Virus record (IMG/VR): IMGVR_UViG_2531839010_000002
Location: 9,765 to 73,764 of that record
Length of the DNA stretch: 64,000 nt
Source: a virus
Lineage: Duplodnaviria; Caudoviricetes
Strand: one strand, 5' to 3'
Shown here: positions 1 to 64,000 of the stretch, in pieces
Layout: every line of letters starts with the position of its first letter
Position numbering within the stretch: the stretch's first letter is position 1
The notes under the pieces: model-generated
What the model was told of the DNA's origin: nothing
What the model saw: the letters and a program-made list of their open reading frames with translations, nothing else
The model's database searches: none
Position numbers and translations under genes: made by a program

Positions 1-2
1 TT

Positions 3-218
3 TTGGACCGTATCAACCTGCAGCTGGGCTGGATACAGCAGGGCTGTTACCTGGTAGTTGATACCTGCATGGAGCATCTGTCCGAGTTGGACCGGTACAG
101 CTGGGATGATGAGAAGGACAAGCCAGAGGACAGGAACGACCATACCATTAATGCCAATCAGTATGCATGGATACCATACCGGAACCTGATTGGATTTGAG
201 GAGGCTGAGAAGAAATGA
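3..218 (+). CDS. Terminase large subunit, C-terminal end (partial)
   Basis: D-x-x-D-H motif (EDRNDHTINANQYA) typical of TerL nuclease C-terminus; stop overlaps portal ATG. Confidence 0.8.
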   Translation: MDRINLQLGWIQQGCYLVVDTCMEHLSELDRYSWDDEKDKPEDRNDHTINANQYAWIPYRNLIGFEEAEKK

Positions 219-1807
219 GGTGGCTGAACAACATGAATGAGACAATTAAGCGTGGCATTCGTACCTGGCTGAATGTGGTGCCGGCCAGCGGGAACTGCAT
301 CCAGATTAACGAGGTCCTGGACTTCGAGGCTAATGCCATCCGGAACCGGATTTGGTACCGCGGGGATGGCAATGAGCTGGAACAGATGTACCAGCAGGCT
401 CCCGAGTACGCTGACAAATACAAATTCTGGGCCAGCAGGTGCACTCCGGGTATGGAGATGCGCAAGATACATACCGGTCTGCCTGGGCTGATTATCCGCA
501 TCCTCTCAGGCATTGTCCTGGATGATATGAATGACTTTGACTTTGCGGATAATGACCGGCAGCGGCAACTGTGGGAGGACATTGCAAAAGATAATAAGTT
601 CACTCGTAAAATGGAGAAGGCTTTAAAGGAGGTCCTATACATCGGGGATGGAGCCTTTAAGGTCACGATTGATACGACTGTCAGCGAGTACCCTATTCTG
701 GAATGGTATCCAGGGGAACGCATTGAGATTGCCCGGAACCGGGACCGGGTGAAGGAGGTCGTGTTCAAGACGCCGTATAAGGCTGGCCATCAGCAGTATG
801 TCCTATATGAGCATTATGGATATGGTTACATATACAACGAGTTGTACAAGGGTGACACTTCGGTGCCCCTCAATGCTATCGACGCCACCAAGGGCATCAA
901 GGACACGAAGTTTGATGATAATGTCATCCTGGCAGTACCCTTGCAGGTGTATGAGTCCACCAAATATGAAGGACGCGGCGGCAGCATCTTTGATGGTAAG
1001 CTGGACAGCTTTGACGCCTTTGACGAGGCTTGGTCCCAGTGGATGGATGCCCTACGCGCTGGACGAGCCAGGACATATATTCCTGAGTGCCTGATACCGC
1101 ACGACCCAGCGACCGGGCAGATTATTCGCCCCAATTCTTTTGATAATCAGTATTTTGCCTCTGATAACGACATGTCAGAAAGTGCGGATAACAAGGTCAA
1201 CGTGGTGCAGCCGGCAATACCCCATGACAGTTATCTTGCATCTTACTGTACAGCTCTGGACCTTTGTCTGCAGGGGGTCATAAGTCCCAGCACTTTGGGC
1301 ATTGATGTCAAGAAGCTGGATAATGCTGAGGCTCAGCGTGAGAAAGAAAAAGCTACCCTGTATACCCGGAACGCTATCGTGGAGGCGCTGCAGGAAACCC
1401 TGCCTGAGCTGGTGGGGGCAACCATCAACGCATATAACTTCCTGCATGGAAAGGCTGCGGAGGAGGTCAAGGTAGACATCCCATTTGGAGAGTATGCAAA
1501 CCCATCCTTTGAGAGCCAGGTGGAGACCCTGGCTAAGGCAAGGCCGGGTGTCCCTATGATGAGCATTGAGGCCCAGGTAGAAGAGCTGTATGGGGACAGC
1601 AAGGATGATGCATGGAAACAAGAGGAGATAGCGCGGCTGAAGGCAGAGCAGGGCATTGCGGAAGTGGAGGAACCCGGAATCAGTACGTCTGCCGGTGGCT
1701 TCCAACTGAACATGGAGGGAGGAAAGGCAGATGAAGGTCAAGGTAATGAACCGCCTGTACCAGATGAACCAGAAGGAGTACCAGGGGCTGCTGCAGGTGG
1801 CAAGTGA
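215..1807 (+). CDS. Phage portal protein (SPP1 Gp6/A118-like)
   Basis: 530 aa, directly after terminase, acidic disordered C-tail. Confidence 0.85.
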   Translation: MRWLNNMNETIKRGIRTWLNVVPASGNCIQINEVLDFEANAIRNRIWYRGDGNELEQMYQQAPEYADKYKFWASRCTPGMEMRKIHTGLPGLIIRILSGIVLDDMNDFDFADNDRQRQLWEDIAKDNKFTRKMEKALKEVLYIGDGAFKVTIDTTVSEYPILEWYPGERIEIARNRDRVKEVVFKTPYKAGHQQYVLYEHYGYGYIYNELYKGDTSVPLNAIDATKGIKDTKFDDNVILAVPLQVYESTKYEGRGGSIFDGKLDSFDAFDEAWSQWMDALRAGRARTYIPECLIPHDPATGQIIRPNSFDNQYFASDNDMSESADNKVNVVQPAIPHDSYLASYCTALDLCLQGVISPSTLGIDVKKLDNAEAQREKEKATLYTRNAIVEALQETLPELVGATINAYNFLHGKAAEEVKVDIPFGEYANPSFESQVETLAKARPGVPMMSIEAQVEELYGDSKDDAWKQEEIARLKAEQGIAEVEEPGISTSAGGFQLNMEGGKADEGQGNEPPVPDEPEGVPGAAAGGK

Positions 1808-2009
1808 TCAGGTGCCATTCGGGATATACGCCATTGAGAAGCAGGGATATGCAGAGCTGCGCTGTGATAAGTGTAGCAGCGTCACACAGCTTAAGAGTCT
1901 GACACGACAATTTAAGGCCCAGGGATACAGAGTGTATTCCAACAAAGGTGGTCAACTGATGGAAAGTGGCACCCTGGGTGCGGAAGGGGCGCTGATGAGT
2001 GCAACATAA
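1731..2009 (+). CDS. Small phage protein overlapping the portal 3' end
   Basis: Strong SD (GGAGGGAGGAAAGG) before ATG 1731; fills the portal-minor capsid gap. Confidence 0.6.
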   Translation: MKVKVMNRLYQMNQKEYQGLLQVASDQVPFGIYAIEKQGYAELRCDKCSSVTQLKSLTRQFKAQGYRVYSNKGGQLMESGTLGAEGALMSAT

Positions 2010-3594
2010 TGAGTATAATATCGGTGCCGCCTTCCAGGCCATAGAGGATGAGCTTATCAAATGCATGATTCGCAACATGGACAGGCATCGGGCCGAGGAG
2101 ACCAAGGAAGGTATTGAGTGGTCCATGTGGCAAACGGAACAGCTGAAAGCCCTGGAGAGGTACAAAAAGGACAACCAGAAGCGGTATGGAAAGCAATTTC
2201 GGAACCTAAACAAGGAAATGGGTGAGCTTATCCAGATTGCCCGGCAGAAGGGGAACATGCAGCAGGAAATACAAATTCTGAACGCGATCCGGAATGGGTT
2301 CCCGGCAAAGAAAGTCAGCCAGGGAGCCACGGCAGAGTTCTTCCGGATGAATGACCGGAAGTTAGAGGCACTAATTCAGGCCACGACCAATGATATGCAG
2401 CGAGCTGAAACGGCAGTCCTCAGGATGGCTAATGATGATTACCGGAAGGCCATTTTCAACGCCCAGGTATATGCCAATTCAGGCGCCGGCACCTATGAGA
2501 AGGCTGTGGACATGGCCACCAAGGACCTGCTTTCCCGCGGGTTGAACTGTGTGGAGTATGCCAATGGTGCCCGTCATACCCTGGCAGATTATGCAGACAT
2601 GGCCATCCGGACGGCATCCAAGCGGGCCTACCTGCAGGGTGAAGGAGAGAAGCGGCAGGAATGGGGGATTACCACGGTTATCATGGCTAAGCGCGGGAAT
2701 CCGTGCCCTAAGTGCCTGCCCTTTGTCGGTAAAGTCCTGATTGACGACGTCTGGTCCGGCGGAAAGAAATCCGATGGGCCGTATCCCCTCATGAGTAAGG
2801 CCATAGCATCTGGACTGTATCACCCCAGATGCAAGGACAGCCATACAACCTATTTCCCTGGCATCTCCACGGCGGACGATACCTGGACTGAGAAGGAACT
2901 GGAGGCGGTTGGTCAGGCCAATAAGCAGGAGGCCGGGCAGCAGTATGTATCAAGGCAGGCGGAAAAGTATGGGAGGCTGGCAGAACACTCATTATCTCCT
3001 GAAAACAAGACTATGTATACGGCAAAAGAAAAAGACTGGAAACGAAGGCTTGCCAAGTATCAGGACTCTGGTATAATTAAAACAGAGGGGTGGTCGGATG
3101 ATGCAATTGAAAGACGTAGGCTTGACGAGGCTTCCATTGCTGGACATAAAAATGAATATGGGATATTGTACGATTCCCAAGGAAAGCGTATCCTAAAGAA
3201 ACGCGGAGAAAAAGACAGGATTGTGTATACCGATGAAGAGACAGCGCTAATGTTAGGTGGTGTGTTAACCCACAATCATCCAAGTGGAGCTACCTTTTCA
3301 GTGGATGATATTGATATGATGGGCAGAACTGGTGTCACAGAGTTGCGTGCCATTGGTCGTGATGGGGTGTATGTCATAAGACAGCCTGCGGAATGGCCGG
3401 AAGGAATCAATTCCTTTGAAAAGTTGGAAAAAGAATATTCTGAGATCCAGTTATCGTTACAGAATGAAATGTATGAAGAGGTATTGTCTGGTCGGATTAC
3501 AACAGATAATGACTACTCAATTGAATATCAGAGACGCATCCTAGATAAACTGACATCAAAGTATGGTTTTACATATTTTATGGAGGAAAAATGA
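1999..3594 (+). CDS. Minor capsid (MuF/min_cap2-like) protein with C-terminal JAB/MPN-like domain
   Basis: CxxC and HPRCK motif of minor head proteins; C-terminal E...HNHPSGATFSVDD motif. Confidence 0.75.
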   Translation: MQHNEYNIGAAFQAIEDELIKCMIRNMDRHRAEETKEGIEWSMWQTEQLKALERYKKDNQKRYGKQFRNLNKEMGELIQIARQKGNMQQEIQILNAIRNGFPAKKVSQGATAEFFRMNDRKLEALIQATTNDMQRAETAVLRMANDDYRKAIFNAQVYANSGAGTYEKAVDMATKDLLSRGLNCVEYANGARHTLADYADMAIRTASKRAYLQGEGEKRQEWGITTVIMAKRGNPCPKCLPFVGKVLIDDVWSGGKKSDGPYPLMSKAIASGLYHPRCKDSHTTYFPGISTADDTWTEKELEAVGQANKQEAGQQYVSRQAEKYGRLAEHSLSPENKTMYTAKEKDWKRRLAKYQDSGIIKTEGWSDDAIERRRLDEASIAGHKNEYGILYDSQGKRILKKRGEKDRIVYTDEETALMLGGVLTHNHPSGATFSVDDIDMMGRTGVTELRAIGRDGVYVIRQPAEWPEGINSFEKLEKEYSEIQLSLQNEMYEEVLSGRITTDNDYSIEYQRRILDKLTSKYGFTYFMEEK

Positions 3595-3755
3595 AAGAAA
3601 AGCATATAGTAAGTTTTCGGGACGTTGATCGTCCAATCGGCGAGTATCCAAAAGGGACGTTTTTTGCTCAGGATCATGATGATATTGTGATTCCGATGCC
3701 GACAAAAGAAGAGCTGGAAGAATATAAAAAGAAACATGATACCACCAGTCAGTAA
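3591..3755 (+). CDS. 54-aa ORF (MKEKHIVSF...DTTSQ), candidate immunity/partner protein
   Basis: ATGA overlap with upstream stop, GGAGG SD, hand-translated open frame, followed by terminator. Confidence 0.55.
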   Translation: MKEKHIVSFRDVDRPIGEYPKGTFFAQDHDDIVIPMPTKEELEEYKKKHDTTSQ

Positions 3756-3775
3756 TGGCCGGTGGTATTTTATTT
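3739..3775 (+). terminator. Intrinsic terminator
   Basis: ATACCACC-AGTCA-GTAA-TGGCC-GGTGGTAT hairpin followed by T-rich tract. Confidence 0.65.
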
Positions 3776-4190
3776 GTTGCGATATCGCAACGGAAAGAGA
3801 GGATAAGAATGAAATACAGAAAGAAACCAGTGGTAATTGAGGCTTTTCAATGGACAGGAGGACCAGAGCAGGAGGATGACCCTGAATGGATTATCGAGGC
3901 TATCAAAAGCAAGGTGGCGTGGTTTGAAAATGCAGGGACGCCGGATGTAAAATTCATGATTCAGACTCTGGAAGGTGTACATGAGGCCAGTGTGGGGGAT
4001 TATATTATCCGTGGTATAGCAGGAGAGATATATCCGTGTAAGCCGGATATCTTCCTTGCAACTTACGAGCCGGCTGTGACGAAAGTTTCCATGGATGTTA
4101 CGGAACATCTGGATGAAGATGAAATCATTAATGCTGTAACAAAAAACATGAAACGGACAGGTTATAATTTGCGATATCGCAACGGAAAGA
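3776..4190. repeat. 22-bp direct repeat TTGCGATATCGCAACGGAAAGA (3777-3798 and 4169-4190) containing a palindrome
   Basis: Exact match read in both places; GTTGCGATATCGCAAC is a perfect 16-bp palindrome at 3776-3791. Confidence 0.9.
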
Positions 4191-4204
4191 AGGTGGAGAT
4201 ATGA
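3809..4204 (+). CDS. Conserved phage hypothetical protein (MKYRKKPVVIEAFQW type), 131 aa
   Basis: SD GAGAGGA; KKPVVIEA and GDYIIRG-x-x-GE-x-YPCKPDIF motifs common in phage proteins. Confidence 0.7.
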   Translation: MKYRKKPVVIEAFQWTGGPEQEDDPEWIIEAIKSKVAWFENAGTPDVKFMIQTLEGVHEASVGDYIIRGIAGEIYPCKPDIFLATYEPAVTKVSMDVTEHLDEDEIINAVTKNMKRTGYNLRYRNGKKVEI

Positions 4205-4278
4205 CCCCGGCAGTACAGATTACGGCAATTATATGCCTGACACTTATTATATTGTGTTGGAATGGAAAGAAGAAATGA
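4201..4278 (+). CDS. 25-aa single-pass membrane peptide MTPAVQITAIICLTLIILCWNGKKK
   Basis: ATGA overlap, SD AAGGTGGAG, hydrophobic core plus basic tail. Confidence 0.45.
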   Translation: MTPAVQITAIICLTLIILCWNGKKK

Positions 4279-4282
4279 GTGA

Positions 4283-4313
4283 AGCACGCGGGACTATCCC
4301 GGGTGTTATTTTT
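4283..4313 (+). terminator. Intrinsic terminator with GGGACTATCC core
   Basis: GCACGCGGGA-CTA-TCCCGGGTGT then TATTTTT. Confidence 0.55.
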
Positions 4314-4418
4314 ACGCCCAAACACGAGCATGGCTTAAAACTGCTGCGTGGCCAGCGACACTGATGACAATGGATGCAATAAAAATTACAGGGTGACACC
4401 CTTAAAATGGAGGTATGG

Positions 4419-5033
4419 ATGATGAAACGTATGAACTTACAGTTATTTGCTGAGCCCGCAGGTGGAGCAGAGCCGCCGGCAGGAGGTCAGAATCAGCAGC
4501 AGACACAAACTCAAACAGGACAGCAGGCATCCCCCGCAATTGATTATGCTAAAATCCAGCAAATGCTGGAAGGAACTCTGGCCGCTAAGGAGGACACGGC
4601 CTTGAAAGCCTACTTCAAGCAGCAGGGGCTCAGCCAGGAAGAAATGGAACAGGCAATTGCCACATTTAAGCAGCAGAAGGCGGCCCAGCAGCCAGATGTA
4701 GGTGCAATCCAGCAGCAGCTCACCCAGGCTCAGGCAGTGGCTCAGAAGGCCATGATTGACAGTGCAGCCACCATGGCGGCAGTATCACTGGGGATTGATG
4801 CCAAAACAATTCCATATGTCCTTAAGATGGCCGACTTAAGTCAGGTCATGGGGCAGGATGGGAAAATCAACGATGAGGCGCTTAAAGCGGCTCTGGACAA
4901 GGTACTTGAGGACGTGCCGGCGCTGAAACCCCAGGCATCAGGCTCCACCGGGTTCATCCAGGTGGGAGCTGCCAGTGGGCAACAGCAGACGCAGGCGACA
5001 GACGACGCCCTTAAAAAGGCGTTCGGACTTTAA
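4419..5033 (+). CDS. Capsid scaffolding protein
   Basis: Q/A-rich coiled coil upstream of capsid gene; N-terminal NLQLFA motif. Confidence 0.8.
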   Translation: MMKRMNLQLFAEPAGGAEPPAGGQNQQQTQTQTGQQASPAIDYAKIQQMLEGTLAAKEDTALKAYFKQQGLSQEEMEQAIATFKQQKAAQQPDVGAIQQQLTQAQAVAQKAMIDSAATMAAVSLGIDAKTIPYVLKMADLSQVMGQDGKINDEALKAALDKVLEDVPALKPQASGSTGFIQVGAASGQQQTQATDDALKKAFGL

Positions 5034-5052
5034 TGAAAGAGAGGATTAAGAA

Positions 5053-5946
5053 ATGGCAGTATATGATTATGCAACAACCTTTACACAGCTGCTCCAGCAG
5101 AAGTACGCAAAGGAATTATGCTCGGATGCTTTAACACAGAGTAACCAGCAGGTGAAGTTCATCAATGCCCAGACTATCAAACTTCCAAGGATGGCAGTGA
5201 CTGGGTATAAGGACCATACCAGGACACCGGGATTCAATGTAGGCACCCTGAGTAATGACTGGGAGGCAAAGAAGCTGGAACACGACAGGGATGTGGAGTT
5301 CTGGATTGACCCCATGGACATTGACGAAACAAACCTGACCTTATCCGTGGCAAACATACAGAACACGTTTGAGACCGAACAGGCTATCCCGGAAAAAGAT
5401 TCCTACCGCTATTCTAAACTTCATGCAGAGCTGACCACCTATTCAGGCCGTATTAGTACTGATGTGATTACGGCAGCCAATTTCTTGGAAGCATTTGACG
5501 AGGAAATGGCGAGGATGGACGAGGCCGGTGTTCCGGAGGAGGGGAGGATGCTGTATGTTACCCCAACCATGAATAAGATTGTGAAGGAGGCAGAAGGACT
5601 CCAGAGGGTTATGACCGTCGCATCCCCGTCCACAATCAACCGTAAGGTACATAGCTTGGATGATGTGACCATAAAGATGGTTCCGGCAGCCAGGATGAAG
5701 ACGAAGTATGACTTTACAACCGGCTGTGTAGCTTCCGCTGACGCCAAGCAGATTAACTGGATTCTGATTCACACATCCTGTGTGGTCTGCCGCGACAAAT
5801 ACAGCTACATCAAGCTGTTCACCCCAGGAACGGATTCAAGAACGGCGGACGGATATTTGTATCAGAACCGTTGCTATGGCGACCTGTTCCTTCTGGAAAA
5901 GAAGGTGGAGGGATGTGCCATGAACGTAGAGGCAGCCGGAGCGTAA
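5053..5946 (+). CDS. Major capsid protein
   Basis: 297 aa following scaffold; typical Firmicutes siphophage capsid position and composition. Confidence 0.8.
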   Translation: MAVYDYATTFTQLLQQKYAKELCSDALTQSNQQVKFINAQTIKLPRMAVTGYKDHTRTPGFNVGTLSNDWEAKKLEHDRDVEFWIDPMDIDETNLTLSVANIQNTFETEQAIPEKDSYRYSKLHAELTTYSGRISTDVITAANFLEAFDEEMARMDEAGVPEEGRMLYVTPTMNKIVKEAEGLQRVMTVASPSTINRKVHSLDDVTIKMVPAARMKTKYDFTTGCVASADAKQINWILIHTSCVVCRDKYSYIKLFTPGTDSRTADGYLYQNRCYGDLFLLEKKVEGCAMNVEAAGA

Positions 5947-5955
5947 GGAGGTAGT

Positions 5956-6249
5956 ATGAGAGCAGTTAAGGGAAATAAAGAGTACACCATTGGTGAAAGC
6001 CAGCAGAAGTCCTATCAGGATGCTGGTTTTGATATTGTGGGTGATGACGGCCGGGTGACTGCGTATGGACGCGGAAAGACAGTGCCTTATGATGAATACA
6101 TGAAGGCGGTTAAAGAGATTGAGCATCTGCAGAACATAGCGGCTGAAAGATATACTGAAAACGAAGCATTGAAAGCAGAGATTGCAGCCCTCCAGGCCCC
6201 AAAGCAGGAACCGGCAAAGAAAGCAGAGAGTAAAAAGGCGGGTGAATGA
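5956..6249 (+). CDS. Phage hypothetical protein
   Basis: SD AAGGAGG, 97 aa ORF in head cluster. Confidence 0.65.
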   Translation: MRAVKGNKEYTIGESQQKSYQDAGFDIVGDDGRVTAYGRGKTVPYDEYMKAVKEIEHLQNIAAERYTENEALKAEIAALQAPKQEPAKKAESKKAGE

Positions 6250-6250
6250 C

Positions 6251-6637
6251 ATGCCCTATGAACCCTATGTCACCTATGAGTACTACTGTGACGCATACAA
6301 GGGGGATGTTATCCCTATGGACGAACTGGACAAGGCCCTTAAGCAGGCCAGCCGCCACGTTGATTCCCTGACCTACAACCGTATTGTGGGCCGGGGATTT
6401 TCTAATCTGACAGCCTTCCAGCAGGATGTTATCCAAGAAGTGGTCTGCCAGCAGGCGGACTTTGAATGGGAAAACGCAGACGAGATTAACACCATCCTGC
6501 AGGGCTACAGCATCAACGGGGTGTCGGCACAGTTTGGCAGCAGCTGGAACGTATTTACGGATAAGGGCGTGGCTATGAAGCGGGATGTGTATGCTCTGCT
6601 GTCCCAGGCAGGCCTGTGCTGCCGGTTAGCGAGGTGA
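6251..6637 (+). CDS. Head-tail connector protein
   Basis: Y-x-x-x-E-Y-Y N-terminus, position after capsid. Confidence 0.65.
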   Translation: MPYEPYVTYEYYCDAYKGDVIPMDELDKALKQASRHVDSLTYNRIVGRGFSNLTAFQQDVIQEVVCQQADFEWENADEINTILQGYSINGVSAQFGSSWNVFTDKGVAMKRDVYALLSQAGLCCRLAR

Positions 6638-6640
6638 ACC

Positions 6641-6979
6641 ATGAAATATCCATGCTTAGTTCCAAAACGGCTATGTAAGACAGATATACATGTCCATCTG
6701 GAGTCGGAGGACACGGATAACCATGGTCAGCCGGAGAAGGCGCTGGACCTGGAATTGAAATGTAATTTCCAGGACAGAGCTAAGACCATTCTTACCGCGG
6801 AAAAGAAGCTGGTGCAAATAACCGGTACGGCCCTGTTTCCTGGGGACATTGCCCCGGACTTCCCAACCTTAAGCGGGGGTACCGTTACCATATTCGGGGA
6901 AGAGCGGAGGATTGAGCAGGGGATGAAGGCCAGAAATCCGGATGGGACGGTGAACTATTGTCAGTTAGAGGTGGTCTGA
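6641..6979 (+). CDS. Head-tail adaptor/closure protein
   Basis: Size and position in neck cluster. Confidence 0.55.
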   Translation: MKYPCLVPKRLCKTDIHVHLESEDTDNHGQPEKALDLELKCNFQDRAKTILTAEKKLVQITGTALFPGDIAPDFPTLSGGTVTIFGEERRIEQGMKARNPDGTVNYCQLEVV

Positions 6980-7359
6980 TGCAGGTTAAATCAACCGTAA
7001 AGATGAATTTCCCGCGAATTAAGCAGCTTACACAGGCGGCAGTGACTGCCTTGGAGATGACAGCGGAGGCAATGCACACGGAAGTTGTCCAGGCCCAGGT
7101 GATGCCATTTGACACAGGCCACCTGGAGGAGGACAGCTTTTTTGCGGATTACAAAGAATGTGGTCAAGGGAAAGCGACGCTGGTGGTAAACACGCCCTAT
7201 GCGCGGCGTCTGTATTTTCATCCGGAATACAATTTCCAGACGGATGAGAACCCGTTTGCAGGCGGTGAATGGTATGAACCGTGGCTGCCCGGCGGCGTCA
7301 GTCAGGATTTTGCAAAGAATGCATTTAAGCGATTTTACAGGAAAGTAGGTGGTGTATGA
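6979..7359 (+). CDS. Tail completion protein (HK97 gp10-like / minor capsid)
   Basis: PFDTGHL and TPYARRLY motifs. Confidence 0.65.
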   Translation: MQVKSTVKMNFPRIKQLTQAAVTALEMTAEAMHTEVVQAQVMPFDTGHLEEDSFFADYKECGQGKATLVVNTPYARRLYFHPEYNFQTDENPFAGGEWYEPWLPGGVSQDFAKNAFKRFYRKVGGV

Positions 7360-7763
7360 TGCTGACCTTGGATGACATCCGGGGATACTTAGGAGGCCTG
7401 GGAATTACGGCTGAAAGGAATGTCTATATCGGGAAGCTGAACAGCAAGAAGGACCATTCCATTGGTGTATATCACCGGCAGGGCAGCGGTCCTCCCGTGA
7501 TGGCCCTGGGCGGCCATGACTACAGCAGCTACGATGTCCGGCGCATTTCCCTGCTGGTCCATTGGGACAGGGACGTACAGGCATCAGAGCGGGCCGCCTA
7601 TGAGCTGTATGAGAAAATTAAAAACGTATCCAGCCTGTCCATAGGGGATACACCCATTAATTGTATCATCCTCCAGGTACCGGAACCGGTTGACGTGGGA
7701 ACGGATGAAAAGGGTGTATATGAATATGCGATACGGCTGGATTTTGTGTATCAGAGAAAGTGA
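7356..7763 (+). CDS. Tail terminator-like protein
   Basis: Position immediately upstream of major tail gene. Confidence 0.55.
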   Translation: MMLTLDDIRGYLGGLGITAERNVYIGKLNSKKDHSIGVYHRQGSGPPVMALGGHDYSSYDVRRISLLVHWDRDVQASERAAYELYEKIKNVSSLSIGDTPINCIILQVPEPVDVGTDEKGVYEYAIRLDFVYQRK

Positions 7764-7773
7764 GGAATGAGAT

Positions 7774-8235
7774 ATGGCAGATGTAGCAGGAAGAGTTTAT
7801 CCGGTGCATAACAATGTGTTTAAGTTTGGCATAAAAGGCCTCGAAAGCACAGAGGAGGATATGGCTGTACCGTTAGATTTGGAGAATTTCGCTCCGTCCA
7901 TTGACGGTACCGTAGAGGAATGGTATGCCATGGATGCGAAGGGCTGGGCAAAAGCAGCCATGACAGGAAAGAAGCTGGGATTTTCCTTCAAAGGAAAGAG
8001 GTCAGTAGGTGACCCGACCAATGACTATATTGCCGGCCTGGCCTGGAAGTTCGGACAGGACGTCATGACGAAGTTTGAGTGGACCATGGTATCCGGCGCA
8101 AAGCTGGCCTGTGACGTGGTTGTGAATGTGACCACTCCGGGCGGCGGTGATACAACCAACATTGACACCCTGGAATTTGAAGTGACGGGATATGGCGCCC
8201 CGACTTTTACACCGGCACCCACACCAGGAGCATAA
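7774..8235 (+). CDS. Major tail (tube) protein
   Basis: 153 aa, beta-rich, precedes chaperones and tape measure. Confidence 0.75.
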   Translation: MADVAGRVYPVHNNVFKFGIKGLESTEEDMAVPLDLENFAPSIDGTVEEWYAMDAKGWAKAAMTGKKLGFSFKGKRSVGDPTNDYIAGLAWKFGQDVMTKFEWTMVSGAKLACDVVVNVTTPGGGDTTNIDTLEFEVTGYGAPTFTPAPTPGA

Positions 8236-8248
8236 GGAGGAATAACGA

Positions 8249-8551
8249 ATGGCAAGGAAAGTAGATATCACAGATAAATTGAGTTTTGAAGGGAATCCAT
8301 CCCTGGTAATCAAGGGAAAGGCCATAGAAGTGAATGCGGATGCCCCGACCATGCTTAAGGTCATGGGACTGATGTCAGCGAATGACCCTGGTGCACAGGA
8401 AATTCTGGAGGCCTACGACATGATGTTCCCAGAAAAGTCCAAGAAAGAGATAGAGAGGATGAAACTGGGATTCAATGACTTGGTTATTGTAGTGCAGGAA
8501 GCGGTCCAGCTCATTTCCGGCATGGAGGAACCTGCCGCGGGAGAGCAGTGA
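8249..8551 (+). CDS. Tail assembly chaperone
   Basis: Position between tail tube and tape measure genes. Confidence 0.65.
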   Translation: MARKVDITDKLSFEGNPSLVIKGKAIEVNADAPTMLKVMGLMSANDPGAQEILEAYDMMFPEKSKKEIERMKLGFNDLVIVVQEAVQLISGMEEPAAGEQ

Positions 8552-8564
8552 CCCGTACTACGAT

Positions 8565-8885
8565 ATGTTTGAGGACTGGGACCTGATAGTCTCCAGTTTT
8601 TTGTCGCAGTACGGGTTAAGAATCAGAACGAAGGAATTTGAAACAGTCTCCTGGGACGAATTCAAGGCACTGATTGCCGGCCTGTCCCCGGAGACTGCAT
8701 TAGGCCGTGTGGTAGCCATCCGGTCCGAAACAGATAAGGATATCATCAAACATTATACAAAGGACCAGCGCCAGATATATGACGATTGGCGCAACCGGGA
8801 AATGAAAGAAATGGATGAGAAAACCTTCGAGAAGGAAATGGCCGGCCTGGAGAAGATGTTTGCGGCTATGTGCGGAGGTGGTTAA
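8565..8885 (+). CDS. Gp15-like tail assembly protein (start uncertain)
   Basis: DWDLIVSSF..QYG motif of A118 Gp15-like proteins. Confidence 0.65.
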   Translation: MFEDWDLIVSSFLSQYGLRIRTKEFETVSWDEFKALIAGLSPETALGRVVAIRSETDKDIIKHYTKDQRQIYDDWRNREMKEMDEKTFEKEMAGLEKMFAAMCGGG

Positions 8886-9030
8886 GATTGAGAAAGTAAG
8901 ATGTGTAAGATGTGGACAGACCCTTCTCCTGGCGGAATACGTTAAGGGGGAAATTAAATGTCCCAGATGTAAAACCATAAACAGGTTGGATATAAAAATG
9001 ACAGAGCCTAGAGCCGCACCAAAGGAGTAG
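8878..9030 (+). CDS. Com-family (Mu Com-like) zinc-ribbon protein; start uncertain
   Basis: RCVRCGQTL...EIKCPRCKTIN two CxxC knuckles in ~50 aa. Confidence 0.75.
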   Translation: MVKIEKVRCVRCGQTLLLAEYVKGEIKCPRCKTINRLDIKMTEPRAAPKE

Positions 9031-9075
9031 CGAGCCAGAGCCTGCTTTTGAATTAAAAGGCAGGTGATATGTATG
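9003..9075 (+). promoter_or_regulatory. Four (A)GAGCC repeats plus SD-sequestering hairpin before tape measure ATG
   Basis: Repeats at 9003, 9010, 9032, 9037; stem CCTGCTTTT/AAAAGGCAGG covers start of SD AGGTGA. Confidence 0.65.
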
Positions 9076-12000
9076 GCAGCTGACAGCGTAGGCCAGATTG
9101 GCCTTGACCTTGTGGTCAACCAGAATCAATTTAAACAGCAGATGGCCGGAATACAGGGACTGGCTAAAAAGGCGGGAGCTGCTCTGGCGGCGGCGTTTGC
9201 AGTAAAGAAAATCATAGATTTCGGCGCACAGTGTATTGAATTGGGTTCCGACCTGGCGGAAGTACAGAACGTGGTAGATGTCACATTCCCGCGGATGTCC
9301 AAACAGGTGGATGACTTTGCTAAGAACGCCATAACCTCCTTCGGCCTGTCCGAGACCATGGCTAAGAAATTCACGGGTACATTCGGTGCGATGGCCAAGG
9401 CATTCGGCTTTGGTGAGCAGCAGGCCTATGAGATGGCCACGGCTTTAACTGGACTGTCTGGTGATGTGGCATCATTCTATAACATCAGCCAAGATGAAGC
9501 CTATACAAAGCTGAAATCCGTGTTCACGGGTGAGACGGAGACCCTTAAGGACCTGGGCATCGTCATGACCCAGAGCGCCCTGGACAGTTATGCCCTGGCG
9601 AACGGCTATGGCAAGGTAACGGCTAAGATGTCTGAGGCTGAGAAGGTGGCCCTGCGGTATAAGTTCGTGCAGGACCAGCTGTCCCTGGCATCCGGTGACT
9701 TCATCCGGACGGCGGATGGCTGGGCAAACCAGGTACGCGTCCTGAAGCTGCAGTTTGACAGCCTCAAGGCCACAATCGGTCAGGGGCTCATCAATGTGCT
9801 GACCCCGGTCATCCAGGTAATCAACCGCATCATCAGTAAGCTGATGAGCCTGGCCAATGCCTTCAAGGCATTTACGGAGATGGTGACCGGGAAGAAGGGT
9901 GGAGGAGGCACATCCGCAGCCACGGCCGGTATGGATGCGATGGCCCAGTCTGCGGATAAGGCCGGGGCGGCCGCCGGAGGAGCCGGCGGGGCTGCTAAGA
10001 AGGCCGCTAAAGACATGAAAAGTGTCAGCACAGGCATTGATGAGCTTAATATCATTAATCCTGATACCGATTCCGGAGGCGGTGGTTCCGGAGGTGGAGC
10101 TGATGGAGGGTATTCTGCGGACGAGTTCGATATGGGTGAGCTTGATACATCGGCCGTGGATGAGATGGACAGCAAGTATGCAGGACTGATTGAAAAGGCC
10201 AGAGAGCTTGCGGGACTGTTCAGGGAAGGATTCTGGGATGGTTTTGGCGATACGTCCGTCTTTGATAGTATACAGTCATCCATAGACAGCATCAAAGGCA
10301 GCCTGAGGGATATATTCACATCGCCGGAGGTGTTGGCTTCGGCTAATTCATTTGCTGACCAGGTTGCCTATAGCCTGGGACAGGTTGCAGGCTCCATGGC
10401 GAGCATCGGGACATCCATAGCGGATAACCTGCTGGGTGGGATTAGCCTGTTCCTGCAGCAGAATAAGGACCGTGTCATTGAGTATATTGTGTCCATGTTT
10501 GATATTGGCTCACGCATCGCGGAGATAAGCGGGAATTTTTCCAAAGCACTTGCAACTGTATTTTCATCTCTACGGAGTAACAGCGCCAAGCAGATTACAG
10601 CAGATATTATTGGGATATTTTCCGAGGCCTTCATGGGTGCCACGGAATTGGCAGGGACATTTGCGGCAGATGTACTGGACACCATTACAGCTCCGTTCAT
10701 CGAAAATGCGGATTACATCAAGACAACCCTGGAGGATACATTCAGTGCTGTAGAACCTGTCTTTTCTACGGTTAAAGATTTGGTTACAGAAACTTTTGAA
10801 AAGATTGGTACAACATATGATGAGCATGTAGCCCCCATGCTGGCAACTTTCAAACAAGGGTTCACGGAAATCGGCACCCTGCTGCTTGATGTCTACAACA
10901 CATATTTCCTGCCGGTATTACAGAACCTGTCATCTCGATTCGTTGAATTTAAGGACCAGTACCTGAGCCCGCTGATTGATAAGTTCCTGGAGTTTGGTGG
11001 AAAAGTAGCTGATGCGGTCACCAAATTGTGGACCGGAGCTCTACAGCCATTCATTGAATGGTTTATGTCCAATGTGGCACCGGTCATAGCTTCATGCCTA
11101 CAAGCCGCCATTGATACATTCTTTGGTTTCTGGGAATCCGTTTCGGGTATCATAGAAGGATTGCTCACAGCACTTGGCGGTGTAATTGACTTCGTTGTTG
11201 GTGTGTTCACTGGTGACTGGAGTCTTGCGTGGGAAGGAATCAAGGAAATATTCACCGGTATTTGGGAGACATTGAAAGAGCTCGTTTCTGGTGCAGTAAC
11301 ATTCATTCAAAATGTTGTTAACCTGGCGTGGACTGCTATATCTGGAGCAACCAGTACCATCTGGAACGGAATCAAGACACTTTTGAATACTCTTTGGAAC
11401 TGGCTTAAGTCTCTGGCCAATACATTATTCAATGCTATCAAGACATCCATCAGCACGGCCTGGGAGAATGTCAAGAGTAAGACATCAGAAATATGGGAAT
11501 CCATTAAGGAATTCGTATCAAATCTGTGGGATACAATCAAGACAGCAGTGGATGAGAAGTTCACGGCCATGAAAGATGCTATTGCCGGGGTCTGGGATAC
11601 GGTGAGAACAAAGACAAAAGAAACCTGGGACGGTATCTGGGCAGATATAAAGGGTATCATTAACATGATTATCAATGGTGTAGAGAGCATGGCCAACAGG
11701 GTTATTGATGCGATTAATGCCATGATAGACGCCGTAAATGAGGTGGCGGATAAGGTACCAGGCATCGGCGCTGATTTTATCCCGAATATACCAAACATCC
11801 ATCTTCCGCGTCTGGCCCAAGGCGGTTTTGTCCGCGCCAACACCCCGCAGCTGGCCATGATAGGTGATAACCGACACTATGGTGAGATTGTGGCTCCTGA
11901 GGATAAGATGCAGGCCATGGTAGACCGGGCGGTAGCTTTAGCTTCCCAAACAAGCAGTAATGGCATGAGTGAGCAGTATCTGTCCATCATGGTAGACCTG

Positions 12001-12123
12001 CTACAGCGTATCATTGACCTGATAGAGCAGATGGACTTGACGGTCAATATCGACATCCGGGAGATAAAGAAGAAATTAGTGGAACTGGATAAGCGTAATG
12101 GATACACCATGCGGACTACATAA
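9073..12123 (+). CDS. Tape measure protein
   Basis: ~1016 aa, Ala/Gly-rich, periodic Trp repeats. Confidence 0.92.
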   Translation: MAADSVGQIGLDLVVNQNQFKQQMAGIQGLAKKAGAALAAAFAVKKIIDFGAQCIELGSDLAEVQNVVDVTFPRMSKQVDDFAKNAITSFGLSETMAKKFTGTFGAMAKAFGFGEQQAYEMATALTGLSGDVASFYNISQDEAYTKLKSVFTGETETLKDLGIVMTQSALDSYALANGYGKVTAKMSEAEKVALRYKFVQDQLSLASGDFIRTADGWANQVRVLKLQFDSLKATIGQGLINVLTPVIQVINRIISKLMSLANAFKAFTEMVTGKKGGGGTSAATAGMDAMAQSADKAGAAAGGAGGAAKKAAKDMKSVSTGIDELNIINPDTDSGGGGSGGGADGGYSADEFDMGELDTSAVDEMDSKYAGLIEKARELAGLFREGFWDGFGDTSVFDSIQSSIDSIKGSLRDIFTSPEVLASANSFADQVAYSLGQVAGSMASIGTSIADNLLGGISLFLQQNKDRVIEYIVSMFDIGSRIAEISGNFSKALATVFSSLRSNSAKQITADIIGIFSEAFMGATELAGTFAADVLDTITAPFIENADYIKTTLEDTFSAVEPVFSTVKDLVTETFEKIGTTYDEHVAPMLATFKQGFTEIGTLLLDVYNTYFLPVLQNLSSRFVEFKDQYLSPLIDKFLEFGGKVADAVTKLWTGALQPFIEWFMSNVAPVIASCLQAAIDTFFGFWESVSGIIEGLLTALGGVIDFVVGVFTGDWSLAWEGIKEIFTGIWETLKELVSGAVTFIQNVVNLAWTAISGATSTIWNGIKTLLNTLWNWLKSLANTLFNAIKTSISTAWENVKSKTSEIWESIKEFVSNLWDTIKTAVDEKFTAMKDAIAGVWDTVRTKTKETWDGIWADIKGIINMIINGVESMANRVIDAINAMIDAVNEVADKVPGIGADFIPNIPNIHLPRLAQGGFVRANTPQLAMIGDNRHYGEIVAPEDKMQAMVDRAVALASQTSSNGMSEQYLSIMVDLLQRIIDLIEQMDLTVNIDIREIKKKLVELDKRNGYTMRTT

Positions 12124-12137
12124 AGGAGGTGGACTAA

Positions 12138-12512
12138 GTGCCAATCTATATCAATGGACATGAATATCCAAACTATGATCGGGGTCCAGGCCTAACCATT
12201 GCTACGAACGTGAACCAGGGCAAGAATGCCCTGGGGGAATTCGTAGGGCAGCGCGTGGGCCGTGACCAGGATAAGATTGACGGCCTGCAGTGGTCCTATC
12301 TGGATGCGGCGACCTGGAGCAGCATCCTTAAAGAGTTTGAGGAGTTTGTGGTGACGGTCAAGTTTCCGGACATGAAAAACAACTGCTGGAAAACAGAGCG
12401 GATGTATCCGGGGAACCGGACGGCCAAGATAGACGAGATAGGTCCGGATGGGCTGCCCACCATGTATAAAGACTGTAAGGTGAACCTGATAGACTGCGGG
12501 GTGATGGAGTAG
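12138..12512 (+). CDS. Distal tail (Dit-like) protein
   Basis: Directly after tape measure gene. Confidence 0.55.
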   Translation: MPIYINGHEYPNYDRGPGLTIATNVNQGKNALGEFVGQRVGRDQDKIDGLQWSYLDAATWSSILKEFEEFVVTVKFPDMKNNCWKTERMYPGNRTAKIDEIGPDGLPTMYKDCKVNLIDCGVME

Positions 12513-15277
12513 TGCAGGCGGCAAGTAATGAATATAAGGACATGATGCGCAGGAAGTGGAGAAACCCACTGTCTTACCTGCGTGTCACCATCGGCCTGAT
12601 TAACCAGCAGGCCCAGGCATCCGCTTACATACCTGAGCGGGATGTGTATACCTATTATTCCGACCTAGTAAAGCCCATGGATAACTACAAGGTACAGGAG
12701 CTATATGCAACCTGTGACCAGGACTATACCACGGTGGATGGCAGCATGTATTTCCTTCCCAAGGATGCAGCAGACGTGGTGCTCAATCAGGGAATCGTGA
12801 CGGATGGTCTTCAGGGGGAAATTGAAATCCGGTTTCCCGTTCAATATGACATTAAGGGGCTGACCGTGGAATTTGGCAAGGCATATCCCGTAGATTTTAC
12901 CATCATTTCAGACAACCGGACCTTGAATGTAACGAATAATGCGGATGGCCATTATGTGACGGAGGAGATTTTTGAGGGAGCCACTTACCTGAGGTTTGTG
13001 CCTGCAGCCATGGTCAATGGACGGAGCCGGTTCCACATCAATCAGATTACCATGGGTATTGGCGTCTATTTTGACAGCAAAAAAATACTGTCCGCAACCA
13101 AAAAAGAACATATCAGTCCTATATCGGAGGAGTTGACAACCATAGATTTTTCCGTAACGGTGGATAATAAGGACCGGGCCTATGATGTGGAGAATGAAGA
13201 AAGTACAGTGAACTTCTTGGAAATTGGTCAGAGTATCGAGGCGCTTTACGGCCAGGCCATGGATGATGGAACGATTGAGTGGATACCGGGAACGTCACTT
13301 GCACTGAAATCATGGTCAGCTGATGATACGGAGATGGACTTCCAGGCATCAGACTGTTTTGAGGGGATGGACGGCACATATTACCGTGGCCGGTATCATC
13401 CGGACGGTATGAGCCTGTATGACATGGCTGTGGATGTCCTTGCGGATGCCCAGGTGGATTACCGGGACTACTGGATAGATCCATATCTTAAGGACGTTCT
13501 GGTGGTTAATCCGATGCCGGTGGTAGCGCATAAGGAAGCCCTGCAGCTGATTGCTAATGCCGGCAGATGTATCCTGTACCAGGACCGGACCGGCAGGATA
13601 ATCCTTAAGTCCAGTTTTGTACCGGATATGGAGGCGGCGTCTGATAACGAGACATACTTTTCCCATGCGTCAGCCATACTTGACCACGCGGAAAAGGAAG
13701 CGTATGCCCTGCCTGGTCAGGATTACACAGGCACATCCGGCGCACAGTATTTCCTTCCCAGGCAGACGACCAATGGAGCCACATATCTCAATACGGGCTA
13801 TGTGTCTGAGGCCGTCGCCGAGGAAGACGGGCTGTTTACGGACAATCCCACAGTGGAAATAACTACGGAGGCGGCATACAAGTGTTTTGGACTAACCCTG
13901 GAATTTGGTCGCAACTGGCCGGATACAGTTATCTTCCATGCCTACTACAATAACGCGGCTATGGAAGATTATACAGTCCCTGGATTGACACAGACTTACG
14001 TGGTCAGCCATGAGTTCCCAGAGTTTGACCGGTTGGTGCTGGAATTTTCCAAGGGATGTCCCAATAACCGTGTAGTGCTGGACAATATAATCTTCGGCGA
14101 CAGCACTGATTATGTCCTGGAATATGGTGTAGAGTTGACCAAGACCCCAAAGGGCACGCAACTGACCAAGGTTAGGGAACTGCAGGTCGTACGCACCATA
14201 TACAATCTCAGTACAGAGGATGCAAAGGAGCTGGCAAGGGAGACCATAAGTGTAACCGCTTTAGACAACCGATATACGTTTTATTTTTCTAATCCATCCT
14301 ATGATTTAAAGACATACGTCCCGGTTTATGTGGAGGCAACCAATATGGTTCAGAACGGGTCTTTTGATACCGGCGTGACCGGATGGATCAACGCACAGTA
14401 TGACGCAGCCAGAAAATGCACATACGTTGTCTCGGAAGATGGAAACGCAGTCCACATAGTACAAACTGTACAGATGATATCCGGACATAAATATTACTTG
14501 CGGGGGAATTTCATGCGGGAGGAATCGCCCGGTGAGTATTCGGGAAATGATGAATGCGATTTGGTCAGGGCGATTGCCAATAGAGAATCATTTAATATTA
14601 ATCTACGTCCAGAGACTATTGCGCCAGATGGAGTGTGGCATACCAAATCAGCCATTGACACGGTTGAGGCAACAGGAGAGTGGGACCTAAGGATTTATAC
14701 CTATGGAAACAAAAGGCTTTATATAGATTCAATTCTTTTGGTAGATTTGACAGCAGCTTGGGGAATCGGGAATGAACCGGATATAGAGTGGTGTGATAAG
14801 TTCATCGGCTATTTCACTGGTATTGCAAGTATCCCGAAATATGGGTGTGAGATTGTGGATAGTAGTGCCTATTACGCAACGGTGGAGCTTACAGGAATCA
14901 CAGGGCCGACAGAGGTGGTCGTTACAGGCAGGGAATATGTTACTACCCAGCCCAAGGTAAGCAGACAGCTAAATCCTACCGGCAGCCTGGAGGCGTGGAA
15001 TAATCCGCTTGTGTCCGACACGGTCCATGCCGCGAACCTGGCGGATTGGATTGGGGACTACATGAAATCAGACCGGGAATATGACCTGTCATACCGGGGA
15101 GAGCCACGGATTGATGCCAACGACATAGCATTCCTGGAAAATAAGTATGTGCCTGACCTACTGATACGGGTAACGGACCATACCCTGAAATTTAATGGTG
15201 GGCTTAGCGGTACCATCAAGGCAAGGAGGGACATGAGTTATGTGGCAACAGCCAAAAACAGACTGGCAGGCCAGTGA
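12512..15277 (+). CDS. Baseplate/tail-tip protein with internal repeat and inserted carbohydrate-binding-like module
   Basis: 921 aa; duplicated QDYT..YFLP and GLT(V/L)EFG segments; NMVQNGSFDTG..W module. Confidence 0.65.
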   Translation: MQAASNEYKDMMRRKWRNPLSYLRVTIGLINQQAQASAYIPERDVYTYYSDLVKPMDNYKVQELYATCDQDYTTVDGSMYFLPKDAADVVLNQGIVTDGLQGEIEIRFPVQYDIKGLTVEFGKAYPVDFTIISDNRTLNVTNNADGHYVTEEIFEGATYLRFVPAAMVNGRSRFHINQITMGIGVYFDSKKILSATKKEHISPISEELTTIDFSVTVDNKDRAYDVENEESTVNFLEIGQSIEALYGQAMDDGTIEWIPGTSLALKSWSADDTEMDFQASDCFEGMDGTYYRGRYHPDGMSLYDMAVDVLADAQVDYRDYWIDPYLKDVLVVNPMPVVAHKEALQLIANAGRCILYQDRTGRIILKSSFVPDMEAASDNETYFSHASAILDHAEKEAYALPGQDYTGTSGAQYFLPRQTTNGATYLNTGYVSEAVAEEDGLFTDNPTVEITTEAAYKCFGLTLEFGRNWPDTVIFHAYYNNAAMEDYTVPGLTQTYVVSHEFPEFDRLVLEFSKGCPNNRVVLDNIIFGDSTDYVLEYGVELTKTPKGTQLTKVRELQVVRTIYNLSTEDAKELARETISVTALDNRYTFYFSNPSYDLKTYVPVYVEATNMVQNGSFDTGVTGWINAQYDAARKCTYVVSEDGNAVHIVQTVQMISGHKYYLRGNFMREESPGEYSGNDECDLVRAIANRESFNINLRPETIAPDGVWHTKSAIDTVEATGEWDLRIYTYGNKRLYIDSILLVDLTAAWGIGNEPDIEWCDKFIGYFTGIASIPKYGCEIVDSSAYYATVELTGITGPTEVVVTGREYVTTQPKVSRQLNPTGSLEAWNNPLVSDTVHAANLADWIGDYMKSDREYDLSYRGEPRIDANDIAFLENKYVPDLLIRVTDHTLKFNGGLSGTIKARRDMSYVATAKNRLAGQ

Positions 15278-15641
15278 TTATTTTAATATCGGTGACTACA
15301 ACCGCATCAAGGGCAACATCAATGAGATACGGACCCAGGCGCTTACTCTGTGGCCGGACTTTAAGTTTGAGGAGATGGGAGAGGATAAGACCTATCAGGA
15401 TTATGGGTTTTATGCCGATGAAATTAACCGCTTTGAGGCCAATATAGACCACGTCTGCGTAGGGACATTCCCCTTCAATGTAGGAGAGAGGCAGTTTTAT
15501 CATGACAACGGCCCATTCATTGACTGGCAAGAGCTGAACCGTATTGAATCCGCCTGCCTGAAGATATACAGGAACATATTAGGAAGGGCCGAAGGAATCA
15601 GACGCCTGGCTTTCACACTTAATGGAGGTGCATTTGAGTGA
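15240..15641 (+). CDS. Phage tail hypothetical protein
   Basis: WQQPKTDW N-terminus common in tail proteins. Confidence 0.6.
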   Translation: MWQQPKTDWQASDYFNIGDYNRIKGNINEIRTQALTLWPDFKFEEMGEDKTYQDYGFYADEINRFEANIDHVCVGTFPFNVGERQFYHDNGPFIDWQELNRIESACLKIYRNILGRAEGIRRLAFTLNGGAFE

Positions 15642-16084
15642 TGAGTTTAAAAACAGATTATAGGGACGATATATATGAGGGTTCCAGACGATGGAGGTTG
15701 ACCCAGAACGAGGATGGCACCTATGGTATATCAGATGCCACTACCTATACACAAAAGGGCGACAGTTTTGGACAGAATGACATTAACGCTACGAATAAGG
15801 CAGTGAATGCCCTGAACCATGTTGTACCCGTCACACTTCAAGCATCCGGGTGGAGCACTGCGGCCCCATATATCCAGACTGTGCCGATAGAGGGGCTGAC
15901 AACGGAGGACAACCCCATACTGGTAAAGGTGATTGCAGACGGGGCGACGCCGGAACAGGTGAAAGCGTATAACAAGGCATTTGGGATGATTGACGATGGG
16001 GACACGGCAGATGGCCAGGCAACATTTAAATGTTACAATAAGAAACCCACGATTGACCTAACCGTGGGCTTGAAAGGAGTGTAA
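15638..16084 (+). CDS. Phage tail/baseplate-associated protein
   Basis: SGWSTAAPYIQTV motif; tail cluster. Confidence 0.55.
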   Translation: MMSLKTDYRDDIYEGSRRWRLTQNEDGTYGISDATTYTQKGDSFGQNDINATNKAVNALNHVVPVTLQASGWSTAAPYIQTVPIEGLTTEDNPILVKVIADGATPEQVKAYNKAFGMIDDGDTADGQATFKCYNKKPTIDLTVGLKGV

Positions 16085-16090
16085 AGACAA

Positions 16091-17278
16091 ATGGGTGAAA
16101 TATTGATGACAGGCGGGAGCGGAGGCATCACTTCAGATGATGTGACCGTGGTAAAGGCCCATATACTAAAGGGCGAGACTGCATTAACAGCGGACAGCAA
16201 TGATGAAGTCATAGAGGGTGAGATGGATGTACAGAGTATACTGTCTTTTAATGGTGCCGTGTACTCTTCCACGGCAATCATGTTTACATGGCAAAATCCA
16301 TTGAAGGGGCCGTTTTCAGGAGTAATCATCGTGGGAAAAACAGACGGTTATCCAGAAAACGTTGATGATGGAACAAGATATTATAAAGGTTATGGCAGTA
16401 ATGTCATGGCCTCTGGGATATCCAATGCAGTCGTAAATGGTTTCGTATCAAATAAGACCTATTATCTTAAGGCATTCAGTTATGTTTCAAAGAATAATAT
16501 CGAATGGATACATCCAGATGCATTTTCCTGTGTTGAGGTAATAGCGAAAGGAATAAAGACATTCACATCCTCGGGAGAGTTCACTGTTCCAGAAGGCGTT
16601 GGTGCTATTGATATATTTGGTGTTGGTGGAGGCGCGGGCGGAGGTTCTGGCGGAAATAGTCGGTACGGTAATGGTTCTGGTGGAGGCGGTGGATACACCG
16701 TCACTGTTAAAGATGTTAAAGTTACCCCAGGTCAGAAAATACCGGTGACCATTGGAAATGGAGGGGCAGCAGGTATATATAATGGGTCTGGAAATAACGG
16801 AGGAGCTGGGGGAAATACAGTTGTGGGAAATTATCTTACGGCAAAAGGGGGAGGGGCAGGACAGGGAAGAAATGGCGGTGGAAATGATGGTGGAAGTGGT
16901 GGTTCCGGTGGTGGTGGGGGGTCCTATTACGCACCGGGTGTAACACTTTGCGGCGGAGGAGATGGTGGGAGCAATGGCGGTGCAGGAGTTAACAGCCATG
17001 GTAATGTCGTTTATTTAGGTGGCAGTGGACAGGGAAGAACAACGCGCGCCTTCGGGGAATCTTCAGGAACCCTATATTCCGCAGGCGGTGGGGGTGCGGG
17101 AGCGGATTACAGTGGCCGTGGTGGAGCTGATGGCGGCGGAGCTGGTACCAATTGGAATGCTTCTGGTTCTGGAGGGAACGGAAATACTAACACGGGTTCT
17201 GGTGGAGGCGGAGGCTGCAGCTGGTATAACGGTGGCGCTGGTGGATCTGGCATAGCAATTATCCGATGGGGATATTAG
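16091..17278 (+). CDS. Tail fibre-like protein with FN3-like segment and glycine-rich C-terminal domain
   Basis: FTWQNP..YYLKAFSY then FTSSGEFTVP and GGGAGGG-rich region. Confidence 0.7.
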   Translation: MGEILMTGGSGGITSDDVTVVKAHILKGETALTADSNDEVIEGEMDVQSILSFNGAVYSSTAIMFTWQNPLKGPFSGVIIVGKTDGYPENVDDGTRYYKGYGSNVMASGISNAVVNGFVSNKTYYLKAFSYVSKNNIEWIHPDAFSCVEVIAKGIKTFTSSGEFTVPEGVGAIDIFGVGGGAGGGSGGNSRYGNGSGGGGGYTVTVKDVKVTPGQKIPVTIGNGGAAGIYNGSGNNGGAGGNTVVGNYLTAKGGGAGQGRNGGGNDGGSGGSGGGGGSYYAPGVTLCGGGDGGSNGGAGVNSHGNVVYLGGSGQGRTTRAFGESSGTLYSAGGGGAGADYSGRGGADGGGAGTNWNASGSGGNGNTNTGSGGGGGCSWYNGGAGGSGIAIIRWGY

Positions 17279-17297
17279 AGAGAGGAGGACAACTGGA

Positions 17298-17606
17298 ATG
17301 GTTGCACATACAATTTATGCAATAATATGGGAGGATACAATCAGGAATATAACCCCCTGTGATGATTATGAACTGGCAAATCGCCTGGCAAGAGCAAGCC
17401 ATGGGAACAATGCGTATGCAGTGGAATGCACACAGTATGCATGTAAAATAGGCGGGAGGTATGTTGGTGGTAAATTCTATGAGGAGGATGGCGTGACTCG
17501 TGTTAGATACATACCGACTATGGAACAGCAGCTGGCACAACTGCAAGCAGAAAATGCGGAACTGACCATTACTTTGGCAGATATGATAGGAGGCGTATCA
17601 ATATGA
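17298..17606 (+). CDS. Tail fibre-associated hypothetical protein
   Basis: SD GAGGAGG; coiled-coil C-terminus. Confidence 0.6.
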   Translation: MVAHTIYAIIWEDTIRNITPCDDYELANRLARASHGNNAYAVECTQYACKIGGRYVGGKFYEEDGVTRVRYIPTMEQQLAQLQAENAELTITLADMIGGVSI

Positions 17607-17773
17607 TAAGTAATATTCAAAGAAATATAATTATCCGGGCATTACGCATTCGGAAGGAGCAGGGGGAAAATCCAGAGGATATTTTGGACAAATATATGAA
17701 TCTTACGAGCACTGATAAAGCAGAGATTATGGAGAAACTGGTAATGACAGCGGATGAACCTATGAGTAGATAG
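17603..17773 (+). CDS. 56-aa phage protein (MISNIQRNIIIRAL...)
   Basis: ATGA overlap, SD AGGAGG, hand-translated open frame. Confidence 0.55.
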   Translation: MISNIQRNIIIRALRIRKEQGENPEDILDKYMNLTSTDKAEIMEKLVMTADEPMSR

Positions 17774-17786
17774 TGCCAAAAACCAT

Positions 17787-17810
17787 TTTCTATGTTATAC
17801 TTTAGAAAAC
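17787..17810 (+). promoter_or_regulatory. Extended -10 (TG-n-TATACT) inside TTTTCTA/TAGAAAA inverted repeat
   Basis: Seen upstream of acyltransferase SD. Confidence 0.45.
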
Positions 17811-17832
17811 TTATAGTAGGGGAAAGAAGATT

Positions 17833-18897
17833 ATGAAAGATAGCAGTGGAGACAAAAGAAAAATTTATTTGGATATTTTAAGGATAATAGCCATTTTTCT
17901 CGTCATTTTTAATCATACAGGCACACAAGGCTTTTTTTTGTTTTCGGTAACCCCGGTCACCGTGGAATATTGGGTCTACTTATCCATGTCTATATTTTGT
18001 AAAATAGCAGTGCCATTATTTTTTATGATATCAGGTGCACTACTTATTGGAAAAGATGACACATTTAGAATTTTGCGTTGGAGAATTTCACGTTTTATTT
18101 TAGTGATTTTAGGAGCCTCTTTCTTTTGGTATGTGATACTTGTTAGAAATCATATTGAGCCGTTTTCAATATATTCATTTTTTCGCAGGGTGTATTCAAA
18201 TGACGTGATTGTACCATATTGGTTCTTATACAGCTATTTATCTATATTATTGATGCTTCCACTAATAAGAAAAATGGCCCAAAACATGAAAGAAAAGGAT
18301 TATATGTATTTGATTACCATGTATATCATTTTTTCTATGTTAATACCAGTTTTCCAATACTTTGCATTTAATAATACGGTGAATATAAGTATTGAAATTC
18401 CGATTATTACTTATATGCCTATTTTTTACTTATGCATAGGATACTATCTGGACCATTATTTTGATGAAGCTCGGATAAAAAAGCATAGGGAAATACTGTG
18501 GATAGTAGGACTTTTAAGTATTGTAGTGGCATGTTTTATGGTGCACTATGATTGTATAAATACAGGTATATGCAATGAAAAAAGCTCTCAGATATTTCAT
18601 TCAACCTTTATCTTAATGCCTGCTATAGGAGTGTTTTGCGGGGTTAAGTATGCAGCTGGACAGACCAACTTTTCTATATGCCAAAGAAAGTGGATATTAT
18701 CTCTTAGTCAGTGTGTGTTTGGCATATTTGTGATGGAACAATACCTTAGGGATAAAATCTTCCCTATTGGTACGAAGATATTTTATTTTCTTCCTCCAAT
18801 TATAATATGCTGTGTGAATATAATGCTTGTAATAATAGTTGGTTTCATGTTAACAAGTATATTGAGGAAAATTCCTATTATACGAAAAGTCATTTGA
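17833..18897 (+). CDS. Membrane O-acyltransferase (acyltransferase 3 family), low-GC moron
   Basis: LDILRIIAIFLVIFNH and AVPLFFMISG motifs; about 10 TM segments; AT-rich. Confidence 0.88.
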   Translation: MKDSSGDKRKIYLDILRIIAIFLVIFNHTGTQGFFLFSVTPVTVEYWVYLSMSIFCKIAVPLFFMISGALLIGKDDTFRILRWRISRFILVILGASFFWYVILVRNHIEPFSIYSFFRRVYSNDVIVPYWFLYSYLSILLMLPLIRKMAQNMKEKDYMYLITMYIIFSMLIPVFQYFAFNNTVNISIEIPIITYMPIFYLCIGYYLDHYFDEARIKKHREILWIVGLLSIVVACFMVHYDCINTGICNEKSSQIFHSTFILMPAIGVFCGVKYAAGQTNFSICQRKWILSLSQCVFGIFVMEQYLRDKIFPIGTKIFYFLPPIIICCVNIMLVIIVGFMLTSILRKIPIIRKVI

Positions 18898-18915
18898 GAA
18901 TGGAGCGATAAGATA

Positions 18916-19407
18916 ATGAAAAGAGAATATGTGATTACAGTACAGGGGGCACTGGCAGCAGCTGGTGCCTTTTTGAGTGCGAAGTTGGGCTTCCTATATC
19001 CGGTTCTTTGCGTTCTGATGGGGACGATGGTGCTGGACTACATAACTGGGATGTTGGCCAGTAAAAATGAGGCCATAGACCATCCGGGCGATACCGGCTA
19101 TGGATGGAGCTCCAGAAAGGGGGCTAAAGGTATTATTAAGAAGGTAGGATACCTGTGCGTGATTGCTGCGGCAATGGTGGTTGATTATGTAATTGTATCC
19201 GTGTCGGTAGAGCTTGGGATGCAAATATCTGTCAAGGCATTCTTCGGGCTCTTGGTGGCGGTCTGGTACTTACTCAATGAGTTGTTGTCCATCATTGAGA
19301 ACGCAGGCCGTATGGGTGCCAATGTGCCGGAATGGCTACGCAAATATATTGCGGTATTGAAGGATAAGATTGACAATACAGATTATCAGGGAGGCAGCAG
19401 GACATAA
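18916..19407 (+). CDS. Phage holin (toxin secretion/phage lysis family)
   Basis: DYITG, SRKGAKGIIKK, NELLSIIENAGRMG..VP motifs. Confidence 0.88.
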   Translation: MKREYVITVQGALAAAGAFLSAKLGFLYPVLCVLMGTMVLDYITGMLASKNEAIDHPGDTGYGWSSRKGAKGIIKKVGYLCVIAAAMVVDYVIVSVSVELGMQISVKAFFGLLVAVWYLLNELLSIIENAGRMGANVPEWLRKYIAVLKDKIDNTDYQGGSRT

Positions 19408-19492
19408 AAGGAGGTGGTCCGTATATCTCCCGGCCGCCAGGGTAATGGCGGTAAACTTATCAACCCCAAAAAAGGAAAGAGAGGTACATATT

Positions 19493-19696
19493 ATGGCAGA
19501 ATCAACAGGAAAACATGTAGCGCATATTCCGGGAAATGGGGGATACCTGGCAGAGGGGCCAGACCTGCAGGAAAAACATCCCACCCCATACCTGTATGAT
19601 GCACCAACAGACACGCCGCATCCGGGTAAGCACCAGAGCGGTGTAGGCGGCCCAAGTGACCGTAACAATAATGGCGTAGACGACGAAAAGGAGTAG
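19493..19696 (+). CDS. 67-aa disordered phage protein between holin and lysin
   Basis: SD GAGAGGT before ATG; G/P/D-rich. Confidence 0.6.
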   Translation: MAESTGKHVAHIPGNGGYLAEGPDLQEKHPTPYLYDAPTDTPHPGKHQSGVGGPSDRNNNGVDDEKE

Positions 19697-19725
19697 TTGC
19701 GATATCGCAACTTGTGACGTCACAA
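19695..19725. repeat. Two abutting palindromes AGTTGCGATATCGCAACT and TTGTGACGTCACAA
   Basis: Both are perfect palindromes when read directly. Confidence 0.9.
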
Positions 19726-19733
19726 CTTTTCAT

Positions 19734-19765
19734 GGCTCAGGGACTATCCTGGGCCTTATTTTTTT
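19734..19765 (+). terminator. Intrinsic terminator directly upstream of endolysin
   Basis: GGCTCAGG-GACTAT-CCTGGGCC then TTATTTTTTT. Confidence 0.65.
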
Positions 19766-19782
19766 GATTGGAGGAAAACACT

Positions 19783-20556
19783 ATGAGTAAAACATCAGCA
19801 GGATTAATACAGCATTGCAAGGACAAGCTGGGCACCCCTTACGTCTACGGCGCCAAGGGTGAGATACTGACGCAGGCCAGCCTGGACCGCCTCGCCCGGG
19901 AGAACCCAGGCACATACACATCCACCTACAAAGTCAAGGCGGCTAAGTACATGGGCCAGCGCTGCACGGACTGTTCCGGCCTCATCAGCTGGTACACCGG
20001 GCGCATCCGTGGCAGCTACAACTACCATGACACAGCCGTGGAGCGGGTAGGCATTGACCATCTGGACGAGTCCATGGTCGGCTGGGCGCTCTGGAAGCCG
20101 GGCCACATCGGGGTGTACATAGGTGATGGTTGGTGTATTGAGGCCAAGGGCATCAACTACGGCACCATCAAGTCCAGAGTGACCGCCACACCCTGGCAGA
20201 AGGCCCTCAAGCTCTGCGACATCGACTATACCCCGGTCCCAGTGACATACACCCAGGGCTTCCAGCCGGCCGCAGATGGTAACCGCTGGTGGTATCAGTT
20301 TACAGACGGCAGCTATGCGGCTAACGGCTGGTACTGGCTCCGGGAGGCCACGGACGGCACCTGTGGTTGGTATCTGTTTGACAGCGAGGGCTACATGCTG
20401 ACCGGCTACCAGGTGGACCCTGCCGGCGAGGCATTTTTACTCTGCCCAGTAATAGGCAGTAATGAGGGCAAGTGCATGATTACGGATGCCAGGGGAGCGC
20501 TCCGGATTGCAGAAGAATACGACATGGTAAATCGTCGGTATGTGTTCGAGTGGTGA
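19783..20556 (+). CDS. Endolysin: NlpC/P60 catalytic domain plus cell-wall (choline-binding-type) repeats
   Basis: GTPYVYG, DCSGL, GHIGVY motifs; GWYW/WYLF..GYMLTG repeats. Confidence 0.88.
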   Translation: MSKTSAGLIQHCKDKLGTPYVYGAKGEILTQASLDRLARENPGTYTSTYKVKAAKYMGQRCTDCSGLISWYTGRIRGSYNYHDTAVERVGIDHLDESMVGWALWKPGHIGVYIGDGWCIEAKGINYGTIKSRVTATPWQKALKLCDIDYTPVPVTYTQGFQPAADGNRWWYQFTDGSYAANGWYWLREATDGTCGWYLFDSEGYMLTGYQVDPAGEAFLLCPVIGSNEGKCMITDARGALRIAEEYDMVNRRYVFEW

Positions 20557-20741
20557 CACTGATGCCAGATAAGGATGGGGATAACAGAGGAGATGGGTCT
20601 AGTCCATAGGACCAGACCCATCCATGTACAAAATATTCGGGGGCATAGATGGTGACATCTACGAAAATATTATATCGACTAAATATAGACAAAGTATGAA
20701 TAGGAAAACTAAAAAGATAACTTAAAAAAATTTTTAAAATC

Positions 20742-20770
20742 TGCAACTTTTTTGAAATACAATACGTCTA
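20742..20770 (+). promoter_or_regulatory. ECF sigma (SigV/W-type) promoter TGCAAC-N17-CGTCTA
   Basis: Matches AAC/CGTC ECF consensus; upstream of lipoprotein SD. Confidence 0.6.
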
Positions 20771-20803
20771 ATATTATGAAATTATAAAAAGGAGGATTTG
20801 ATA

Positions 20804-21199
20804 ATGAAGAAAAGAAATGTATTTGTAGCTACTTGTGTAACTTTGATGTTGGTTGCGGGATGTTCCGCGCAGAAAGGTGAAGTATCTTCCGCAGCGCCTA
20901 CACAGATAGTTAGCACTTCGATAGCGGAAAGTACGCTTGATGTGTCTTCCACTAAAAGCGGTGAAAATAGAATGGCTGAAGAAGAATCCACTCTTACAGG
21001 TACTATCAGTGACATTAAGGATTTTATGTTTGTTATCACCGATGGGGATGGAGTGGATTATGTTCTTAGCTTTGAAGGAGAAAAACCAGAAGGATTATCT
21101 TCTGTCAAAGAAGGAGATACGGTTTCTGTTGTTTATACAGGAAAACTGGAAGAAACAGAAGCATTCACTGGAACTGTGATTTCTGTGACAAAAAAGTAG
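20804..21199 (+). CDS. Lipoprotein with S/T-rich linker and small beta (OB-like) domain
   Basis: Signal peptide with lipobox LVAG-C; SD AAGGAGG. Confidence 0.8.
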   Translation: MKKRNVFVATCVTLMLVAGCSAQKGEVSSAAPTQIVSTSIAESTLDVSSTKSGENRMAEEESTLTGTISDIKDFMFVITDGDGVDYVLSFEGEKPEGLSSVKEGDTVSVVYTGKLEETEAFTGTVISVTKK

Positions 21200-21228
21200 C
21201 AGGTTTAATTGTTAACTGGAAAAATTTT

Positions 21229-21253
21229 AAGGCGCCATAATGGCGTCTTTTGT
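21229..21253 (+). terminator. Terminator after lipoprotein
   Basis: AAGGCGCCA-TAA-TGGCGTCTT then TTG. Confidence 0.6.
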
Positions 21254-21390
21254 TATTAGTAACGAAAAACACCTCAATGTTAATTGAAAATTGAACTGTT
21301 GTTCACAGCCACATGCTTACTGAATTTGTCACAAGTAAAAAATGTATGGAGAAAAATACCGAAAAAAGCGTTTATATATATATATAAACG

Positions 21391-21588
21391 GTGGGGAGGT
21401 ATAAAGTTATGATTGAAGGAGCTTATGTACAATATCAGTCTGCCAAGGCGGCAGAGGACATGTTTTGTGAAATGAGATTGCTTATAAATGATATTATGAT
21501 GAATCATATTCATTTCATCAGTGACGAGACAGCCGCTACTGTTTTGGATTTAGCCATCAGGATAGGGGAGGCGGAAGGCGGAGAGTGA
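21391..21588 (+). CDS. 65-aa hypothetical protein
   Basis: Open frame only; start uncertain. Confidence 0.35.
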   Translation: MGRYKVMIEGAYVQYQSAKAAEDMFCEMRLLINDIMMNHIHFISDETAATVLDLAIRIGEAEGGE

Positions 21589-21987
21589 TGGAGGCAGATA
21601 CCAAATGTTCGGGTGCGCATGTTCTGAAAAAGAGGAGAGGCTGACAGTTTTCTGCCGGCCTCGTTTATGAGAAAACATGTGCCGGTTGACAATGGGGTTA
21701 AAGAAAAGATAGACACATGATTCCAAACATGGAATATATCAAACAAATGTGAACAGATTATGAACAAGAAAAAATCATGATGCAGGCGGGTTCCGGAATA
21801 CCGGGCCCGCCTCATTTGGTAGGCAGTGACTACGATTTGCCTACCTTGCACAAGTTTTTCTATAACACGCTTGGTTACGCTATAGTACTTCTGGTTTTTC
21901 TATTTCTTGAAAATCTCTTATTTTAAAAGATAATAAGTTACGCTATAATATTGTGTAGCACACATGGTTTTTTGACATCGACTTACG

Positions 21988-22341
21988 GTGCATGTGGAGA
22001 CGGTAGTTCTTTTATCCCACAAAAAAGCCGACAGTTATATCCACATTGATGTGGAGTTTGGAGAGGGCGAGGGCAAGATTCCGGTAGATAGTATTGCTAA
22101 AAGAGCCGAAGCGTACAAGCCCAAAGAAAAAGTGACCTACAAAATGATTAAGGAGTACATAGAAGCGAAATACGGCTTCAAAGTACATACCGCATATATC
22201 GCAGAGGTAAAGAGAGATTTAGGCTTGCCGATGTACGATGCTCCTAATGCGGTAGAAGAATTGAAACAGCCGAGGAAACATCCGACACCAGAAAAGGTAG
22301 AAGCAATCAAAGATGCACTTCGGTATTTTGCAGTGATATAA
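21988..22341 (+). pseudogene. rumA: Orphan 3' fragment of 23S rRNA m5U methyltransferase gene (element-borne alternative C-terminus), att-site marker
   Basis: Starts at HVETVVLLS catalytic-end motif; in-frame stop at 21973, so no 5' part of the gene is present. Confidence 0.75.
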
Positions 22342-22356
22342 AACTTTACTTACAAT
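22328..22356 (+). promoter_or_regulatory. Putative sigmaA promoter TTGCAG-17-TACAAT for ICE operon
   Basis: 17-nt spacer, upstream of parA leader. Confidence 0.5.
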
Positions 22357-22372
22357 CGAATATTTCTTACAT

Positions 22373-22441
22373 AGCCGTTTATTCATTTATTTGAGTAAGC
22401 GGCTTTTTTCATCCCTATTTTTCGGAATAGGGATATTTTTT
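22373..22441 (+). terminator. Two tandem terminator-like hairpins in front of parA
   Basis: AGCCGTTTATTCA/TGAGTAAGCGGCT+T5 and ATCCCTATT/AATAGGGAT+AT6. Confidence 0.65.
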
Positions 22442-22460
22442 GTAGAAGGAGGAGGTTTAT

Positions 22461-23282
22461 TTGAATACACAAATCATTGCCATTGCCAACCAGAAAGGCG
22501 GCGTTGGCAAAACAACAACCTGTGCGAACTTGGGAATCGGGCTGGCGCAGGCCGGAAAGAAAGTGCTTCTGATCGACGGGGATCCGCAAGGAAGCCTGAC
22601 AATCAGCTTAGGAAATCCGCAACCAGACAAGCTGCCATTTACACTGTCGGATGCAATGGGCAAAATTCTGATGGATCAGCCTATACGCCCCGGAGAAGGT
22701 ATTCTGAATCATGCAGAAGGCGTTGACCTGTTGCCTGCGGATATTCAGCTTTCCGGTATGGAGGTTTCTCTGGTAAACGCCATGAGCCGTGAAACGGTTT
22801 TACGGCAATATCTGGACACACTAAAGGGACAATATTCCCATATCCTGATTGACTGTCAGCCCTCGTTGGGGATGCTTACGGTCAATGCGCTGGCGGCTGC
22901 GAACAGGATCATCATTCCCGTTCAGGCAGAGTATCTGCCCGCCAAAGGGCTGGAACAGCTTCTATCTACGGTCAGTAAGGTGAAACGGCAGATCAATCCA
23001 AAGCTCCAGATTGACGGTATCCTGCTGACGATGGTGGATAACCGCACCAACTTTGCAAAAGAGATCTCCGCGCTCCTGCGGGAGACCTATGGCGGCAAAA
23101 TCAAAGTATTCGGCACAGAGATCCCCCATTCTGTCCGGGCTAAGGAAATCAGCGCCGAGGGAAAAAGCATTTTTGCCCATGATCCCAGCGGCAAGGTGGC
23201 TGAGGGCTACAAAAATCTGACGAAGGAGGTGTTGAAACTTGAAAAGCAGCGCGAAAAAAATAGAGCTGGCCTCGGTAGATGA
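22461..23282 (+). CDS. parA: ParA/Soj ATPase
   Basis: NQKGGVGKTTT deviant Walker A, DPQGSL, DCQPSLG. Confidence 0.92.
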   Translation: MNTQIIAIANQKGGVGKTTTCANLGIGLAQAGKKVLLIDGDPQGSLTISLGNPQPDKLPFTLSDAMGKILMDQPIRPGEGILNHAEGVDLLPADIQLSGMEVSLVNAMSRETVLRQYLDTLKGQYSHILIDCQPSLGMLTVNALAAANRIIIPVQAEYLPAKGLEQLLSTVSKVKRQINPKLQIDGILLTMVDNRTNFAKEISALLRETYGGKIKVFGTEIPHSVRAKEISAEGKSIFAHDPSGKVAEGYKNLTKEVLKLEKQREKNRAGLGR

Positions 23283-24168
23283 TCTGTTTTCCACCGAAGA
23301 AGGCCGCCAGGATGCAAAGCTGGAAAAGATTCAGGAAATTCCGCTGTCTGAACTGCATCCCTTTAGGAACCATCCATTCAAAGTCAAGGATGACGAAGCC
23401 ATGATGGAGACCGCTGACAGTATCAAGCAGTATGGCGTTCTGGTTCCGGCGATTGCCCGACCAGACCCTGAGGGCGGCTATGAGCTGGTAGCCGGACACA
23501 GGCGGCGCAGAGCCAGTGAGCTGGCAGAAAAAGAGACCATGCCTGTCATTATTCGGGATTTGGATGATGATGCCGCCACGATCATTATGGTTGACAGCAA
23601 CTTGCAGCGAGAAAGCCTTCTTCCAAGCGAAAGGGCTTTTGCCTACAAAATGAAGCTGGAGGCTGTCAAACATCAGGGCGCACGAACCGATTTAACTTCT
23701 CGCCAAGTTGGCGAGAAGTCGCAGACCTCTATTCAAAAGGTTGCAGATCAAGCTGGCGAAAGCCAACGGCAGGTACAGCGTTATATCCGTCTGACAGAGC
23801 TGATTCCTGAATTGATGGATATGGTGGATGAAAAGAAGATTGCCCTGAACCCTGCCTATGAGCTGTCCTTTCTCAAAAAGGAGGAACAGGTAGACCTGCT
23901 GGACGCGATGGACAGCGAACAGGCTACCCCTTCCCTTTCCCAAGCCCAGCGGCTCAAGAAATATAGCCAGGAGGGGCATCTGACCCTCGATATGATGCGT
24001 GTCATCATGGGTGAGGAAAAGAAAAGTGATCTGGACCGGGTGACATTTACCTCTGACACTTTGCGGAAGTATTTCCCTAAAAGCTATACGCCCCAGCGGA
24101 TGCAGGAAACCATCATCAAGCTGCTGGAGGCATGGCAGAAAAAGCGTCAGAGAGACCAGGAACGATGA
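23239..24168 (+). CDS. parB: ParB/RepB/Spo0J family protein
   Basis: GHRRRRA arginine patch, DSNLQRE, HTH. Confidence 0.9.
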   Translation: MKSSAKKIELASVDDLFSTEEGRQDAKLEKIQEIPLSELHPFRNHPFKVKDDEAMMETADSIKQYGVLVPAIARPDPEGGYELVAGHRRRRASELAEKETMPVIIRDLDDDAATIIMVDSNLQRESLLPSERAFAYKMKLEAVKHQGARTDLTSRQVGEKSQTSIQKVADQAGESQRQVQRYIRLTELIPELMDMVDEKKIALNPAYELSFLKKEEQVDLLDAMDSEQATPSLSQAQRLKKYSQEGHLTLDMMRVIMGEEKKSDLDRVTFTSDTLRKYFPKSYTPQRMQETIIKLLEAWQKKRQRDQER

Positions 24169-24180
24169 AAGGAGCCGCCT

Positions 24181-24450
24181 ATGAGGGATATTTCAGCCCG
24201 TGAGCTGAAAGGACACAACATTCTCGCCGTAGAGAGGTTTTGGGATAACACCCGCTGGATGATCGAGTTTTCCGTCCTGCGTCCCAGCACTGCTTACGGA
24301 AGCCCCGGAGATGAAATGCGGCTGTTTTTGACTGAGGACGGTTATCAGGCCGCCCTGCAAAGCCAGCAGCGCCGGGAGATCAAAATCAAAAGGTACGCCC
24401 GTGTAATTGAGGGTCATGTCTTGGATGTAAAGAAAAAACGGAGAAAATAA
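24181..24450 (+). CDS. ICE hypothetical protein (paralog of 26689-27009)
   Basis: Shared RF..NTR.MI.F.VL and RLFL..GY..AL.SQ motifs. Confidence 0.7.
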   Translation: MRDISARELKGHNILAVERFWDNTRWMIEFSVLRPSTAYGSPGDEMRLFLTEDGYQAALQSQQRREIKIKRYARVIEGHVLDVKKKRRK

Positions 24451-24451
24451 G

Positions 24452-24955
24452 ATGTTTAGAGAAAAAGAAATTTGCAATGCCATCAGGACGGCGTATCTTT
24501 ATCTTTTCCCCGACAAAAAGGAGCGGAAAAGGGCGCTCTCCAGATTGAACATGGAACTTGTGGCGCAGTCTGTCCGCTATCGTGGGGAAAGTGTCCTTGC
24601 TTACCAGACCGCGGGAAACCATGAGTGTTCCTTGAACTACTATGGGCCAGAGTTGTTTCCACAGCGGGGATTTTGCATTTACCAAAAAACTATCCAGAGT
24701 CATTCTACGCAGGTGGATGCTTCTTGCATCCGGGAACTATGGCTCTTGGAGGACGGGCGGTTTGTGGATGTCTCCTGCGTGAATACGAAATACCGTTCGG
24801 CGTATGAAAGGTTTTCTACCTGTTACCGTACTATCCATCATATCGTCAGGGAGCGGGACTGGCAGGACTATCCAGCGGAGGAGGTTGCCGACGCCTTTGA
24901 GGACATCAGCCGCTATCCCTTTGATGGGAGACCAGGAGTTTTCTATGAAGTTTGA
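24452..24955 (+). CDS. ICE hypothetical protein
   Basis: 167 aa ORF in operon. Confidence 0.65.
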   Translation: MFREKEICNAIRTAYLYLFPDKKERKRALSRLNMELVAQSVRYRGESVLAYQTAGNHECSLNYYGPELFPQRGFCIYQKTIQSHSTQVDASCIRELWLLEDGRFVDVSCVNTKYRSAYERFSTCYRTIHHIVRERDWQDYPAEEVADAFEDISRYPFDGRPGVFYEV

Positions 24956-24982
24956 GCCGCGTCTTTACTGACAGCGGCTTTT
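24955..24982 (+). terminator. Internal terminator before rep gene
   Basis: AGCCGCGTC-TTTACT-GACAGCGGCT-TTT. Confidence 0.55.
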
Positions 24983-25015
24983 GTTATTTTCTGACCACAG
25001 GAAGGAGTGAAGTGA

Positions 25016-25894
25016 ATGGCAGTCTACCGCGTACAACGGACACGCGATTACACCGTTATGTCAAATTATCATCTGAAGGATAAGGGGCTGACCTTAAAGT
25101 CTAAGGGTCTGCTCTCCATGATCCTGTCGCTCCCAGAGGAGTGGAATTACACTACAAGAGGGCTTGCTTCCATCTGTAAGGAGGGTGTGGACGCCATTGG
25201 CTCTGCGCTCAAAGAGTTGGAAACAGCTGGCTATATTGTCCGCAGGCAGCTTCGCGGTGCGAATGGCCGTATTACTGATACCGAGTACATCATTTATGAG
25301 CAGCCACAGCCAAAGAAGCTGGATATGCTGCCGTCAGATGTGGTTTCACCAGATACGGAAAACCCGGATATGGTAAAACCGGATACGGAAAAGCCCGCAG
25401 AATTAAATATAGAGAAATCAAATACAGAAAAATCAATTACTTATGGATCAAGTACCGATTCCATTCCCTTCCGGGAAACAGCGGCGGCAAGACCGCCGGA
25501 ACGGAAAGGAAGAGATGCGATGTCTGTCACAGAGATAGAAAATTATCGGGAATTGATTTTGGAGAATATCGAGTATGACTGTCTGAAGCAGCGTTATCCT
25601 CTCTACCTGGATGACCTGAATGAGATCGTAGAGCTGTTGGTAGAAACGGTCTGTGCCAGACGAAAGACCACCCGGATCTCTGGGGCAGACTTTCCTCACG
25701 AGATCGTGCGTTCCCGTTTTTTGAAACTGGACAGCTCCCACATCGAGTTTGTCATGGACTGTCTGCAAAAGAACACCACCCAGGTACGCAACATGAAGCA
25801 GTACCTGCTTGCGGTGCTGTTCAATGCGCCTACCACCATGAATAATCACTTCACTTCATTGGTCAACCACGATATGCACGCAGGCGGCTGGTAA
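25016..25894 (+). CDS. HTH replication initiator-like protein
   Basis: N-terminal YTVMSN..KSKGLL wHTH, C-terminal VRNMKQYLL..LFNAP. Confidence 0.75.
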   Translation: MAVYRVQRTRDYTVMSNYHLKDKGLTLKSKGLLSMILSLPEEWNYTTRGLASICKEGVDAIGSALKELETAGYIVRRQLRGANGRITDTEYIIYEQPQPKKLDMLPSDVVSPDTENPDMVKPDTEKPAELNIEKSNTEKSITYGSSTDSIPFRETAAARPPERKGRDAMSVTEIENYRELILENIEYDCLKQRYPLYLDDLNEIVELLVETVCARRKTTRISGADFPHEIVRSRFLKLDSSHIEFVMDCLQKNTTQVRNMKQYLLAVLFNAPTTMNNHFTSLVNHDMHAGGW

Positions 25895-25928
25895 AGGCCG
25901 CCTTTTATCATGCCAAAGGAGGCACGAC

Positions 25929-26675
25929 ATGAACCAGATGGAAATTTTCAAAAACCCGGAGTTTGGCAGTATCCGGGTCATCGAAGAAAACGGCAAATAC
26001 CTGTTCTGCGGAACGGATGTGGCCGCTGCGCTGGGGTACAGCAATTCCCGCGATGCAATTATCCGCCATTGTAGGTATGTCGTGAAACGCGACGCACCTC
26101 ACCCACAAAGCCCCGACCGCAAAATCAGTATGACTTTTATCCCCGAAGGAGATTTGTACCGCCTGATTGTTCACAGCAAATTGCCATCGGCAGAACAGTT
26201 TGAACAGTGGGTATTCGATGAGGTTCTGCCTACCATTCGCAAGCACGGGGCCTATCTCACAAGAGAGAAGCTTTGGGAGGTAGCTACTTCCCCGGAGGCT
26301 CTGATGAAGCTCTGCTCAGACTTGTTGGCTGAGCGTGAAGCAAATATTTCTCTGCGTAAGGAAAATGCACAGCTGGAGGGCAAAGCCGCTTTCTATGACC
26401 TGTTCATCGACTTAAAGCACAGCACCAATCTCAGGACAACCGCCAAAGAGTTGGATGTCCCGGAGCGCCGGTTTGTTCGGTTTCTGATAGAACGACGGTT
26501 TGTGTACCGCACAGCATACGGCAATGTGCTGCCCTATGCCAATGTGAAAAATACGGGGCTGTTCTGTGTGAAAGACTACTGCAATCACGGGCATACCGGC
26601 TCCTACACGCTGGTTACGCCAAAGGGAAAGCTCTACTTTGCTCAGCTGCGGGAGATGATCTTGCTGGTCTCATAA
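25929..26675 (+). CDS. Bro-N / ANT(KilAC) phage-type antirepressor
   Basis: FKNPEFGSIR, WVFDEVLPTIRKHGAY, TLVTPKG motifs. Confidence 0.85.
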   Translation: MNQMEIFKNPEFGSIRVIEENGKYLFCGTDVAAALGYSNSRDAIIRHCRYVVKRDAPHPQSPDRKISMTFIPEGDLYRLIVHSKLPSAEQFEQWVFDEVLPTIRKHGAYLTREKLWEVATSPEALMKLCSDLLAEREANISLRKENAQLEGKAAFYDLFIDLKHSTNLRTTAKELDVPERRFVRFLIERRFVYRTAYGNVLPYANVKNTGLFCVKDYCNHGHTGSYTLVTPKGKLYFAQLREMILLVS

Positions 26676-26688
26676 GAACGGAAAGGAA

Positions 26689-27009
26689 GTGGGTTTTATG
26701 CAGGAAGGCAAAACAATCGGGCAGCTGATGGAGGAAATGCGCCAGAAAGCCGGGGCGCAGAACTATCACGGTCATGACTACATGGATCTCCAGCGATTTA
26801 CGGAGAACACCCGGCACATGATTATTTTTGATGTACTGACGCATGACTCCCCGGTTGGCTGGAAAGGAGAACGCACCCGCCTGTTTTTGTCAGATATAGG
26901 CTATGAAAAAGCTCTGGACAGTCAGGCAAATGGGCAGATCAAGATTCTCAGCCATGCAAAGGTCAGAAATGGAGATTTGTTTTATGACCACAAAGAACAG
27001 ATACGATAG
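26689..27009 (+). CDS. ICE hypothetical protein (paralog of 24181-24450)
   Basis: Motif similarity by eye. Confidence 0.7.
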   Translation: MGFMQEGKTIGQLMEEMRQKAGAQNYHGHDYMDLQRFTENTRHMIIFDVLTHDSPVGWKGERTRLFLSDIGYEKALDSQANGQIKILSHAKVRNGDLFYDHKEQIR

Positions 27010-27021
27010 GAGGAATCCGAT

Positions 27022-27441
27022 ATGAATGAGGAAAAGAAAGTACCCTTTAAGTGGGAATATGGGGAAGAAACCATATCGCTGCAACTTGGAATGTATGCGA
27101 ATAATCAGCGGCTTTATATCGGCATGATTACCCATACAGAAGATGGAGCAGAGGCGTTTGCAGATATGACGGTGAACCTACCAGGATATTCCCTGGACCC
27201 CGGAGAGGCGTTTATTTCCGGTGACATCAGCAAGGACCTGCTGCGATTCATCAAAGAGAACAAGTTGGGGAAGGTGCTTCCCTATCAGGTGCAGTCCGGT
27301 TATGGAAAATATTCTGCCGTTGCCTTTGATCTGGAGAAGTTGAAGGCATTTGACCCCAAAGGTGTGGCAGAGTTTCGGGAAGAGTGGAATCTGCCGGATA
27401 AGAAGCCGGTAAAGAAAAAGAACCGCGGGATGGAGCGATGA
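27022..27441 (+). CDS. ICE hypothetical protein
   Basis: SD AGGAGG; C-terminal basic tail. Confidence 0.7.
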   Translation: MNEEKKVPFKWEYGEETISLQLGMYANNQRLYIGMITHTEDGAEAFADMTVNLPGYSLDPGEAFISGDISKDLLRFIKENKLGKVLPYQVQSGYGKYSAVAFDLEKLKAFDPKGVAEFREEWNLPDKKPVKKKNRGMER

Positions 27442-27525
27442 AGAAATATTTTCTCCGGCGGCTGGTGGTTCCGCCTTAGCAAAAAAAGAGATTCCCTGCA
27501 AACTTCGTGGAAAGGAGGCGAGAAA

Positions 27526-28026
27526 ATGCAGGAAGAAGTGGAAAACAGAACTTTGACGCTGGTTGTCAGTGGAACAAAGTTTACAGGCAGAATGTTTAAG
27601 GCTGCCATAAGCAAGTACATGGCACATCGAAAGGAAAAGAAGCTGGAAAAACAGAGAAGCCGTGATGCGCCGGTTGTTCCGCATGGAAAACAGACTGTGA
27701 AGCAGCTTGTCGGGCAGAATCAGGGAATATCCAACATTGAGATCACAGACCCCTCTATCAAGGAGTTTGAGAAAATCGCCCGGAAATATGGTGTGGATTA
27801 TGCGGTGAAAAAGAACCGCAGCAGTTCTCCGCCAAAGTACCTGATTTTTTTCAAAGGCCGTGATGCAGATGCTCTGACAGCAGCTTTTACAGAGTACACC
27901 AACAAAAAGGTCAAAAAGGCAACGAAAACAGAGCGCCCGTCCGTACTGGCAAAACTTAACCAGTTCAAAGAGATGGTTAAAAATGCTGTGGTGGATCGCA
28001 CCAAGCGAAAGGAGCTGGAACGATGA
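27526..28026 (+). CDS. PcfB-family protein
   Basis: GKQTVKQL, KYGVDYAVKK, FFKGRDADAL, RPSVLAKL. Confidence 0.8.
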   Translation: MQEEVENRTLTLVVSGTKFTGRMFKAAISKYMAHRKEKKLEKQRSRDAPVVPHGKQTVKQLVGQNQGISNIEITDPSIKEFEKIARKYGVDYAVKKNRSSSPPKYLIFFKGRDADALTAAFTEYTNKKVKKATKTERPSVLAKLNQFKEMVKNAVVDRTKRKELER

Positions 28027-29852
28027 AAAAGACATTGGACATCAAAAAGCTCATTTTGCTGAATATGCCGTATATCCTGCTGGGGCTGTTTGCTACCAAT
28101 TTTGGAGAGGCATGGCGAATGGCACAAGGGGCGGATGCTTCAGAAAAGTTTCTTTCGCTGATTGCGGTTCTGCCTGGGGCGCTGCAAAGTTTCTGGCCAA
28201 GCCTGCATCCATTGGACTTGTTGGTAGGACTGTGTTGTGGAGGCAGTCTGAGGCTGGCGGTGTATCTTAAAAGCAAGAACGCCAAGAAATATCGACATGG
28301 TTTGGAATATGGTTCGGCCCGCTGGGGAACCCGTGAGGATATTGCACCTTACGTTGATCCTGTATTTCAGAACAATGTGATCCTGACGAAAACGGAGAGC
28401 CTGACCATGAACAGCCGCCCCAAGGACCCCAAGACTGCCAGAAACAAAAATGTAATGGTGATTGGCGGCTCCGGTTCCGGTAAGACCCGATTCTGGCTGA
28501 AACCCAACCTGATGCAGATGCACAGCTCCTATGTTGTGACGGACCCGAAGGGAACAATTCTGGTGGAGTGCGGAAAAATGCTCCAAAGGGGTGCGCCCAA
28601 GCTGGGGAAGGACGGAAAGCCCATGAAGGATAAGCACGGCAAGGTCATTTATGAGCCGTACCGAATCAAGGTCCTAAATACAATCAACTTCAAGAAGTCC
28701 ATGCACTATAACCCTTTCGCCTATATCCATAGCGAAAAGGACATCTTGAAGCTGGTAACAACGCTGATCGCCAATACCAAAGGCGAAGGCAAGGCCGGAG
28801 ACGATTTCTGGGTAAAAGCAGAAACCTTGTTGTACTGCGCGCTTATTGGCTATATCCATTATGAGGCTCCGGTGGAGGAGCAGAACTTCTCCACCCTCAT
28901 TGAGTTCATCAATGCGATGGAAGTCCGTGAGGATGACGAGGAGTTCAAAAACCCCGTAGACCTGATGTTTGATGCACTGGAATCGGAAAAGCCAAACCAC
29001 TTCGCAGTGCGGCAGTATAAGAAATATAAGCTGGCCGCCGGCAAAACCGCTAAGTCGATTTTGATTTCCTGCGGTGCGCGTCTGGCCGTATTTGATATTG
29101 CGGAGCTGCGCGAGGTTACATCCTACGATGAGTTGGAACTGGATACGCTGGGAGACAGAAAAACGGCTCTGTTCCTCATTATGAGTGATACGGATGACAG
29201 TTTTAACTTTCTCATTTCCATGTGCTACACCCAGTTATTCAACCTGCTTTGTGAAAAGGCCGATGATGTGTATGGCGGCAGGCTTCCGGTTCATGTGCGC
29301 TGTCTGATTGATGAGTGTGCCAACATCGGGCAGATTCCGAAGCTGGAAAAGCTGGTGGCCACCATCCGAAGCCGTGAAATCTCTGCCTGTCTGGTGTTGC
29401 AGGCACAGAGCCAGCTCAAGGCAATTTACAAAGATAATGCCGATACCATCATCGGCAATATGGATACTTCCATCTTCCTGGGTGGCAAAGAGCCAACAAC
29501 GCTGAAAGAGCTGGCGGCTGTTCTGGGAAAGGAGACCATAGACACTTACAACACCGGAGAGAGCCGGGGACGGGAGACCTCCCACTCGCTTAACTATCAG
29601 AAATTGGGAAAAGAGCTGATGAGCCAGGACGAGCTGGCAGTTATGGATGGCGGCAAGTGCATCTTGCAGTTGCGCGGTGTGCGTCCGTTTCTTTCAGACA
29701 AGTATGACATTACCAGACACCCTAATTTCAAATACACAGCTGATGCAGACAAGCGAAATACCTTTGATATTGAAGCATTTTTGTCTGCCAGACTAAAACT
29801 CAAGCCTGATGAGGTCTGCGATGTATATGAAGTAGACACGGAGGGCGTGTAA
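28023..29852 (+). CDS. virD4: VirD4/TraG type IV coupling protein
   Basis: GGSGSGKT Walker A, VVTDPKG, LIDECANIG, QAQSQL. Confidence 0.93.
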   Translation: MKKTLDIKKLILLNMPYILLGLFATNFGEAWRMAQGADASEKFLSLIAVLPGALQSFWPSLHPLDLLVGLCCGGSLRLAVYLKSKNAKKYRHGLEYGSARWGTREDIAPYVDPVFQNNVILTKTESLTMNSRPKDPKTARNKNVMVIGGSGSGKTRFWLKPNLMQMHSSYVVTDPKGTILVECGKMLQRGAPKLGKDGKPMKDKHGKVIYEPYRIKVLNTINFKKSMHYNPFAYIHSEKDILKLVTTLIANTKGEGKAGDDFWVKAETLLYCALIGYIHYEAPVEEQNFSTLIEFINAMEVREDDEEFKNPVDLMFDALESEKPNHFAVRQYKKYKLAAGKTAKSILISCGARLAVFDIAELREVTSYDELELDTLGDRKTALFLIMSDTDDSFNFLISMCYTQLFNLLCEKADDVYGGRLPVHVRCLIDECANIGQIPKLEKLVATIRSREISACLVLQAQSQLKAIYKDNADTIIGNMDTSIFLGGKEPTTLKELAAVLGKETIDTYNTGESRGRETSHSLNYQKLGKELMSQDELAVMDGGKCILQLRGVRPFLSDKYDITRHPNFKYTADADKRNTFDIEAFLSARLKLKPDEVCDVYEVDTEGV

Positions 29853-29963
29853 TACGGTTCCGCTGAGAAAGGAGTGATCGTATCTATTTGCCGCAACTGC
29901 CTCAGTTGAGGCCATTGGCGTACAAAGCGGACAATCGCAAGAAAAATAATGAAAAAGGAGGAC

Positions 29964-30060
29964 AGCCGGAATCATGCCCCCGGAAACCGGGCGGCAGATT
30001 GTTCCGGCTTTTGTATGCCTATGAAACATGACAAACCTATTTTTTAATCAGATTCCGGCT
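29964..30060 (+). promoter_or_regulatory. Switchable hairpin (terminator versus long-range stem) upstream of maff2
   Basis: AGCCGGAATC (29964-73) can pair with TTCCGGCT+TTT (30002-12) or GATTCCGGCT (30051-60). Confidence 0.55.
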
Positions 30061-30070
30061 AACAAACTAT

Positions 30071-30289
30071 ATGGCATTTTTTGAACAGGCAATTACCGTT
30101 CTTCAGACTCTCGTTATCGCTCTGGGTGCTGGTCTTGGTATCTGGGGTGTCATCAACCTGTTGGAAGGTTACGGCAACGACAACCCTGGCGCCAAATCTC
30201 AGGGCATGAAGCAGCTTATGGCCGGTGCTGGTGTAGCCGTTGTTGGTATGGTTCTTGTACCTCTGCTCTCCGGGCTGTTCTCTGTCTAA
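30071..30289 (+). CDS. Maff2-family membrane protein (VirB2-like pilin candidate)
   Basis: NLLEGYGNDNPGAKSQGMKQLMAG; two TM segments. Confidence 0.85.
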   Translation: MAFFEQAITVLQTLVIALGAGLGIWGVINLLEGYGNDNPGAKSQGMKQLMAGAGVAVVGMVLVPLLSGLFSV

Positions 30290-30358
30290 GCGTTCCTGCA
30301 TGAAATCCTTGCCGCTCCCGCAGCTCTGCGGGGGCGGCGGAAAGGAGGTTGACACCGT

Positions 30359-31228
30359 ATGGATTTCTTACTTGAAGCCCTGACGAATTGGCTGAAAGAA
30401 ATGCTGGTGGGCGGTATTATGAGCAACCTTTCGGGGATGTTTGACAGTGTAAACCAACAGGTCGCGGATATATCCGTACAGGTAGGACAGACCCCACAGG
30501 GATGGAATGGCAGTATTTTCAATATGATTGAGAATCTGTCAAACTCCATCATGGTGCCGATTGCAGGTGTGATCCTGGCTATCGTGATGACCGTAGACCT
30601 GATCCAGATGATTGCAGACAAGAACAACCTGCATGATGTGGATACCTGGATGATTTTCAAGTGGGTGTTCAAATCAGCTGCCGCTATCCTCATTGTCACA
30701 AACACATGGAATATCGTGATGGGCGTCTTTGATATGGCGCAGAGCGTGGTGGCGCAGGCGGCAGGGATTATCAATTCGGATGCGTCCATTGACATTTCCT
30801 CAGTTATGACCGATCTGGAACCGAGACTGATGGAAATGGATTTGGGACCGCTGTTCGGCCTGTGGTTCCAATCCCTCTTTATTGGCATTACCATGTGGGC
30901 GTTATATATCTGTATCTTTATCGTTATTTATGGCCGTATGATCGAGATCTACCTTGTGACTTCGGTGGCTCCCGTTCCAATGGCTGCCATGATGGGCAAA
31001 GAATGGGGCGGTATGGGACAGAATTACCTCCGATCCCTGCTGGCACTGGGCTTTCAAGCGTTTCTCATTATCGTCTGCGTGGCAATTTATGCTGTGCTGG
31101 TGCAGAACATCGCTCTGGAAGATGACATCATCATGGCAATCTGGAGCTGCGTGGGCTACACCGTACTGCTATGTTTTACGCTGTTCAAAACCGGCAGTCT
31201 CGCCAAATCAGTCTTTCAGGCGCACTAA
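30359..31228 (+). CDS. VirB6/TrbL-like membrane protein
   Basis: YGRMIEIYL..SVAP, GQNYLRSLLALGFQ. Confidence 0.85.
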   Translation: MDFLLEALTNWLKEMLVGGIMSNLSGMFDSVNQQVADISVQVGQTPQGWNGSIFNMIENLSNSIMVPIAGVILAIVMTVDLIQMIADKNNLHDVDTWMIFKWVFKSAAAILIVTNTWNIVMGVFDMAQSVVAQAAGIINSDASIDISSVMTDLEPRLMEMDLGPLFGLWFQSLFIGITMWALYICIFIVIYGRMIEIYLVTSVAPVPMAAMMGKEWGGMGQNYLRSLLALGFQAFLIIVCVAIYAVLVQNIALEDDIIMAIWSCVGYTVLLCFTLFKTGSLAKSVFQAH

Positions 31229-31248
31229 AACGGAAGGAGGTTTCCACA

Positions 31249-31704
31249 TTGGCTTATGTACCCGTACCCAAGGACTTAACAAAAGTCAAAACAAAGGTCA
31301 TGTTCAATCTGACCAAGCGGCAGCTTATCTGCTTTACGGGCGGAGCGCTTATTGGCGTACCGCTTTTCTTTTTGCTCAGAAAACCTACCGGAAACAGTGT
31401 AGCGGCTATGTGTATGATGCTGGTTATGCTGCCCTTCTTTATGCTGGCTATGTACGAAAAGCATGGACAGCCCCTGGAAAAGATCGTGGGCAACATTCTC
31501 AAAGTAGCTGTGATCCGTCCCAAGCAGCGTCCCTACCAGACCAATAACTTTTATGCCGTATTAAAGCGGCAGGAAATGCTCGATAAGGAGGTGTATGACA
31601 TTGTTCACCGCAATAAAAAAATGGCTGCATCGGATGTTCGGAAAAACCGAGGAAAAAACTGTGCAGCCGGTAAAGACAAAGAAAAAGCTGTCCCGCGCCG
31701 ATAA
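31249..31704 (+). CDS. prgI: PrgI-family protein
   Basis: VPVPKDL..VKTKV.FNLTKRQL; two TM; TTG start with SD. Confidence 0.85.
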   Translation: MAYVPVPKDLTKVKTKVMFNLTKRQLICFTGGALIGVPLFFLLRKPTGNSVAAMCMMLVMLPFFMLAMYEKHGQPLEKIVGNILKVAVIRPKQRPYQTNNFYAVLKRQEMLDKEVYDIVHRNKKMAASDVRKNRGKNCAAGKDKEKAVPRR

Positions 31705-34063
31705 GAAGCAGATCGAAGCGGCCATTGCCCGCGCTAACCGCACGGACAAAAAAGGAAAATCTGCGCAGGACAGTATCCCTTATGAACGGATGTGGCCGGA
31801 CGGAATCTGCCGCGTATCGGACAGCCACTACACAAAGACCATCCAGTTTCAGGACATCAACTATCAGCTCTCCCAAAACGAAGATAAGACGGCAATCTTT
31901 GAGGGGTGGTGTGATTTCCTCAATTATTTTGACAGCTCGATTCATTTCCAGCTGTCTTTTTTGAACCTTGCGGCATCGGAGGAGACCTTTGCTAACTCCA
32001 TTTCCATCCCGCCCCAGAGGGACGCCTTTGACAGTATCCGCGAGGAATACACCACAATGCTGCAAAATCAGCTGGCCAGAGGTAACAACGGTCTCATCAA
32101 GACCAAATACCTGACCTTTGGTATCGACGCGGACAGCATCAAAGCCGCCAAGCCCCGTCTGGAGCGTATTGAGACCGATATACTTAATAACTTCAAGCGT
32201 CTTGGTGTAGCTGCCAGAACGCTGGACGGTAAAGAAAGGCTTTTTCAGCTTCATGCGGTATTCCACATGGATGAACAACTCCCGTTTCTGTTTGAATGGG
32301 ACTGGCTGGCTCCTTCCGGTCTGTCCACAAAGGATTTTATTGCACCAAGCTCCTTTGAGTTCCGCACCGGCAAGCAGTTCCGTATGGGCAAGAAATACGG
32401 GGCTGTTTCTTTTTTGCAGATTCTCGCACCGGAGCTGAATGACCGTTTGCTGGCTGATTTTCTGGATATGGAAAGCTCGCTCATTGTGAGTATGCACATT
32501 CAGTCGGTGGATCAGGTGAAAGCCATCAAAACGGTAAAGCGAAAGATTACCGACCTTGACCGCAGCAAGATCGAGGAACAGAAAAAAGCAGTCCGTGCCG
32601 GATACGACATGGACATCATTCCATCTGACCTTGCTACCTACGGCAGTGAAGCGAAAAAACTCTTGCAGGATTTGCAGAGCCGCAACGAGAGAATGTTCCT
32701 TTTGACCTTTCTGGTGCTGAACACAGCGGACAATCCCCGTCAGCTTGGCAACAACATCTTTCAGGCAGGCTCTATTGCCCAGAAGTATAACTGTCAGCTG
32801 ACCAGGCTGGACTTCCAGCAGGAAGAAGGGCTGATGAGCTGTCTGCCTCTGGGTCTCAATCAGATTGAGATTCAGCGAGGACTGACCACCAGTTCCACAG
32901 CTATCTTTGTGCCCTTCACTACGCAGGAACTGTTCCAGAACGGGAAAGAAGCTCTGTACTACGGCATCAATGCTCTGTCCAACAACCTCATCATGGTGGA
33001 CAGAAAGCTGCTGAAAAACCCCAACGGCCTGATTCTGGGTACGCCGGGTTCCGGTAAGTCCTTCAGCGCAAAACGAGAAATTGCCAACTGCTTTTTGCTT
33101 ACCAGTGATGATGTTATTATCTGTGACCCGGAAGCGGAGTACGCACCTCTTGTTGAGCGTCTGCATGGGCAGGTCATCAAGATCTCGCCTACTTCAACTA
33201 ACTACATCAATCCGATGGATCTGAATCTGGACTATTCGGATGATGAAAGCCCGCTGTCACTCAAGTCTGACTTTATCCTCAGCTTGTGTGAGCTGATCAT
33301 GGGCGGTAAGGAGGGCTTGCAGCCGGTGCAGAAAACCATTATTGACCGTTGTGTACGGCTGGTTTACAACGAATATCTCAATGACCCAAAGCCGGAGAAT
33401 ATGCCGATTTTGGAGGACCTTTATAACTTGCTGCGGGAGCAGGAAGAAAAAGAAGCTCAGTACATTGCAACGGCATTGGAAATCTATGTAACGGGTTCTT
33501 TGAATGTGTTCAATCATCAGAGCAATGTGGACATTGATAACCGGATTGTCTGCTATGACATCAAGGAACTGGGCAAGCAGCTTAAAAAAATCGGTATGCT
33601 GGTAGTTCAGGATCAGGTGTGGAACCGCGTTACCATCAACCGTGCCGCCCACAAGTCCACCCGTTACTACATCGACGAGATGCACCTGCTTTTGAAGGAG
33701 GAGCAGACCGCCGCCTATACGGTGGAAATCTGGAAGCGATTCAGAAAATGGGGCGGCATCCCCACCGGAATCACGCAGAACGTCAAAGATCTGCTTTCCA
33801 GCCGCGAGGTGGAAAATATCTTTGAAAATTCCGACTTCGTGTATATGCTCAACCAGGCAGGCGGAGACCGTCAGATCCTCGCCAAGCAGCTGGGTATTTC
33901 CACACACCAATTATCTTATGTGACCCACTCCGGTGAGGGCGAGGGCCTGCTGTTTTATGGCTCTACAATCCTGCCTTTCGTGGATCACTTCCCGAAGAAT
34001 ACCGAGCTTTACCGCATTATGACCACCAAACCCCAGGAACTGAAAAAGAAGGAGGATGAATGA
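31595..34063 (+). CDS. virB4: VirB4/TrsE conjugation ATPase
   Basis: GTPGSGKS, CDPEAEY, IDEMH, RKWGGIPTGITQN. Confidence 0.93.
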   Translation: MTLFTAIKKWLHRMFGKTEEKTVQPVKTKKKLSRADKKQIEAAIARANRTDKKGKSAQDSIPYERMWPDGICRVSDSHYTKTIQFQDINYQLSQNEDKTAIFEGWCDFLNYFDSSIHFQLSFLNLAASEETFANSISIPPQRDAFDSIREEYTTMLQNQLARGNNGLIKTKYLTFGIDADSIKAAKPRLERIETDILNNFKRLGVAARTLDGKERLFQLHAVFHMDEQLPFLFEWDWLAPSGLSTKDFIAPSSFEFRTGKQFRMGKKYGAVSFLQILAPELNDRLLADFLDMESSLIVSMHIQSVDQVKAIKTVKRKITDLDRSKIEEQKKAVRAGYDMDIIPSDLATYGSEAKKLLQDLQSRNERMFLLTFLVLNTADNPRQLGNNIFQAGSIAQKYNCQLTRLDFQQEEGLMSCLPLGLNQIEIQRGLTTSSTAIFVPFTTQELFQNGKEALYYGINALSNNLIMVDRKLLKNPNGLILGTPGSGKSFSAKREIANCFLLTSDDVIICDPEAEYAPLVERLHGQVIKISPTSTNYINPMDLNLDYSDDESPLSLKSDFILSLCELIMGGKEGLQPVQKTIIDRCVRLVYNEYLNDPKPENMPILEDLYNLLREQEEKEAQYIATALEIYVTGSLNVFNHQSNVDIDNRIVCYDIKELGKQLKKIGMLVVQDQVWNRVTINRAAHKSTRYYIDEMHLLLKEEQTAAYTVEIWKRFRKWGGIPTGITQNVKDLLSSREVENIFENSDFVYMLNQAGGDRQILAKQLGISTHQLSYVTHSGEGEGLLFYGSTILPFVDHFPKNTELYRIMTTKPQELKKKEDE

Positions 34064-34443
34064 TGATGAACCCCAACATTTTGAATAAAAATCCGCTGAT
34101 GTTTTTTGACAGGGCGGTAAATGCCCAGCGCAGCCAGCTGCTTACGGTCATGGCCGATGCGGTCAGCGAGTGTCGCACGGCGGCAGACCAGGCAGCCGAA
34201 CTGAATGAGACCGGTCAGGTGGGGCTTATCCGTCTGGCAGAGATCTGGAGCGCCATCCGTGCCAAGGAAGGTATGGGTGGTCTGGTCCTGGAAGGAACCG
34301 AAGCGAAGATCCTGTCCGATGTGGTGGCACAGTTTTATGCCTACCTGTCCGGCTGTATGTTCAACGATCCGGTGGGAATGGCCATTTATGCAGAGCTGCA
34401 CTACATGATGTCCTCCCTCATGCTGGGAGAATGGTTTGAATAA
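34060..34443 (+). CDS. ICE conserved hypothetical protein
   Basis: Between VirB4 and hydrolase, overlapping both. Confidence 0.7.
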   Translation: MMMNPNILNKNPLMFFDRAVNAQRSQLLTVMADAVSECRTAADQAAELNETGQVGLIRLAEIWSAIRAKEGMGGLVLEGTEAKILSDVVAQFYAYLSGCMFNDPVGMAIYAELHYMMSSLMLGEWFE

Positions 34444-36172
34444 GGAACCGCGCCTGCGCTTTACTGATGAGGAACGGTCTGACCCTGCACTGGAAAAGCC
34501 GATCCGTAAAGCGGAGAAAGCTGCGGCCAGAGCAGATAAGGCGCAGGCCAATATCCCAAAGAAAAAGGTCAGGCAGACGGTCATTGACCCGGATACCGGA
34601 AAAAAGACCTCGAAGCTGACCTTTGAGGACAAGAAAAAGCCACCTTCCAAAGTTTCTCAAGGAGTCAGGGAAGCTCCCGTCCATCTGGTCGTGGGCAAGC
34701 TCCACAAAGAGATCCGGGAAACAGAGCAGGACAATGTGGGCGTGGAAAGCGCCCACAAGTCCGAGGAGGCGGTGGAGACCGGCGCTTATCTGGTGCGGGA
34801 GGGCTATCGCAGCCACAAGCTGAAGCCGTACCGCAAAGCAGCACAGGCAGAGCGTCAACTGGAAAAGGCAAATGTAAATGTTCTGTACCAGAAATCTTTG
34901 CAGGAAAATCCCCAGTTTGCCAGCAATCCGCTTTCCCGCTGGCAGCAAAAGCAGGCCATCAAAAGGCAGTATGCCGCCGCCAAACACGCCGGTCAGACTG
35001 CCGGAAATACCGCCCAGGCTGCGTCCAAAACCGGAAAAGTCGCAAGGACGGTAAAAGAAAAGGCACAGCAGGCAGGGGCATTCGTCATGCGCCACAAGAA
35101 GGGTTTCCTGATGGCAGGGGTTTTGTTCCTCATTACCTGTATGCTGATGAATACCATGTCCTCCTGCTCCATGATGGCGCAGAGCATCGGTTCCGTTCTC
35201 TCCGGCACCACCTATCCGTCGGATGACCCGGAAATGCTGGCAGTGGAGGCAGATTATGCAGCCAGAGAAGTCCAGTTGCAGAAGGAAATCGACAACATTG
35301 AAAGCAGCCACCCAGGGTATGACGAGTATCGCTATGACCTTGGTATGATCGGCCATGACCCTCATGAGCTGGCAGCATTTCTGTCTGCCGTCTTGCAAGG
35401 TTACACCCAGCAGAGCGCTCAGGCAGAGCTGGCGCGTGTGTTTGCAGCACAGTATCAGCTGACGCTTACTGAGGAAGTGGAGATTCGCTACCGCACGGAG
35501 ACCTCCACCGACCCGGAGACCGGCGAGACCACCTCAGAAGAAGTCCCCTATGAGTATTACATTTTGAATGTGAAACTCACCAGCAAGCCCATTTCCGCTG
35601 TGGCGTCGGAGTTACTGACCCCGGAGCAGATGGAAATGTATCAGGTTTACCGGCAGACCATGGGCAATAAGCCGCTGTTGTTTGGCGGTGGTTCCCCTGA
35701 CATGAGCAATTCCGAGGACTTGACCGGTGTACAGTTCGTAAATGGAACCCGTCCCGGAAATCCGCAGTTGGTGGAGCTGGCCAAGCGTCAGGTCGGCAAT
35801 GTGGGCGGCTATCCTTATTGGAGCTGGTATGGCTTTGACAGCCGCGTGGAGTGGTGCGCCTGCTTTGTATCCTGGTGTTATAACCAGGCTGGAAAAAGTG
35901 AGCCGCGCTTTGCAGGCTGTGAGTGGCAGGGCGTTCCGTGGTTCCAGTCTCATGGACAATGGGGTGCAAGAGGCTATAACAATCTGGCTCCCGGAGATGC
36001 AATTTTCTTTGATTGGGATTTGGATGGGACAGCAGACCATGTGGGTATCGTGATCGGTACGGATGGTAGCCGTGTTTATACGGTGGAGGGAAATTCCGGC
36101 GATGCCTGCAAGATCAAAAGTTATGACCTGAATTATCAAAGTATTAAGGGCTACGGCCTGATGAACTGGTAA
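34436..36172 (+). CDS. Conjugative peptidoglycan hydrolase, C-terminal CHAP domain
   Basis: WCACFVSW, DHVGIV, TVEGNS; internal TM helix. Confidence 0.88.
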   Translation: MNKEPRLRFTDEERSDPALEKPIRKAEKAAARADKAQANIPKKKVRQTVIDPDTGKKTSKLTFEDKKKPPSKVSQGVREAPVHLVVGKLHKEIRETEQDNVGVESAHKSEEAVETGAYLVREGYRSHKLKPYRKAAQAERQLEKANVNVLYQKSLQENPQFASNPLSRWQQKQAIKRQYAAAKHAGQTAGNTAQAASKTGKVARTVKEKAQQAGAFVMRHKKGFLMAGVLFLITCMLMNTMSSCSMMAQSIGSVLSGTTYPSDDPEMLAVEADYAAREVQLQKEIDNIESSHPGYDEYRYDLGMIGHDPHELAAFLSAVLQGYTQQSAQAELARVFAAQYQLTLTEEVEIRYRTETSTDPETGETTSEEVPYEYYILNVKLTSKPISAVASELLTPEQMEMYQVYRQTMGNKPLLFGGGSPDMSNSEDLTGVQFVNGTRPGNPQLVELAKRQVGNVGGYPYWSWYGFDSRVEWCACFVSWCYNQAGKSEPRFAGCEWQGVPWFQSHGQWGARGYNNLAPGDAIFFDWDLDGTADHVGIVIGTDGSRVYTVEGNSGDACKIKSYDLNYQSIKGYGLMNW

Positions 36173-36200
36173 CAGACTTTGTGGAAAGGAGTGAACGGTT

Positions 36201-36458
36201 ATGGCAAAAAACAAAATTGAACGTATCGACCAGGAAATTGAGAAAACCCGTGAGAAGATTGCGGAATATCAGGAAAAGCTCAAGACCCTGGAAGCACAGA
36301 AAACGGAGGCAGAGAATCTGGAAATCGTTCAGATGGTTCGTGCGTTACGCATGACTCCAGCACAGCTGAACGCTATGCTTTCCGGTGGAATGAACCACGG
36401 CAGAGATACAGCACTGTCGGAATCAAATAATCAGGAGGCTACCGCTTATGAAGAATAA
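36201..36458 (+). CDS. Small coiled-coil ICE protein
   Basis: EAENLEIV motif. Confidence 0.7.
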
Positions 36459-37212
36459 AAGAATTTGCAAAACACTTTCCGCCCTTTGCCTGACAATGGT
36501 TGTGGCATTTGGCTTTACGATCCCTGCTTTCGCACAGGGGTCAGAACAGGCTCCGGCGGCACCGGCAGAGGATTCTACCAATGACAGCAATGTGATTGTG
36601 GAAGAAGCAGAACCGGCACCGGCACTTACACCAGATGGCAATGCCGCTCTGGTGGATGATTTTGGTGGCAATAAGCAGCTCATTACCGTTACCACCAAGG
36701 CTGGCAACTATTTTTACATTTTGATCGACAGGGCTAATGAGGATAAAAAGACTGCTGTTCACTTTCTGAACCAGGTGGATGAAGCAGATTTGATGGCATT
36801 GATGGAAGATGAAAATGTCAAAGAGGAGCCGGCTGCTGTGTGTAGCTGCACGACAAAATGTGAAGCAGGGGCAGTCAATACGGCCTGCCCGGTCTGCGCA
36901 ACTGATAAGAGTAAATGTACGGGCAAAGCACCGGAACCTCCGGCAGAAACATCGGAGCCGGAAAAAGAGAAGCCTGCCGGATTGAACCCGGCTGCGCTGG
37001 TCCTTTTGCTGGCTCTGCTTGGTTGCGGTGGCGTATTTGCCTACTTGAAGCTCGTTAAGAACAAGCCTAAGACCAAGGGCAATGACAGTCTGGACGATTA
37101 TGATTATGGCGAGGAGGATTCCGAGGAATGGGAAACCGAGGATGAGGAGTCGGACGAGCCGGACGCTGACGGGGGCAGCACAGAAGAAGATGATGAGGAC
37201 AGTGTGAAATGA
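36448..37212 (+). CDS. Surface/membrane ICE protein with signal peptide and acidic tail
   Basis: [32 protein letters not shown]. Confidence 0.75.
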
Positions 37213-37412
37213 CCCGTTTCACAGACAGTCCCTATGAACGCATGATGACACGCAGGCCGGAGGGCGGGAAGGAAACTTCCCGTCCTCCTTCTTTACCCCA
37301 CAGCCACCCCTGCTATGGTTGCGGGAATTATGGAAGACCCTGCGTAGGTATCTGTCACCGGGAAATGTCCCGATGGCTCAAAGAGAGGAGGAACCATCAT
37401 GGCTCAACATAA
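37209..37412 (+). CDS. Small Cys-containing hypothetical protein
   Basis: Overlapping start/stop coupling; CYGC..C..C. Confidence 0.55.
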
Positions 37413-39507
37413 ATTGGTAATTGCCGAAAAACCATCAGTTGCCCAGAATTTGGCGGCTGTGATCGGCGCAACCGTCCGTAAGGACGGGTATCTGGAGGGC
37501 AACGGCTGGCGTGTCAGCTGGTGCGTGGGCCACCTGGCCGGTCTTGCGGATGCAGACAGCTATGACCCAAAGTATGCCAAGTGGCGATATGATGATCTGC
37601 CTATCCTGCCGGAACATTGGCAGATGGTGGTGGGAAAAGATAAGAAAAAGCAGTTTGATATTCTCAAAAAGCTGATGAATGCCCCGGAGGTGACGGAAGT
37701 GGTAAATGCCTGTGATGCCGGACGCGAGGGTGAGCTGATCTTCCGTAGCGTCTATGAGCTGGCAGGTTGCAAGAAGCCGATGAAAAGGCTCTGGATTTCT
37801 TCGATGGAGGACTCCGCCATAAGGGAAGGCTTTGCAAACCTGCGCCCCGGTGCGGACTATGACGGACTTCGGGATGCTGCCCTCTGCCGTGCCAAGGCCG
37901 ACTGGCTGGTGGGGATCAATGCGACAAGGCTTTTTTCCGTGCTGTATCACCGAACCCTCAACATCGGGCGCGTGATGTCCCCGACGCTGGCGCTTATTGT
38001 TCAGCGAGAAGCTGAGATCGACACCTTTCAGCCGATTCCCTTTTATACCGTGGCGCTGGAGCTGCCCGGTCTTACCGTATCCGGGGAGCGCATGGCGGAT
38101 AAGGCTGCTGCTGAGCAGCTGAAAGAAGCCTGTCAGGGCGTAAATGTCACAATCAAAAAGGTGGAGTGCAAGGAAAAGTCCGAAAAGCCGCCTGCCCTCT
38201 ATGACCTGACTACTCTGCAAAGAGATGCCAACCGCCTGCTTGGATTTACAGCCCAGCAGACCCTGGACTATCTGCAAAGCCTGTATGAAAAGAAGCTCTG
38301 CACCTATCCCCGTACTGACAGCCGCTATCTGACTGGCGATATGGCAGACAGCCTGCCGGTGCTGGTGAATCTGGTTGCCAATGCTATGCCGTTTCGCAAA
38401 GGAATCGCCATTACCTGTGATCCGCAGACGGTAATCAACGATAAGAAAGTAACCGACCACCACGCAGTAATCCCTACCAGAAATCTCAAGGATGCAGACC
38501 TTTCTGCCCTTCCTGCGGGAGAAAAAGCGGTGCTGGAGCTGGTGGCCCTGCGTCTGATGTGCGCCGTAGCCCAGCCCCATATCTATTCGGAAACCGTTGT
38601 GATTGCAGCGTGTGCCGGTGGGGAGTTTACCACAAAAGGAAAAACAGTGAAGCACCCCGGATGGAAAGCACTGGAGGACGCTTATCGTGCCAAAATGAAG
38701 GATACAGAGCCGAAAAAAGAGGGCGTAGAGAAAGCCCTGCCGGAGCTGACCGAAGGACAGACACTTTCGGTTTCTGCGGCAATCATCAAAGAAGGCAAAA
38801 GCAGTCCGCCTCAGCACTTTACGGAGGACACCCTATTGTCCGCAATGGAGACTGCCGGGAAAGATGATATGCCAGAGGATGCTGAGAGAAAAGGTCTGGG
38901 GACACCGGCCACCCGTGCCGGTATTTTGGAAAAGCTGGTATCTGCCGGTTTTCTGGAGCGAAAAAAGAACAGAAAAACGGTGCAGCTTCTTCCTTCCCAC
39001 GATGCAGTATCCCTTATCACGGTGCTGCCGGAACAACTGCAATCGCCGCTTCTGACTGCCGAGTGGGAGTATCGCCTGGGTGAGATCGAGCGCGGGCAGC
39101 TTGCCAAAGAGGAGTTTCTGGCCGGGATCAGCACCATGCTGAAAGATCTGGTGGGGACTTATCAGGTCATCAAGGGAACTGAGTACCTGTTCACTCCGCC
39201 CCACGAGGTGGTGGGCAAATGCCCTCGCTGCGGCGGTGAAGTTGCAGAACTGCAAAAAGGCTTCTTCTGTCAGAATGATTCTTGCAGATTTGCAATCTGG
39301 AAAAACAACAAATGGTGGGCTGCCAAGAAAAAACAGCCGACCAAGGCTGTGGTGTCTGCGCTGCTGAACGATGGCCGTGTCCGTGTGACGGGGTTATATT
39401 CGGAGAAAACCGGCAAGACCTACGATGCCACTGTGGTTTTGGAGGACGATGGACAGTATGCCAACTTCAAGCTGGAATTTGACCAGCGGAAAGGAGGCAG
39501 CCGATGA
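37399..39507 (+). CDS. topB: DNA topoisomerase III
   Basis: AEKPSVA, DAGREGE, TYPRTDS catalytic Tyr, GLGTPATR. Confidence 0.93.
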   Translation: MAQHKLVIAEKPSVAQNLAAVIGATVRKDGYLEGNGWRVSWCVGHLAGLADADSYDPKYAKWRYDDLPILPEHWQMVVGKDKKKQFDILKKLMNAPEVTEVVNACDAGREGELIFRSVYELAGCKKPMKRLWISSMEDSAIREGFANLRPGADYDGLRDAALCRAKADWLVGINATRLFSVLYHRTLNIGRVMSPTLALIVQREAEIDTFQPIPFYTVALELPGLTVSGERMADKAAAEQLKEACQGVNVTIKKVECKEKSEKPPALYDLTTLQRDANRLLGFTAQQTLDYLQSLYEKKLCTYPRTDSRYLTGDMADSLPVLVNLVANAMPFRKGIAITCDPQTVINDKKVTDHHAVIPTRNLKDADLSALPAGEKAVLELVALRLMCAVAQPHIYSETVVIAACAGGEFTTKGKTVKHPGWKALEDAYRAKMKDTEPKKEGVEKALPELTEGQTLSVSAAIIKEGKSSPPQHFTEDTLLSAMETAGKDDMPEDAERKGLGTPATRAGILEKLVSAGFLERKKNRKTVQLLPSHDAVSLITVLPEQLQSPLLTAEWEYRLGEIERGQLAKEEFLAGISTMLKDLVGTYQVIKGTEYLFTPPHEVVGKCPRCGGEVAELQKGFFCQNDSCRFAIWKNNKWWAAKKKQPTKAVVSALLNDGRVRVTGLYSEKTGKTYDATVVLEDDGQYANFKLEFDQRKGGSR

Positions 39508-39782
39508 AGCTCTCTTTAGTGGAACGGGAAACCATTCTCCTCTATAACCAGGCAGAACCAATGGCTGAGGTCTACACCCACGATCCCCATCTGATGGAGA
39601 AGCTGGAACTGCTGGCAAAAAAGCACCCCGACCAGATCATCCGAAAGGACGCCCATAACTTTACCGTCCCCAAGCGGTGTGTATCAGTCCGGGAGCCATA
39701 CAGCGCCGAGCGTCGCAAAGCTGCCAGTGAGCGTGCGAAAGCCGCCGGATACCAGCCCCCTGTGAAAAAGTCCGGCAGTTAA
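39504..39782 (+). CDS. ICE hypothetical protein
   Basis: ATGA overlap. Confidence 0.65.
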   Translation: MKLSLVERETILLYNQAEPMAEVYTHDPHLMEKLELLAKKHPDQIIRKDAHNFTVPKRCVSVREPYSAERRKAASERAKAAGYQPPVKKSGS

Positions 39783-39788
39783 AGGCAC

Positions 39789-42700
39789 ATGGCAGAGAAT
39801 GTATTTGAAGCGGTCAAGCAGTCGGTCAGCACCAGAGAAGCGGCAGCGTTTTATGGGATCGAGGTCAAACGAAATGGTATGGCCTGCTGTCCCTTTCACG
39901 ATGATAAGAACCCCAGCATGAAGGTAGACCAGCGGTTCCACTGCTTTGGTTGCGGTGCAGATGGGGATGTGATCGACTTTACCGCAAAGCTCTTTAACCT
40001 CTCCCCAAAAGAAGCGGCGGAGAAACTGGCACAGGACTTTGGCCTGATCTATGACAGTCAGGCCCCGCCCCGCAGGAGATATGTCCGGCAAAAAACCGAG
40101 GCACAGAAGTTTCGGGAGGATCGACAGCGCTGTTATCGCGTACTGTCCGATTACTACTATCTGCTGAAAAAATGGGAAGCCGACCGTTCTCCCAGGACAC
40201 CGGAGGAAGAACCGCACCCCCGTTTTGTGGAAGCAATCCAGAAGAAAGCCTATGTAGAGTACCTGCTGGACCTTTTTCTTTATGAAAGTGAAGAAGAACA
40301 AAAGGCATGGATTGCAGAACACACAGCAGAAATCACACACTTGGAAAGGAGATTGAAAATCATGGCTGAGAACAAACCCACCAACCGAGAACGGCTAAGG
40401 GAAATCACAGATGGCATCGAGCAGGGCATCAAAGAACTGTTTGAGAGTGAAAAGTATATGCGCTATCTGTCCGTCATGTCCCGATTTCACCGCTATTCGG
40501 TAAACAACACCATGCTCATCTATATGCAGAAGCCGGATGCCACTTTGGTAGCCGGATACAATAAGTGGAAAGACCAGTTTGAGCGTCATGTAAAAAAGGG
40601 CGAGCATGGCATTACCATCATCGCTCCCACACCGTATAAGAAGAAAATCGAGGAGCAGAAGCTGGACCCAGATACCAAGGCTCCGATTCTGGATAAAGAC
40701 GGAAAGATCGTTACAGAGGAAAAAGAAATCGAGATCCCCATGTTTCGTCCGGTCAAGGTCTTTGATGTGAGCCAGACCGACGGGAAACCTTTGCCGGAGC
40801 TTGCATCATCCCTTTCCGGCAATGTGCCAAATTATGAGGCATTCATGGAGGCCCTGCGCCGCAGCGCACCGGTGCCGATTACTTTTGAAGCAATGGCTGC
40901 TGATACGGACGGCTATTTTTCTGCTGATCATCAGAAAATTGCCATTCGTCAGGGCATGAGTGAGGTTCAGACGGTTTCAGCCACAGTACACGAGATTGCC
41001 CACAGCAAGCTCCACAATCAGAAAAAGATCCAGATTACCAATGACGAGCAATATCAGGAGATCGAGCTGTTTGATAAACTTGGTCTGTTCTCCAACGGAC
41101 GGATTGCTCGCGATAATCTGCCAGAGGGCGTTTATTGCTATGACCTGCGCGGTTCTGACTACGATCCTGGAGATCCGGTCTGTGTGGAAGAACGAGTGGT
41201 TGTAAACCATGCAGGCTCCGTTCTGCTGACAGAGCCGTTGGAACTGACGGAAGATGGACGCTTGATGCTGACCGAGGAAAAAGGGCTGAATTTTACCGGT
41301 GGCTTTTCTACCCTCTCCCAGTTTTTGCAGAAACAGAGGAAAGATCGTCACACGGAAGAAGTGGAGGCTGAAAGCATCTCCTATGCGGTCTGCAAGTATT
41401 TTGGCATCGAGACTGGAGAAAACAGCTTTGGCTATATTGCCAGTTGGAGTCAAGGCAAGGAGCTGAAAGAACTGAGAGCCAGTTTGGAGACCATCAACAA
41501 AACCTCCGGCACTTTGATCTCCGACATTGAGCGCCACTATAAGGAAATCTGCAAAGAGCGCGGAATCGACCCTCATGCAAAGGCAGAGCCGGAAACCGCC
41601 CCGATAGAGCAGCCAACTAGCAATCTGACTTACTATGTAGCAGAGTGCATGGAATTTCCAAACCTCGGAGAATACCACGATAACTTGTCTTTGGAGGAAG
41701 CAATCCGCATTTATCAGGAGATTCCGGCAGAACGAATGAACGGGATCAAGGGCATTGGTTTTGAGCTGAAAGACGGAAGCGACTATGAAGGACCTTTTCC
41801 GATTTTGACCGGCCAGACCATTGACCTGGACACCATCCAGGCAATCGACTATTACCGTGATAATCCTCTGGTGCAAAAAGCGGTAAAGGAACTGGCTGCG
41901 GCAATGCCGGAAATGGAAGTGCTGGGGGCGGACGCCAATCAGCAGGAGGCTTTGTTTCTGATCGACAATGCCACCTATCTTCATATCCAGTCCTGTGACA
42001 GCGGCTGGGACTATACCCTTTACGATGCCGCATCCATGAAAGAGCTGGATGGTGGTCAGCTGGATATGCCGGAGATTTCCCGCATGAAGGCAGTTCTCCA
42101 GATTTGTGATGACAACGATTTGGGCAGAGACTCGGTAAAATACGCACCGTTGTCCATGATTGAGACCTTGCAGGAAGCTGCCTACCAGCAGATGCAGGCA
42201 GAGGTCAGTCAGATGGCTGCTTCTTCCCAGCTGCCGGAAGCACAGGAGCAGGCACTGGATGAATACCCCATGCCGGATGAGCAGGTCTCCACACCAGATA
42301 TGCAGGAATACGGCTACTCCTATGATGGGATGTTCCCTGTTACCAGAGAACGGGCGCTGGAACTGGATGCCGCCGGTTTGACCGTTTATGTGCTGCATGA
42401 GGACAATACGGAGAGCATGGTGTTTGACCCGCAGGAAATCATGGATCATGGCGGTCTTTTTGGCGTGGACCGTGAGGAATGGGAGAAAAGCCCTCAGTTC
42501 CACGAAAAGGTCATGGAGCGTCAGGAACATCAGCAGGAACGCGAACAGGCATTTCTCTCCCAGAACAGAGATTGCTTTGCAATCTATCAGGTAAGCCGTG
42601 ACGATCCGCAGAATGTGCGCTTTATGAATCTGGATTGGTTAAAGTCCCATGACATTTCCATAGACCGCAGCAATTATGACCTCATTTACACAGCTCCGCT

Positions 42701-43157
42701 GAGGGAGTCTGGCACGGTACCGGAGCAGCTGGAAAAACTATATGAGCAGTTTAATCTGCAAAAGCCGGCGGATTTTCACAGTCCTTCTATGAGTGTCAGT
42801 GACATCGTTGCGATCAAGCAGGACGGTAAGGTATCCTGTCATTACTGTGACAGTGTTGGTTTTACCCAGATCCCCGGATTCCTGTCGGAAAATCCGTTGA
42901 AAAATGCGGAGATGGCCGTGGAGGACGATTACGGCATGATCGACGGTATCATCAACAATGGCGCAAAAGAGCCTACGGTGGCAGAGCTGGAACAGCAGGC
43001 CCGCAACGGTCAGCCCATTTCCCTCATGGATTTGGCTACCGCTGCCCATCGGGAGGAACGGGAAAAGAAAAAGTCCGTCATGGAGCAGCTGAAAAGCCAG
43101 CCCAAGGCAGAACACAAAAAGACAGCGCCAAAAAAGAGTGCGGAAAGGGAGATTTGA
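39789..43157 (+). CDS. Multidomain protein: CHC2 zinc finger + ArdC-like (HExxH) + LPD/YodL-like domains
   Basis: CPFHDDKNPS..CFGC; YS..N.MLI; HEIAHS..EEVEAE; HSPSMSVSDIV. Confidence 0.85.
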   Translation: MAENVFEAVKQSVSTREAAAFYGIEVKRNGMACCPFHDDKNPSMKVDQRFHCFGCGADGDVIDFTAKLFNLSPKEAAEKLAQDFGLIYDSQAPPRRRYVRQKTEAQKFREDRQRCYRVLSDYYYLLKKWEADRSPRTPEEEPHPRFVEAIQKKAYVEYLLDLFLYESEEEQKAWIAEHTAEITHLERRLKIMAENKPTNRERLREITDGIEQGIKELFESEKYMRYLSVMSRFHRYSVNNTMLIYMQKPDATLVAGYNKWKDQFERHVKKGEHGITIIAPTPYKKKIEEQKLDPDTKAPILDKDGKIVTEEKEIEIPMFRPVKVFDVSQTDGKPLPELASSLSGNVPNYEAFMEALRRSAPVPITFEAMAADTDGYFSADHQKIAIRQGMSEVQTVSATVHEIAHSKLHNQKKIQITNDEQYQEIELFDKLGLFSNGRIARDNLPEGVYCYDLRGSDYDPGDPVCVEERVVVNHAGSVLLTEPLELTEDGRLMLTEEKGLNFTGGFSTLSQFLQKQRKDRHTEEVEAESISYAVCKYFGIETGENSFGYIASWSQGKELKELRASLETINKTSGTLISDIERHYKEICKERGIDPHAKAEPETAPIEQPTSNLTYYVAECMEFPNLGEYHDNLSLEEAIRIYQEIPAERMNGIKGIGFELKDGSDYEGPFPILTGQTIDLDTIQAIDYYRDNPLVQKAVKELAAAMPEMEVLGADANQQEALFLIDNATYLHIQSCDSGWDYTLYDAASMKELDGGQLDMPEISRMKAVLQICDDNDLGRDSVKYAPLSMIETLQEAAYQQMQAEVSQMAASSQLPEAQEQALDEYPMPDEQVSTPDMQEYGYSYDGMFPVTRERALELDAAGLTVYVLHEDNTESMVFDPQEIMDHGGLFGVDREEWEKSPQFHEKVMERQEHQQEREQAFLSQNRDCFAIYQVSRDDPQNVRFMNLDWLKSHDISIDRSNYDLIYTAPLRESGTVPEQLEKLYEQFNLQKPADFHSPSMSVSDIVAIKQDGKVSCHYCDSVGFTQIPGFLSENPLKNAEMAVEDDYGMIDGIINNGAKEPTVAELEQQARNGQPISLMDLATAAHREEREKKKSVMEQLKSQPKAEHKKTAPKKSAEREI

Positions 43158-43158
43158 T

Positions 43159-43374
43159 ATGGGAAACTTTACTTTTGAGGAAATGAACCTGATGTGCATT
43201 TACAATACCGGCAGCCGCACCGGACTGATCGACAGCCTACGTGAGATGCGCGGCGAGCTGGCCCCGGAGGAAACCGAGCTGCGGGAGTTGACAGACAGCG
43301 CACTGGGCAAGCTCCAGGCCATGAGTGATGCCGAGTTTGCCGAGCTGGAGTTGTATCCGGATTTTGACCAGTAA
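43159..43374 (+). CDS. Transposon-transfer assisting protein
   Basis: FTFEEMNLMCIY..SR..LI, SALGKL..MSDAEF. Confidence 0.8.
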   Translation: MGNFTFEEMNLMCIYNTGSRTGLIDSLREMRGELAPEETELRELTDSALGKLQAMSDAEFAELELYPDFDQ

Positions 43375-43392
43375 ACACTATAATCGCAGGGA

Positions 43393-43422
43393 TGGGGTGG
43401 CAATATGCCACCCCACCTTTTT
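43393..43422 (+). terminator. Internal terminator before helicase gene
   Basis: TGGGGTGGCA-ATA-TGCCACCCCA then CCTTTTT. Confidence 0.6.
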
Positions 43423-44224
43423 ACCCCAAAACTGAAAGGAGGACAGAACACTATGCCAACCAAAGCTGAACTATATGCACAGATGGCGGAGAAAGTGGCA
43501 ACGCAGCTCACGGGAAGCTGGCAGGAATGGGCAGGGTTTCTCACCACTGCTTCCCGCCTTTACAAGTACCCGTTCCATGAGCAGTTGATGATCTACGCCC
43601 AGCGTCCGGACGCTACCGCCTGTGCAGAGTACGATTTGTGGAATGAAAAGATGGGGCGGTATGTAAGGCGCGGCTCCAAGGGGATCGCTCTGGTGGACGA
43701 TTCCGGGGACAGACCCCGCCTGCGCTATGTTTTTGATATTTCCGACACCGGAACCCGTGAACATTCCCGCACTCCCTGGCTGTGGCAGCTGGAGGAGCGC
43801 CATCTGGATTCCGTGCAGGTCATGCTGGAGCGCACCTATGATGTTTCCGGTGATGACCTTGCCGGACAGCTCACTGAGGTAGCCGGAAAACTGGCTGAGG
43901 AATACTGGACGGAGCATCAGCAGGACTTCTTCTATATCGTTGACGGTTCCTTTTTGGAGGAATATGATGAGTTTAACATCGGAGTACAGTTCAAGGCAGC
44001 AGCCACCGTCAGTATCACTTATGCTTTGATGTCCCGCTGTGGACTGGAACCGGAACGCTACTTCGACCACGAAGATTTCATGGCGATCTTTGATTTCAAT
44101 ACTCCGGCAACCATCGGAGCGTTGGGAACAGCGGTCAGCCAGATCAACCAGCAGGTGCTGCGGCAGATCGGCGTTACCGTCCGAAATGCAGAGCGCGAAG
44201 CCAACCAAGAAAGGAGCAAACAAG

Positions 44225-44581
44225 ATGAACAATCCCATGACCTATATCCAGAACGGAGACTATCTGATTCCCGACCTGAAGCTGAGCCAGCAGCCGGAGA
44301 AACCCCTGGGCAAGTACGGCAGGATGAGGAAAACCTACCTGAAGGAACACCGTCCCATCCTCTACAACCAGATGTTGCTGAGCGAGAAGCTGTACCCGCA
44401 CCTTCTGGAGATCGACGAGACCGCCCAGAGCAGACTGGAGCAGATGATGCCCCAGCTGGCGAAGGAAGCGGGAGCCACCGAGGAACTGAAAGCCAGCGAT
44501 CCCATGAAGTGGGTGGGGCTGATGAACACCTGCAAAGCTCAGGCCGAGGAAATCCTGATGACGGAGCTTATCAACAGCTGA
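44225..44581 (+). CDS. TnpV-like protein (118 aa) nested in +1 frame of helicase gene
   Basis: SD GAAAGGAG; GDYLIP..YLK.H..ID..AQ.R..TE.LKA..W.G..N motif shared with 51311-51685. Confidence 0.75.
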   Translation: MNNPMTYIQNGDYLIPDLKLSQQPEKPLGKYGRMRKTYLKEHRPILYNQMLLSEKLYPHLLEIDETAQSRLEQMMPQLAKEAGATEELKASDPMKWVGLMNTCKAQAEEILMTELINS

Positions 44582-47500
44582 CTCTAAACCTGTTCCTCTC
44601 CGAAGCGGAACAGATCCAATCCATAGATGAAGCAGAGAATGTAGCGCATACATCCTCTGCTTTTTCTTTTGCCCAAAATGACATCGACCATGTGCTGCGT
44701 TTGGGCGGTAATACAGACCGTCAAAGGGAGCGTGTGGTTGCAGCCTTTGAAAAGCAGAAAACCACCGCTGAGATTGCTGAGATACTGAAAACGCTGTACC
44801 ACGGCGGTAACGGCCTTGGCAGTGTGAGCGCATGGTATGCCGAGGATGGTATCCATCTTTCCCACGGGAAGTCTGTCCGTTATGACAGGTCTGCCCAGGT
44901 CATTTCCTGGGAGAGCGCCGCAGAGCGTATCGGGGAGCTTTTGGAAAGTGGTCAGTTTGCCTCCAATGTGGAGCTTGCAGAAGCGGCAGGCTATGAACGC
45001 TCCCTCCTTTCAGAAAAGCTCTGGCATCTGTACCACGATTTCAGCGAGGAAGCCAGAGAAGCCGGATATTTGTCCTGCCTGTCAGAGATCAAAGGCAATG
45101 GTTTCCCGGAGGAGACCCGCCGCCTGACGGAGCAGCTGAGTGACCCGGCTTTCCGCCAGACACTCAAGGAAGAATACGCTGCCTTCTGGACTGCCTATCA
45201 GCAGGACCGTGACCTGTTGCGTTTTCGCTATCATAGACCGAGGGAGATCTGGGAGAACCTGAAGGACCTTGACCTGCCCCGCAGGACCTTTTCTTCAGAG
45301 CTTTCCCAAGTGCCAACCGTCCAGCACTTCATTACCGAGGATGAGATCGACGCCGCTATGACCGGCGGCAGCAGTTTCGCCGGAGGAAAAGGCCGTATCT
45401 ATGCGTTCTTCATGGCAAACCATACGGATAAGGAGAAAGTGAGATTCCTCAAAGACGAGTATGGCATTGGCGGACGCTCTCATGCCCTGTCCGGCGCAAC
45501 ACACAGCGGCGAAGATCACGATGGGAAAGGACTGCACTATAAAAAGCAGGACTGCCCGGATGTTCACTTGAACTGGGAAAAGGTTGCCAAGCGCATTACC
45601 TCTCTTGTCCAGAAAGGCCGCTATCTTACCGAACAGGAACAGGCGCAGTATGACAAAATCCAGGCTGAAAAGGAATTGGCAGAAGAAGATGCCATCCAAG
45701 CCCAGCAGCCGGAGGTGGAGAAAGAAACGCCAAAGCCTACCCTTCGGGAGCAGTTTGAGCAGTATAAGACTGTGGTGACTGCCGCCATTTCCGAGGATAC
45801 CGCATACCGCAATGCCTGCGGGCATTCTGACCGTGAAAATGCTGTCATCGAGGGCAATGCCGCTGTGCGCCGTGCGGTCCTTGGTTCTAAGGATATGGAG
45901 CTGATCCGCCTCTATTCGGATGTGCCGGAGTTCCGACAGCGACTGCACCGGGAAGTGATCGACGAAACCTATCCAAAGCTCCATGAACTTCTGCGCCCTC
46001 TTTCTCAGGAAGATATTGATACTGCCATTTGTGCATGGAACGGCAATATCGAGAGTAAACACGCTGTCGTCCGTTATATGAAAGACCATGCAAGAGAGAA
46101 AGATACCGCTGCATGGCTGGCTCAGGAATACGGCGGCAGTAACAGCAACAGCCTGTTCGTTGTCCGTGCCGGAAGCCCGGAGGAAACGCAGCTGCCCTGG
46201 CCGAAGGTACAGCGCAGGCTTGCCCAGCTTATTCAGGAGGATCGGTTCTATACCGAAGAAGAACAGGACCGTTTTGACGACATCGACCCAATCGCCATCC
46301 GGGAAGCTCTGGAGGAAAGAGGGATCGTCAACGGCCAGGTGGCAGACCCGGAAAAACTGGACAATGACCCGTTTATCCAGCAGGTGGTGTCGGATGTAGA
46401 GCAGATCGCAGCTGCCGAGACAGAACAGACTTCCGAGGTTTCCATTTCCGATGAGGAATATGATGCCGTTCGCCGCCCGACTCCGCAAAGAACCTCCTAT
46501 GATCCTGCCGCCCCGGTTTATGCCGTGGGCGATACCGTGTATATCGAGGATGACGCCTATCAGATCACCGAGCTACGGGATGACACCGTGCAGCTTCTGC
46601 CTACCGGCATGGTATATCCCATCTATCGGGCAGAGCGCAAAGAACAGTTCGAGCAGCTGCTTCGGGCAGACCGCCGCAATGCTTACTATACCGAGTTTCT
46701 TCCCATTGACCCGGACAAGGCAGATCAAGACCTGCGGGATGTATTGGCCCATGGACTGATGGATGAAGCGGATAAACAGCAGCTTTCCACGCTACTGCAA
46801 TCTGGCAGGAGCAACAGTGAGATCGCCTACTGGCTGAGCAGAGCCTACCCTCATGAGATTGAGACCCTGAATCTGGAGACCGGCGATATTGCCGATTACC
46901 GTACCACGGCACAGGGCATGGAGCTGGAAGTCCTGGACGCAGAGGAAAAGCGTCTGGCTGTGCTGTATTTCCGCTGGGATGAGGTTGCGCCTTTGCTGCG
47001 CGGGATGTATGCCCGTCAGCAGGACGGCTTTGGACAGGAACAGCCCCAACCGGCTACCGAATCCCCGACCTTCCATTCCGAGACCATGGCCGTCTATCCG
47101 GGCGATAAGAACCATCTACCTTATGATGTGGTGGTGGAACGGTTGCATATTGAGGAGCCGGAGCCGCCAGCCCCTGTAACAGAGCCGGAGAAAACCTTTG
47201 AGGAAGTGCTGGATGAACACCCGGTTTCCATTCAGGTCAACGGCCAGTGGCAGACCTTCCCCAATGCCAAAGCTGCCGAGGAAGCCTCCTATGAGGAATA
47301 CAAGGCTAACCTGCGCCGCAATGCACAGAACTTCCGCATTACCGATGAGCATTTGGGCGAAGGCGGTCCAAAAACCAAGTTCCAGGCAAATGTTAATGCC
47401 ATTCGTTTGCTGAAAGAGCTGGAAGCTGCCGGACAGCAGGCAAGCCCCGAACAACAGGAGATTCTTTCCCGTTATGTGGGCTGGGGCGGTCTTTCAGATG

Positions 47501-50500
47501 CCTTTGACTCGGAAAAACTGGCATGGGTTTCCGAGTATGCCCAGCTGAAAGAGTTGCTGACCCCGGAGGAATATGCCGCCGCCAGAAGCTCTACCCTCAA
47601 TGCCCATTACACCAGCCCTACGGTTATCCAGGCAATCTATGAAGCGGTGGGGCGCATGGGCTTTGAGACCGGAAATATTTTGGAGCCATCTATGGGTGTG
47701 GGCAACTTCTTCGGTATGCTGCCGGAGGAAATGAGAAACAGCCGTCTATACGGTGTGGAGCTGGACCCGATTTCCGGGCGCATCGCAAAGCAGCTCTATC
47801 CCAAGGCGGACATCACAGTAGGCGGCTTTGAGACCACTGACAGGCGGGACTTCTTTGACCTTGCCATCGGCAATGTGCCTTTCGGTCAGTATCAGGTCAA
47901 CGACAAAACTTACAACAAGTTAAACTTTAGTATTCACAACTACTTTTTCGCCAAAGCACTGGATCAGGTGCGCCCCGGCGGTGTGGTAGCTTTTGTGACC
48001 TCCCGCTATACCATGGACGCCAAGGATTCCACCGTGCGCCGCTATCTTGCCCAGCGTGCCGAGCTGCTGGGAGCGATCCGTCTGCCTAATGACGCGTTCA
48101 AAAAGAATGCCGGTGCCGAGGTTGTATCGGACATCATCTTTCTCCAAAAGCGGGACCGTCCGCTGGACATTGCACCAGAGTGGACGCAGACCGGACAAAC
48201 GGAGGATGGGTTTGCCATCAACCGGTATTTTATCGACCACCCGGAAATGGTGCTGGGCAGACAGGAGCCGGTAAGCACTGCTCATGGTATGGATTACACC
48301 GTGAACCCTATCGAGGGACTGGAGCTTTCCGACCAGCTGCATGATGCGGTGAAGTACATTCATGGCACTTATCAGGAGGCAGAGCTGCCGGAGCTGGGCG
48401 AAGGCGAAGCCATTGACACCTCCATTCCTGCCGACCCAAATGTGAAGAACTATTCCTATGCCATTGTAGACGGGCAGGTGTACTATCGGGAAAACAGCCG
48501 CATGGTGCGCCCTGACCTCAACGCCACCGCCGAAGCCCGCGTGAAAGGTCTTGTGGGACTGCGTGATTGTGTGCAGGAACTGATCGACCTTCAGATGGAT
48601 GCAGCGGTTCCAGACAGCACCATTACCCAAAAACAGGCGGAACTGAACCGGCTCTATGACAGCTTTTCTGCCAAATACGGTCTCATCAATGACCGTGCAA
48701 ACCGCCTGGCCTATGCAGACGATTCTTCCTATTACCTGCTCTGTGCGCTGGAAGTTATTGACGAGGACGGAAAGCTGGAGCGCAAGGCGGATATGTTCAC
48801 CAAACGAACCATCAAGCCCCATCAGGCAGTGGCTGCTGTGGATACGGCAAGCGAAGCACTGGCGGTGTCCATCTCGGAAAAAGCCTGCGTAGATATGGGC
48901 TATATGAGCCAGCTTAGCGGAAAAACAAAAGAAGAACTGGAGGGAGAACTGCAAGGTGTGATCTTCCGTGTACCGGGACAGCTGGAACAGGACGGATCGC
49001 CCCATTATGTGACTGCTGATGAATACCTTTCCGGCAATGTACGCCGCAAACTGCGTCAGGCACAGAGGGCGGCACAGCAGGACCCGGTTTATGCAGTCAA
49101 TGTGGAAGCCCTTACCGCCGCCCAGCCCAAAGACCTGAATGCGTCGGAGATCGAGGTGCGTCTGGGCGCTACCTGGATTGACAAGGAGTACATCCAGCAG
49201 TTTATGTATGAGACCTTCAACACCCCGGTTTATCTCCAGCGCAGCATTGAGGTCAACTATTCCTCCTTTACTGCTGAATGGCAGATCAAGGGGAAATCTT
49301 CTGTATCCTACAACGATGTGGCAGCCTACACCACCTACGGAACCAGCCGTGCCAATGCCTACAAGATTTTGGAGGACAGCCTGAACCTGCGGGATGTCCG
49401 TATCTATGACACCATAGAGGACGCAGACGGAAAAGAGCGCCGCGTGCTGAATGCCAAGGAGACCACTCTGGCTGCCCAACAACAGCAGGCTATCCGGGAA
49501 GCCTTTAGGGACTGGATCTGGAGAGACCCGGAGCGCCGCCAGACTTTGGTGCGCCAGTATAACGAAGAAATGAACGCTACCCGTCCCCGCGAGTATGATG
49601 GCAGCCATATCACTTTTGGCGGCATGAACCCGGCCATTACCCTGCGGGAACACCAAAAAAGCGCTATCGCCCATGTGCTGTATGGCGGAAATACCCTGCT
49701 GGCACACGAAGTAGGCGCGGGCAAAACCTTTGAGATGGTGGCCGCTGCGATGGAAGCCAAACGCCTGGGCTTGTGCCAGAAATCTCTCTTTGTGGTTCCC
49801 AACCACCTGACTGAGCAGTGGGCATCGGAGTTTCTGCGCCTCTATCCTTCTGCCAACATCTTAGTCACAACCAAAAAGGACTTTGAGACCCATAACCGCA
49901 AGAAGTTCTGCGCCCGTATTGCGACCGGTGACTACGACGCCATCATCATGGGACACAGTCAGTTTGAGCGTATCCCCATCAGCCGGGAGCGTCAGGAACG
50001 GCTTCTCTATGAGCAGATCGACGAGATCACCGAGGGGATTGCAGAGGTACAGGCCAGCGGCGGCGAGCGTTTTACCGTCAAGCAGCTGGAGCGTACCAGA
50101 AAGTCTCTGGAAGCCAGACTGGAAAAGCTGCAAGCCGAAGGGCGAAAAGACGATGTGGTAACCTTCGAGCAGCTGGGTGTGGACCGTTTGTTTGTGGACG
50201 AGGCCCACAACTATAAAAACCTGTTTCTATACACAAAAATGCGGAATGTGGCTGGTCTGTCCACATCGGACGCGCAGAAATCCTCCGATATGTTTGCCAA
50301 GTGCCGCTATATGGATGAGATCACCGGAAACCGTGGCGTGATTTTTGCCACCGGCACCCCGGTCAGCAACTCCATGACCGAGCTTTACACCATGCAGCGT
50401 TATCTTCAGTATGAACGCCTGCAAGAACTGAACATGACCCACTTCGACTGCTGGGCTTCCCGATTTGGAGAGACCGTCACAGCATTGGAGCTGGCACCGG

Positions 50501-51265
50501 AAGGCACCGGCTACCGGGCAAGAACGAGATTCAGCAAGTTCTTTAATCTGCCGGAGCTGATGAACCTGTTCAAAGAAGTGGCGGACATCAAGACCGCCGA
50601 CCAACTGAACCTGCCCACCCCGGAGGTGGAATACCACAACATCGTGGCGCAGCCTACCGAACATCAGCAGGAAATGGTCAAGGCTCTTTCGGAGCGTGCA
50701 TCGCTGGTACACAGCGGAACCGTTGACCCGTCTCAGGACAATATGCTCAAGATTACCTCGGATGGCCGTAAGCTGGGGCTTGACCAGAGGATCGTCAACC
50801 AGATGCTGCCGGACGAATCTGGCACAAAGGTCAATCAGTGTGTGGACAACATCATGCAGATCTGGCGGGACGGCAAAGCTGACAAGCTGACCCAGTTGGT
50901 GTTCTGCGACATTTCCACGCCCCAGTCAGCTCTCTCCAAAAAGGCAGCCAAACAGCTGGACAATCCGCTGCTTCACGGGTTGGAAGAAGCAATCCCACTG
51001 GATGAACCGGAGCCTGCCTTTACCATCTATGAGGACATCCGCCAGAAGCTCATCGCCCAGGGGATGCCTGCCGAGCAGATCGCCTTTATCCACGAAGCCA
51101 ACACAGAGGTACGGAAAAAGGAACTGTTCTCCAAGGTCCGCACCGGGCAGGTGCGTGTCCTATTAGGAAGCACTGCCAAGATGGGTGCTGGCACCAATGT
51201 GCAGGACCGCCTTGTGGCGTTGCATGATTTGGACTGTCCGTGGCGTCCGGGAGATGTAGGACGGA

Positions 51266-51281
51266 TTTTGCGGACATTCAA
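51266..51281 (+). repeat. Left subterminal inverted repeat TTTTGCGGACATTCAA (partner 62178-62194)
   Basis: Reverse complement of TTGAACTGTCCGCAAAA with one-base gap. Confidence 0.8.
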
Positions 51282-51310
51282 AATAAAAAAGAATGTGGAG
51301 GTAACAGACA

Positions 51311-51685
51311 ATGGCAAAATCATTATTTGAGGAACTGGGCGGCAAATACGAAAGGCAAGGCGATTATCTAATTCCATGTATAACTTTACCCGCCGAAGAA
51401 GAACAGGCAATAGGTATCTGGGGGCAGCGGCATTTGGATTATCTGAAGCATCACTGTAAAGTTACATACACCAATCTTCTTACAAGCGGCAGACTTAACG
51501 CTTACCTTGCCGACATTGACAGACAGGCACAGGAACGCTTTGAAAGGCTCATAGAGGGTATGAAACAGGCACAGGGCATAACGGAACAGCTAAAGGCAGA
51601 AAACGCCTTAGAATGGACAGGATGCCTCAATAACATAAGGGCTTGTGCGAGGGAGATTGTGGAAAAGGAAATTATTTTTGCATAA
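51311..51685 (+). CDS. tnpV: TnpV family protein
   Basis: LFEELGGKYERQGDYLIP motif; SD GGAGG. Confidence 0.85.
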   Translation: MAKSLFEELGGKYERQGDYLIPCITLPAEEEQAIGIWGQRHLDYLKHHCKVTYTNLLTSGRLNAYLADIDRQAQERFERLIEGMKQAQGITEQLKAENALEWTGCLNNIRACAREIVEKEIIFA

Positions 51686-51698
51686 ACAGATGATTAGT

Positions 51699-51727
51699 GG
51701 CAGGGTGAAATCCTGCCGCTTTTTTTG
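51699..51727 (+). terminator. Terminator after tnpV
   Basis: GGCAGG-GTGAAAT-CCTGCC-GC-T8. Confidence 0.75.
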
Positions 51728-51742
51728 CTTTAGTTTGTCAGC

Positions 51743-51771
51743 TTGACAAATAAAGGGTTAAGGAATATAAT
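51743..51771 (+). promoter_or_regulatory. Consensus sigmaA promoter of tet(O)
   Basis: TTGACA-17-TATAAT. Confidence 0.9.
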
Positions 51772-51980
51772 TAGATTCAGTTTTATACAAGGAGTTAATA
51801 AATATGCGGCAAGGTATTCTTAAATAAACTGTCAATTTGATAGTGGGAACAAAAAGTAGCAGTCCCGTTTCACTTTTAATATGGGGCTTAGTTTTTTGTA
51901 CCCAGTTTAAGAATACTTTTATCATGTAATTTTATATGCCCGAAAACATATAAGTGTTTTGGGGCTATTGGAGTTATTTG

Positions 51981-52015
51981 CCCAGTGATAGGAGTATTTA
52001 TCACTGGGTATTTTT
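51981..52015 (+). promoter_or_regulatory. Attenuator-like hairpin in tet(O) leader
   Basis: CCCAGTGATA/TATCACTGGG stem followed by TATTTTT. Confidence 0.6.
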
Positions 52016-52051
52016 ATGCCCTTTTTTGGGTGTTGATAGGAGGAAAATCAC

Positions 52052-53971
52052 ATGAAAATAATTAACTTAGGTATTCTGGCTCACGTTGACGCAGGAAAGA
52101 CAACATTAACGGAGAGTTTATTGTATACCAGTGGTGCAATTGCAGAACTAGGGAGCGTAGATAAAGGCACAACAAGGACAGATACAATGAATTTGGAGCG
52201 TCAAAGGGGAATCACTATCCAGACAGCAGTGACATCTTTTCAGTGGGAGGATGTAAAAGTCAACATTATAGATACGCCAGGCCATATGGATTTTTTGGCG
52301 GAAGTATACCGTTCTTTATCCGTATTAGACGGAGCAGTATTATTAGTTTCTGCAAAGGATGGCATACAGGCACAGACCCGTATACTGTTTCATGCATTAC
52401 AGACAATGAAGATTCCGACAATTTTTTTCATCAATAAAATTGACCAAGAGGGGATTGATTTGCCAATGGTATATCGGGAAATGAAAGCAAAGCTTTCTTC
52501 GGAAATTATAGTGAAGCAAAAGGTTGGGCAGCATCCCCATATAAATGTAACGGACAATGACGATATGGAACAGTGGGATGCGGTAATTATGGGAAACGAT
52601 GAACTATTAGAGAAATATATGTCAGGGAAACCGTTTAAAATGTCAGAACTGGAACAGGAAGAAAACAGGAGATTCCAAAACGGAACGTTATTTCCCGTTT
52701 ATCACGGAAGCGCTAAAAACAATCTGGGGATTCGGCAGCTTATAGAAGTGATTGCCAGTAAATTTTATTCATCAACGCCTGAAGGTCAATCTGAACTATG
52801 CGGGCAGGTTTTTAAGATTGAATATTCAGAGAAAAGGCGGCGTTTTGTTTATGTGCGTATATATAGCGGAACATTGCATTTGAGGGATGTCATTAGAATA
52901 TCTGAAAAAGAGAAAATAAAAATCACAGAGATGTGTGTTCCGACAAACGGTGAATTATATCCATCCGATACAGCCTGCTCTGGTGATATTGTAATTTTAC
53001 CAAATGATGTTTTGCAGCTAAACAGTATTTTGGGGAACGAAATGCTGTTGCCGCAGAGAAAATTTATTGAAAATCCTCTCCCTATGCTCCAAACAACGAT
53101 TGCAGTAAAGAAATCTGAACAGCGGGAAATATTGCTTGGGGCACTTACAGAAATTTCAGATGGCGACCCTCTTTTAAAATATTATGTGGATACTACAACG
53201 CATGAGATTATACTTTCTTTTTTGGGGAATGTGCAGATGGAAGTCATTTGTGCCATCCTTGAGGAAAAATATCATGTGGAGGCAGAAATAAAAGAGCCTA
53301 CTGTTATATATATGGAAAGACCGCTTAGAAAAGCAGAATATACCATCCACATAGAAGTCCCGCCAAATCCTTTCTGGGCTTCTGTCGGGTTGTCCATAGA
53401 GCCGCTCCCTATTGGAAGCGGAGTGCAGTATGAAAGCAGAGTTTCACTTGGATATTTAAACCAATCGTTCCAAAATGCGGTTATGGAGGGGGTTCTCTAT
53501 GGCTGCGAGCAGGGGCTGTATGGATGGAAAGTGACAGACTGTAAAATCTGTTTTGAATATGGATTGTATTATAGTCCTGTAAGTACCCCCGCAGACTTTC
53601 GGCTGCTTTCCCCTATCGTATTGGAGCAGGCTTTAAAAAAAGCAGGGACAGAACTATTAGAGCCATATCTCCACTTTGAAATTTATGCACCGCAGGAATA
53701 TCTCTCACGGGCGTATCATGATGCCCCAAGGTATTGTGCAGATATTGTAAGTACTCAGATAAAGAATGACGAGGTCATTCTGAAAGGAGAAATCCCTGCC
53801 AGATGTATTCAAGAATACAGGAACGATTTAACTTATTTCACAAATGGGCAGGGAGTCTGCTTGACGGAGTTAAAAGGATACCAGCCAGCTATTGGTAAAT
53901 TTATTTGCCAACCCCGCCGCCCGAATAGCCGTATAGATAAGGTTCGGCATATGTTCCACAAGTTAGCTTAA
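52052..53971 (+). CDS. tet(O): Tetracycline ribosomal protection protein Tet(O)
   Basis: 639 aa, [17 protein letters not shown]...[10 protein letters not shown], matches Tet(O) as recalled. Confidence 0.95.
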
Positions 53972-54022
53972 CAGCTTGCAAAAGTCGTATAAAATGAGAT
54001 TTGAAAGGATTAGAGACTAATT

Positions 54023-54196
54023 ATGATGAAATGCGAATGGATATTGTGTCCTGTTTGTGGGAGCAAAACCCGTAATAAAATTAGGAAGGACACTGTTTTG
54101 AAGAATTATCCCCTTTATTGTCCAAAATGCAGACAGGAAAGATTGATTAAAGTTGACAACTTGAAGATAACTGTCATCAAAGAGCCAGACGCTTAA
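54023..54196 (+). CDS. cpp2: 57-aa cysteine-rich KTR zinc-ribbon protein
   Basis: WILCPVCGSKTR...YPLYCPKCRQE; hand-translated; usual position after tet(O). Confidence 0.85.
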   Translation: MMKCEWILCPVCGSKTRNKIRKDTVLKNYPLYCPKCRQERLIKVDNLKITVIKEPDA

Positions 54197-54249
54197 GACG
54201 CAGAGCCGATGAAATTGTGGAACAATTCACGAATCATCGGCTCTTTTTG
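54181..54249 (+). terminator. Terminator whose 5' arm is the last of four AGAGCC/AGACGC repeats
   Basis: Repeats at 54181, 54187, 54196, 54202; stem AGAGCCGATGA/TCATCGGCTCT + TTTT. Confidence 0.8.
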
Positions 54250-54684
54250 TTTCGTATTTGAAAGAACAAACTCACCAAATAAAAAAAACGATATTCGGGT
54301 GGGTTATTTTGTTATACCCTAAATTACCCTCTGAATTTGTTTTTAAATTTGGAGGGATTTTTTTATGTTCTTTTTTCGGGCGGTTATTCATCTGCTCATA
54401 CGAAGTAAAATTTATCAATACATAGCATGTCAGAGAACGGCAGGAAACCAGTTAAAAAAATTTCTGCCAGTGCAGCGGTACTTCTCACCTTGAAAGTAGA
54501 AGTACAATCTCTATACAACAGAATTATTATTTCCTATAACCGTAAAGGTCACAGAGCCTTTGCGGTTTTTCTTTTGTCGATTTTTGTTGGAAAGTGCCGC
54601 AGGGCTGTTTCTGATATGCGGTGTCGTTCTCCGCCTCTCCATCTGGATTTTACATTTCAAAAATTCGGATTGGAGGACAATACG

Positions 54685-55194
54685 GTGAAATATGCACCAA
54701 GAAAGGTATATATCAGGGAAAGTGGCGGCTATGTGGAATTATCTTACACGGACTTCTGCCGCTGCAGGGAATCCGACCAGACCTACATGGACAAGCTGTT
54801 TATCCCCATTCAAGGATGTCTGCTGGAAGTCTTGAGGGAGCAATACACAGACTTCTACCGAGATAAGGAACGGTGGCGTTATCTGCAAAAATTAGATACG
54901 AAGAACAGCCTGCTTTCTCTGGATGGATTTACGGACAGAGAGGGGAATCCTCTGGACTTTATCGCTGATGAAGCGGCGGACATTGCGGAAACCGTTGTCA
55001 ATGCGGTTATGGTGGACAGGCTGAAAGCCGCCCTGCCTTTGCTGTCGGATAGTGAACAGGAGCTGATACAGGCAATCTTTTTTGACGGACTTTCCGAGCG
55101 TGAAGTTGGGGAGAGGTTGGGCATAACCCAGAGCGTTGTGAACAAACGCAAAGCTAGAATCCTTATAAAACTAAGAAAGATAATAGAAAATTAA
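54685..55194 (+). CDS. Sigma70 region-4-like HTH protein
   Basis: GTG start with SD GGAGG; LSEREVGERLGITQSVVNKRK. Confidence 0.8.
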   Translation: MKYAPRKVYIRESGGYVELSYTDFCRCRESDQTYMDKLFIPIQGCLLEVLREQYTDFYRDKERWRYLQKLDTKNSLLSLDGFTDREGNPLDFIADEAADIAETVVNAVMVDRLKAALPLLSDSEQELIQAIFFDGLSEREVGERLGITQSVVNKRKARILIKLRKIIEN

Positions 55195-55288
55195 ATTTTA
55201 AGGCGTTCAGCCCCCTTGTTTTTTCCTTTGGGAAAATGAGGGGGCTTTTGCTGCCCTCTCAATCAATTCTGATTGGAGGAAAAGAAGC

Positions 55289-55714
55289 ATGGCATACAAC
55301 CACGGACGGGAGGACAGGAAATGGCGTATCTGGAAAGAAGCGGAGGAAAAGCTGCTGCGTGAGTGCGGCGTTGATGAAGCGACTATTGAGCAGATACGCA
55401 TTGCGGACAGGGCAGACTTCAATTCCAACAGGCGGTTTTACCGATGGACGAATGACGTTGCGGAATACCTTGAGGACATGGCAGACAGGGAGCGGCAGAC
55501 GGAAGTGGGTACGGTTGCGGAGTTACTGGACGAGATTGAGAGCGAAAATCTCTATCAAGTATTAGTCACGGTGGACGGGCGTACCTTGAAAATCGTCCTG
55601 CTGAAAATGCAGGGGTATTCCACAAAGGAGATTGCCCCACTTGTGCATTTGACGACTGGTGCCATCTATGCGAGGTTAGACCATCTGCGGAAGAAGCTGC
55701 GGAAAATTTTGTAA
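55289..55714 (+). CDS. Sigma70 region-4-like HTH protein
   Basis: GYSTKEIAPLVHLTTGAIYARL. Confidence 0.8.
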   Translation: MAYNHGREDRKWRIWKEAEEKLLRECGVDEATIEQIRIADRADFNSNRRFYRWTNDVAEYLEDMADRERQTEVGTVAELLDEIESENLYQVLVTVDGRTLKIVLLKMQGYSTKEIAPLVHLTTGAIYARLDHLRKKLRKIL

Positions 55715-55798
55715 GCGTCTAATACATCCCATTATCCTGCGGGCTACTGGGTGGGGAGTGAAATCTCCCCGCTTATTTTTTGGCAGGAGGACAGCGGG

Positions 55799-56272
55799 AT
55801 GGCATACAGGGTTAAGGCATACACGCTTCGGGAGGAATCCACGGAAAGTAGCACAAGGTATTTTATCAGTTTTAAGGACGGGCAGGGCAAATCCCACGAG
55901 TTGGAAGTGTCGGAACAGTTCTTTATGGAGTTTCGGCAGATGGAACGCAGGAACAGGAATCTTCTCCAATGGGACGAGCGGCACAGGGAGTTCAACGAGG
56001 TATGGGACGAAACCCTTTACAGACGGGCGTTGCGTGTGCCTAAGAGCCTTGATGAACGCATGATTGAAGAAGAACGGAATGAAACGCTCTGTAAGGCGGT
56101 TGAGAGCCTGCCAGAGATACAAAGGCGGCGTTTCCTGCTTTATTACGAGTATGGGTTCAATTTTTACCAAATCGCTGCGATGGAGCATTGCACCGCTTCA
56201 GCAATACAGAAATCTGTTGCGATTGCAAAGGAGAAAGTAAAGGCGGAAATGAAGAAGTATCTCCAACCGTGA
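55799..56272 (+). CDS. Sigma70 region-4-like HTH protein
   Basis: LPEIQRRRFLLYY..NFYQIA.ME. Confidence 0.8.
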   Translation: MAYRVKAYTLREESTESSTRYFISFKDGQGKSHELEVSEQFFMEFRQMERRNRNLLQWDERHREFNEVWDETLYRRALRVPKSLDERMIEEERNETLCKAVESLPEIQRRRFLLYYEYGFNFYQIAAMEHCTASAIQKSVAIAKEKVKAEMKKYLQP

Positions 56273-56425
56273 CCGACACCGACCGAAAAAGAAATCTGTT
56301 TTTTATTTGTGTGGGATTGGCGGCATTACATACTCTCACTTTTTTCGTGGGAGTAAATCTATTTTTAAGGAGGTCAACGCCTATGTGCAACGAAAACAAA
56401 AACACCGACCGAAAGGAGGAAACCC

Positions 56426-57457
56426 ATGCAGAAGTTACAGACAATCAACGCCGAAACGCTCCTTTATGAGCCGCTTGAGAAGCCGTCCTTTGTGGTAGAC
56501 AGCCTTATTCCCACAGGATTGTCGCTGTTCTGCGGCTCACAGAAGATAGGCAAGAGCTGGCTCATGCTGAAGCTATGCCTATGCGTGTCACAGGGAATCC
56601 CTTTATGGGATATGCCGACAATGGAGGGCGATGTGCTTTACCTCTGCCTTGAGGACACGTTCTGCCGCATACAGGACAGGCTGTTCCGATTGACGGACGA
56701 AGCAAGCGGGCGGCTCCACTTTGCCGTGGCAAGCTGCAAGTTGTCAGACGGTCTTATCGTGCAGCTTGAGGATTATCTGAAAGATTACCCAGACAGCAGG
56801 CTCATTGTGATTGATACCTTGCAGAAAGTCCGTACAGCTTCAAAAGACAACGCCTATGCAAGCGACTATGGGGACATCTCCCTAATCAAAGACTTTGCCG
56901 ACAGGCATTCTCTGGCGGTGGTAGTCGTACACCATATCCGAAAGCAGAATGACAGCGACGTGTTCAACAAGGTGTCTGGGACGACAGGCTTAACGGGGAG
57001 TGCGGACGCTACCTTTGTTCTGGAAAAGGAGAAACGGGCATCCGATACCGCCAAGCTGTATGTGACAGGCAGGGATACGCCTTATCAGGAATTCACGCTG
57101 CGTTTCCGTGATTGCAGTTGGGAACTTGTGGAGAGGAAAACGCAGGAGCAGCTTGCGAAAGAAACGATACCAGATGTCCTTTTTCGGTTAGTGGATTTTA
57201 TGAGGGATAAGGAAGAATGGGCAGGCACGGCAACGGAACTGTTAGCCGCTATGGGGGAAACGGAAACCGTACCCACGGTGATTACGAAATGGCTGAATGA
57301 ATACCGCACCACATTTTTAAGCGAGAACCGTATCTGCTACCAGTACAGCCGCAGGAAAGACGGCAGGCAGATTGCCCTTGCAAGGCGGGAGGGTGACAGC
57401 GGTGACGGTGGTGACAGCGATATTGGGATACCCCCTGTTACTGTCATTGACGCTTAA
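56426..57457 (+). CDS. AAA (RecA-like, RepA-type) helicase
   Basis: GSQKIGKS Walker A, LIVIDTLQ Walker B, VVHHIRK. Confidence 0.85.
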   Translation: MQKLQTINAETLLYEPLEKPSFVVDSLIPTGLSLFCGSQKIGKSWLMLKLCLCVSQGIPLWDMPTMEGDVLYLCLEDTFCRIQDRLFRLTDEASGRLHFAVASCKLSDGLIVQLEDYLKDYPDSRLIVIDTLQKVRTASKDNAYASDYGDISLIKDFADRHSLAVVVVHHIRKQNDSDVFNKVSGTTGLTGSADATFVLEKEKRASDTAKLYVTGRDTPYQEFTLRFRDCSWELVERKTQEQLAKETIPDVLFRLVDFMRDKEEWAGTATELLAAMGETETVPTVITKWLNEYRTTFLSENRICYQYSRRKDGRQIALARREGDSGDGGDSDIGIPPVTVIDA

Positions 57458-57856
57458 AGCCGTGTAAAGTTGGCGGCTCTGCCCTGCGGGTGACAGCGGT
57501 GACGGCGGTGACAGTGATTTTAGGATACCCCGCCGCTGTCATCCCTACGGGAGAACACCCCGCAAACGCAAAGTGCAGGCGTGGGATTCACCCGCCCTTT
57601 TCGGCGTGTAAAACCACCCCTGCGGTCAGAAAAATCCATCTGATTTTTCCGACTGCGTTTACAGGGTGTAACACACTACACTTTGCCCTGCAAAGAGCCG
57701 TGTGCCAGACGTTCCCTCTGGACTCCCTTAAAGCAGGGCTGTCGCCCTGCTATCCTGCGCCTTGCGGCTTCGGATAAAAGAATGTCGGGGTGACGGTGAC
57801 GGCTCATGCGAGGGGGTATCCCAATATCGCTGTCACCACTGTCACCGCTGTCACCC
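57390..57856. repeat. Three ~45-bp iteron blocks of GGTGAC(A/G)G(C/T) units ending in GGATACCCC; two direct, one inverted
   Basis: About 57390-57436, 57488-57532 and inverted 57806-57856. Confidence 0.8.
57662..57688 (-). promoter_or_regulatory. Candidate MOBV-type oriT
   Basis: Minus strand AAAGTGTAGTGTTACAC resembles pMV158-family oriT; flanked by CAGGG/CCCTG; upstream of mobV. Confidence 0.55.
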
Positions 57857-57893
57857 AAAGGGCAGTTACCCGCCGAAGAAAGGAAGATGATGA

Positions 57894-58862
57894 ATGATGC
57901 CCTATGCAATCCTGCGTTTCCAGAAACGCAAAGCGGGCGGCGTTGCGGCTTGTGAACGCCACAATGAACGGAAGAAAGAAGCCTATAAAAGCAATCCAGA
58001 TATAGATATGGAACGCTCGAAAAATAACTACCACCTTGTAAGACCGCCACGTTACACCTACAAGAAAGAGATTAACCGCATGGTAGCCGAAGCAGGGTGC
58101 AGGACAAGGAAAGACAGCGTGATGATGGTGGAAACGCTTATCACGGCTTCACCAGAATTTATGAACCAGTTACCGCCCGAAGAACAGAAAGCGTATTTTA
58201 CGATGGCTCTGGACTTCATTTCGGAGCGTGTCGGGGAGAAAAATATCCTCTCCGCTGTCGTCCACATGGACGAGAGAACGCCGCATATGCACCTCTGTTT
58301 TGTGCCGATTACACCAGACAACAAGCTGTCAGCGAAAACCATTTTAGGCAACCAGAAATCATTATCCGAGTGGCAGACCGCCTACCATGAGCGGATGTCC
58401 TCACGGTGGAATCAGCTTGAACGGGGGCAATCCTCAATGGAAACGAAACGGAAACACGTCCCCACATGGCTCTATAAATTGGGCGGCAGGCTTGATAAAC
58501 AGTATGGGGAAATCGTGTCTGCCCTGTCCGACATCAACGCCTTTAACGCAGGGAAGAAGCGTGACAAGGCTCTGGAACTGATAGCGGCATGGCTCCCAGA
58601 CGTGGAGAAATTCTCTAAAGAAATCGGGAAACAGCAGGCGTATATCGACAGTTTGAAAGAGAGAATCGGGCAGGAATCAGACTATGCGGGGCGTATGCGT
58701 GATGAAAAGTACGAGCAGGAATTAAAGGTGCAGAAAGCGAATCAGAAGATATTTGAATTGCAGAGAACCAACGAACAGATGGGGCGGCTGCTGTCAAAAA
58801 TACCGCCAGAAGTGTTGGAAGAATTGCAGAAAAACCATAAAAGCAGAATGAAAGAAAGGTAG
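57894..58862 (+). CDS. mobV: MobV / Mob_Pre relaxase
   Basis: HNER motif and VVHMDERTPHMH. Confidence 0.9.
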   Translation: MMPYAILRFQKRKAGGVAACERHNERKKEAYKSNPDIDMERSKNNYHLVRPPRYTYKKEINRMVAEAGCRTRKDSVMMVETLITASPEFMNQLPPEEQKAYFTMALDFISERVGEKNILSAVVHMDERTPHMHLCFVPITPDNKLSAKTILGNQKSLSEWQTAYHERMSSRWNQLERGQSSMETKRKHVPTWLYKLGGRLDKQYGEIVSALSDINAFNAGKKRDKALELIAAWLPDVEKFSKEIGKQQAYIDSLKERIGQESDYAGRMRDEKYEQELKVQKANQKIFELQRTNEQMGRLLSKIPPEVLEELQKNHKSRMKER

Positions 58863-58870
58863 ATATGTGA

Positions 58871-59725
58871 ATGAAGAAACAGGATTTTAAGGTGTTAAAG
58901 ACCAAAGATTTGTACCCATTTCCCGACAATCCGTTTCATGTGGCAGAGGATGAAACGCTGTCAGAATTAGCGGAAAGCATCAAGGAATTTGGCATTGTCA
59001 CGCCGATAATCACACGCCCGAAAGAGGACGGAAATGGTTATGAAGTGATTGCAGGACAGCGGCGTGTCCGTGCTTCTGAACTTGCAGGGATAAATACCGT
59101 GCCTGCATTTGTCCTGCCCTTAGACCGTGACCGAGCCATCATTACCCTTGTAGACAGTAATTTACAGCGTGAAAATATCCTGCCGAGCGAGCGGGCGTTT
59201 GCCTACAAGATGAAATCCGAAGCCATGAAGCGGCAGGGGTTTCGCACGGACTTAACCTCGTCACAAGTTGTGACGAAGTTGCGGACGGATGACAAAGTGG
59301 CACAGGGCTTCGGCGTGGGCAGGATGACCGTGCAGCGATTTATCCGATTGACGGAACTGATACCGCCGATTTTGCAGATGGTGGACGAGGGGAGAATCGC
59401 CCTCACACCTGCGGTGGAACTGTCCTTCTTGAAGAAAGACGAGCAGGAAAACCTCTTTGCCACGATGGAGAGCGAAGAAGCAACTCCCTCACTCTCACAG
59501 GCACAGCGGATGAAACAGTTAAGCCAGAGCGGACGGCTTGATATGGATACGATATTTGCGATTATGACCGAGAAAAAAGGAAACCAGAAAGAAACCTTGA
59601 AAATCAACACAAGCAAGCTGAAAAAATACTTTCCGAAGAACACAACGCCGAAGCAGATGGAGGAAACCATCATACGACTTCTGGAACGTGAGTTGCAGAG
59701 AAAACGGAGCAAGGACAGCCGCTAA
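58871..59725 (+). CDS. ParB-like protein
   Basis: GQRRVRA, DSNLQRE, paralog of ICE ParB. Confidence 0.85.
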   Translation: MKKQDFKVLKTKDLYPFPDNPFHVAEDETLSELAESIKEFGIVTPIITRPKEDGNGYEVIAGQRRVRASELAGINTVPAFVLPLDRDRAIITLVDSNLQRENILPSERAFAYKMKSEAMKRQGFRTDLTSSQVVTKLRTDDKVAQGFGVGRMTVQRFIRLTELIPPILQMVDEGRIALTPAVELSFLKKDEQENLFATMESEEATPSLSQAQRMKQLSQSGRLDMDTIFAIMTEKKGNQKETLKINTSKLKKYFPKNTTPKQMEETIIRLLERELQRKRSKDSR

Positions 59726-59802
59726 TCTTCTCTTTTCGGGAAGTAAATATGAAACTCTGGACGGATAAAAACCAGAAAGCCAAGACAGAAAAGGGGCAGG
59801 AA

Positions 59803-60033
59803 ATGAAAGAAATCCAATATAAGATTGTAAAGGAAATCGCCGTATTGTCTGCGAGTGACAGTGGCTACACAAAAGAAATCAATCTTATCTCATGGAACGG
59901 GAGAGAGCCGAAATATGACATCCGCAGCTTTTCCCCGAACCGTGAGAAGTGCGGAAAAGGAATAACTTTAAACGCTGATGAAGCGGCGGCACTCCTTGAA
60001 GCATTACAGAAAGAATTGCACAGCGGGGATTGA
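59803..60033 (+). CDS. YdbC/PC4-like ssDNA-binding protein (alternative start 59749)
   Basis: KEINLISWNG..PKYDIR..KCGKGITL. Confidence 0.8.
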   Translation: MKEIQYKIVKEIAVLSASDSGYTKEINLISWNGREPKYDIRSFSPNREKCGKGITLNADEAAALLEALQKELHSGD

Positions 60034-60103
60034 TGGTATCTGATTGACAGGGCGGGGCGTTTCCAGACGTTCTCCTGCCCTGTCTGGAAAGGAAGATTTA
60101 AGT

Positions 60104-60295
60104 ATGGGCGAGGATAAGAAAGCAGATAAAAAGAGGAAGCGTATCGTGCCGAAAGCACCAGTGCAGATGATAATCAGCCGTGAATATGTCGGCACACAGA
60201 CAGTCACAGAAGCGTTTGTCCCGATTATCTCCGAGGATATTCGGAAGAAGATTGCCGAGGGCGACACCTTCGACAATGAGGGGATATCCGCTTAG
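60104..60295 (+). CDS. 63-aa protein upstream of recombinase (possible accessory factor)
   Basis: SD GAAAGGAAG; open frame. Confidence 0.6.
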   Translation: MGEDKKADKKRKRIVPKAPVQMIISREYVGTQTVTEAFVPIISEDIRKKIAEGDTFDNEGISA

Positions 60296-60349
60296 AATGT
60301 ACGCAATGGAACATGAAAACAGATAGGACAGATACGGAGGTTTTACAAT

Positions 60350-62281
60350 ATGGCAGGAACAAGAACGGAGAATAAGATTTATGAAGTCGGCATGTACTGC
60401 CGCTTGTCAAAGGACGATGGCACGGATAACGAGAGTGCGAGCATTGCGACACAGAAATCCATCCTCACGGATTATGTGAAAAAGCAGGGATGGCACTTAG
60501 CAAAAACGTATGTGGACGATGGTTATTCTGGTACGAATTTCCAAAGACCAAGTTTCCAAAACATGATTAAGGACATTGAAAACGGACTGATAAACTGCGT
60601 TATCACGAAAGATTTATCCCGTCTGGGGAGGAACTATCTTGATTGTGGGTTATATCTCGAAGTCTTTTTTCCAGAGCATAACGTGAGGTATATAGCGGTC
60701 AATGACGGCGTGGACACGCTCAATAAATCAGCGATGGACATCACGCCTTTCCGCAACATCCTAAACGAGATGTATGCCGCCGACATATCAGTCAAGATAA
60801 AATCAGCGTACCGTGCGAGGTTTCAGCAGGGGAAATTCATGGGGACGACAGCACCATACGGATATGTCAAAGACCCTGCCGACCATAATCACCTATTGAT
60901 TGATGATAAAGTTGCACACGTTGTAAGAGAAATATTTGACCTTGCGTTAGCGGGCAACGGAATCGCCAAAATCCGCAAGCACATCAACAAACAGCATATC
61001 CTACGCCCTGCCGCTTATGCGGTGGAGCAAGGGTCAACAGGCTATGAGCGGCACTTTGAGGGTAACGAGGAAAACCGTTATATTTGGAGCGAGAACAGCG
61101 TAAGGGGCATTTTAAGAAGCCCGATATATGCGGGAAACCTTGCAGGCTACAAGCGGATTGCCGCCAACATGAAAAGCAAGAAACGCCCCTCTAAGCTGCC
61201 CGAAGAATGGGAAGTGATACCCGACACCCATGAGGGGATAGTCACGCAGGAGGAGTTTGACAACGTACAGCAGCTTATTACAAGCCGCAGATTACCAGAA
61301 AACAAGGGCGGCTTTGAGAACATCTTTGCAGGCGTTATCAAATGTGCGGACTGCGGCTATGCTATGCGGGCTATGAGTGCCAACAGGAGGAAACGCCCCG
61401 ACATCATCGACTGCGTACAATATACCTGCAATAATTATGGCAGATACGGTAATATCATGTGTACCGCACACAGCATTGAAGCGAGGGACTTGTTCAACGC
61501 CGTCCTTATCGACATCAACCGATTTGCGGATATGGCGGTGAGTGATGAAAAGGCGGTGAGGGCGATTGAAAAGCGGCTCACGGAAACAGACCAGAGCAAG
61601 GCAAAGGCATTGGAAAAGGAGCAGAGAAAGCTGAACAAACGCCTTGCGGAACTGGACAGGCTGTTTTCTTCCCTTTATGAAGATAAGGTGATGGAGCGTA
61701 TTACGGAGCGGAATTTTGAGATGATGTCAGGGAAATACCAGAAAGAGCAGCTTGAAATTGAAGCAAGGCTGAAAGAGGTAATGGAAACGCTTAACGACAG
61801 CTATGAGAAGTCGCAGGGTGTCCGTGACTTCCTCTCCTTAATCCGCAACTATCAAGGCATTAAGGAACTGGACGCAACCATCATAAACGCACTCATAGAC
61901 AAGATACTTGTTTCGGAACGTGAGAAGCTTACAGACGGAACGGTGCGGCAGGAAATCAAGATTTATTATAAATTCATCGGCTTTGTCGGTGAATTACATA
62001 TCACACCCACAAAGCGGTGGACAGCATTAAAGCCTAAGAATTGCACGGTATGCGGTGTTGAATATGTTCCCTGCTCTGCAATATCAAAGTATTGCCCAGA
62101 GTGCAGGAAAAAGATAAGAAAGGTTCGAGGAACGGAAACGAAGCGCAGGAGCAGGGAGCGAAACAGACAGGCATGTATTGAACTGTCCGCAAAAAATGAC
62201 CGACTGACCTTGCCCAGCGCAAGGGCCGTATCGAGCGTCAGGGCAACCAGAATCCTCTTGTCCATGTGTACCGCTATGTGA
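60350..62281 (+). CDS. Large serine recombinase (TnpX/TndX-like), reading across attR
   Basis: YCRLS, DDGYSG, KDLSRLGR, zinc ribbon CADC..C..C; final residues come from helicase DNA. Confidence 0.93.
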   Translation: MAGTRTENKIYEVGMYCRLSKDDGTDNESASIATQKSILTDYVKKQGWHLAKTYVDDGYSGTNFQRPSFQNMIKDIENGLINCVITKDLSRLGRNYLDCGLYLEVFFPEHNVRYIAVNDGVDTLNKSAMDITPFRNILNEMYAADISVKIKSAYRARFQQGKFMGTTAPYGYVKDPADHNHLLIDDKVAHVVREIFDLALAGNGIAKIRKHINKQHILRPAAYAVEQGSTGYERHFEGNEENRYIWSENSVRGILRSPIYAGNLAGYKRIAANMKSKKRPSKLPEEWEVIPDTHEGIVTQEEFDNVQQLITSRRLPENKGGFENIFAGVIKCADCGYAMRAMSANRRKRPDIIDCVQYTCNNYGRYGNIMCTAHSIEARDLFNAVLIDINRFADMAVSDEKAVRAIEKRLTETDQSKAKALEKEQRKLNKRLAELDRLFSSLYEDKVMERITERNFEMMSGKYQKEQLEIEARLKEVMETLNDSYEKSQGVRDFLSLIRNYQGIKELDATIINALIDKILVSEREKLTDGTVRQEIKIYYKFIGFVGELHITPTKRWTALKPKNCTVCGVEYVPCSAISKYCPECRKKIRKVRGTETKRRSRERNRQACIELSAKNDRLTLPSARAVSSVRATRILLSMCTAM

Positions 62282-63192
62282 CCGAAGGAACCTTTGACGC
62301 ATACCTCTGGCAGACGGTGGAGAATAAACAAAAATTCATCAGCCAGATCATGACCAGCAAAAGTCCGGTTCGCTCCTGCGATGATGTGGATGAAACAGCC
62401 CTCAGTTTTGCCGAGATCAAGGCTCTGTGCGCCGGAGATCCCCGCATCAAGGAGCGTATGGATTTGGATGTGGAGGTATCCCGCCTGAAGCTGATGAAAG
62501 CCGACCACCAGAGCAAGCAATATCGTCTGGAGGACCAGCTGCTCAAATACTTCCCGGAGGAGATTGAAAAGCACAAAGGCTTTATCAAGGGCTTTGAATC
62601 CGATCTGGAGGTTTTGGCAGCGCACCCGCACCCGGAGGACGGTTTTGCTGGTATGGAAATCCGTGGCGATCTGCTGACCGATAAGGAGAATGCCGGCGCA
62701 GCACTTCTGGATGCCTGCAAGGAGGTCAAAACCTCCGATCCGGTGCAAATCGGCAGCTACCGGGGCTATGCCATATCCGTGGAATTTTCCGCATGGAAAC
62801 AGGAGTATACGCTCCTGCTGAAAGGACAGATGACCCACCGGGCAACCCTTGGTATAGACCCTCGCGGAAATCTTACCCGTATCGACAATGCCCTCGCCCA
62901 GATGCCCCAGCGTCTGGAGGCGGCAAAGGCCCAGCTGGATAACCTCTATCAGCAGCAGGCTGCCGCAAAGGAGGAAGTCGGAAAGCCATTCCCCTTTGAG
63001 GACGATCTGCGGGTCAAGTCCGCCCGTCTGGTGGAGCTGGATACTTTGCTGAACATCGATGGAAAGGGACAGGCACACGCCGAGGCTGTTGTTGCCAAAA
63101 GCACACGGCCTTCGGTGCTGGACAGCCTGAAGCGCCCGGTGACGCCCCGCAGTATAGACAAGAAACCAAAACAGCATGAGGAGGTGCGATAA
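62208..63192 (+). pseudogene. 3' remnant of SNF2 helicase gene (motif VI onward)
   Basis: Reads LAQRKGRIERQGNQ..YRYVTEGTFDAYLWQ in the restored frame. Confidence 0.9.
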
Positions 63193-63193
63193 C

Positions 63194-64000
63194 ATGAATA
63201 CCAATAATCTGAATACGGCCCTTTATGAAAAGATGACCACTGAGCAGGAAAAATATAGGGACTGGTTGAAAAGCCAGCCCCCAGAAGAAATTCTGCACCA
63301 CACCTATGAGTACACCGTCCGGGAGGACATCGTGATGGCGATGGAGGAGCTGGAGCTGACCGACGCCCAGGCCCAGGCACTTTTGGAATCTTCTTCGCCG
63401 CTGGCGGATGTGTACCGCTATTTTGAAAAGCTGGAGACCGGTCACATGGATGTGATCCGGGACAGCATTGAGAGCCGTGCCGACGATGTGTGCAGAGCCA
63501 AAGAAGAACTGCGAACAACACCGGTCTATCCCCATTCTGCTGCCTATGCGTCCGAGCATGGGGAAATGGCACAGTACAACCTCTCATATCAGGCGAACAG
63601 CGCCTGCAAAGAAGCCATTGAGCAGACCATCAGCGCCCACTATGCAGAGAATCGGCTGGATACGGAGGCGGCGGTCAAAGATGTGCTGGAAAAGTTCGGG
63701 ACGGAACGGGTACAGTTTATTCTTGCCAACACCATCCAGCGCAAGAACTATGACGGGCGTATCTCTCAGGACAATAAAGCATGGGCAAAAACCATTCCCA
63801 TGCTGGAGGACAGCGGCGCTTCCCGCCACTGCGCCTATCTGGTTGTGGATGGGGTCAATCCCGGTCTGACCGATCTGTTTACCAGGCAGGCCAGAAAAAC
63901 CATGCAGGAACAGCAGAAAAGTTCTGTCCTGCAAAAGCTCAAACAGGAACCGCCTGCCCATAAGCCTGCCGCCCCGAAGAAACAGGAGCCGGAGCGATGA
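63194..64000 (+). CDS. ICE two-domain hypothetical protein
   Basis: SD GAGGTG; LYEKM..EQ..Y..WL and PVYPHS..YA.EHGE segments. Confidence 0.75.
   Translation: MNTNNLNTALYEKMTTEQEKYRDWLKSQPPEEILHHTYEYTVREDIVMAMEELELTDAQAQALLESSSPLADVYRYFEKLETGHMDVIRDSIESRADDVCRAKEELRTTPVYPHSAAYASEHGEMAQYNLSYQANSACKEAIEQTISAHYAENRLDTEAAVKDVLEKFGTERVQFILANTIQRKNYDGRISQDNKAWAKTIPMLEDSGASRHCAYLVVDGVNPGLTDLFTRQARKTMQEQQKSSVLQKLKQEPPAHKPAAPKKQEPER

Follow-up and report, generated by a model that had tools for sequence, protein, structure and literature searches.

The window analysed here, a stretch of 64,000 nucleotides of phage DNA, derives from an IMG/VR provirus record, of which a 98%-identical copy is found in Enterocloster aldenensis; the phage is a Clostridia siphophage, present as a prophage of this species. 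Its siphovirus tail module spans positions 7356-15277 of the + strand of the window, on which all the genes and RNA features of the module described below are located. The first gene of the module codes for the tail terminator (PF12691), and it is followed by the gene for the major tail protein (7774-8235; phrog_820), by two small open reading frames (ORFs) in the chaperone slot (8249-8551 and 8565-8885) and, at 9073-12123, by the gene for a tape-measure protein (TMP) of 1016 aa (phrog_1535, E 2.4e-155). The second chaperone-slot ORF is Phage_Gp15-like and of the tail-assembly-chaperone type (PF06854, E 2.4e-9; phrog_8355 and phrog_706), and its stop codon, TAA, occupies positions 8883-8885. 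Between this stop and the TMP gene, which is the proposed regulated target, lie a small zinc-ribbon gene (8887-9030), separated by a single nucleotide from the stop of the gp15-like ORF, and two RNA hairpins.

A +1 (or -2) frameshift may connect the two ORFs of the chaperone slot (8249-8885). The frame of the second is open from around position 8491 and overlaps the final ca. 20 codons of the first, which ends with CAG UGA C; also, only the C-terminal halves of the Pfam Gp15 profile (170 positions) and of phrog_706 (201 positions) match the second ORF. Such a frameshift, of the lambda G/GT type, may coexist with the module described here. The TMP of the window, as well as those of two related loci (L064 and L133), matches phrog_1535 from profile position 134 onward only, which suggests that many members of this family have some 130 extra N-terminal residues or were annotated from an upstream start. 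The provirus also contains an initiator-like tRNA-Met with anticodon CAU, located 1794 nt ahead of the window (G000:C1:7898-7971; L174 899-972) and confirmed by both ARAGORN and Rfam (60.6 bits); it shows three G-C pairs in the anticodon stem, a C at position 33 (loop CCCAUAA) and a U1:U72 mismatch.

Contigs from RNA libraries of two mouse-gut studies span the zinc-ribbon gene, the RNA element and the 5' end of the TMP gene (8883-9218 and 8538-9899). They constitute weak evidence of expression, being compatible with separate transcripts or with DNA carry-over.

A Com-family zinc ribbon and its start codon

An earlier note on this DNA, made from the sequence alone, had described a protein of about 50 aa with two CxxC motifs and likened it to Com of phage Mu. 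The small ORF is indeed a member of the Com family: its product matches PF10122 (Zn_ribbon_Com) with 25.0 bits, above the gathering cut-off of 22.9 (23.5 bits in the genome scan), and also phrog_6417 ('translational regulator', 3.7e-10) and phrog_13819 ('gpCom', 7.3e-5), and in blastp comparisons it shows 40% identity with Mu Com over ca. 30 residues, with residue 1 aligned in both proteins. The CxxC-x15/16-CxxC motif lies near the N-terminus (Cys 6, 9, 25 and 28) and is invariant in 14 and in 18 homologs; the cysteines of Mu Com are C6, C9, C26 and C29 (PMC3299994). Across diverse homologs there are 10 invariant residues, comprising the four cysteines and six others.

The AF2 model of the protein is a four-strand ribbon (pLDDT 70-86), with a C-terminal tail, residues 37-47, that is predicted to be disordered (pLDDT ca. 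49). Sequence searches among solved structures retrieved no Com relative and only weak zinc-ribbon look-alikes (E >= 0.07), and Foldseek comparison of the AF2 model with the PDB yielded no match at E <= 0.001, its weak top rows being zinc ribbons (a Pol I subunit, LysW and eS27). To our knowledge, no structure of a Com-RNA complex exists.

Gene callers place the start of this gene at a conserved 'Val' codon, the GTG at 8878, which is also where the region marked in the earlier note begins. The ORF ends with the TAG at 9028-9030, but the GTG belongs to the Shine-Dalgarno (SD) sequence (G)GAGGTGAT. The com SD, GGAGGTG, occupies positions 8874-8880, its GGAGG ending 8 nt ahead of an ATT at 8887, and a (G)AGGTGAT block is kept upstream of the start in nearly all homologs. 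We conclude that the start is most likely the ATT at 8887, giving a product of 47 aa, rather than the GTG at 8878, because the GTG is inside the SD, because there are in-frame stops upstream and because relatives have an ATG at the same position. Thus, two homologous loci (L052 and L061) have an in-frame TAA between the SD-embedded GTG and the first cysteine, and two others (L096 and L088) have no canonical start after the last in-frame stop, a canonical start being wholly absent in four loci. Conversely, five loci (L064, L118, L133, L169 and L037) carry an ATG five codons ahead of the first cysteine, which is the position of the ATT in the window. Among 47 distinct loci, the codon at the start position is ATT in 29, ATA in 10, ATG in five, and ATC, TTG and TTT in one each. 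A start at 8887 also matches the N-terminal spacing of Mu Com (MKSIRC versus (M)EKVRC). The gene is left unannotated or is mis-started because about 85% of the copies begin with AUU, AUA or AUC.

Non-canonical starts may not be restricted to com. In two relatives, L038 (position 3210) and L039, the TMP gene begins with ATA-AGC-GAT-GG, where relatives have ATG-AGT/GCT-GAT-GG, and the sole in-frame canonical start is a GTG within the SD, so that their TMP may have a non-AUG start.

The zinc ribbon might also be conceived as a C-terminal extension of the gp15-like chaperone, produced by a +1/-2 frameshift for which the RNA structures described below would be recoding signals. It is read in the +1 frame with respect to the gp15-like ORF, which it overlaps, and several database entries are called with 71-87 aa because the frame is open upstream in the clade of the window. 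However, many homologs have in-frame stops one to five codons ahead of the start position, low-GC relatives have a gap of 60-85 nt, including a terminator-like hairpin, before com, a conserved SD precedes the com start, and the hairpins are downstream of the entire zinc ribbon and not at the ORF overlap. We consider this origin of the zinc ribbon highly improbable, and reject a frameshift product of the G/GT type in view of the own SD and start position of com and of the upstream in-frame stops in many homologs.

Repeats and hairpins ahead of the tape-measure gene

The end of the com ORF and the sequence that follows contain four GAGCC repeats, at 9004, 9011, 9032 and 9038. These are the repeats described in the earlier note (AGAGCC at 9003, 9010 and 9037, and GAGCC at 9032), two in the end of the ORF and two past its stop, and all of them occur at those coordinates. 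The + strand of the window contains 69 GAGCC, but nowhere else are there four within 40 nt, and only one of 2000 random placements equals this clustering; counted over the whole window and both strands, GAGCC is not enriched (122 observed versus 134 expected). A cluster of three copies occurs at 47155-47186, inside a 2641-aa ORF (43405-51330), where it encodes an E/P-rich linker (EEPEPPAPVTEPE); we judged it coincidental.

The second and third repeats form both strands of the lower stem of a hairpin, P1 (9011-9036), which is absent from the earlier note. Its 5' arm (9011-9019) and 3' arm (9027-9036) enclose the loop CAAAGGA (9020-9026), and the closing pair C9019:G9027 generates an apical CC(N)4GAG, flanked by more GAG/CC motifs; the com stop, UAG (9028-9030), falls in the 3' arm. 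Upstream of P1 there is a purine-rich segment, AAAUGACAGAG (8996-9006), containing an AGAG whose alignment columns are invariant. Com might make a second contact here, or the segment might pair, in an alternative helix (P0), with the 5' arm of the next hairpin.

This second hairpin, P2 (9040-9065), is a candidate translation-inhibition structure. It consists of a bulge-free stem of 10 bp, in which GCCUGCUUUU (9040-9049) pairs with AAAGGCAGGU (9056-9065), and a loop of 6 nt (9050-9055), and it is present in both the minimum free energy (MFE) and the centroid structures. Its energy is -13.5 kcal/mol, compared with -2.6 +/- 1.8 for shuffled sequences, none of which, out of 1000, was as stable. 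RNA folding therefore bears out the hairpin of the earlier note, albeit with slightly different boundaries from the 9041-49/9055-64 given there, and also its proposal that the hairpin buries the start of the SD of the TMP gene. This SD, AGGTGA (9062-9067), lies 5 nt ahead of the ATG at 9073, its AGGTG is invariant in 30 of 30 aligned sequences, and its AGGU is paired in the 3' arm of P2, leaving the SD of the window with an unpaired probability of 0.002. By contrast, the idea that the last GAGCC acts as a lever on the hairpin cannot be generalised, since this fourth repeat, part of which falls within the P2 arm, occurs in the clade of the window only, and most relatives read CCAAUGCC or CCAAGCC instead.

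The layout of P1 and P2 resembles that of the RNA target of Mu Com. SELEX with the Com zinc finger and SHAPE footprinting defined a CC(N)2-3GAG motif in a loop with an invariable C-G closing pair, in which Com binding protects the GA, and the target hairpin adjoins the translation-inhibition structure (PMC6483171). Likewise, the Com site in Mu, AUGC[CUGCGA]GCAU, is directly ahead of the hairpin that hides the mom start. Judging from its sequence, which is close to the SELEX motif (N=4 in the window versus N=2-3), P1 is a putative Com-binding site.

A protein that binds P1 might equally be imagined as a repressor or autoregulator, stabilising the closed form or blocking its own translation, and in this way capping TMP or Com. 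Both hairpins form together in the predicted ground state, P1 includes the 3' end of the com ORF, and the computed structures are compatible with either sign of the effect. Nevertheless, the only characterised member of the family is an activator, and acts on the same two-hairpin layout (PMC6483171); besides, P2 alone is predicted to close the SD almost fully, so that a repressor would have hardly anything to add. For these reasons we hold repression or autoregulation to be unlikely.

Conservation of the element and its linkage to com and the TMP gene

Tail-type Com ORFs were collected from 80 IMG/VR loci, from Anaerostipes phage AC844P1 and from 18 Clostridia genomes, and pairs were counted in a set of 47 distinct elements from Clostridia phages and prophages. 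Downstream of each Com ORF there is the same order of features: the AAAG.CAGAG purine segment, P1, a linker of 3-5 nt, P2, AGGUG and the start of a long ORF. P1 together with P2 is the MFE structure in nearly all of 30 homolog sequences folded singly. In an alignment of the 47 sequences that was fitted to the structural model, and that gave the best covariation figures, 98.6% of the cells are paired, compared with 34-43% with slid partners, and covariation is 0.282 versus 0.141 in shuffles, with none of 500 shuffles equalling it. In an unfitted MAFFT alignment the corresponding values are 96.2% versus 36-43%, and 0.200 versus 0.119, again with none of 500 shuffles equalling the observed value.

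P1 covaries at four pairs, with counts such as CG36/AU7/UA3, AU24/GC16/GU3 and AU42/GC5. Its apical closing pair is C:G in the 47 sequences, and most copies have a C-N3-GA loop, those of the clade of the window having C-N4-GA. P2 has a variable pair (GU20/AU14/GC13) and occurs with compensatory CCUGC/GCAGG, CCUGC/GUAGG and CCUAC/GUAGG variants; P2 energies average -13.2 kcal/mol, and the mean unpaired probability of the SD over the 47 elements is 0.06. The earlier note had proposed, as a check of its reading, that the stem and the repeats should be kept in homologs that have the protein, and that the hairpin should covary among them. Both are the case: P2 and the GAG/CC-rich P1 region are kept in the 47 elements, and covariation exceeds that of all 500 shuffles. 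A scan of positions 8700-9300 against Rfam 15 retrieved no relevant family, only a chance miRNA match on the other strand (E 4.6).

Several aspects of this conservation concern the RNA and not the protein that it partly encodes. Translation passes through the invariant AGAG in phase 0 in 29 sequences, in phase 2 in 17 and in phase 1 in one, and the com stop is found at six different positions within the element, which indicates that the constraint is on the RNA; the C-terminal tails of the proteins (e.g. TEPRAAPKE, GRVQRRTVE and KDRA) differ because the reading frame over the element differs. The many G:U pairs make sense solely in RNA of the sense strand. This bears directly on an alternative at the DNA level, in which the protein would be a DNA-binding transcription regulator and the repeats an operator, promoter or terminator, as might be supposed from the name given by NCBI to a 95%-identical protein, 'Com family DNA-binding transcriptional regulator'. 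But conservation obeys sense-strand RNA pairing, with many G:U pairs whose counterparts on the opposite strand would be C:A, there is no promoter-like or terminator-like site within 8900-9100, and P2 is not followed by a U-run. Given the G:U-rich covariation and the lack of promoter and terminator signals, a role at the DNA level has very little probability, and we rejected it.

The variable position of the com stop also weighs on the notion that P2 is a fixed attenuator, with ribosomes that finish the small ORF melting the structures and reinitiating at the TMP gene, and with a peptide that does not bind RNA. A virion needs few TMP molecules, and a fixed attenuator consisting of P2 alone could therefore suffice. 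Moreover, the small ORF abuts the stop of the upstream gene and, in the window, its own stop (9028-9030) is just 10 nt ahead of P2, such that ribosomes terminating there would extend to the base of this hairpin. In 17 of the 47 elements, however, the stop precedes P1 and is separated from P2 by about 50 alignment columns, and with six stop positions overall, unwinding by a terminating ribosome cannot be a conserved mechanism. Translational coupling would also leave unexplained the conservation of the zinc ribbon, with its 10 invariant residues, as well as the Com-target-like loop and covarying stems of P1, and the weak AUU/AUA start argues against heavy ribosome traffic. We therefore regard coupling as rather improbable.

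The element is strictly linked to tail-type com genes. A covariance model built on it finds exactly one match per tail-Com locus, directly behind the ORF (49-100 bits), and none in Mu or in the other Com loci examined, which are mostly proteobacterial and some of which are near methyltransferase-type genes. When 151 Lachnospiraceae genomes were searched by means of the RNA model only, four matches were retrieved; three of these lie in new loci (L168-L170), each with a Com ORF directly upstream, and the fourth was the host prophage, previously found through its Com ORF. The downstream gene codes for TMP in the window and in seven diverse loci, with members of three PHROG families (1535, 1533 and 58). 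Conversely, both hairpins are absent from three phages that lack Com but have homologous gp15 and TMP genes. In these Com-less relatives the SD of the TMP gene is exposed, with unpaired probabilities of 0.86 in Streptococcus phage Javan351, 0.54 in Dulem virus 35 and 0.29 in Solobacterium phage SMO_1P. This strict linkage, and the contrast with Com-less phages, indicate that protein and RNA element travel with the TMP gene as one module of ca. 190 nt, located in the gap between the chaperone and TMP genes.

In tblastn searches of 50,697 phage records, we found a close homolog only in Anaerostipes phages AC844P1-3. The com gene is unannotated in these cultured phages (L001 3632-3766; positions 29580-29720 of the AC844P1 record), and the AC844P1 record shows a 187-nt 'intergenic' gap ahead of the TMP gene. 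A search for PF10122 in 400 genomes of the class Bacilli gave five matches, and the one inspected precedes a methyltransferase-type gene.

In the low-GC relatives, where 60-85 nt separate the com ORF from the upstream gene, a strong terminator-like hairpin of 12 bp followed by a T-run precedes the com SD (positions 2958-2984 in L044; also in L033, L038, L043, L047, L049 and others). In these phages, com and the TMP gene may be placed behind a transcriptional stop or attenuator, a site that the window does not have.

A candidate Com-type switch on a tail gene

Our results support the reading of the earlier note that a Com-like protein gates TMP translation through the SD hairpin. We consider it probable that this Clostridia siphophage controls its TMP gene by a Com-type translational switch, in which binding of the protein to the RNA, opening of P2 and activation of the gene are inferred. 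On the late tail mRNA, the SD of the TMP gene would be locked in P2, and TMP would be poorly translated by default. The AUU start, preceded by a strong SD and 1 nt past the chaperone stop, would yield small amounts of the 47-aa zinc ribbon, which would bind P1, next to P2, by recognising the CC(N)3-4GAG loop, closed by C:G, and the GAG/CC motifs that flank it. Binding would shift the RNA to a form in which the 3' arm of P2 and the SD are freed, possibly by pairing of the P2 5' arm with the conserved AAAG.CAGAG segment upstream (P0). TMP synthesis would follow, and would scale with the expression of the upstream tail chaperone genes.

P1 fits closed and open forms of P2 alike, and the route from binding to the opening of P2 is not evident from the fold. 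As to P0, pairing of 8996-9006 with the P2 5' arm gives 91% of paired cells, compared with 47-69% with slid partners, and when the 3' arm of P2 is withheld, the purine segment pairs with the 5' arm, beneath P1, in 44 of 47 sequences. The helix has weaknesses, because 14 sequences cannot form one of its pairs and 19 cannot form another, and its mean energy has a z of only -0.71 against shuffles. P0 is thus suggestive, and we offer it as an idea rather than as a result.

The resemblance to Com-mom of Mu extends over protein, gene order and RNA. In both systems, the gene directly upstream of the target encodes a small zinc protein of the CCCC type whose tail is disordered (here by prediction), the RNA site is in the 3' part of the com ORF itself, and beside a short hairpin with a C:G-closed CC(N)3GAG loop there is another one, in which translation start signals of the following gene are hidden. 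The differences are also considerable. In the present case a virion structural gene, not one for a DNA-modification enzyme, is the target, the host is a member of the Clostridia whereas that of Mu belongs to the Proteobacteria, and the inhibitory hairpin hides the SD, that of Mu hiding the start codon. In addition, the element described here has a linker of 3-5 nt, an extra conserved AGAG segment upstream and an AUU/AUA start, and protein identity is only about 40% over 30 residues.

The genes that follow a Com module can vary, as is apparent from Com homologs upstream of DNA methyltransferases, such as FluMu HI1522.1/hin1523, Pnm1 and that of phage B3 (PMC3299994). In agreement with this, more distant homologs from our own searches (L071, L072, L122 and L176) have the Com ORF before a DNA methyltransferase-type gene. 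However, the targets of methyltransferase-linked homologs are still DNA-modification genes, and our RNA model matches none of these loci. Full-text literature searches retrieved Com tied to mom and to DNA methyltransferases only, with no link to tape-measure genes.

Within tail modules, the closest parallel is the G/GT frameshift of phage lambda, also a translational device that is found in the same slot, from the major tail protein to the TMP gene, and that sets the ratios of tail assembly proteins. In lambda, slippage leads to a fusion protein, whereas here we find a separate, predicted RNA-binding protein and an SD-sequestering hairpin. For the start codon, a parallel exists in infC, the gene of IF3, in which a conserved AUU start behind a good SD keeps synthesis of the regulator low and tunable. 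The AUU start behind an SD is shared, but IF3 feedback is for us an analogy only for the AUU/AUA start of the Com-like gene.

The tape-measure protein is the ruler of tail length, and it is aggregation-prone and needs chaperones. With little more than even confidence, we generalise the model to a class of Firmicutes siphophages that would gate TMP by a Com-type switch, with the regulator made from a conserved AUU/AUA start and coupled to the chaperone genes, in such a way that TMP would be licensed only once chaperones are present.

Com has so far been a curiosity of Mu-like phages, in which it controls DNA-modification genes; in the phages studied here the same logic is found on the tape-measure gene, and a core tail gene seems to have come under the control of a translational switch that was already known. 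If true, this would be the first Com-type translational activator acting on a virion structural gene, and the RNA element the first defined Com RNA motif outside the Proteobacteria. Its confirmation would reveal a layer of regulation in tail assembly beside the classic G/GT frameshift, and would flag a systematic annotation error, by which com genes are unannotated or mis-started. It would likewise provide a compact and portable protein-RNA translational switch from Gram-positive anaerobes, and 47 natural variants of a Com target that would be useful for understanding how this zinc finger reads RNA.

Follow-up and report, generated by a model that had tools for sequence, protein, structure and literature searches.

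The 64,000-nucleotide stretch of DNA analysed here (the window) carries a gene of the TnpV family that lies entirely within a giant gene of an ICE, on the same strand and one base out of frame (Table 1). The two very probably form a true nested gene pair, with both products made from one stretch of ICE DNA. This judgement rests on sequence comparison; it is by inference that tnpV has its own initiation, that cells contain both proteins and that TnpV has the role proposed below. Ribosomes coming from the start of the giant gene (probably ATG 43453) would read the overlap in frame 0 and produce a disordered tether of about 120 residues between the ArdC-like N-terminal domain and the methylase/SNF2-helicase body. 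Other ribosomes would initiate at the internal GAAAGGAG and ATG 44225 in the +1 frame and produce the folded TnpV protein.

Table 1. Positions in the window of the nested gene, its host gene and the inserted element (all on the + strand)
Feature	Position	Strand	Basis and remarks
Giant gene, 5' part, ArdC-like N-terminal domain	43453..44223	+	Variability; AF2/Foldseek
Internal SD GAAAGGAG for tnpV, within host coding sequence	44209..44216	+	Invariance in 69 loci
Host reading of the overlap, disordered linker of ~120 aa	44224..44583	+	Open frame; AF2; composition
Nested tnpV, 118 aa, +1 relative to host frame	44225..44581	+	Full-length match to PF14198
Giant gene body, Eco57I-like methylase and SNF2/ResIII helicase	44584..51254	+	Pfam; variability
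Second TnpV, 124 aa, first gene of tet(O) element	51311..51685	+	PF14198, E=5e-45
Giant gene, 3' remainder past the inserted element	62208..63192	+	In-silico join

The original prediction placed a +1-frame ORF with an SD of its own inside the giant gene and regarded it as a relative of the TnpV encoded at 51311. The ORF was found as described, with GAAAGGAG upstream; it runs for 118 codons from ATG 44225 to TGA 44579-44581, the host codons beginning at 44224. Its product matches the Pfam TnpV model over positions 1-111 of 111 (E=2.5e-44, 150.2 bits against a cut-off of 27), so that the proposed HMM check gave a positive answer. The supposed full-length alignment with the stand-alone TnpV was also borne out, being ungapped at 37% identity (E=3e-28). 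TnpV is a small mobile-element protein of Firmicutes (about 110-125 aa), whose relatives are found on both ICEs and plasmids; the nested copy belongs to this family and sits within an ICE gene. The AF2 model of the protein (pLDDT 91.5) consists of a beta-hairpin and five helices. Comparison of this model with solved structures gave only generic helical matches (Foldseek E>4, VIA-align Z<=5.6), and Xis was not matched. NCBIfam contains no model for TnpV, and an exact-match query for a TnpV named at NCBI (P0035) gave no record. In the window (44570-44600) and in related loci, the 3' end of tnpV (…ELIYS, then the stop) overlaps a conserved Q-L-S/T-L-F motif of the host protein (…LQLSLF…). Thus, the overlap reaches beyond the linker alone into a conserved motif. 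No terminator-like hairpin was found 3' of tnpV in the window.

The host frame is stop-free from 43384 to 51330 on the + strand, and the longest ORF in it (43405-51330) has 2641 codons. The true start of the giant gene is probably ATG 43453 and not 43405: the former has an SD, GAAAGGAGG, 8 nt upstream, and the latter, the first ATG of the longest ORF, is covered by a terminator-like hairpin at 43393-43415 (a 10-bp stem followed by a T-run). The N-terminal domain scores below the cut-off of the Pfam ArdcN model (17.4 bits, E=0.005; cut-off 22.6). Its AF2 model has a pLDDT above 90, and the only standout Foldseek matches are to ArdC of R388 (6i89/6sna; probability 1.0, E=2.6e-3). Further along the protein, SNF2-rel_dom and ResIII score over the Pfam cut-offs, and Eco57I is borderline (25.2 against a cut-off of 25.3). 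The product of the giant gene can be read as a polyvalent conjugative-element protein, a single chain that carries more than one effector domain (methylase, SNF2 helicase). Although the source of the DNA is filed as a 73,764-base 'virus record', this part of it is an ICE.

Between the ArdC-like N-domain and the rest of the host protein, an open host frame reading as a low-complexity linker had been predicted, and such a linker is present. It is free of stops and rich in G, E, R, D and S, and 76% of its residues are polar or disorder-promoting. In the AF2 model of host residues 1-473, the overlap (residues 282-398) has a pLDDT below 50 and no secondary structure. Bulky hydrophobic residues make up about 10-14% of this peptide compared with 35% of TnpV.

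Evidence that the host frame is under selection comes from a simple property of the overlap. A host-frame stop requires a tnpV codon with T in third position followed by a codon that starts with AA, AG or GA. In the nested gene of the window, T is found in 0 of 40 such risky contexts and ends 9 of the 77 other codons. In the 59 distinct tnpV sequences among the best 80 close copies, T at the third position occurs in 0 of 2293 risky contexts versus 524 of 4610 safe ones. The same holds for 35 copies less than 80% identical to one another (1/1382 risky versus 366/2658 safe), which include members with 33-40% GC. As a control, single-coded DNA of the same element has T at 15/64, 95/612 and 54/351 risky positions (15-23%), and stand-alone tnpV genes have it at 70/430 (16%). 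The second TnpV gene of the window has six such pairs (6/38), each of them a stop in the -1 frame. Where T does occur in the nested copies, the next codon appears to vary with it: T ends codon 116 in 8 copies and the safe CA begins the next codon in 8, and T ends codon 3 in 45 copies with CC beginning the next codon in 45 (in both cases it is the per-column counts that match). Synonymous resampling from the codon usage of the host gene left the host frame open in 0.06% of trials (P(open)=0.0006), and permuting the codons within the gene left it open in 3%. The open host frame is therefore not explained by chance.

The second line of evidence is the variability (entropy) at each codon position in an alignment of 69 distinct loci. 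Upstream (43405-44223) and downstream (44584 onward) of the overlap, host position 3 is the most variable. Within the overlap, the maximum moves to host position 1 (tnpV position 3) and the minimum lies at tnpV position 2; the switch falls exactly at the tnpV boundaries. Where the two peptides were compared at the same loci, that of the host frame was the less conserved (34-42% versus 54-56% for TnpV). The switch indicates that TnpV is under amino-acid selection and that the host frame is mainly kept open. Sequence comparison thus shows that selection keeps both frames intact, the host frame being constrained mainly to remain open and polar. The site-wise constraint that had been named as a check on the prediction was therefore seen in both forms, as avoidance of stop-creating T and as codon-position variability.

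These data leave practically no room for the tnpV frame being a silent relic of an inserted gene, conserved only as a by-product of constraint on the host linker. An open linker does constrain some sites, and beyond this nothing specific speaks for a relic. A by-product of host-frame constraint would show the opposite order of variability among the three tnpV positions, and the host-frame peptide would hardly be the less conserved of the two. Moreover, full-length HMM matches, start, SD and stop of tnpV persist at 20-30% identity.

The nested arrangement is widely distributed. A search for related loci gave at least 504 relatives, from gut Clostridia; each of the 80 best (83-99% TnpV identity) keeps the ATG and the stop of tnpV and has a host frame that runs open through the gene. 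The N-terminal domain of the giant protein was then used as a query in 201 Clostridia genomes, and 47 loci with 25-97% identity were taken; these samples are centred on a carrier genome. A TnpV homologue directly follows the N-domain in 45 of the 47 loci, in the +1 frame in every case (45/45). The host stop-to-stop segment covers tnpV in 43 of the 45, at N-domain identities of 25-64%, so the stop-free conservation proposed as a check extends down to about 25% identity in both frames. One of the two uncovered loci (L105) ends at a contig edge. The other (L096, G115:C52) has a single host-frame TGA 14 codons into the overlap and an intact tnpV. A Monoglobus plasmid (L133) has a host-frame stop inside the N-domain, with tnpV again intact. 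The stops in L096 and L133 look like recent knock-outs of the host gene or sequencing errors; they imply that some copies can do without the fused host protein. The same layout is seen on plasmids of C. botulinum, C. perfringens, Monoglobus and Cohnella (a genus of the Bacillus class), and the host frame is open across the overlap in all four. Nesting is thus ancient: it occurs in both Clostridia and Bacilli, on chromosomes as well as plasmids, and persists where N-domain identity has fallen to about 25%. Megablast of positions 43405-45000 against plasmid and phage collections gave no match.

A sample drawn with the Pfam model allows for comparison of nested and free copies. TnpV was found in 24 of 401 Bacillota genomes; 40 matches were taken and 42 genes examined. 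A copy was classed as nested if the N-domain lay upstream, the host frame contained no stop and the frame was open across the whole stretch taken. By this definition 17 genes are nested (no host-frame stops) and 25 are stand-alone (3-12 stops), with none intermediate; 15/15 nested loci from this sample have an open host frame. A further 16 stand-alone copies have 2-14 stops in the equivalent frame, with the exception of one (L144) that has none. Among full-length stand-alone genes, 28 of 29 have 2-14 stops, L144 being the only stop-free copy. This gene (G002:C1:171011-174337) has no N-domain nearby, and its open -1 frame could be due to chance at 54% GC or to a recent escape from a nested copy. 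The neighbours of stand-alone tnpV genes are serine recombinases, Mob relaxases, coupling proteins, UvrD helicases and HTH regulators.

Gene calls in public records describe the locus differently. The contig calls consist of an antisense ORF of 255 aa, then tnpV, then a helicase starting from a GTG equivalent to 44509; in RefSeq plasmid records and public calls, only one of the two, TnpV or the giant gene, is annotated at a time. The antisense ORF (43471-44238, - strand) was rejected as spurious, because codon-position entropy shows that the host frame of the + strand is coding. The calls as they stand would support three ordinary cistrons, namely an upstream gene, tnpV and a helicase from GTG 44509, with the host frame across tnpV open by chance or composition and untranslated. 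Such an arrangement is very unlikely. In every intact relative, the N-domain ORF has no stop until the end of the giant gene. Stop-creating T is avoided along the entire overlap and not just in the part after 44509, also in members with 33-40% GC. Nearly all full-length stand-alone copies carry stops in the frame in question. The entropy data that contradict the antisense ORF count against this division of the locus as well. The calls therefore amount to a systematic misannotation across gut-microbe genomes, in which one gene or the other is given, or a spurious antisense ORF. The ArdC-like N-domain of these anti-defence giants is, as a result, often missing from protein databases.

Translation of tnpV appears to begin within the host gene. 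The octamer GAAAGGAG, which ends 8 nt short of the tnpV ATG, does not vary among 69 distinct loci, even at two host wobble positions, while the adjoining bases are among the most variable of the region. ATG is the start in 54 of 60 nested copies, and a core SD lies 5-17 nt upstream of the start in 50 of 60 nested loci versus a background of 13% (random codons). In many relatives (for example L087, L089, L097, L122 and L123), a stop in the tnpV frame occurs 1-8 codons before the ATG. What is expected of a separate translation start is thus met at the level of DNA, though initiation itself is unobserved.

An internal SD can also stimulate frameshifting, as in prfB and IS elements. TnpV might accordingly be, wholly or in part, a C-terminal extension of the ArdC-like domain reached by programmed +1 frameshifting near 44200-44225, with GAAAGGAG as a possible stimulator of the shift. 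The gene is always exactly +1 and always directly after the N-domain, and in the window no stop interrupts its frame over the 65 codons that precede the ATG, which would suit such a product. Frameshifting is nonetheless improbable. The stops shortly before the ATG in many relatives leave hardly any room for a shift site, although no search for slippery sites was made. The prevalence of ATG and the SD spacing are those typical of initiation, and stand-alone TnpVs of equal length do without an N-domain.

Contigs from RNA libraries of two studies bridge 43.1-45.8 kb, which is weak evidence for a transcript; they give no strand, ends, level or frame and may include DNA. The sequence coding for the N-domain contains a single sigma-70-like site (TTGACG-17-TATGAT) at 43940-43968, located 257 nt upstream of the tnpV start codon. 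Its -35 hexamer is shared by all 69 loci, even at two wobble positions. Such sites are no more numerous than expected by chance, so a dedicated tnpV promoter at this place is only a possibility.

The history of the overlap was approached with a tree of 54 nested and 39 stand-alone TnpVs, built on 118 columns; its backbone is unresolved and no root is claimed. The tree needs at least seven changes of state between nested and free, the well-supported branches alone force four, and no bootstrap tree allows for a single change. Nested copies are present in both deep halves of the tree. In sister pairs of opposite state (L094 with L146/L147, and L174 with L181), DNA homology ends at the ends of the ORF, which shows the mobile unit to be the ORF itself, the direction being unresolved. 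Thus, tnpV has moved several times between the nested and the free state.

One distant homologue of the giant gene (L120, G135:C2:274933-277979), among the loci without a TnpV match, lacks tnpV. Here the N-domain is connected by a linker of about 45 aa with the conserved QLSIF motif, and many stops interrupt the +1 frame. This locus fits an insertion of tnpV that created the linker, but a loss would look identical. The original prediction held that the TnpV frame is a real gene, dual-coded with the linker, which the HMM, open-frame and site-constraint results uphold. It also described the gene as overprinted on the helicase and the linker as possibly made by an ancient insertion. The insertion is compatible with L120; the direction implied by overprinting may be wrong, since the folded and constrained frame is that of tnpV.

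Comparison with known systems underlines what is particular to this locus. The TnpV proteins of Tn4451/Tn4453 and Tn6104-Tn6106 belong to the same family (PF14198), are of similar length and are carried by conjugative or mobilisable elements of Firmicutes. A stand-alone tnpV in C. coli pCOS502 directly follows a large serine recombinase, like the tnpX-tnpV order of Tn4451. TnpV has been 'postulated to be involved in excision' by its likeness to lambda Xis (PMC3158075). Unlike the Tn4451-type genes, the nested gene of the window lies entirely within the limits of another gene, shifted by one base, and no recombinase adjoins it. The host gene has the architecture of the polyvalent proteins of conjugative elements, giants in which ArdC-N, a methylase and an SNF2 helicase are joined (Iyer et al. 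2017, PMC5512222): a domain that resembles ArdC in its predicted structure, an Eco57I-like methylase and an SNF2/ResIII helicase, in an ICE. It differs from the giants described there in that the linker between its domains also serves as a second gene; TnpV, overlapping frames and frameshifts are all absent from that paper. Full-text literature searches turned up no publication that connects TnpV with overlapping genes.

Small out-of-frame genes with their own start, wholly inside a larger gene of the same strand, are also known from comS inside srfAB of Bacillus subtilis (46 codons) and Rz1 inside Rz of phage lambda (about 60 codons), each confined to a narrow lineage. Unlike these, the overlap of the window covers 118 codons, encodes a folded protein defined by a Pfam family, is found in Clostridia and Bacilli, and has abundant free-standing kin. 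The orfA and orfB genes of the IS3 family likewise use two frames of one strand in a mobile element. Their frames are joined by -1 frameshifting into a fusion, whereas the stops preceding tnpV and its own SD argue for separate initiation.

Very few long same-strand overlaps of bacterial genes are solidly supported in both frames, and they are often disputed. The TnpV overlap offers hundreds of independent sequences, a simple site-level signature and clean internal controls, the latter thanks to the presence of nested and free members in one protein family; roughly 40% of the TnpV genes in the sample of 401 Bacillota genomes are nested. It can therefore serve as a tractable system for the balance of internal initiation inside a translated ORF, for the tolerance of a disordered linker to being the by-product of another gene, and for the way in which genes enter and leave overlaps. 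Resistance genes such as tet(O) are part of the cargo of these ICEs, which makes an uncharacterised conserved factor on them worth knowing.

As a working view, nesting would tie the synthesis of TnpV to the transcript of a transfer-associated giant gene, and TnpV would serve conjugative or mobilisable elements as a small accessory factor. Its stand-alone relatives adjoin serine recombinases, relaxases and coupling proteins. A more far-reaching possibility, which is doubtful at present, is that TnpV is originally a 'gene that lives inside a linker'; the nested form extends across the entire TnpV tree. Repeated escapes from the overlap would then have given rise to the free TnpVs found on Tn4451-type transposons and resistance plasmids, or else the two states would exchange by ORF-sized recombination. 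Nesting would be functional, with TnpV made in cis from the mRNA of the giant gene and acting on or with the polyvalent protein, for example with its ArdC-like ssDNA-binding head during transfer. If this were true, the TnpV of the tet(O) element could interfere with that of the ICE.

The second TnpV of the window does belong to a separate element, as had been supposed. The tet(O) element (51255-62207) splits the giant gene near its 3' end, just before helicase motif VI, and GC falls at 51.2 kb. Joining position 51254 to 62208 in silico gives an ORF of 2928 aa from ATG 43453 with motif VI restored, and the joined sequence reads ...DLDCPWRPGD/LAQRKGRIERQGN... (junction WRPGD/LAQRKGR). The element also contains a recombinase-sized ORF of 643 aa at 60350-62281.

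Follow-up and report, generated by a model that had tools for sequence, protein, structure and literature searches.

A conserved hexamer array fused to a terminator at the ends of KTR zinc-ribbon genes: a possible Com-like RNA switch closing resistance operons

The nearest studied relative of the system described here is the Com/mom switch of phage Mu, in which a tiny zinc protein with a CCCC arrangement is encoded just upstream of its target and binds within or beyond the 3' end of its own ORF, beside an inhibitory hairpin. SELEX with the Com zinc finger yielded a bipartite GAG(N)2CC motif, which the authors suggest is recognised as CC(N)2-3GAG, and Com opens a hairpin (PMC6483171). A second point of comparison is provided by the antiterminators HutP and LicT/SacY with RAT, where repeats of an RNA motif extend into the 5' arm of an intrinsic terminator, such that binding of the protein should block formation of the terminator. 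The third is the conjugative element Tn916, the regulation of which has been described in terms of Ptet attenuation, read-through, the split sigma factor Sig7-8 and the antiterminator canT (PMC7288454; bioRxiv 10.64898/2026.10.01.756105). Models of Tn916 need Ptet read-through into orf7/orf8 (bioRxiv 10.64898/2026.10.01.756105), and orf6 occupies, after tet(M), the position that corresponds to the gene considered below (PMC7288454). The Tn916 regulation literature that we examined gives no role to orf6 or to its terminator; canT, for its part, is a cis antiterminator that is unrelated to the KTR element and located elsewhere in Tn916.

The DNA analysed here is a 64-kb stretch (the window), in which a KTR zinc-ribbon gene at the position of orf6 ends over tandem hexamers that run into a terminator hairpin:

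54023–54196, plus strand: KTR zinc-ribbon gene, 57 aa, two CxxC pairs, at the position of Tn916 orf6
54181–54192, plus strand: hexamers 1 and 2, AGAGCC (54181–54186) and AGACGC (54187–54192), within the last codons, (K)EPDA
54196–54207, plus strand: hexamers 3 and 4, AGACGC (54196–54201) and AGAGCC (54202–54207), hexamer 4 being nucleotides 1–6 of the stem
54202–54244, plus strand: terminator hairpin, with an 11-bp outer stem (54202–54212/54234–54244) and a 7-bp inner stem
54245–54252, plus strand: T-tract TTTTGTTT, directly 3' of the KTR hairpin

The KTR stop codon (TAA, 54194–54196) lies between the two hexamer pairs. A preliminary description of this DNA had placed the repeats at 54181–54192 and 54196–54207, which is correct to the base, and had read the last repeat as the 5' arm of an 11-bp terminator stem with a T-tract, which is confirmed by both the sequence and its fold. 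The RNA fold of the hairpin has a minimum free energy of −29.2 kcal/mol (z=−3.7), and the site combines a stable, G+C-containing stem with a U-tract on the transcribed strand, as is typical of an intrinsic terminator. Counting both strands, the window contains exactly two clusters of at least three AGA(G/C)(G/C)C hexamers within 45 nt, one at the stop of each of two zinc-ribbon ORFs; the expected number is 0.09, and two clusters were reached in 1 of 300 Markov simulations. A search of Rfam over 51600–54600 had its sole match, sRNA_0030, in the tet leader and nothing at 54170–54260, and we found no Rfam family or published description for the KTR hexamer-terminator element. Contigs from RNA libraries run across the KTR terminator, which lends weak support to read-through; such contigs cannot prove that the RNA was continuous, and carry-over of DNA is possible. 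One of them, X1, has a length of 2,752 nt and its end at 54507, and its start would fall near 51756 if it is colinear upstream.

The preliminary description had also noted a two-CxxC ORF (its cpp2) ending over the repeats, and this is borne out by the KTR ORF. Its product matches the Pfam family Cys_rich_KTR (PF14205) with E=1e-31 and 109 bits (cut-off 25.5) over profile positions 2–54 of 54, and contains the motifs CPVCGSKTR and CPKC, the columns of which are invariant in 24 sequences. Structure prediction yields an all-beta zinc ribbon (pLDDT 78), for which a Foldseek search of the PDB recovers generic zinc ribbons only (LysW, Trm112 and ribosomal proteins, all with E>0.8), and a PDB sequence search gave no significant match. 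In Pfam the protein matches zinc-ribbon families only, with no known antiterminator family among them and no match to the Com family (PF10122). The phrase "cysteine-rich KTR" is rare in the literature and, to our knowledge, neither Tn916 orf6 nor the many relatives of KTR have an assigned function so far.

Examination of KTR genes picked by the Pfam model alone, from 400 genomes of one class, gave 45 informative ORFs. A full four-hexamer array is present at the stop in 27 of the 45, a variant array in 8, and an array at the operon end with one extra gene between in 2; the pattern-negative ORFs number 8, of which 3 are variants by eye. Among the phage Com-like genes, the AGAGCC array is limited to relatives of at least 82% identity. 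In one KTR gene that lacks the array (L113), the terminator stem begins AAGCCGCC. Where the array is translated, the protein ends in EPDA, EPDAxTQSR or EPDAxDAEPMN, depending on the frame in which identical nucleotides are read, and in L114, L117, L119 and L134 the whole array is untranslated, following an earlier stop. Codon choice in the tail departs from that of the remaining gene among 52 KTR representatives below 90% nucleotide identity:

Glu codon GAG: 38/39 in the tail, 29/166 elsewhere in the gene
Pro codon CCA: 34/37 in the tail, 23/159 elsewhere in the gene
Asp codon GAC: 34/36 in the tail, 18/71 elsewhere in the gene

The E-P-x-A peptide to which the preliminary description had drawn attention does occur in both zinc-ribbon proteins of the window (KEPDA and TEPRA); as a functional peptide, however, EPDA is rejected, because the same nucleotides are read in several frames and the tail codons are fixed, and it is better seen as a by-product of the RNA motif than as a feature of the protein. 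The inner hexamers change jointly, to AGCCGC twice in L110 and to AGTCGC twice in L090, and in L134 the array consists of four GAGCC units. Together these observations show that the KTR array is a conserved nucleic-acid element, beyond what either chance or coding would produce.

The array is not bound to the KTR stop itself. In L091, L150, L165 and L217 the KTR gene is followed by a radical-SAM gene, and the array and terminator appear only after the latter, about 0.65–1 kb downstream; in L115 another gene, of 208 aa, stands between KTR and the full array with its terminator. These arrangements bear on a reading in which no protein reads the array, and ribosomes finishing the KTR ORF melt the terminator, so that read-through would report how closely translation follows transcription. 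The position of the stop codon would suit such coupling, since it is commonest at stem positions 9–11 and otherwise lies deeper in the stem or, as in the window, 6 nt before it. However, coupling leaves the fixed hexamers and the codon choice unexplained, and the sequence is kept both in arrays that lie 37–43 nt past the stop (L114 and L117) and in arrays that follow another gene (L091, L115 and L150). Transcription and translation are, moreover, largely uncoupled in Bacillota, and we consider this reading improbable.

The uniformity of the flank could alternatively reflect recombination among mobile elements, in which case the terminator would be an ordinary one and the array functionless. 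In favour of this, near-identical copies of the tet(O)-KTR cassette are present in 80 genomes from several phyla, and mosaic tet genes attest to frequent recombination here. The tet(O)-KTR-terminator unit is shared at 98–99% identity by an Enterococcus and a large number of Campylobacter plasmids. Against it, the array does not vary even though the hairpin interior next to it and the remaining KTR gene have diverged to about 50–60%, and the break-points of the cassette fall 50–110 nt past the hairpin and not at the array. An array carried along by recombination alone is accordingly a reading to which we give little credence.

The hairpin, too, is preserved beyond its sequence. Across 24 diverged KTR hairpins the mean stem is 17 bp, most have a T-rich tail, and sequence conservation covers the outer 9 bp of the stem. 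Pairwise similarity of the inner stems is only 54%, but their folding is better than that of shuffled versions (mean z −2.9; 18/24 below −2); as MAFFT/RNAalifold misaligned these inner stems, covariation in them was assessed from shuffles and from folds anchored at the stem base. The alignment of the outer stem contains 19 G-U cells and 3 A-C cells, and this excess of G-U indicates that the hairpin acts as sense-strand RNA, unlike a DNA site. A covariance model built from KTR-type sites finds the KTR site alone in the window (84 bits, E=1e-22). Behaviour of the KTR hairpin as a sense-strand RNA terminator is supported. A natural disruption of the element is present in an E. coli tet(M) plasmid (L340:3040–3100), where an IS256-family insertion starts immediately 3' of the final base of the KTR stem and the T-tract is lost.

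The same data speak to the suggestion that the hexamers serve as a DNA site, bound for example by a recombinase or by sigma-like or HTH regulators. Such a site could account for direct repeats accompanied by one inverted copy (GGCTCT), and regulator genes lie near many of the loci. It is nevertheless highly improbable in our view: the array is always sense-oriented and fused to the terminator, the G-U to A-C ratio is 19 to 3, KTR copies in Campylobacter and E. coli plasmids have no regulator genes nearby, and the element junctions are not at the array.

The operon closed by the KTR element in the window, and the region that follows it, contain these features:

51743–51771, plus strand: promoter-like site, a perfect TTGACA-17-TATAAT, probably the tet(O) operon promoter
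51831–52010, plus strand: tet leader, with an attenuator-like terminator hairpin at 51979–52010, just before tet(O)
52052–53971, plus strand: tet(O) ribosomal protection gene, a 639-aa ORF; the homologous plasmid locus is annotated Tet(O)
54268–54303, plus strand: conserved hairpin with an A-rich loop, from the alignment with L084, L103 and L110
54327–54356, plus strand: second terminator-like hairpin (T2) with a T-run, conserved
54538–54567, plus strand: third terminator-like hairpin (T3) with a T-run, the stem conserved, the loop AGAGCC not
54685–55194, plus strand: sigma-70 region 4 protein, start inferred by homology with an annotated plasmid gene
55289–55714, plus strand: second sigma-like protein, 141 aa, with homologues downstream of other KTR genes

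The tet leader matches Rfam sRNA_0030 with 70.8 bits and E=3e-13, under the gathering score. Downstream of KTR the window codes for a Mob_Pre relaxase, an AAA_25 protein and three proteins with sigma-70 region 4; the first two of these lie, together with TnpV, within window positions 51255–62207. The gene orders tet(M)-KTR, tet(S)-KTR-HTH and tet(O)-KTR-sigma all occur, and L092 provides a further case. KTR thus directly follows tet(M), tet(S) and tet(O) and precedes Orf9-like or sigma-like genes, as in Tn916, the match to which is one of position; the window element differs from Tn916 in carrying tet(O) and a Mob_Pre relaxase. The preliminary description had called the arrangement analogous to tet(M) read-through in Tn916. 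The link itself stands, but given that KTR directly follows tet(M) and tet(S) as well, the relation is one of homology and not of analogy.

More generally, KTR is the last or last-but-one gene of cargo operons, the upstream genes of which include those for Tet ribosomal protection proteins, ABC-2 permeases, MatE, MFS and FtsX proteins, a CAAX protease and a flavodoxin-reductase. Downstream lie co-directional sigma-like genes, convergent Orf9-like HTH genes, TetR genes or others, and KTR is the sole constant neighbour of the array, the downstream genes being variable. A 15-mer scan of viral contigs returned 80 loci, of which 50 are chance hits in unrelated coding DNA; the matches that have a hairpin are all in KTR operons where the upstream DNA is sufficient to tell.

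Between the KTR terminator and the sigma-like gene lies a 430-nt leader (54250–54700), which is conserved in L084, L103 and L110, the cargo of which is unrelated, and which looks like a multi-step regulatory leader. An inverted repeat adjoins the Shine-Dalgarno sequence (SD) of the sigma-like gene at about 54630–54680. We considered T3 as a second KTR-responsive site and rejected it, since its AGAGCC loop is not kept in L084, L103 and L110. With T2 and T3 both placed before the sigma-like gene, the KTR terminator cannot be the only gate, and read-through at the KTR site would by itself be insufficient to pass tet(O) transcription into the sigma-like genes, as had been proposed earlier.

The second hexamer cluster of the window belongs to a phage locus, situated between tail chaperone genes and a tape-measure gene:

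8878–9030, plus strand: phage zinc-finger gene of the Com family, about 50 aa, behind the tail chaperone genes and ahead of the tape-measure gene
9003–9042, plus strand: phage GAGCC array, AGAGCC-T-AGAGCC (9003, 9010) and CGAGCC-AGAGCC (9031–9042), with the stop TAG (9028–9030) between
9041–9064, plus strand: phage hairpin, 9 bp, the 3' arm of which is the SD of the tape-measure gene (ATG 9073)

This order of repeats, stop, repeats and SD-hiding hairpin is as previously described. The encoded protein matches the Pfam Com family (PF10122) above the cut-off (E=2.4e-6), and an hhalign comparison of its family with Mu Com scores 97.2%; judged by its sequence, it is a true homologue of Com. All 28 of 28 distinct relatives directly precede a tape-measure gene, and the SD-covering hairpin is kept in all 28, with a compensatory G-C to A-T change. 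Distant phage relatives (L289–L338) have AAGCC-AGCC, in place of AGAGCC, directly before the SD hairpin; with L113 also considered, the minimal feature may be an (A/G)AGCC at the foot of the 5' arm of the hairpin. The phage locus resembles Com/mom also in that its hairpin hides an SD, but its target is a tape-measure gene and not mom. The phage AGAGCC-U-AGAGCC, furthermore, fits the CC(N)2GAG form, whereas the KTR array, with GAGCC at both ends and AGACGC units between, does not match the published Com spacing.

How far the KTR and phage loci represent one module is less clear-cut than the preliminary description had it. In its favour, the phage protein is related to Com as above, and a profile comparison of the phage family with the KTR family scores 86.7%, a kind of score that small CxxC proteins inflate; KTR compared directly with Mu Com scores 25.6%. 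On the RNA side, the repeat-stop-repeat-hairpin layout is real and conserved in the KTR family, but the KTR-type covariance model scores the phage site at E=9.4 and so misses it, which makes the two sites alike in design and not demonstrably members of one RNA family. Certain KTR-family genes do come close to the phage arrangement: in L137 and L138 such genes, with GAGCC doublets and a hairpin, precede tape-measure genes, and a search for relatives of the phage-type KTR of L138 gave one weak match. Within the KTR family proper, L090 has AGTGCC AGTCGC TA AGTCGC AGAGCC without a terminator, and its third hexamer pairs with a stretch covering the SD of the next, radical-SAM-like, gene. The layout at this KTR stop is Com/mom-like.

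Set against the described systems, then, the KTR site shares with Com/mom a tiny CCCC zinc protein and a putative binding region at the 3' end of its ORF beside a hairpin, and has the overlap of a repeated motif with the 5' arm of a terminator seen in the HutP/LicT type. It differs from Com/mom in that its hairpin is an intrinsic terminator that hides no SD or start, that the next gene is hundreds of bases off or convergent (in the window the next start after the hairpin is about 440 nt away), and that KTR is only a remote relative of Com, with AGACGC inner units and another spacing in its array. From the HutP/LicT type it is set apart by the absence of any sequence relation in Pfam, by the position of the site at the operon end and not in a 5' leader, and by the fact that the regulator is encoded by the very operon that it would extend.

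Because the stem of the terminator starts at its base with hexamer 4, occupation of that hexamer by KTR would allow read-through. We therefore tentatively favour a Com-like protein/RNA switch that acts on a terminator, which is plausible although we stop short of holding it probable, and in which we infer both that KTR is the ligand of the array and that its binding gives antitermination. In this proposal the KTR protein, made from the same operon, would bind the single-stranded hexamer array on the nascent RNA; by holding the first six bases of the stem it would part the remaining hairpin from the U-tract, and the polymerase would read through. Read-through would rise with accumulated KTR, that is, with sustained expression of the operon. 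The element closes cargo operons, mostly for resistance or efflux, of conjugative and mobilizable elements, including the Tn916-type tet(M)-orf6 unit, and the phage locus would be a Com/mom-type version of the same logic, directed at translation of the tape-measure gene. A point against antitermination is that in many loci the next gene after the KTR array is convergent (Orf9-like) or unrelated.

That same observation fits an effect of the opposite sign, in which KTR binding would stabilise the hairpin or the 3' end, so that expression of the operon brings more termination or greater mRNA stability and the downstream regulators are insulated. Overproduction of Sig7-8 is reported to kill the host, which would give insulation a value; the outer 9 bp conserved in sequence would suit recognition of a closed stem, and the convergent Orf9-like genes after many KTR copies agree with it. 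On the other hand, Com opens its hairpin (PMC6483171), and the hexamers upstream of the KTR stem are single-stranded RNA. The arrays of L090 and of the phage overlap hairpins that sequester an SD, where opening is useful, which favours hairpin opening as the general action and leaves stabilisation unlikely. A broader form of the favoured proposal, that KTR/Orf6 proteins are Com-type RNA-binding antiterminators and form, with hexamer-tagged terminators, a widespread and undescribed class of operon-end switches in conjugative elements and phages, is possible but distinctly more doubtful than a switch on the KTR terminator itself.

Resistance elements of very wide distribution have KTR genes behind tet(M), tet(O), tet(S) and a large number of efflux genes, and the KTR element is short, sharply defined and easily testable. 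If the proposed switch is real, it would supply a missing step of the Tn916 model by explaining in what way and at what time tet-promoter transcription arrives at the sigma genes that commit the element to excision, and would tie expression of the element's regulatory genes to sustained, drug-induced activity of the resistance operon. The Com paradigm, until now that of a single phage translation switch, would likewise widen to the opening of hairpins in general, terminators included.
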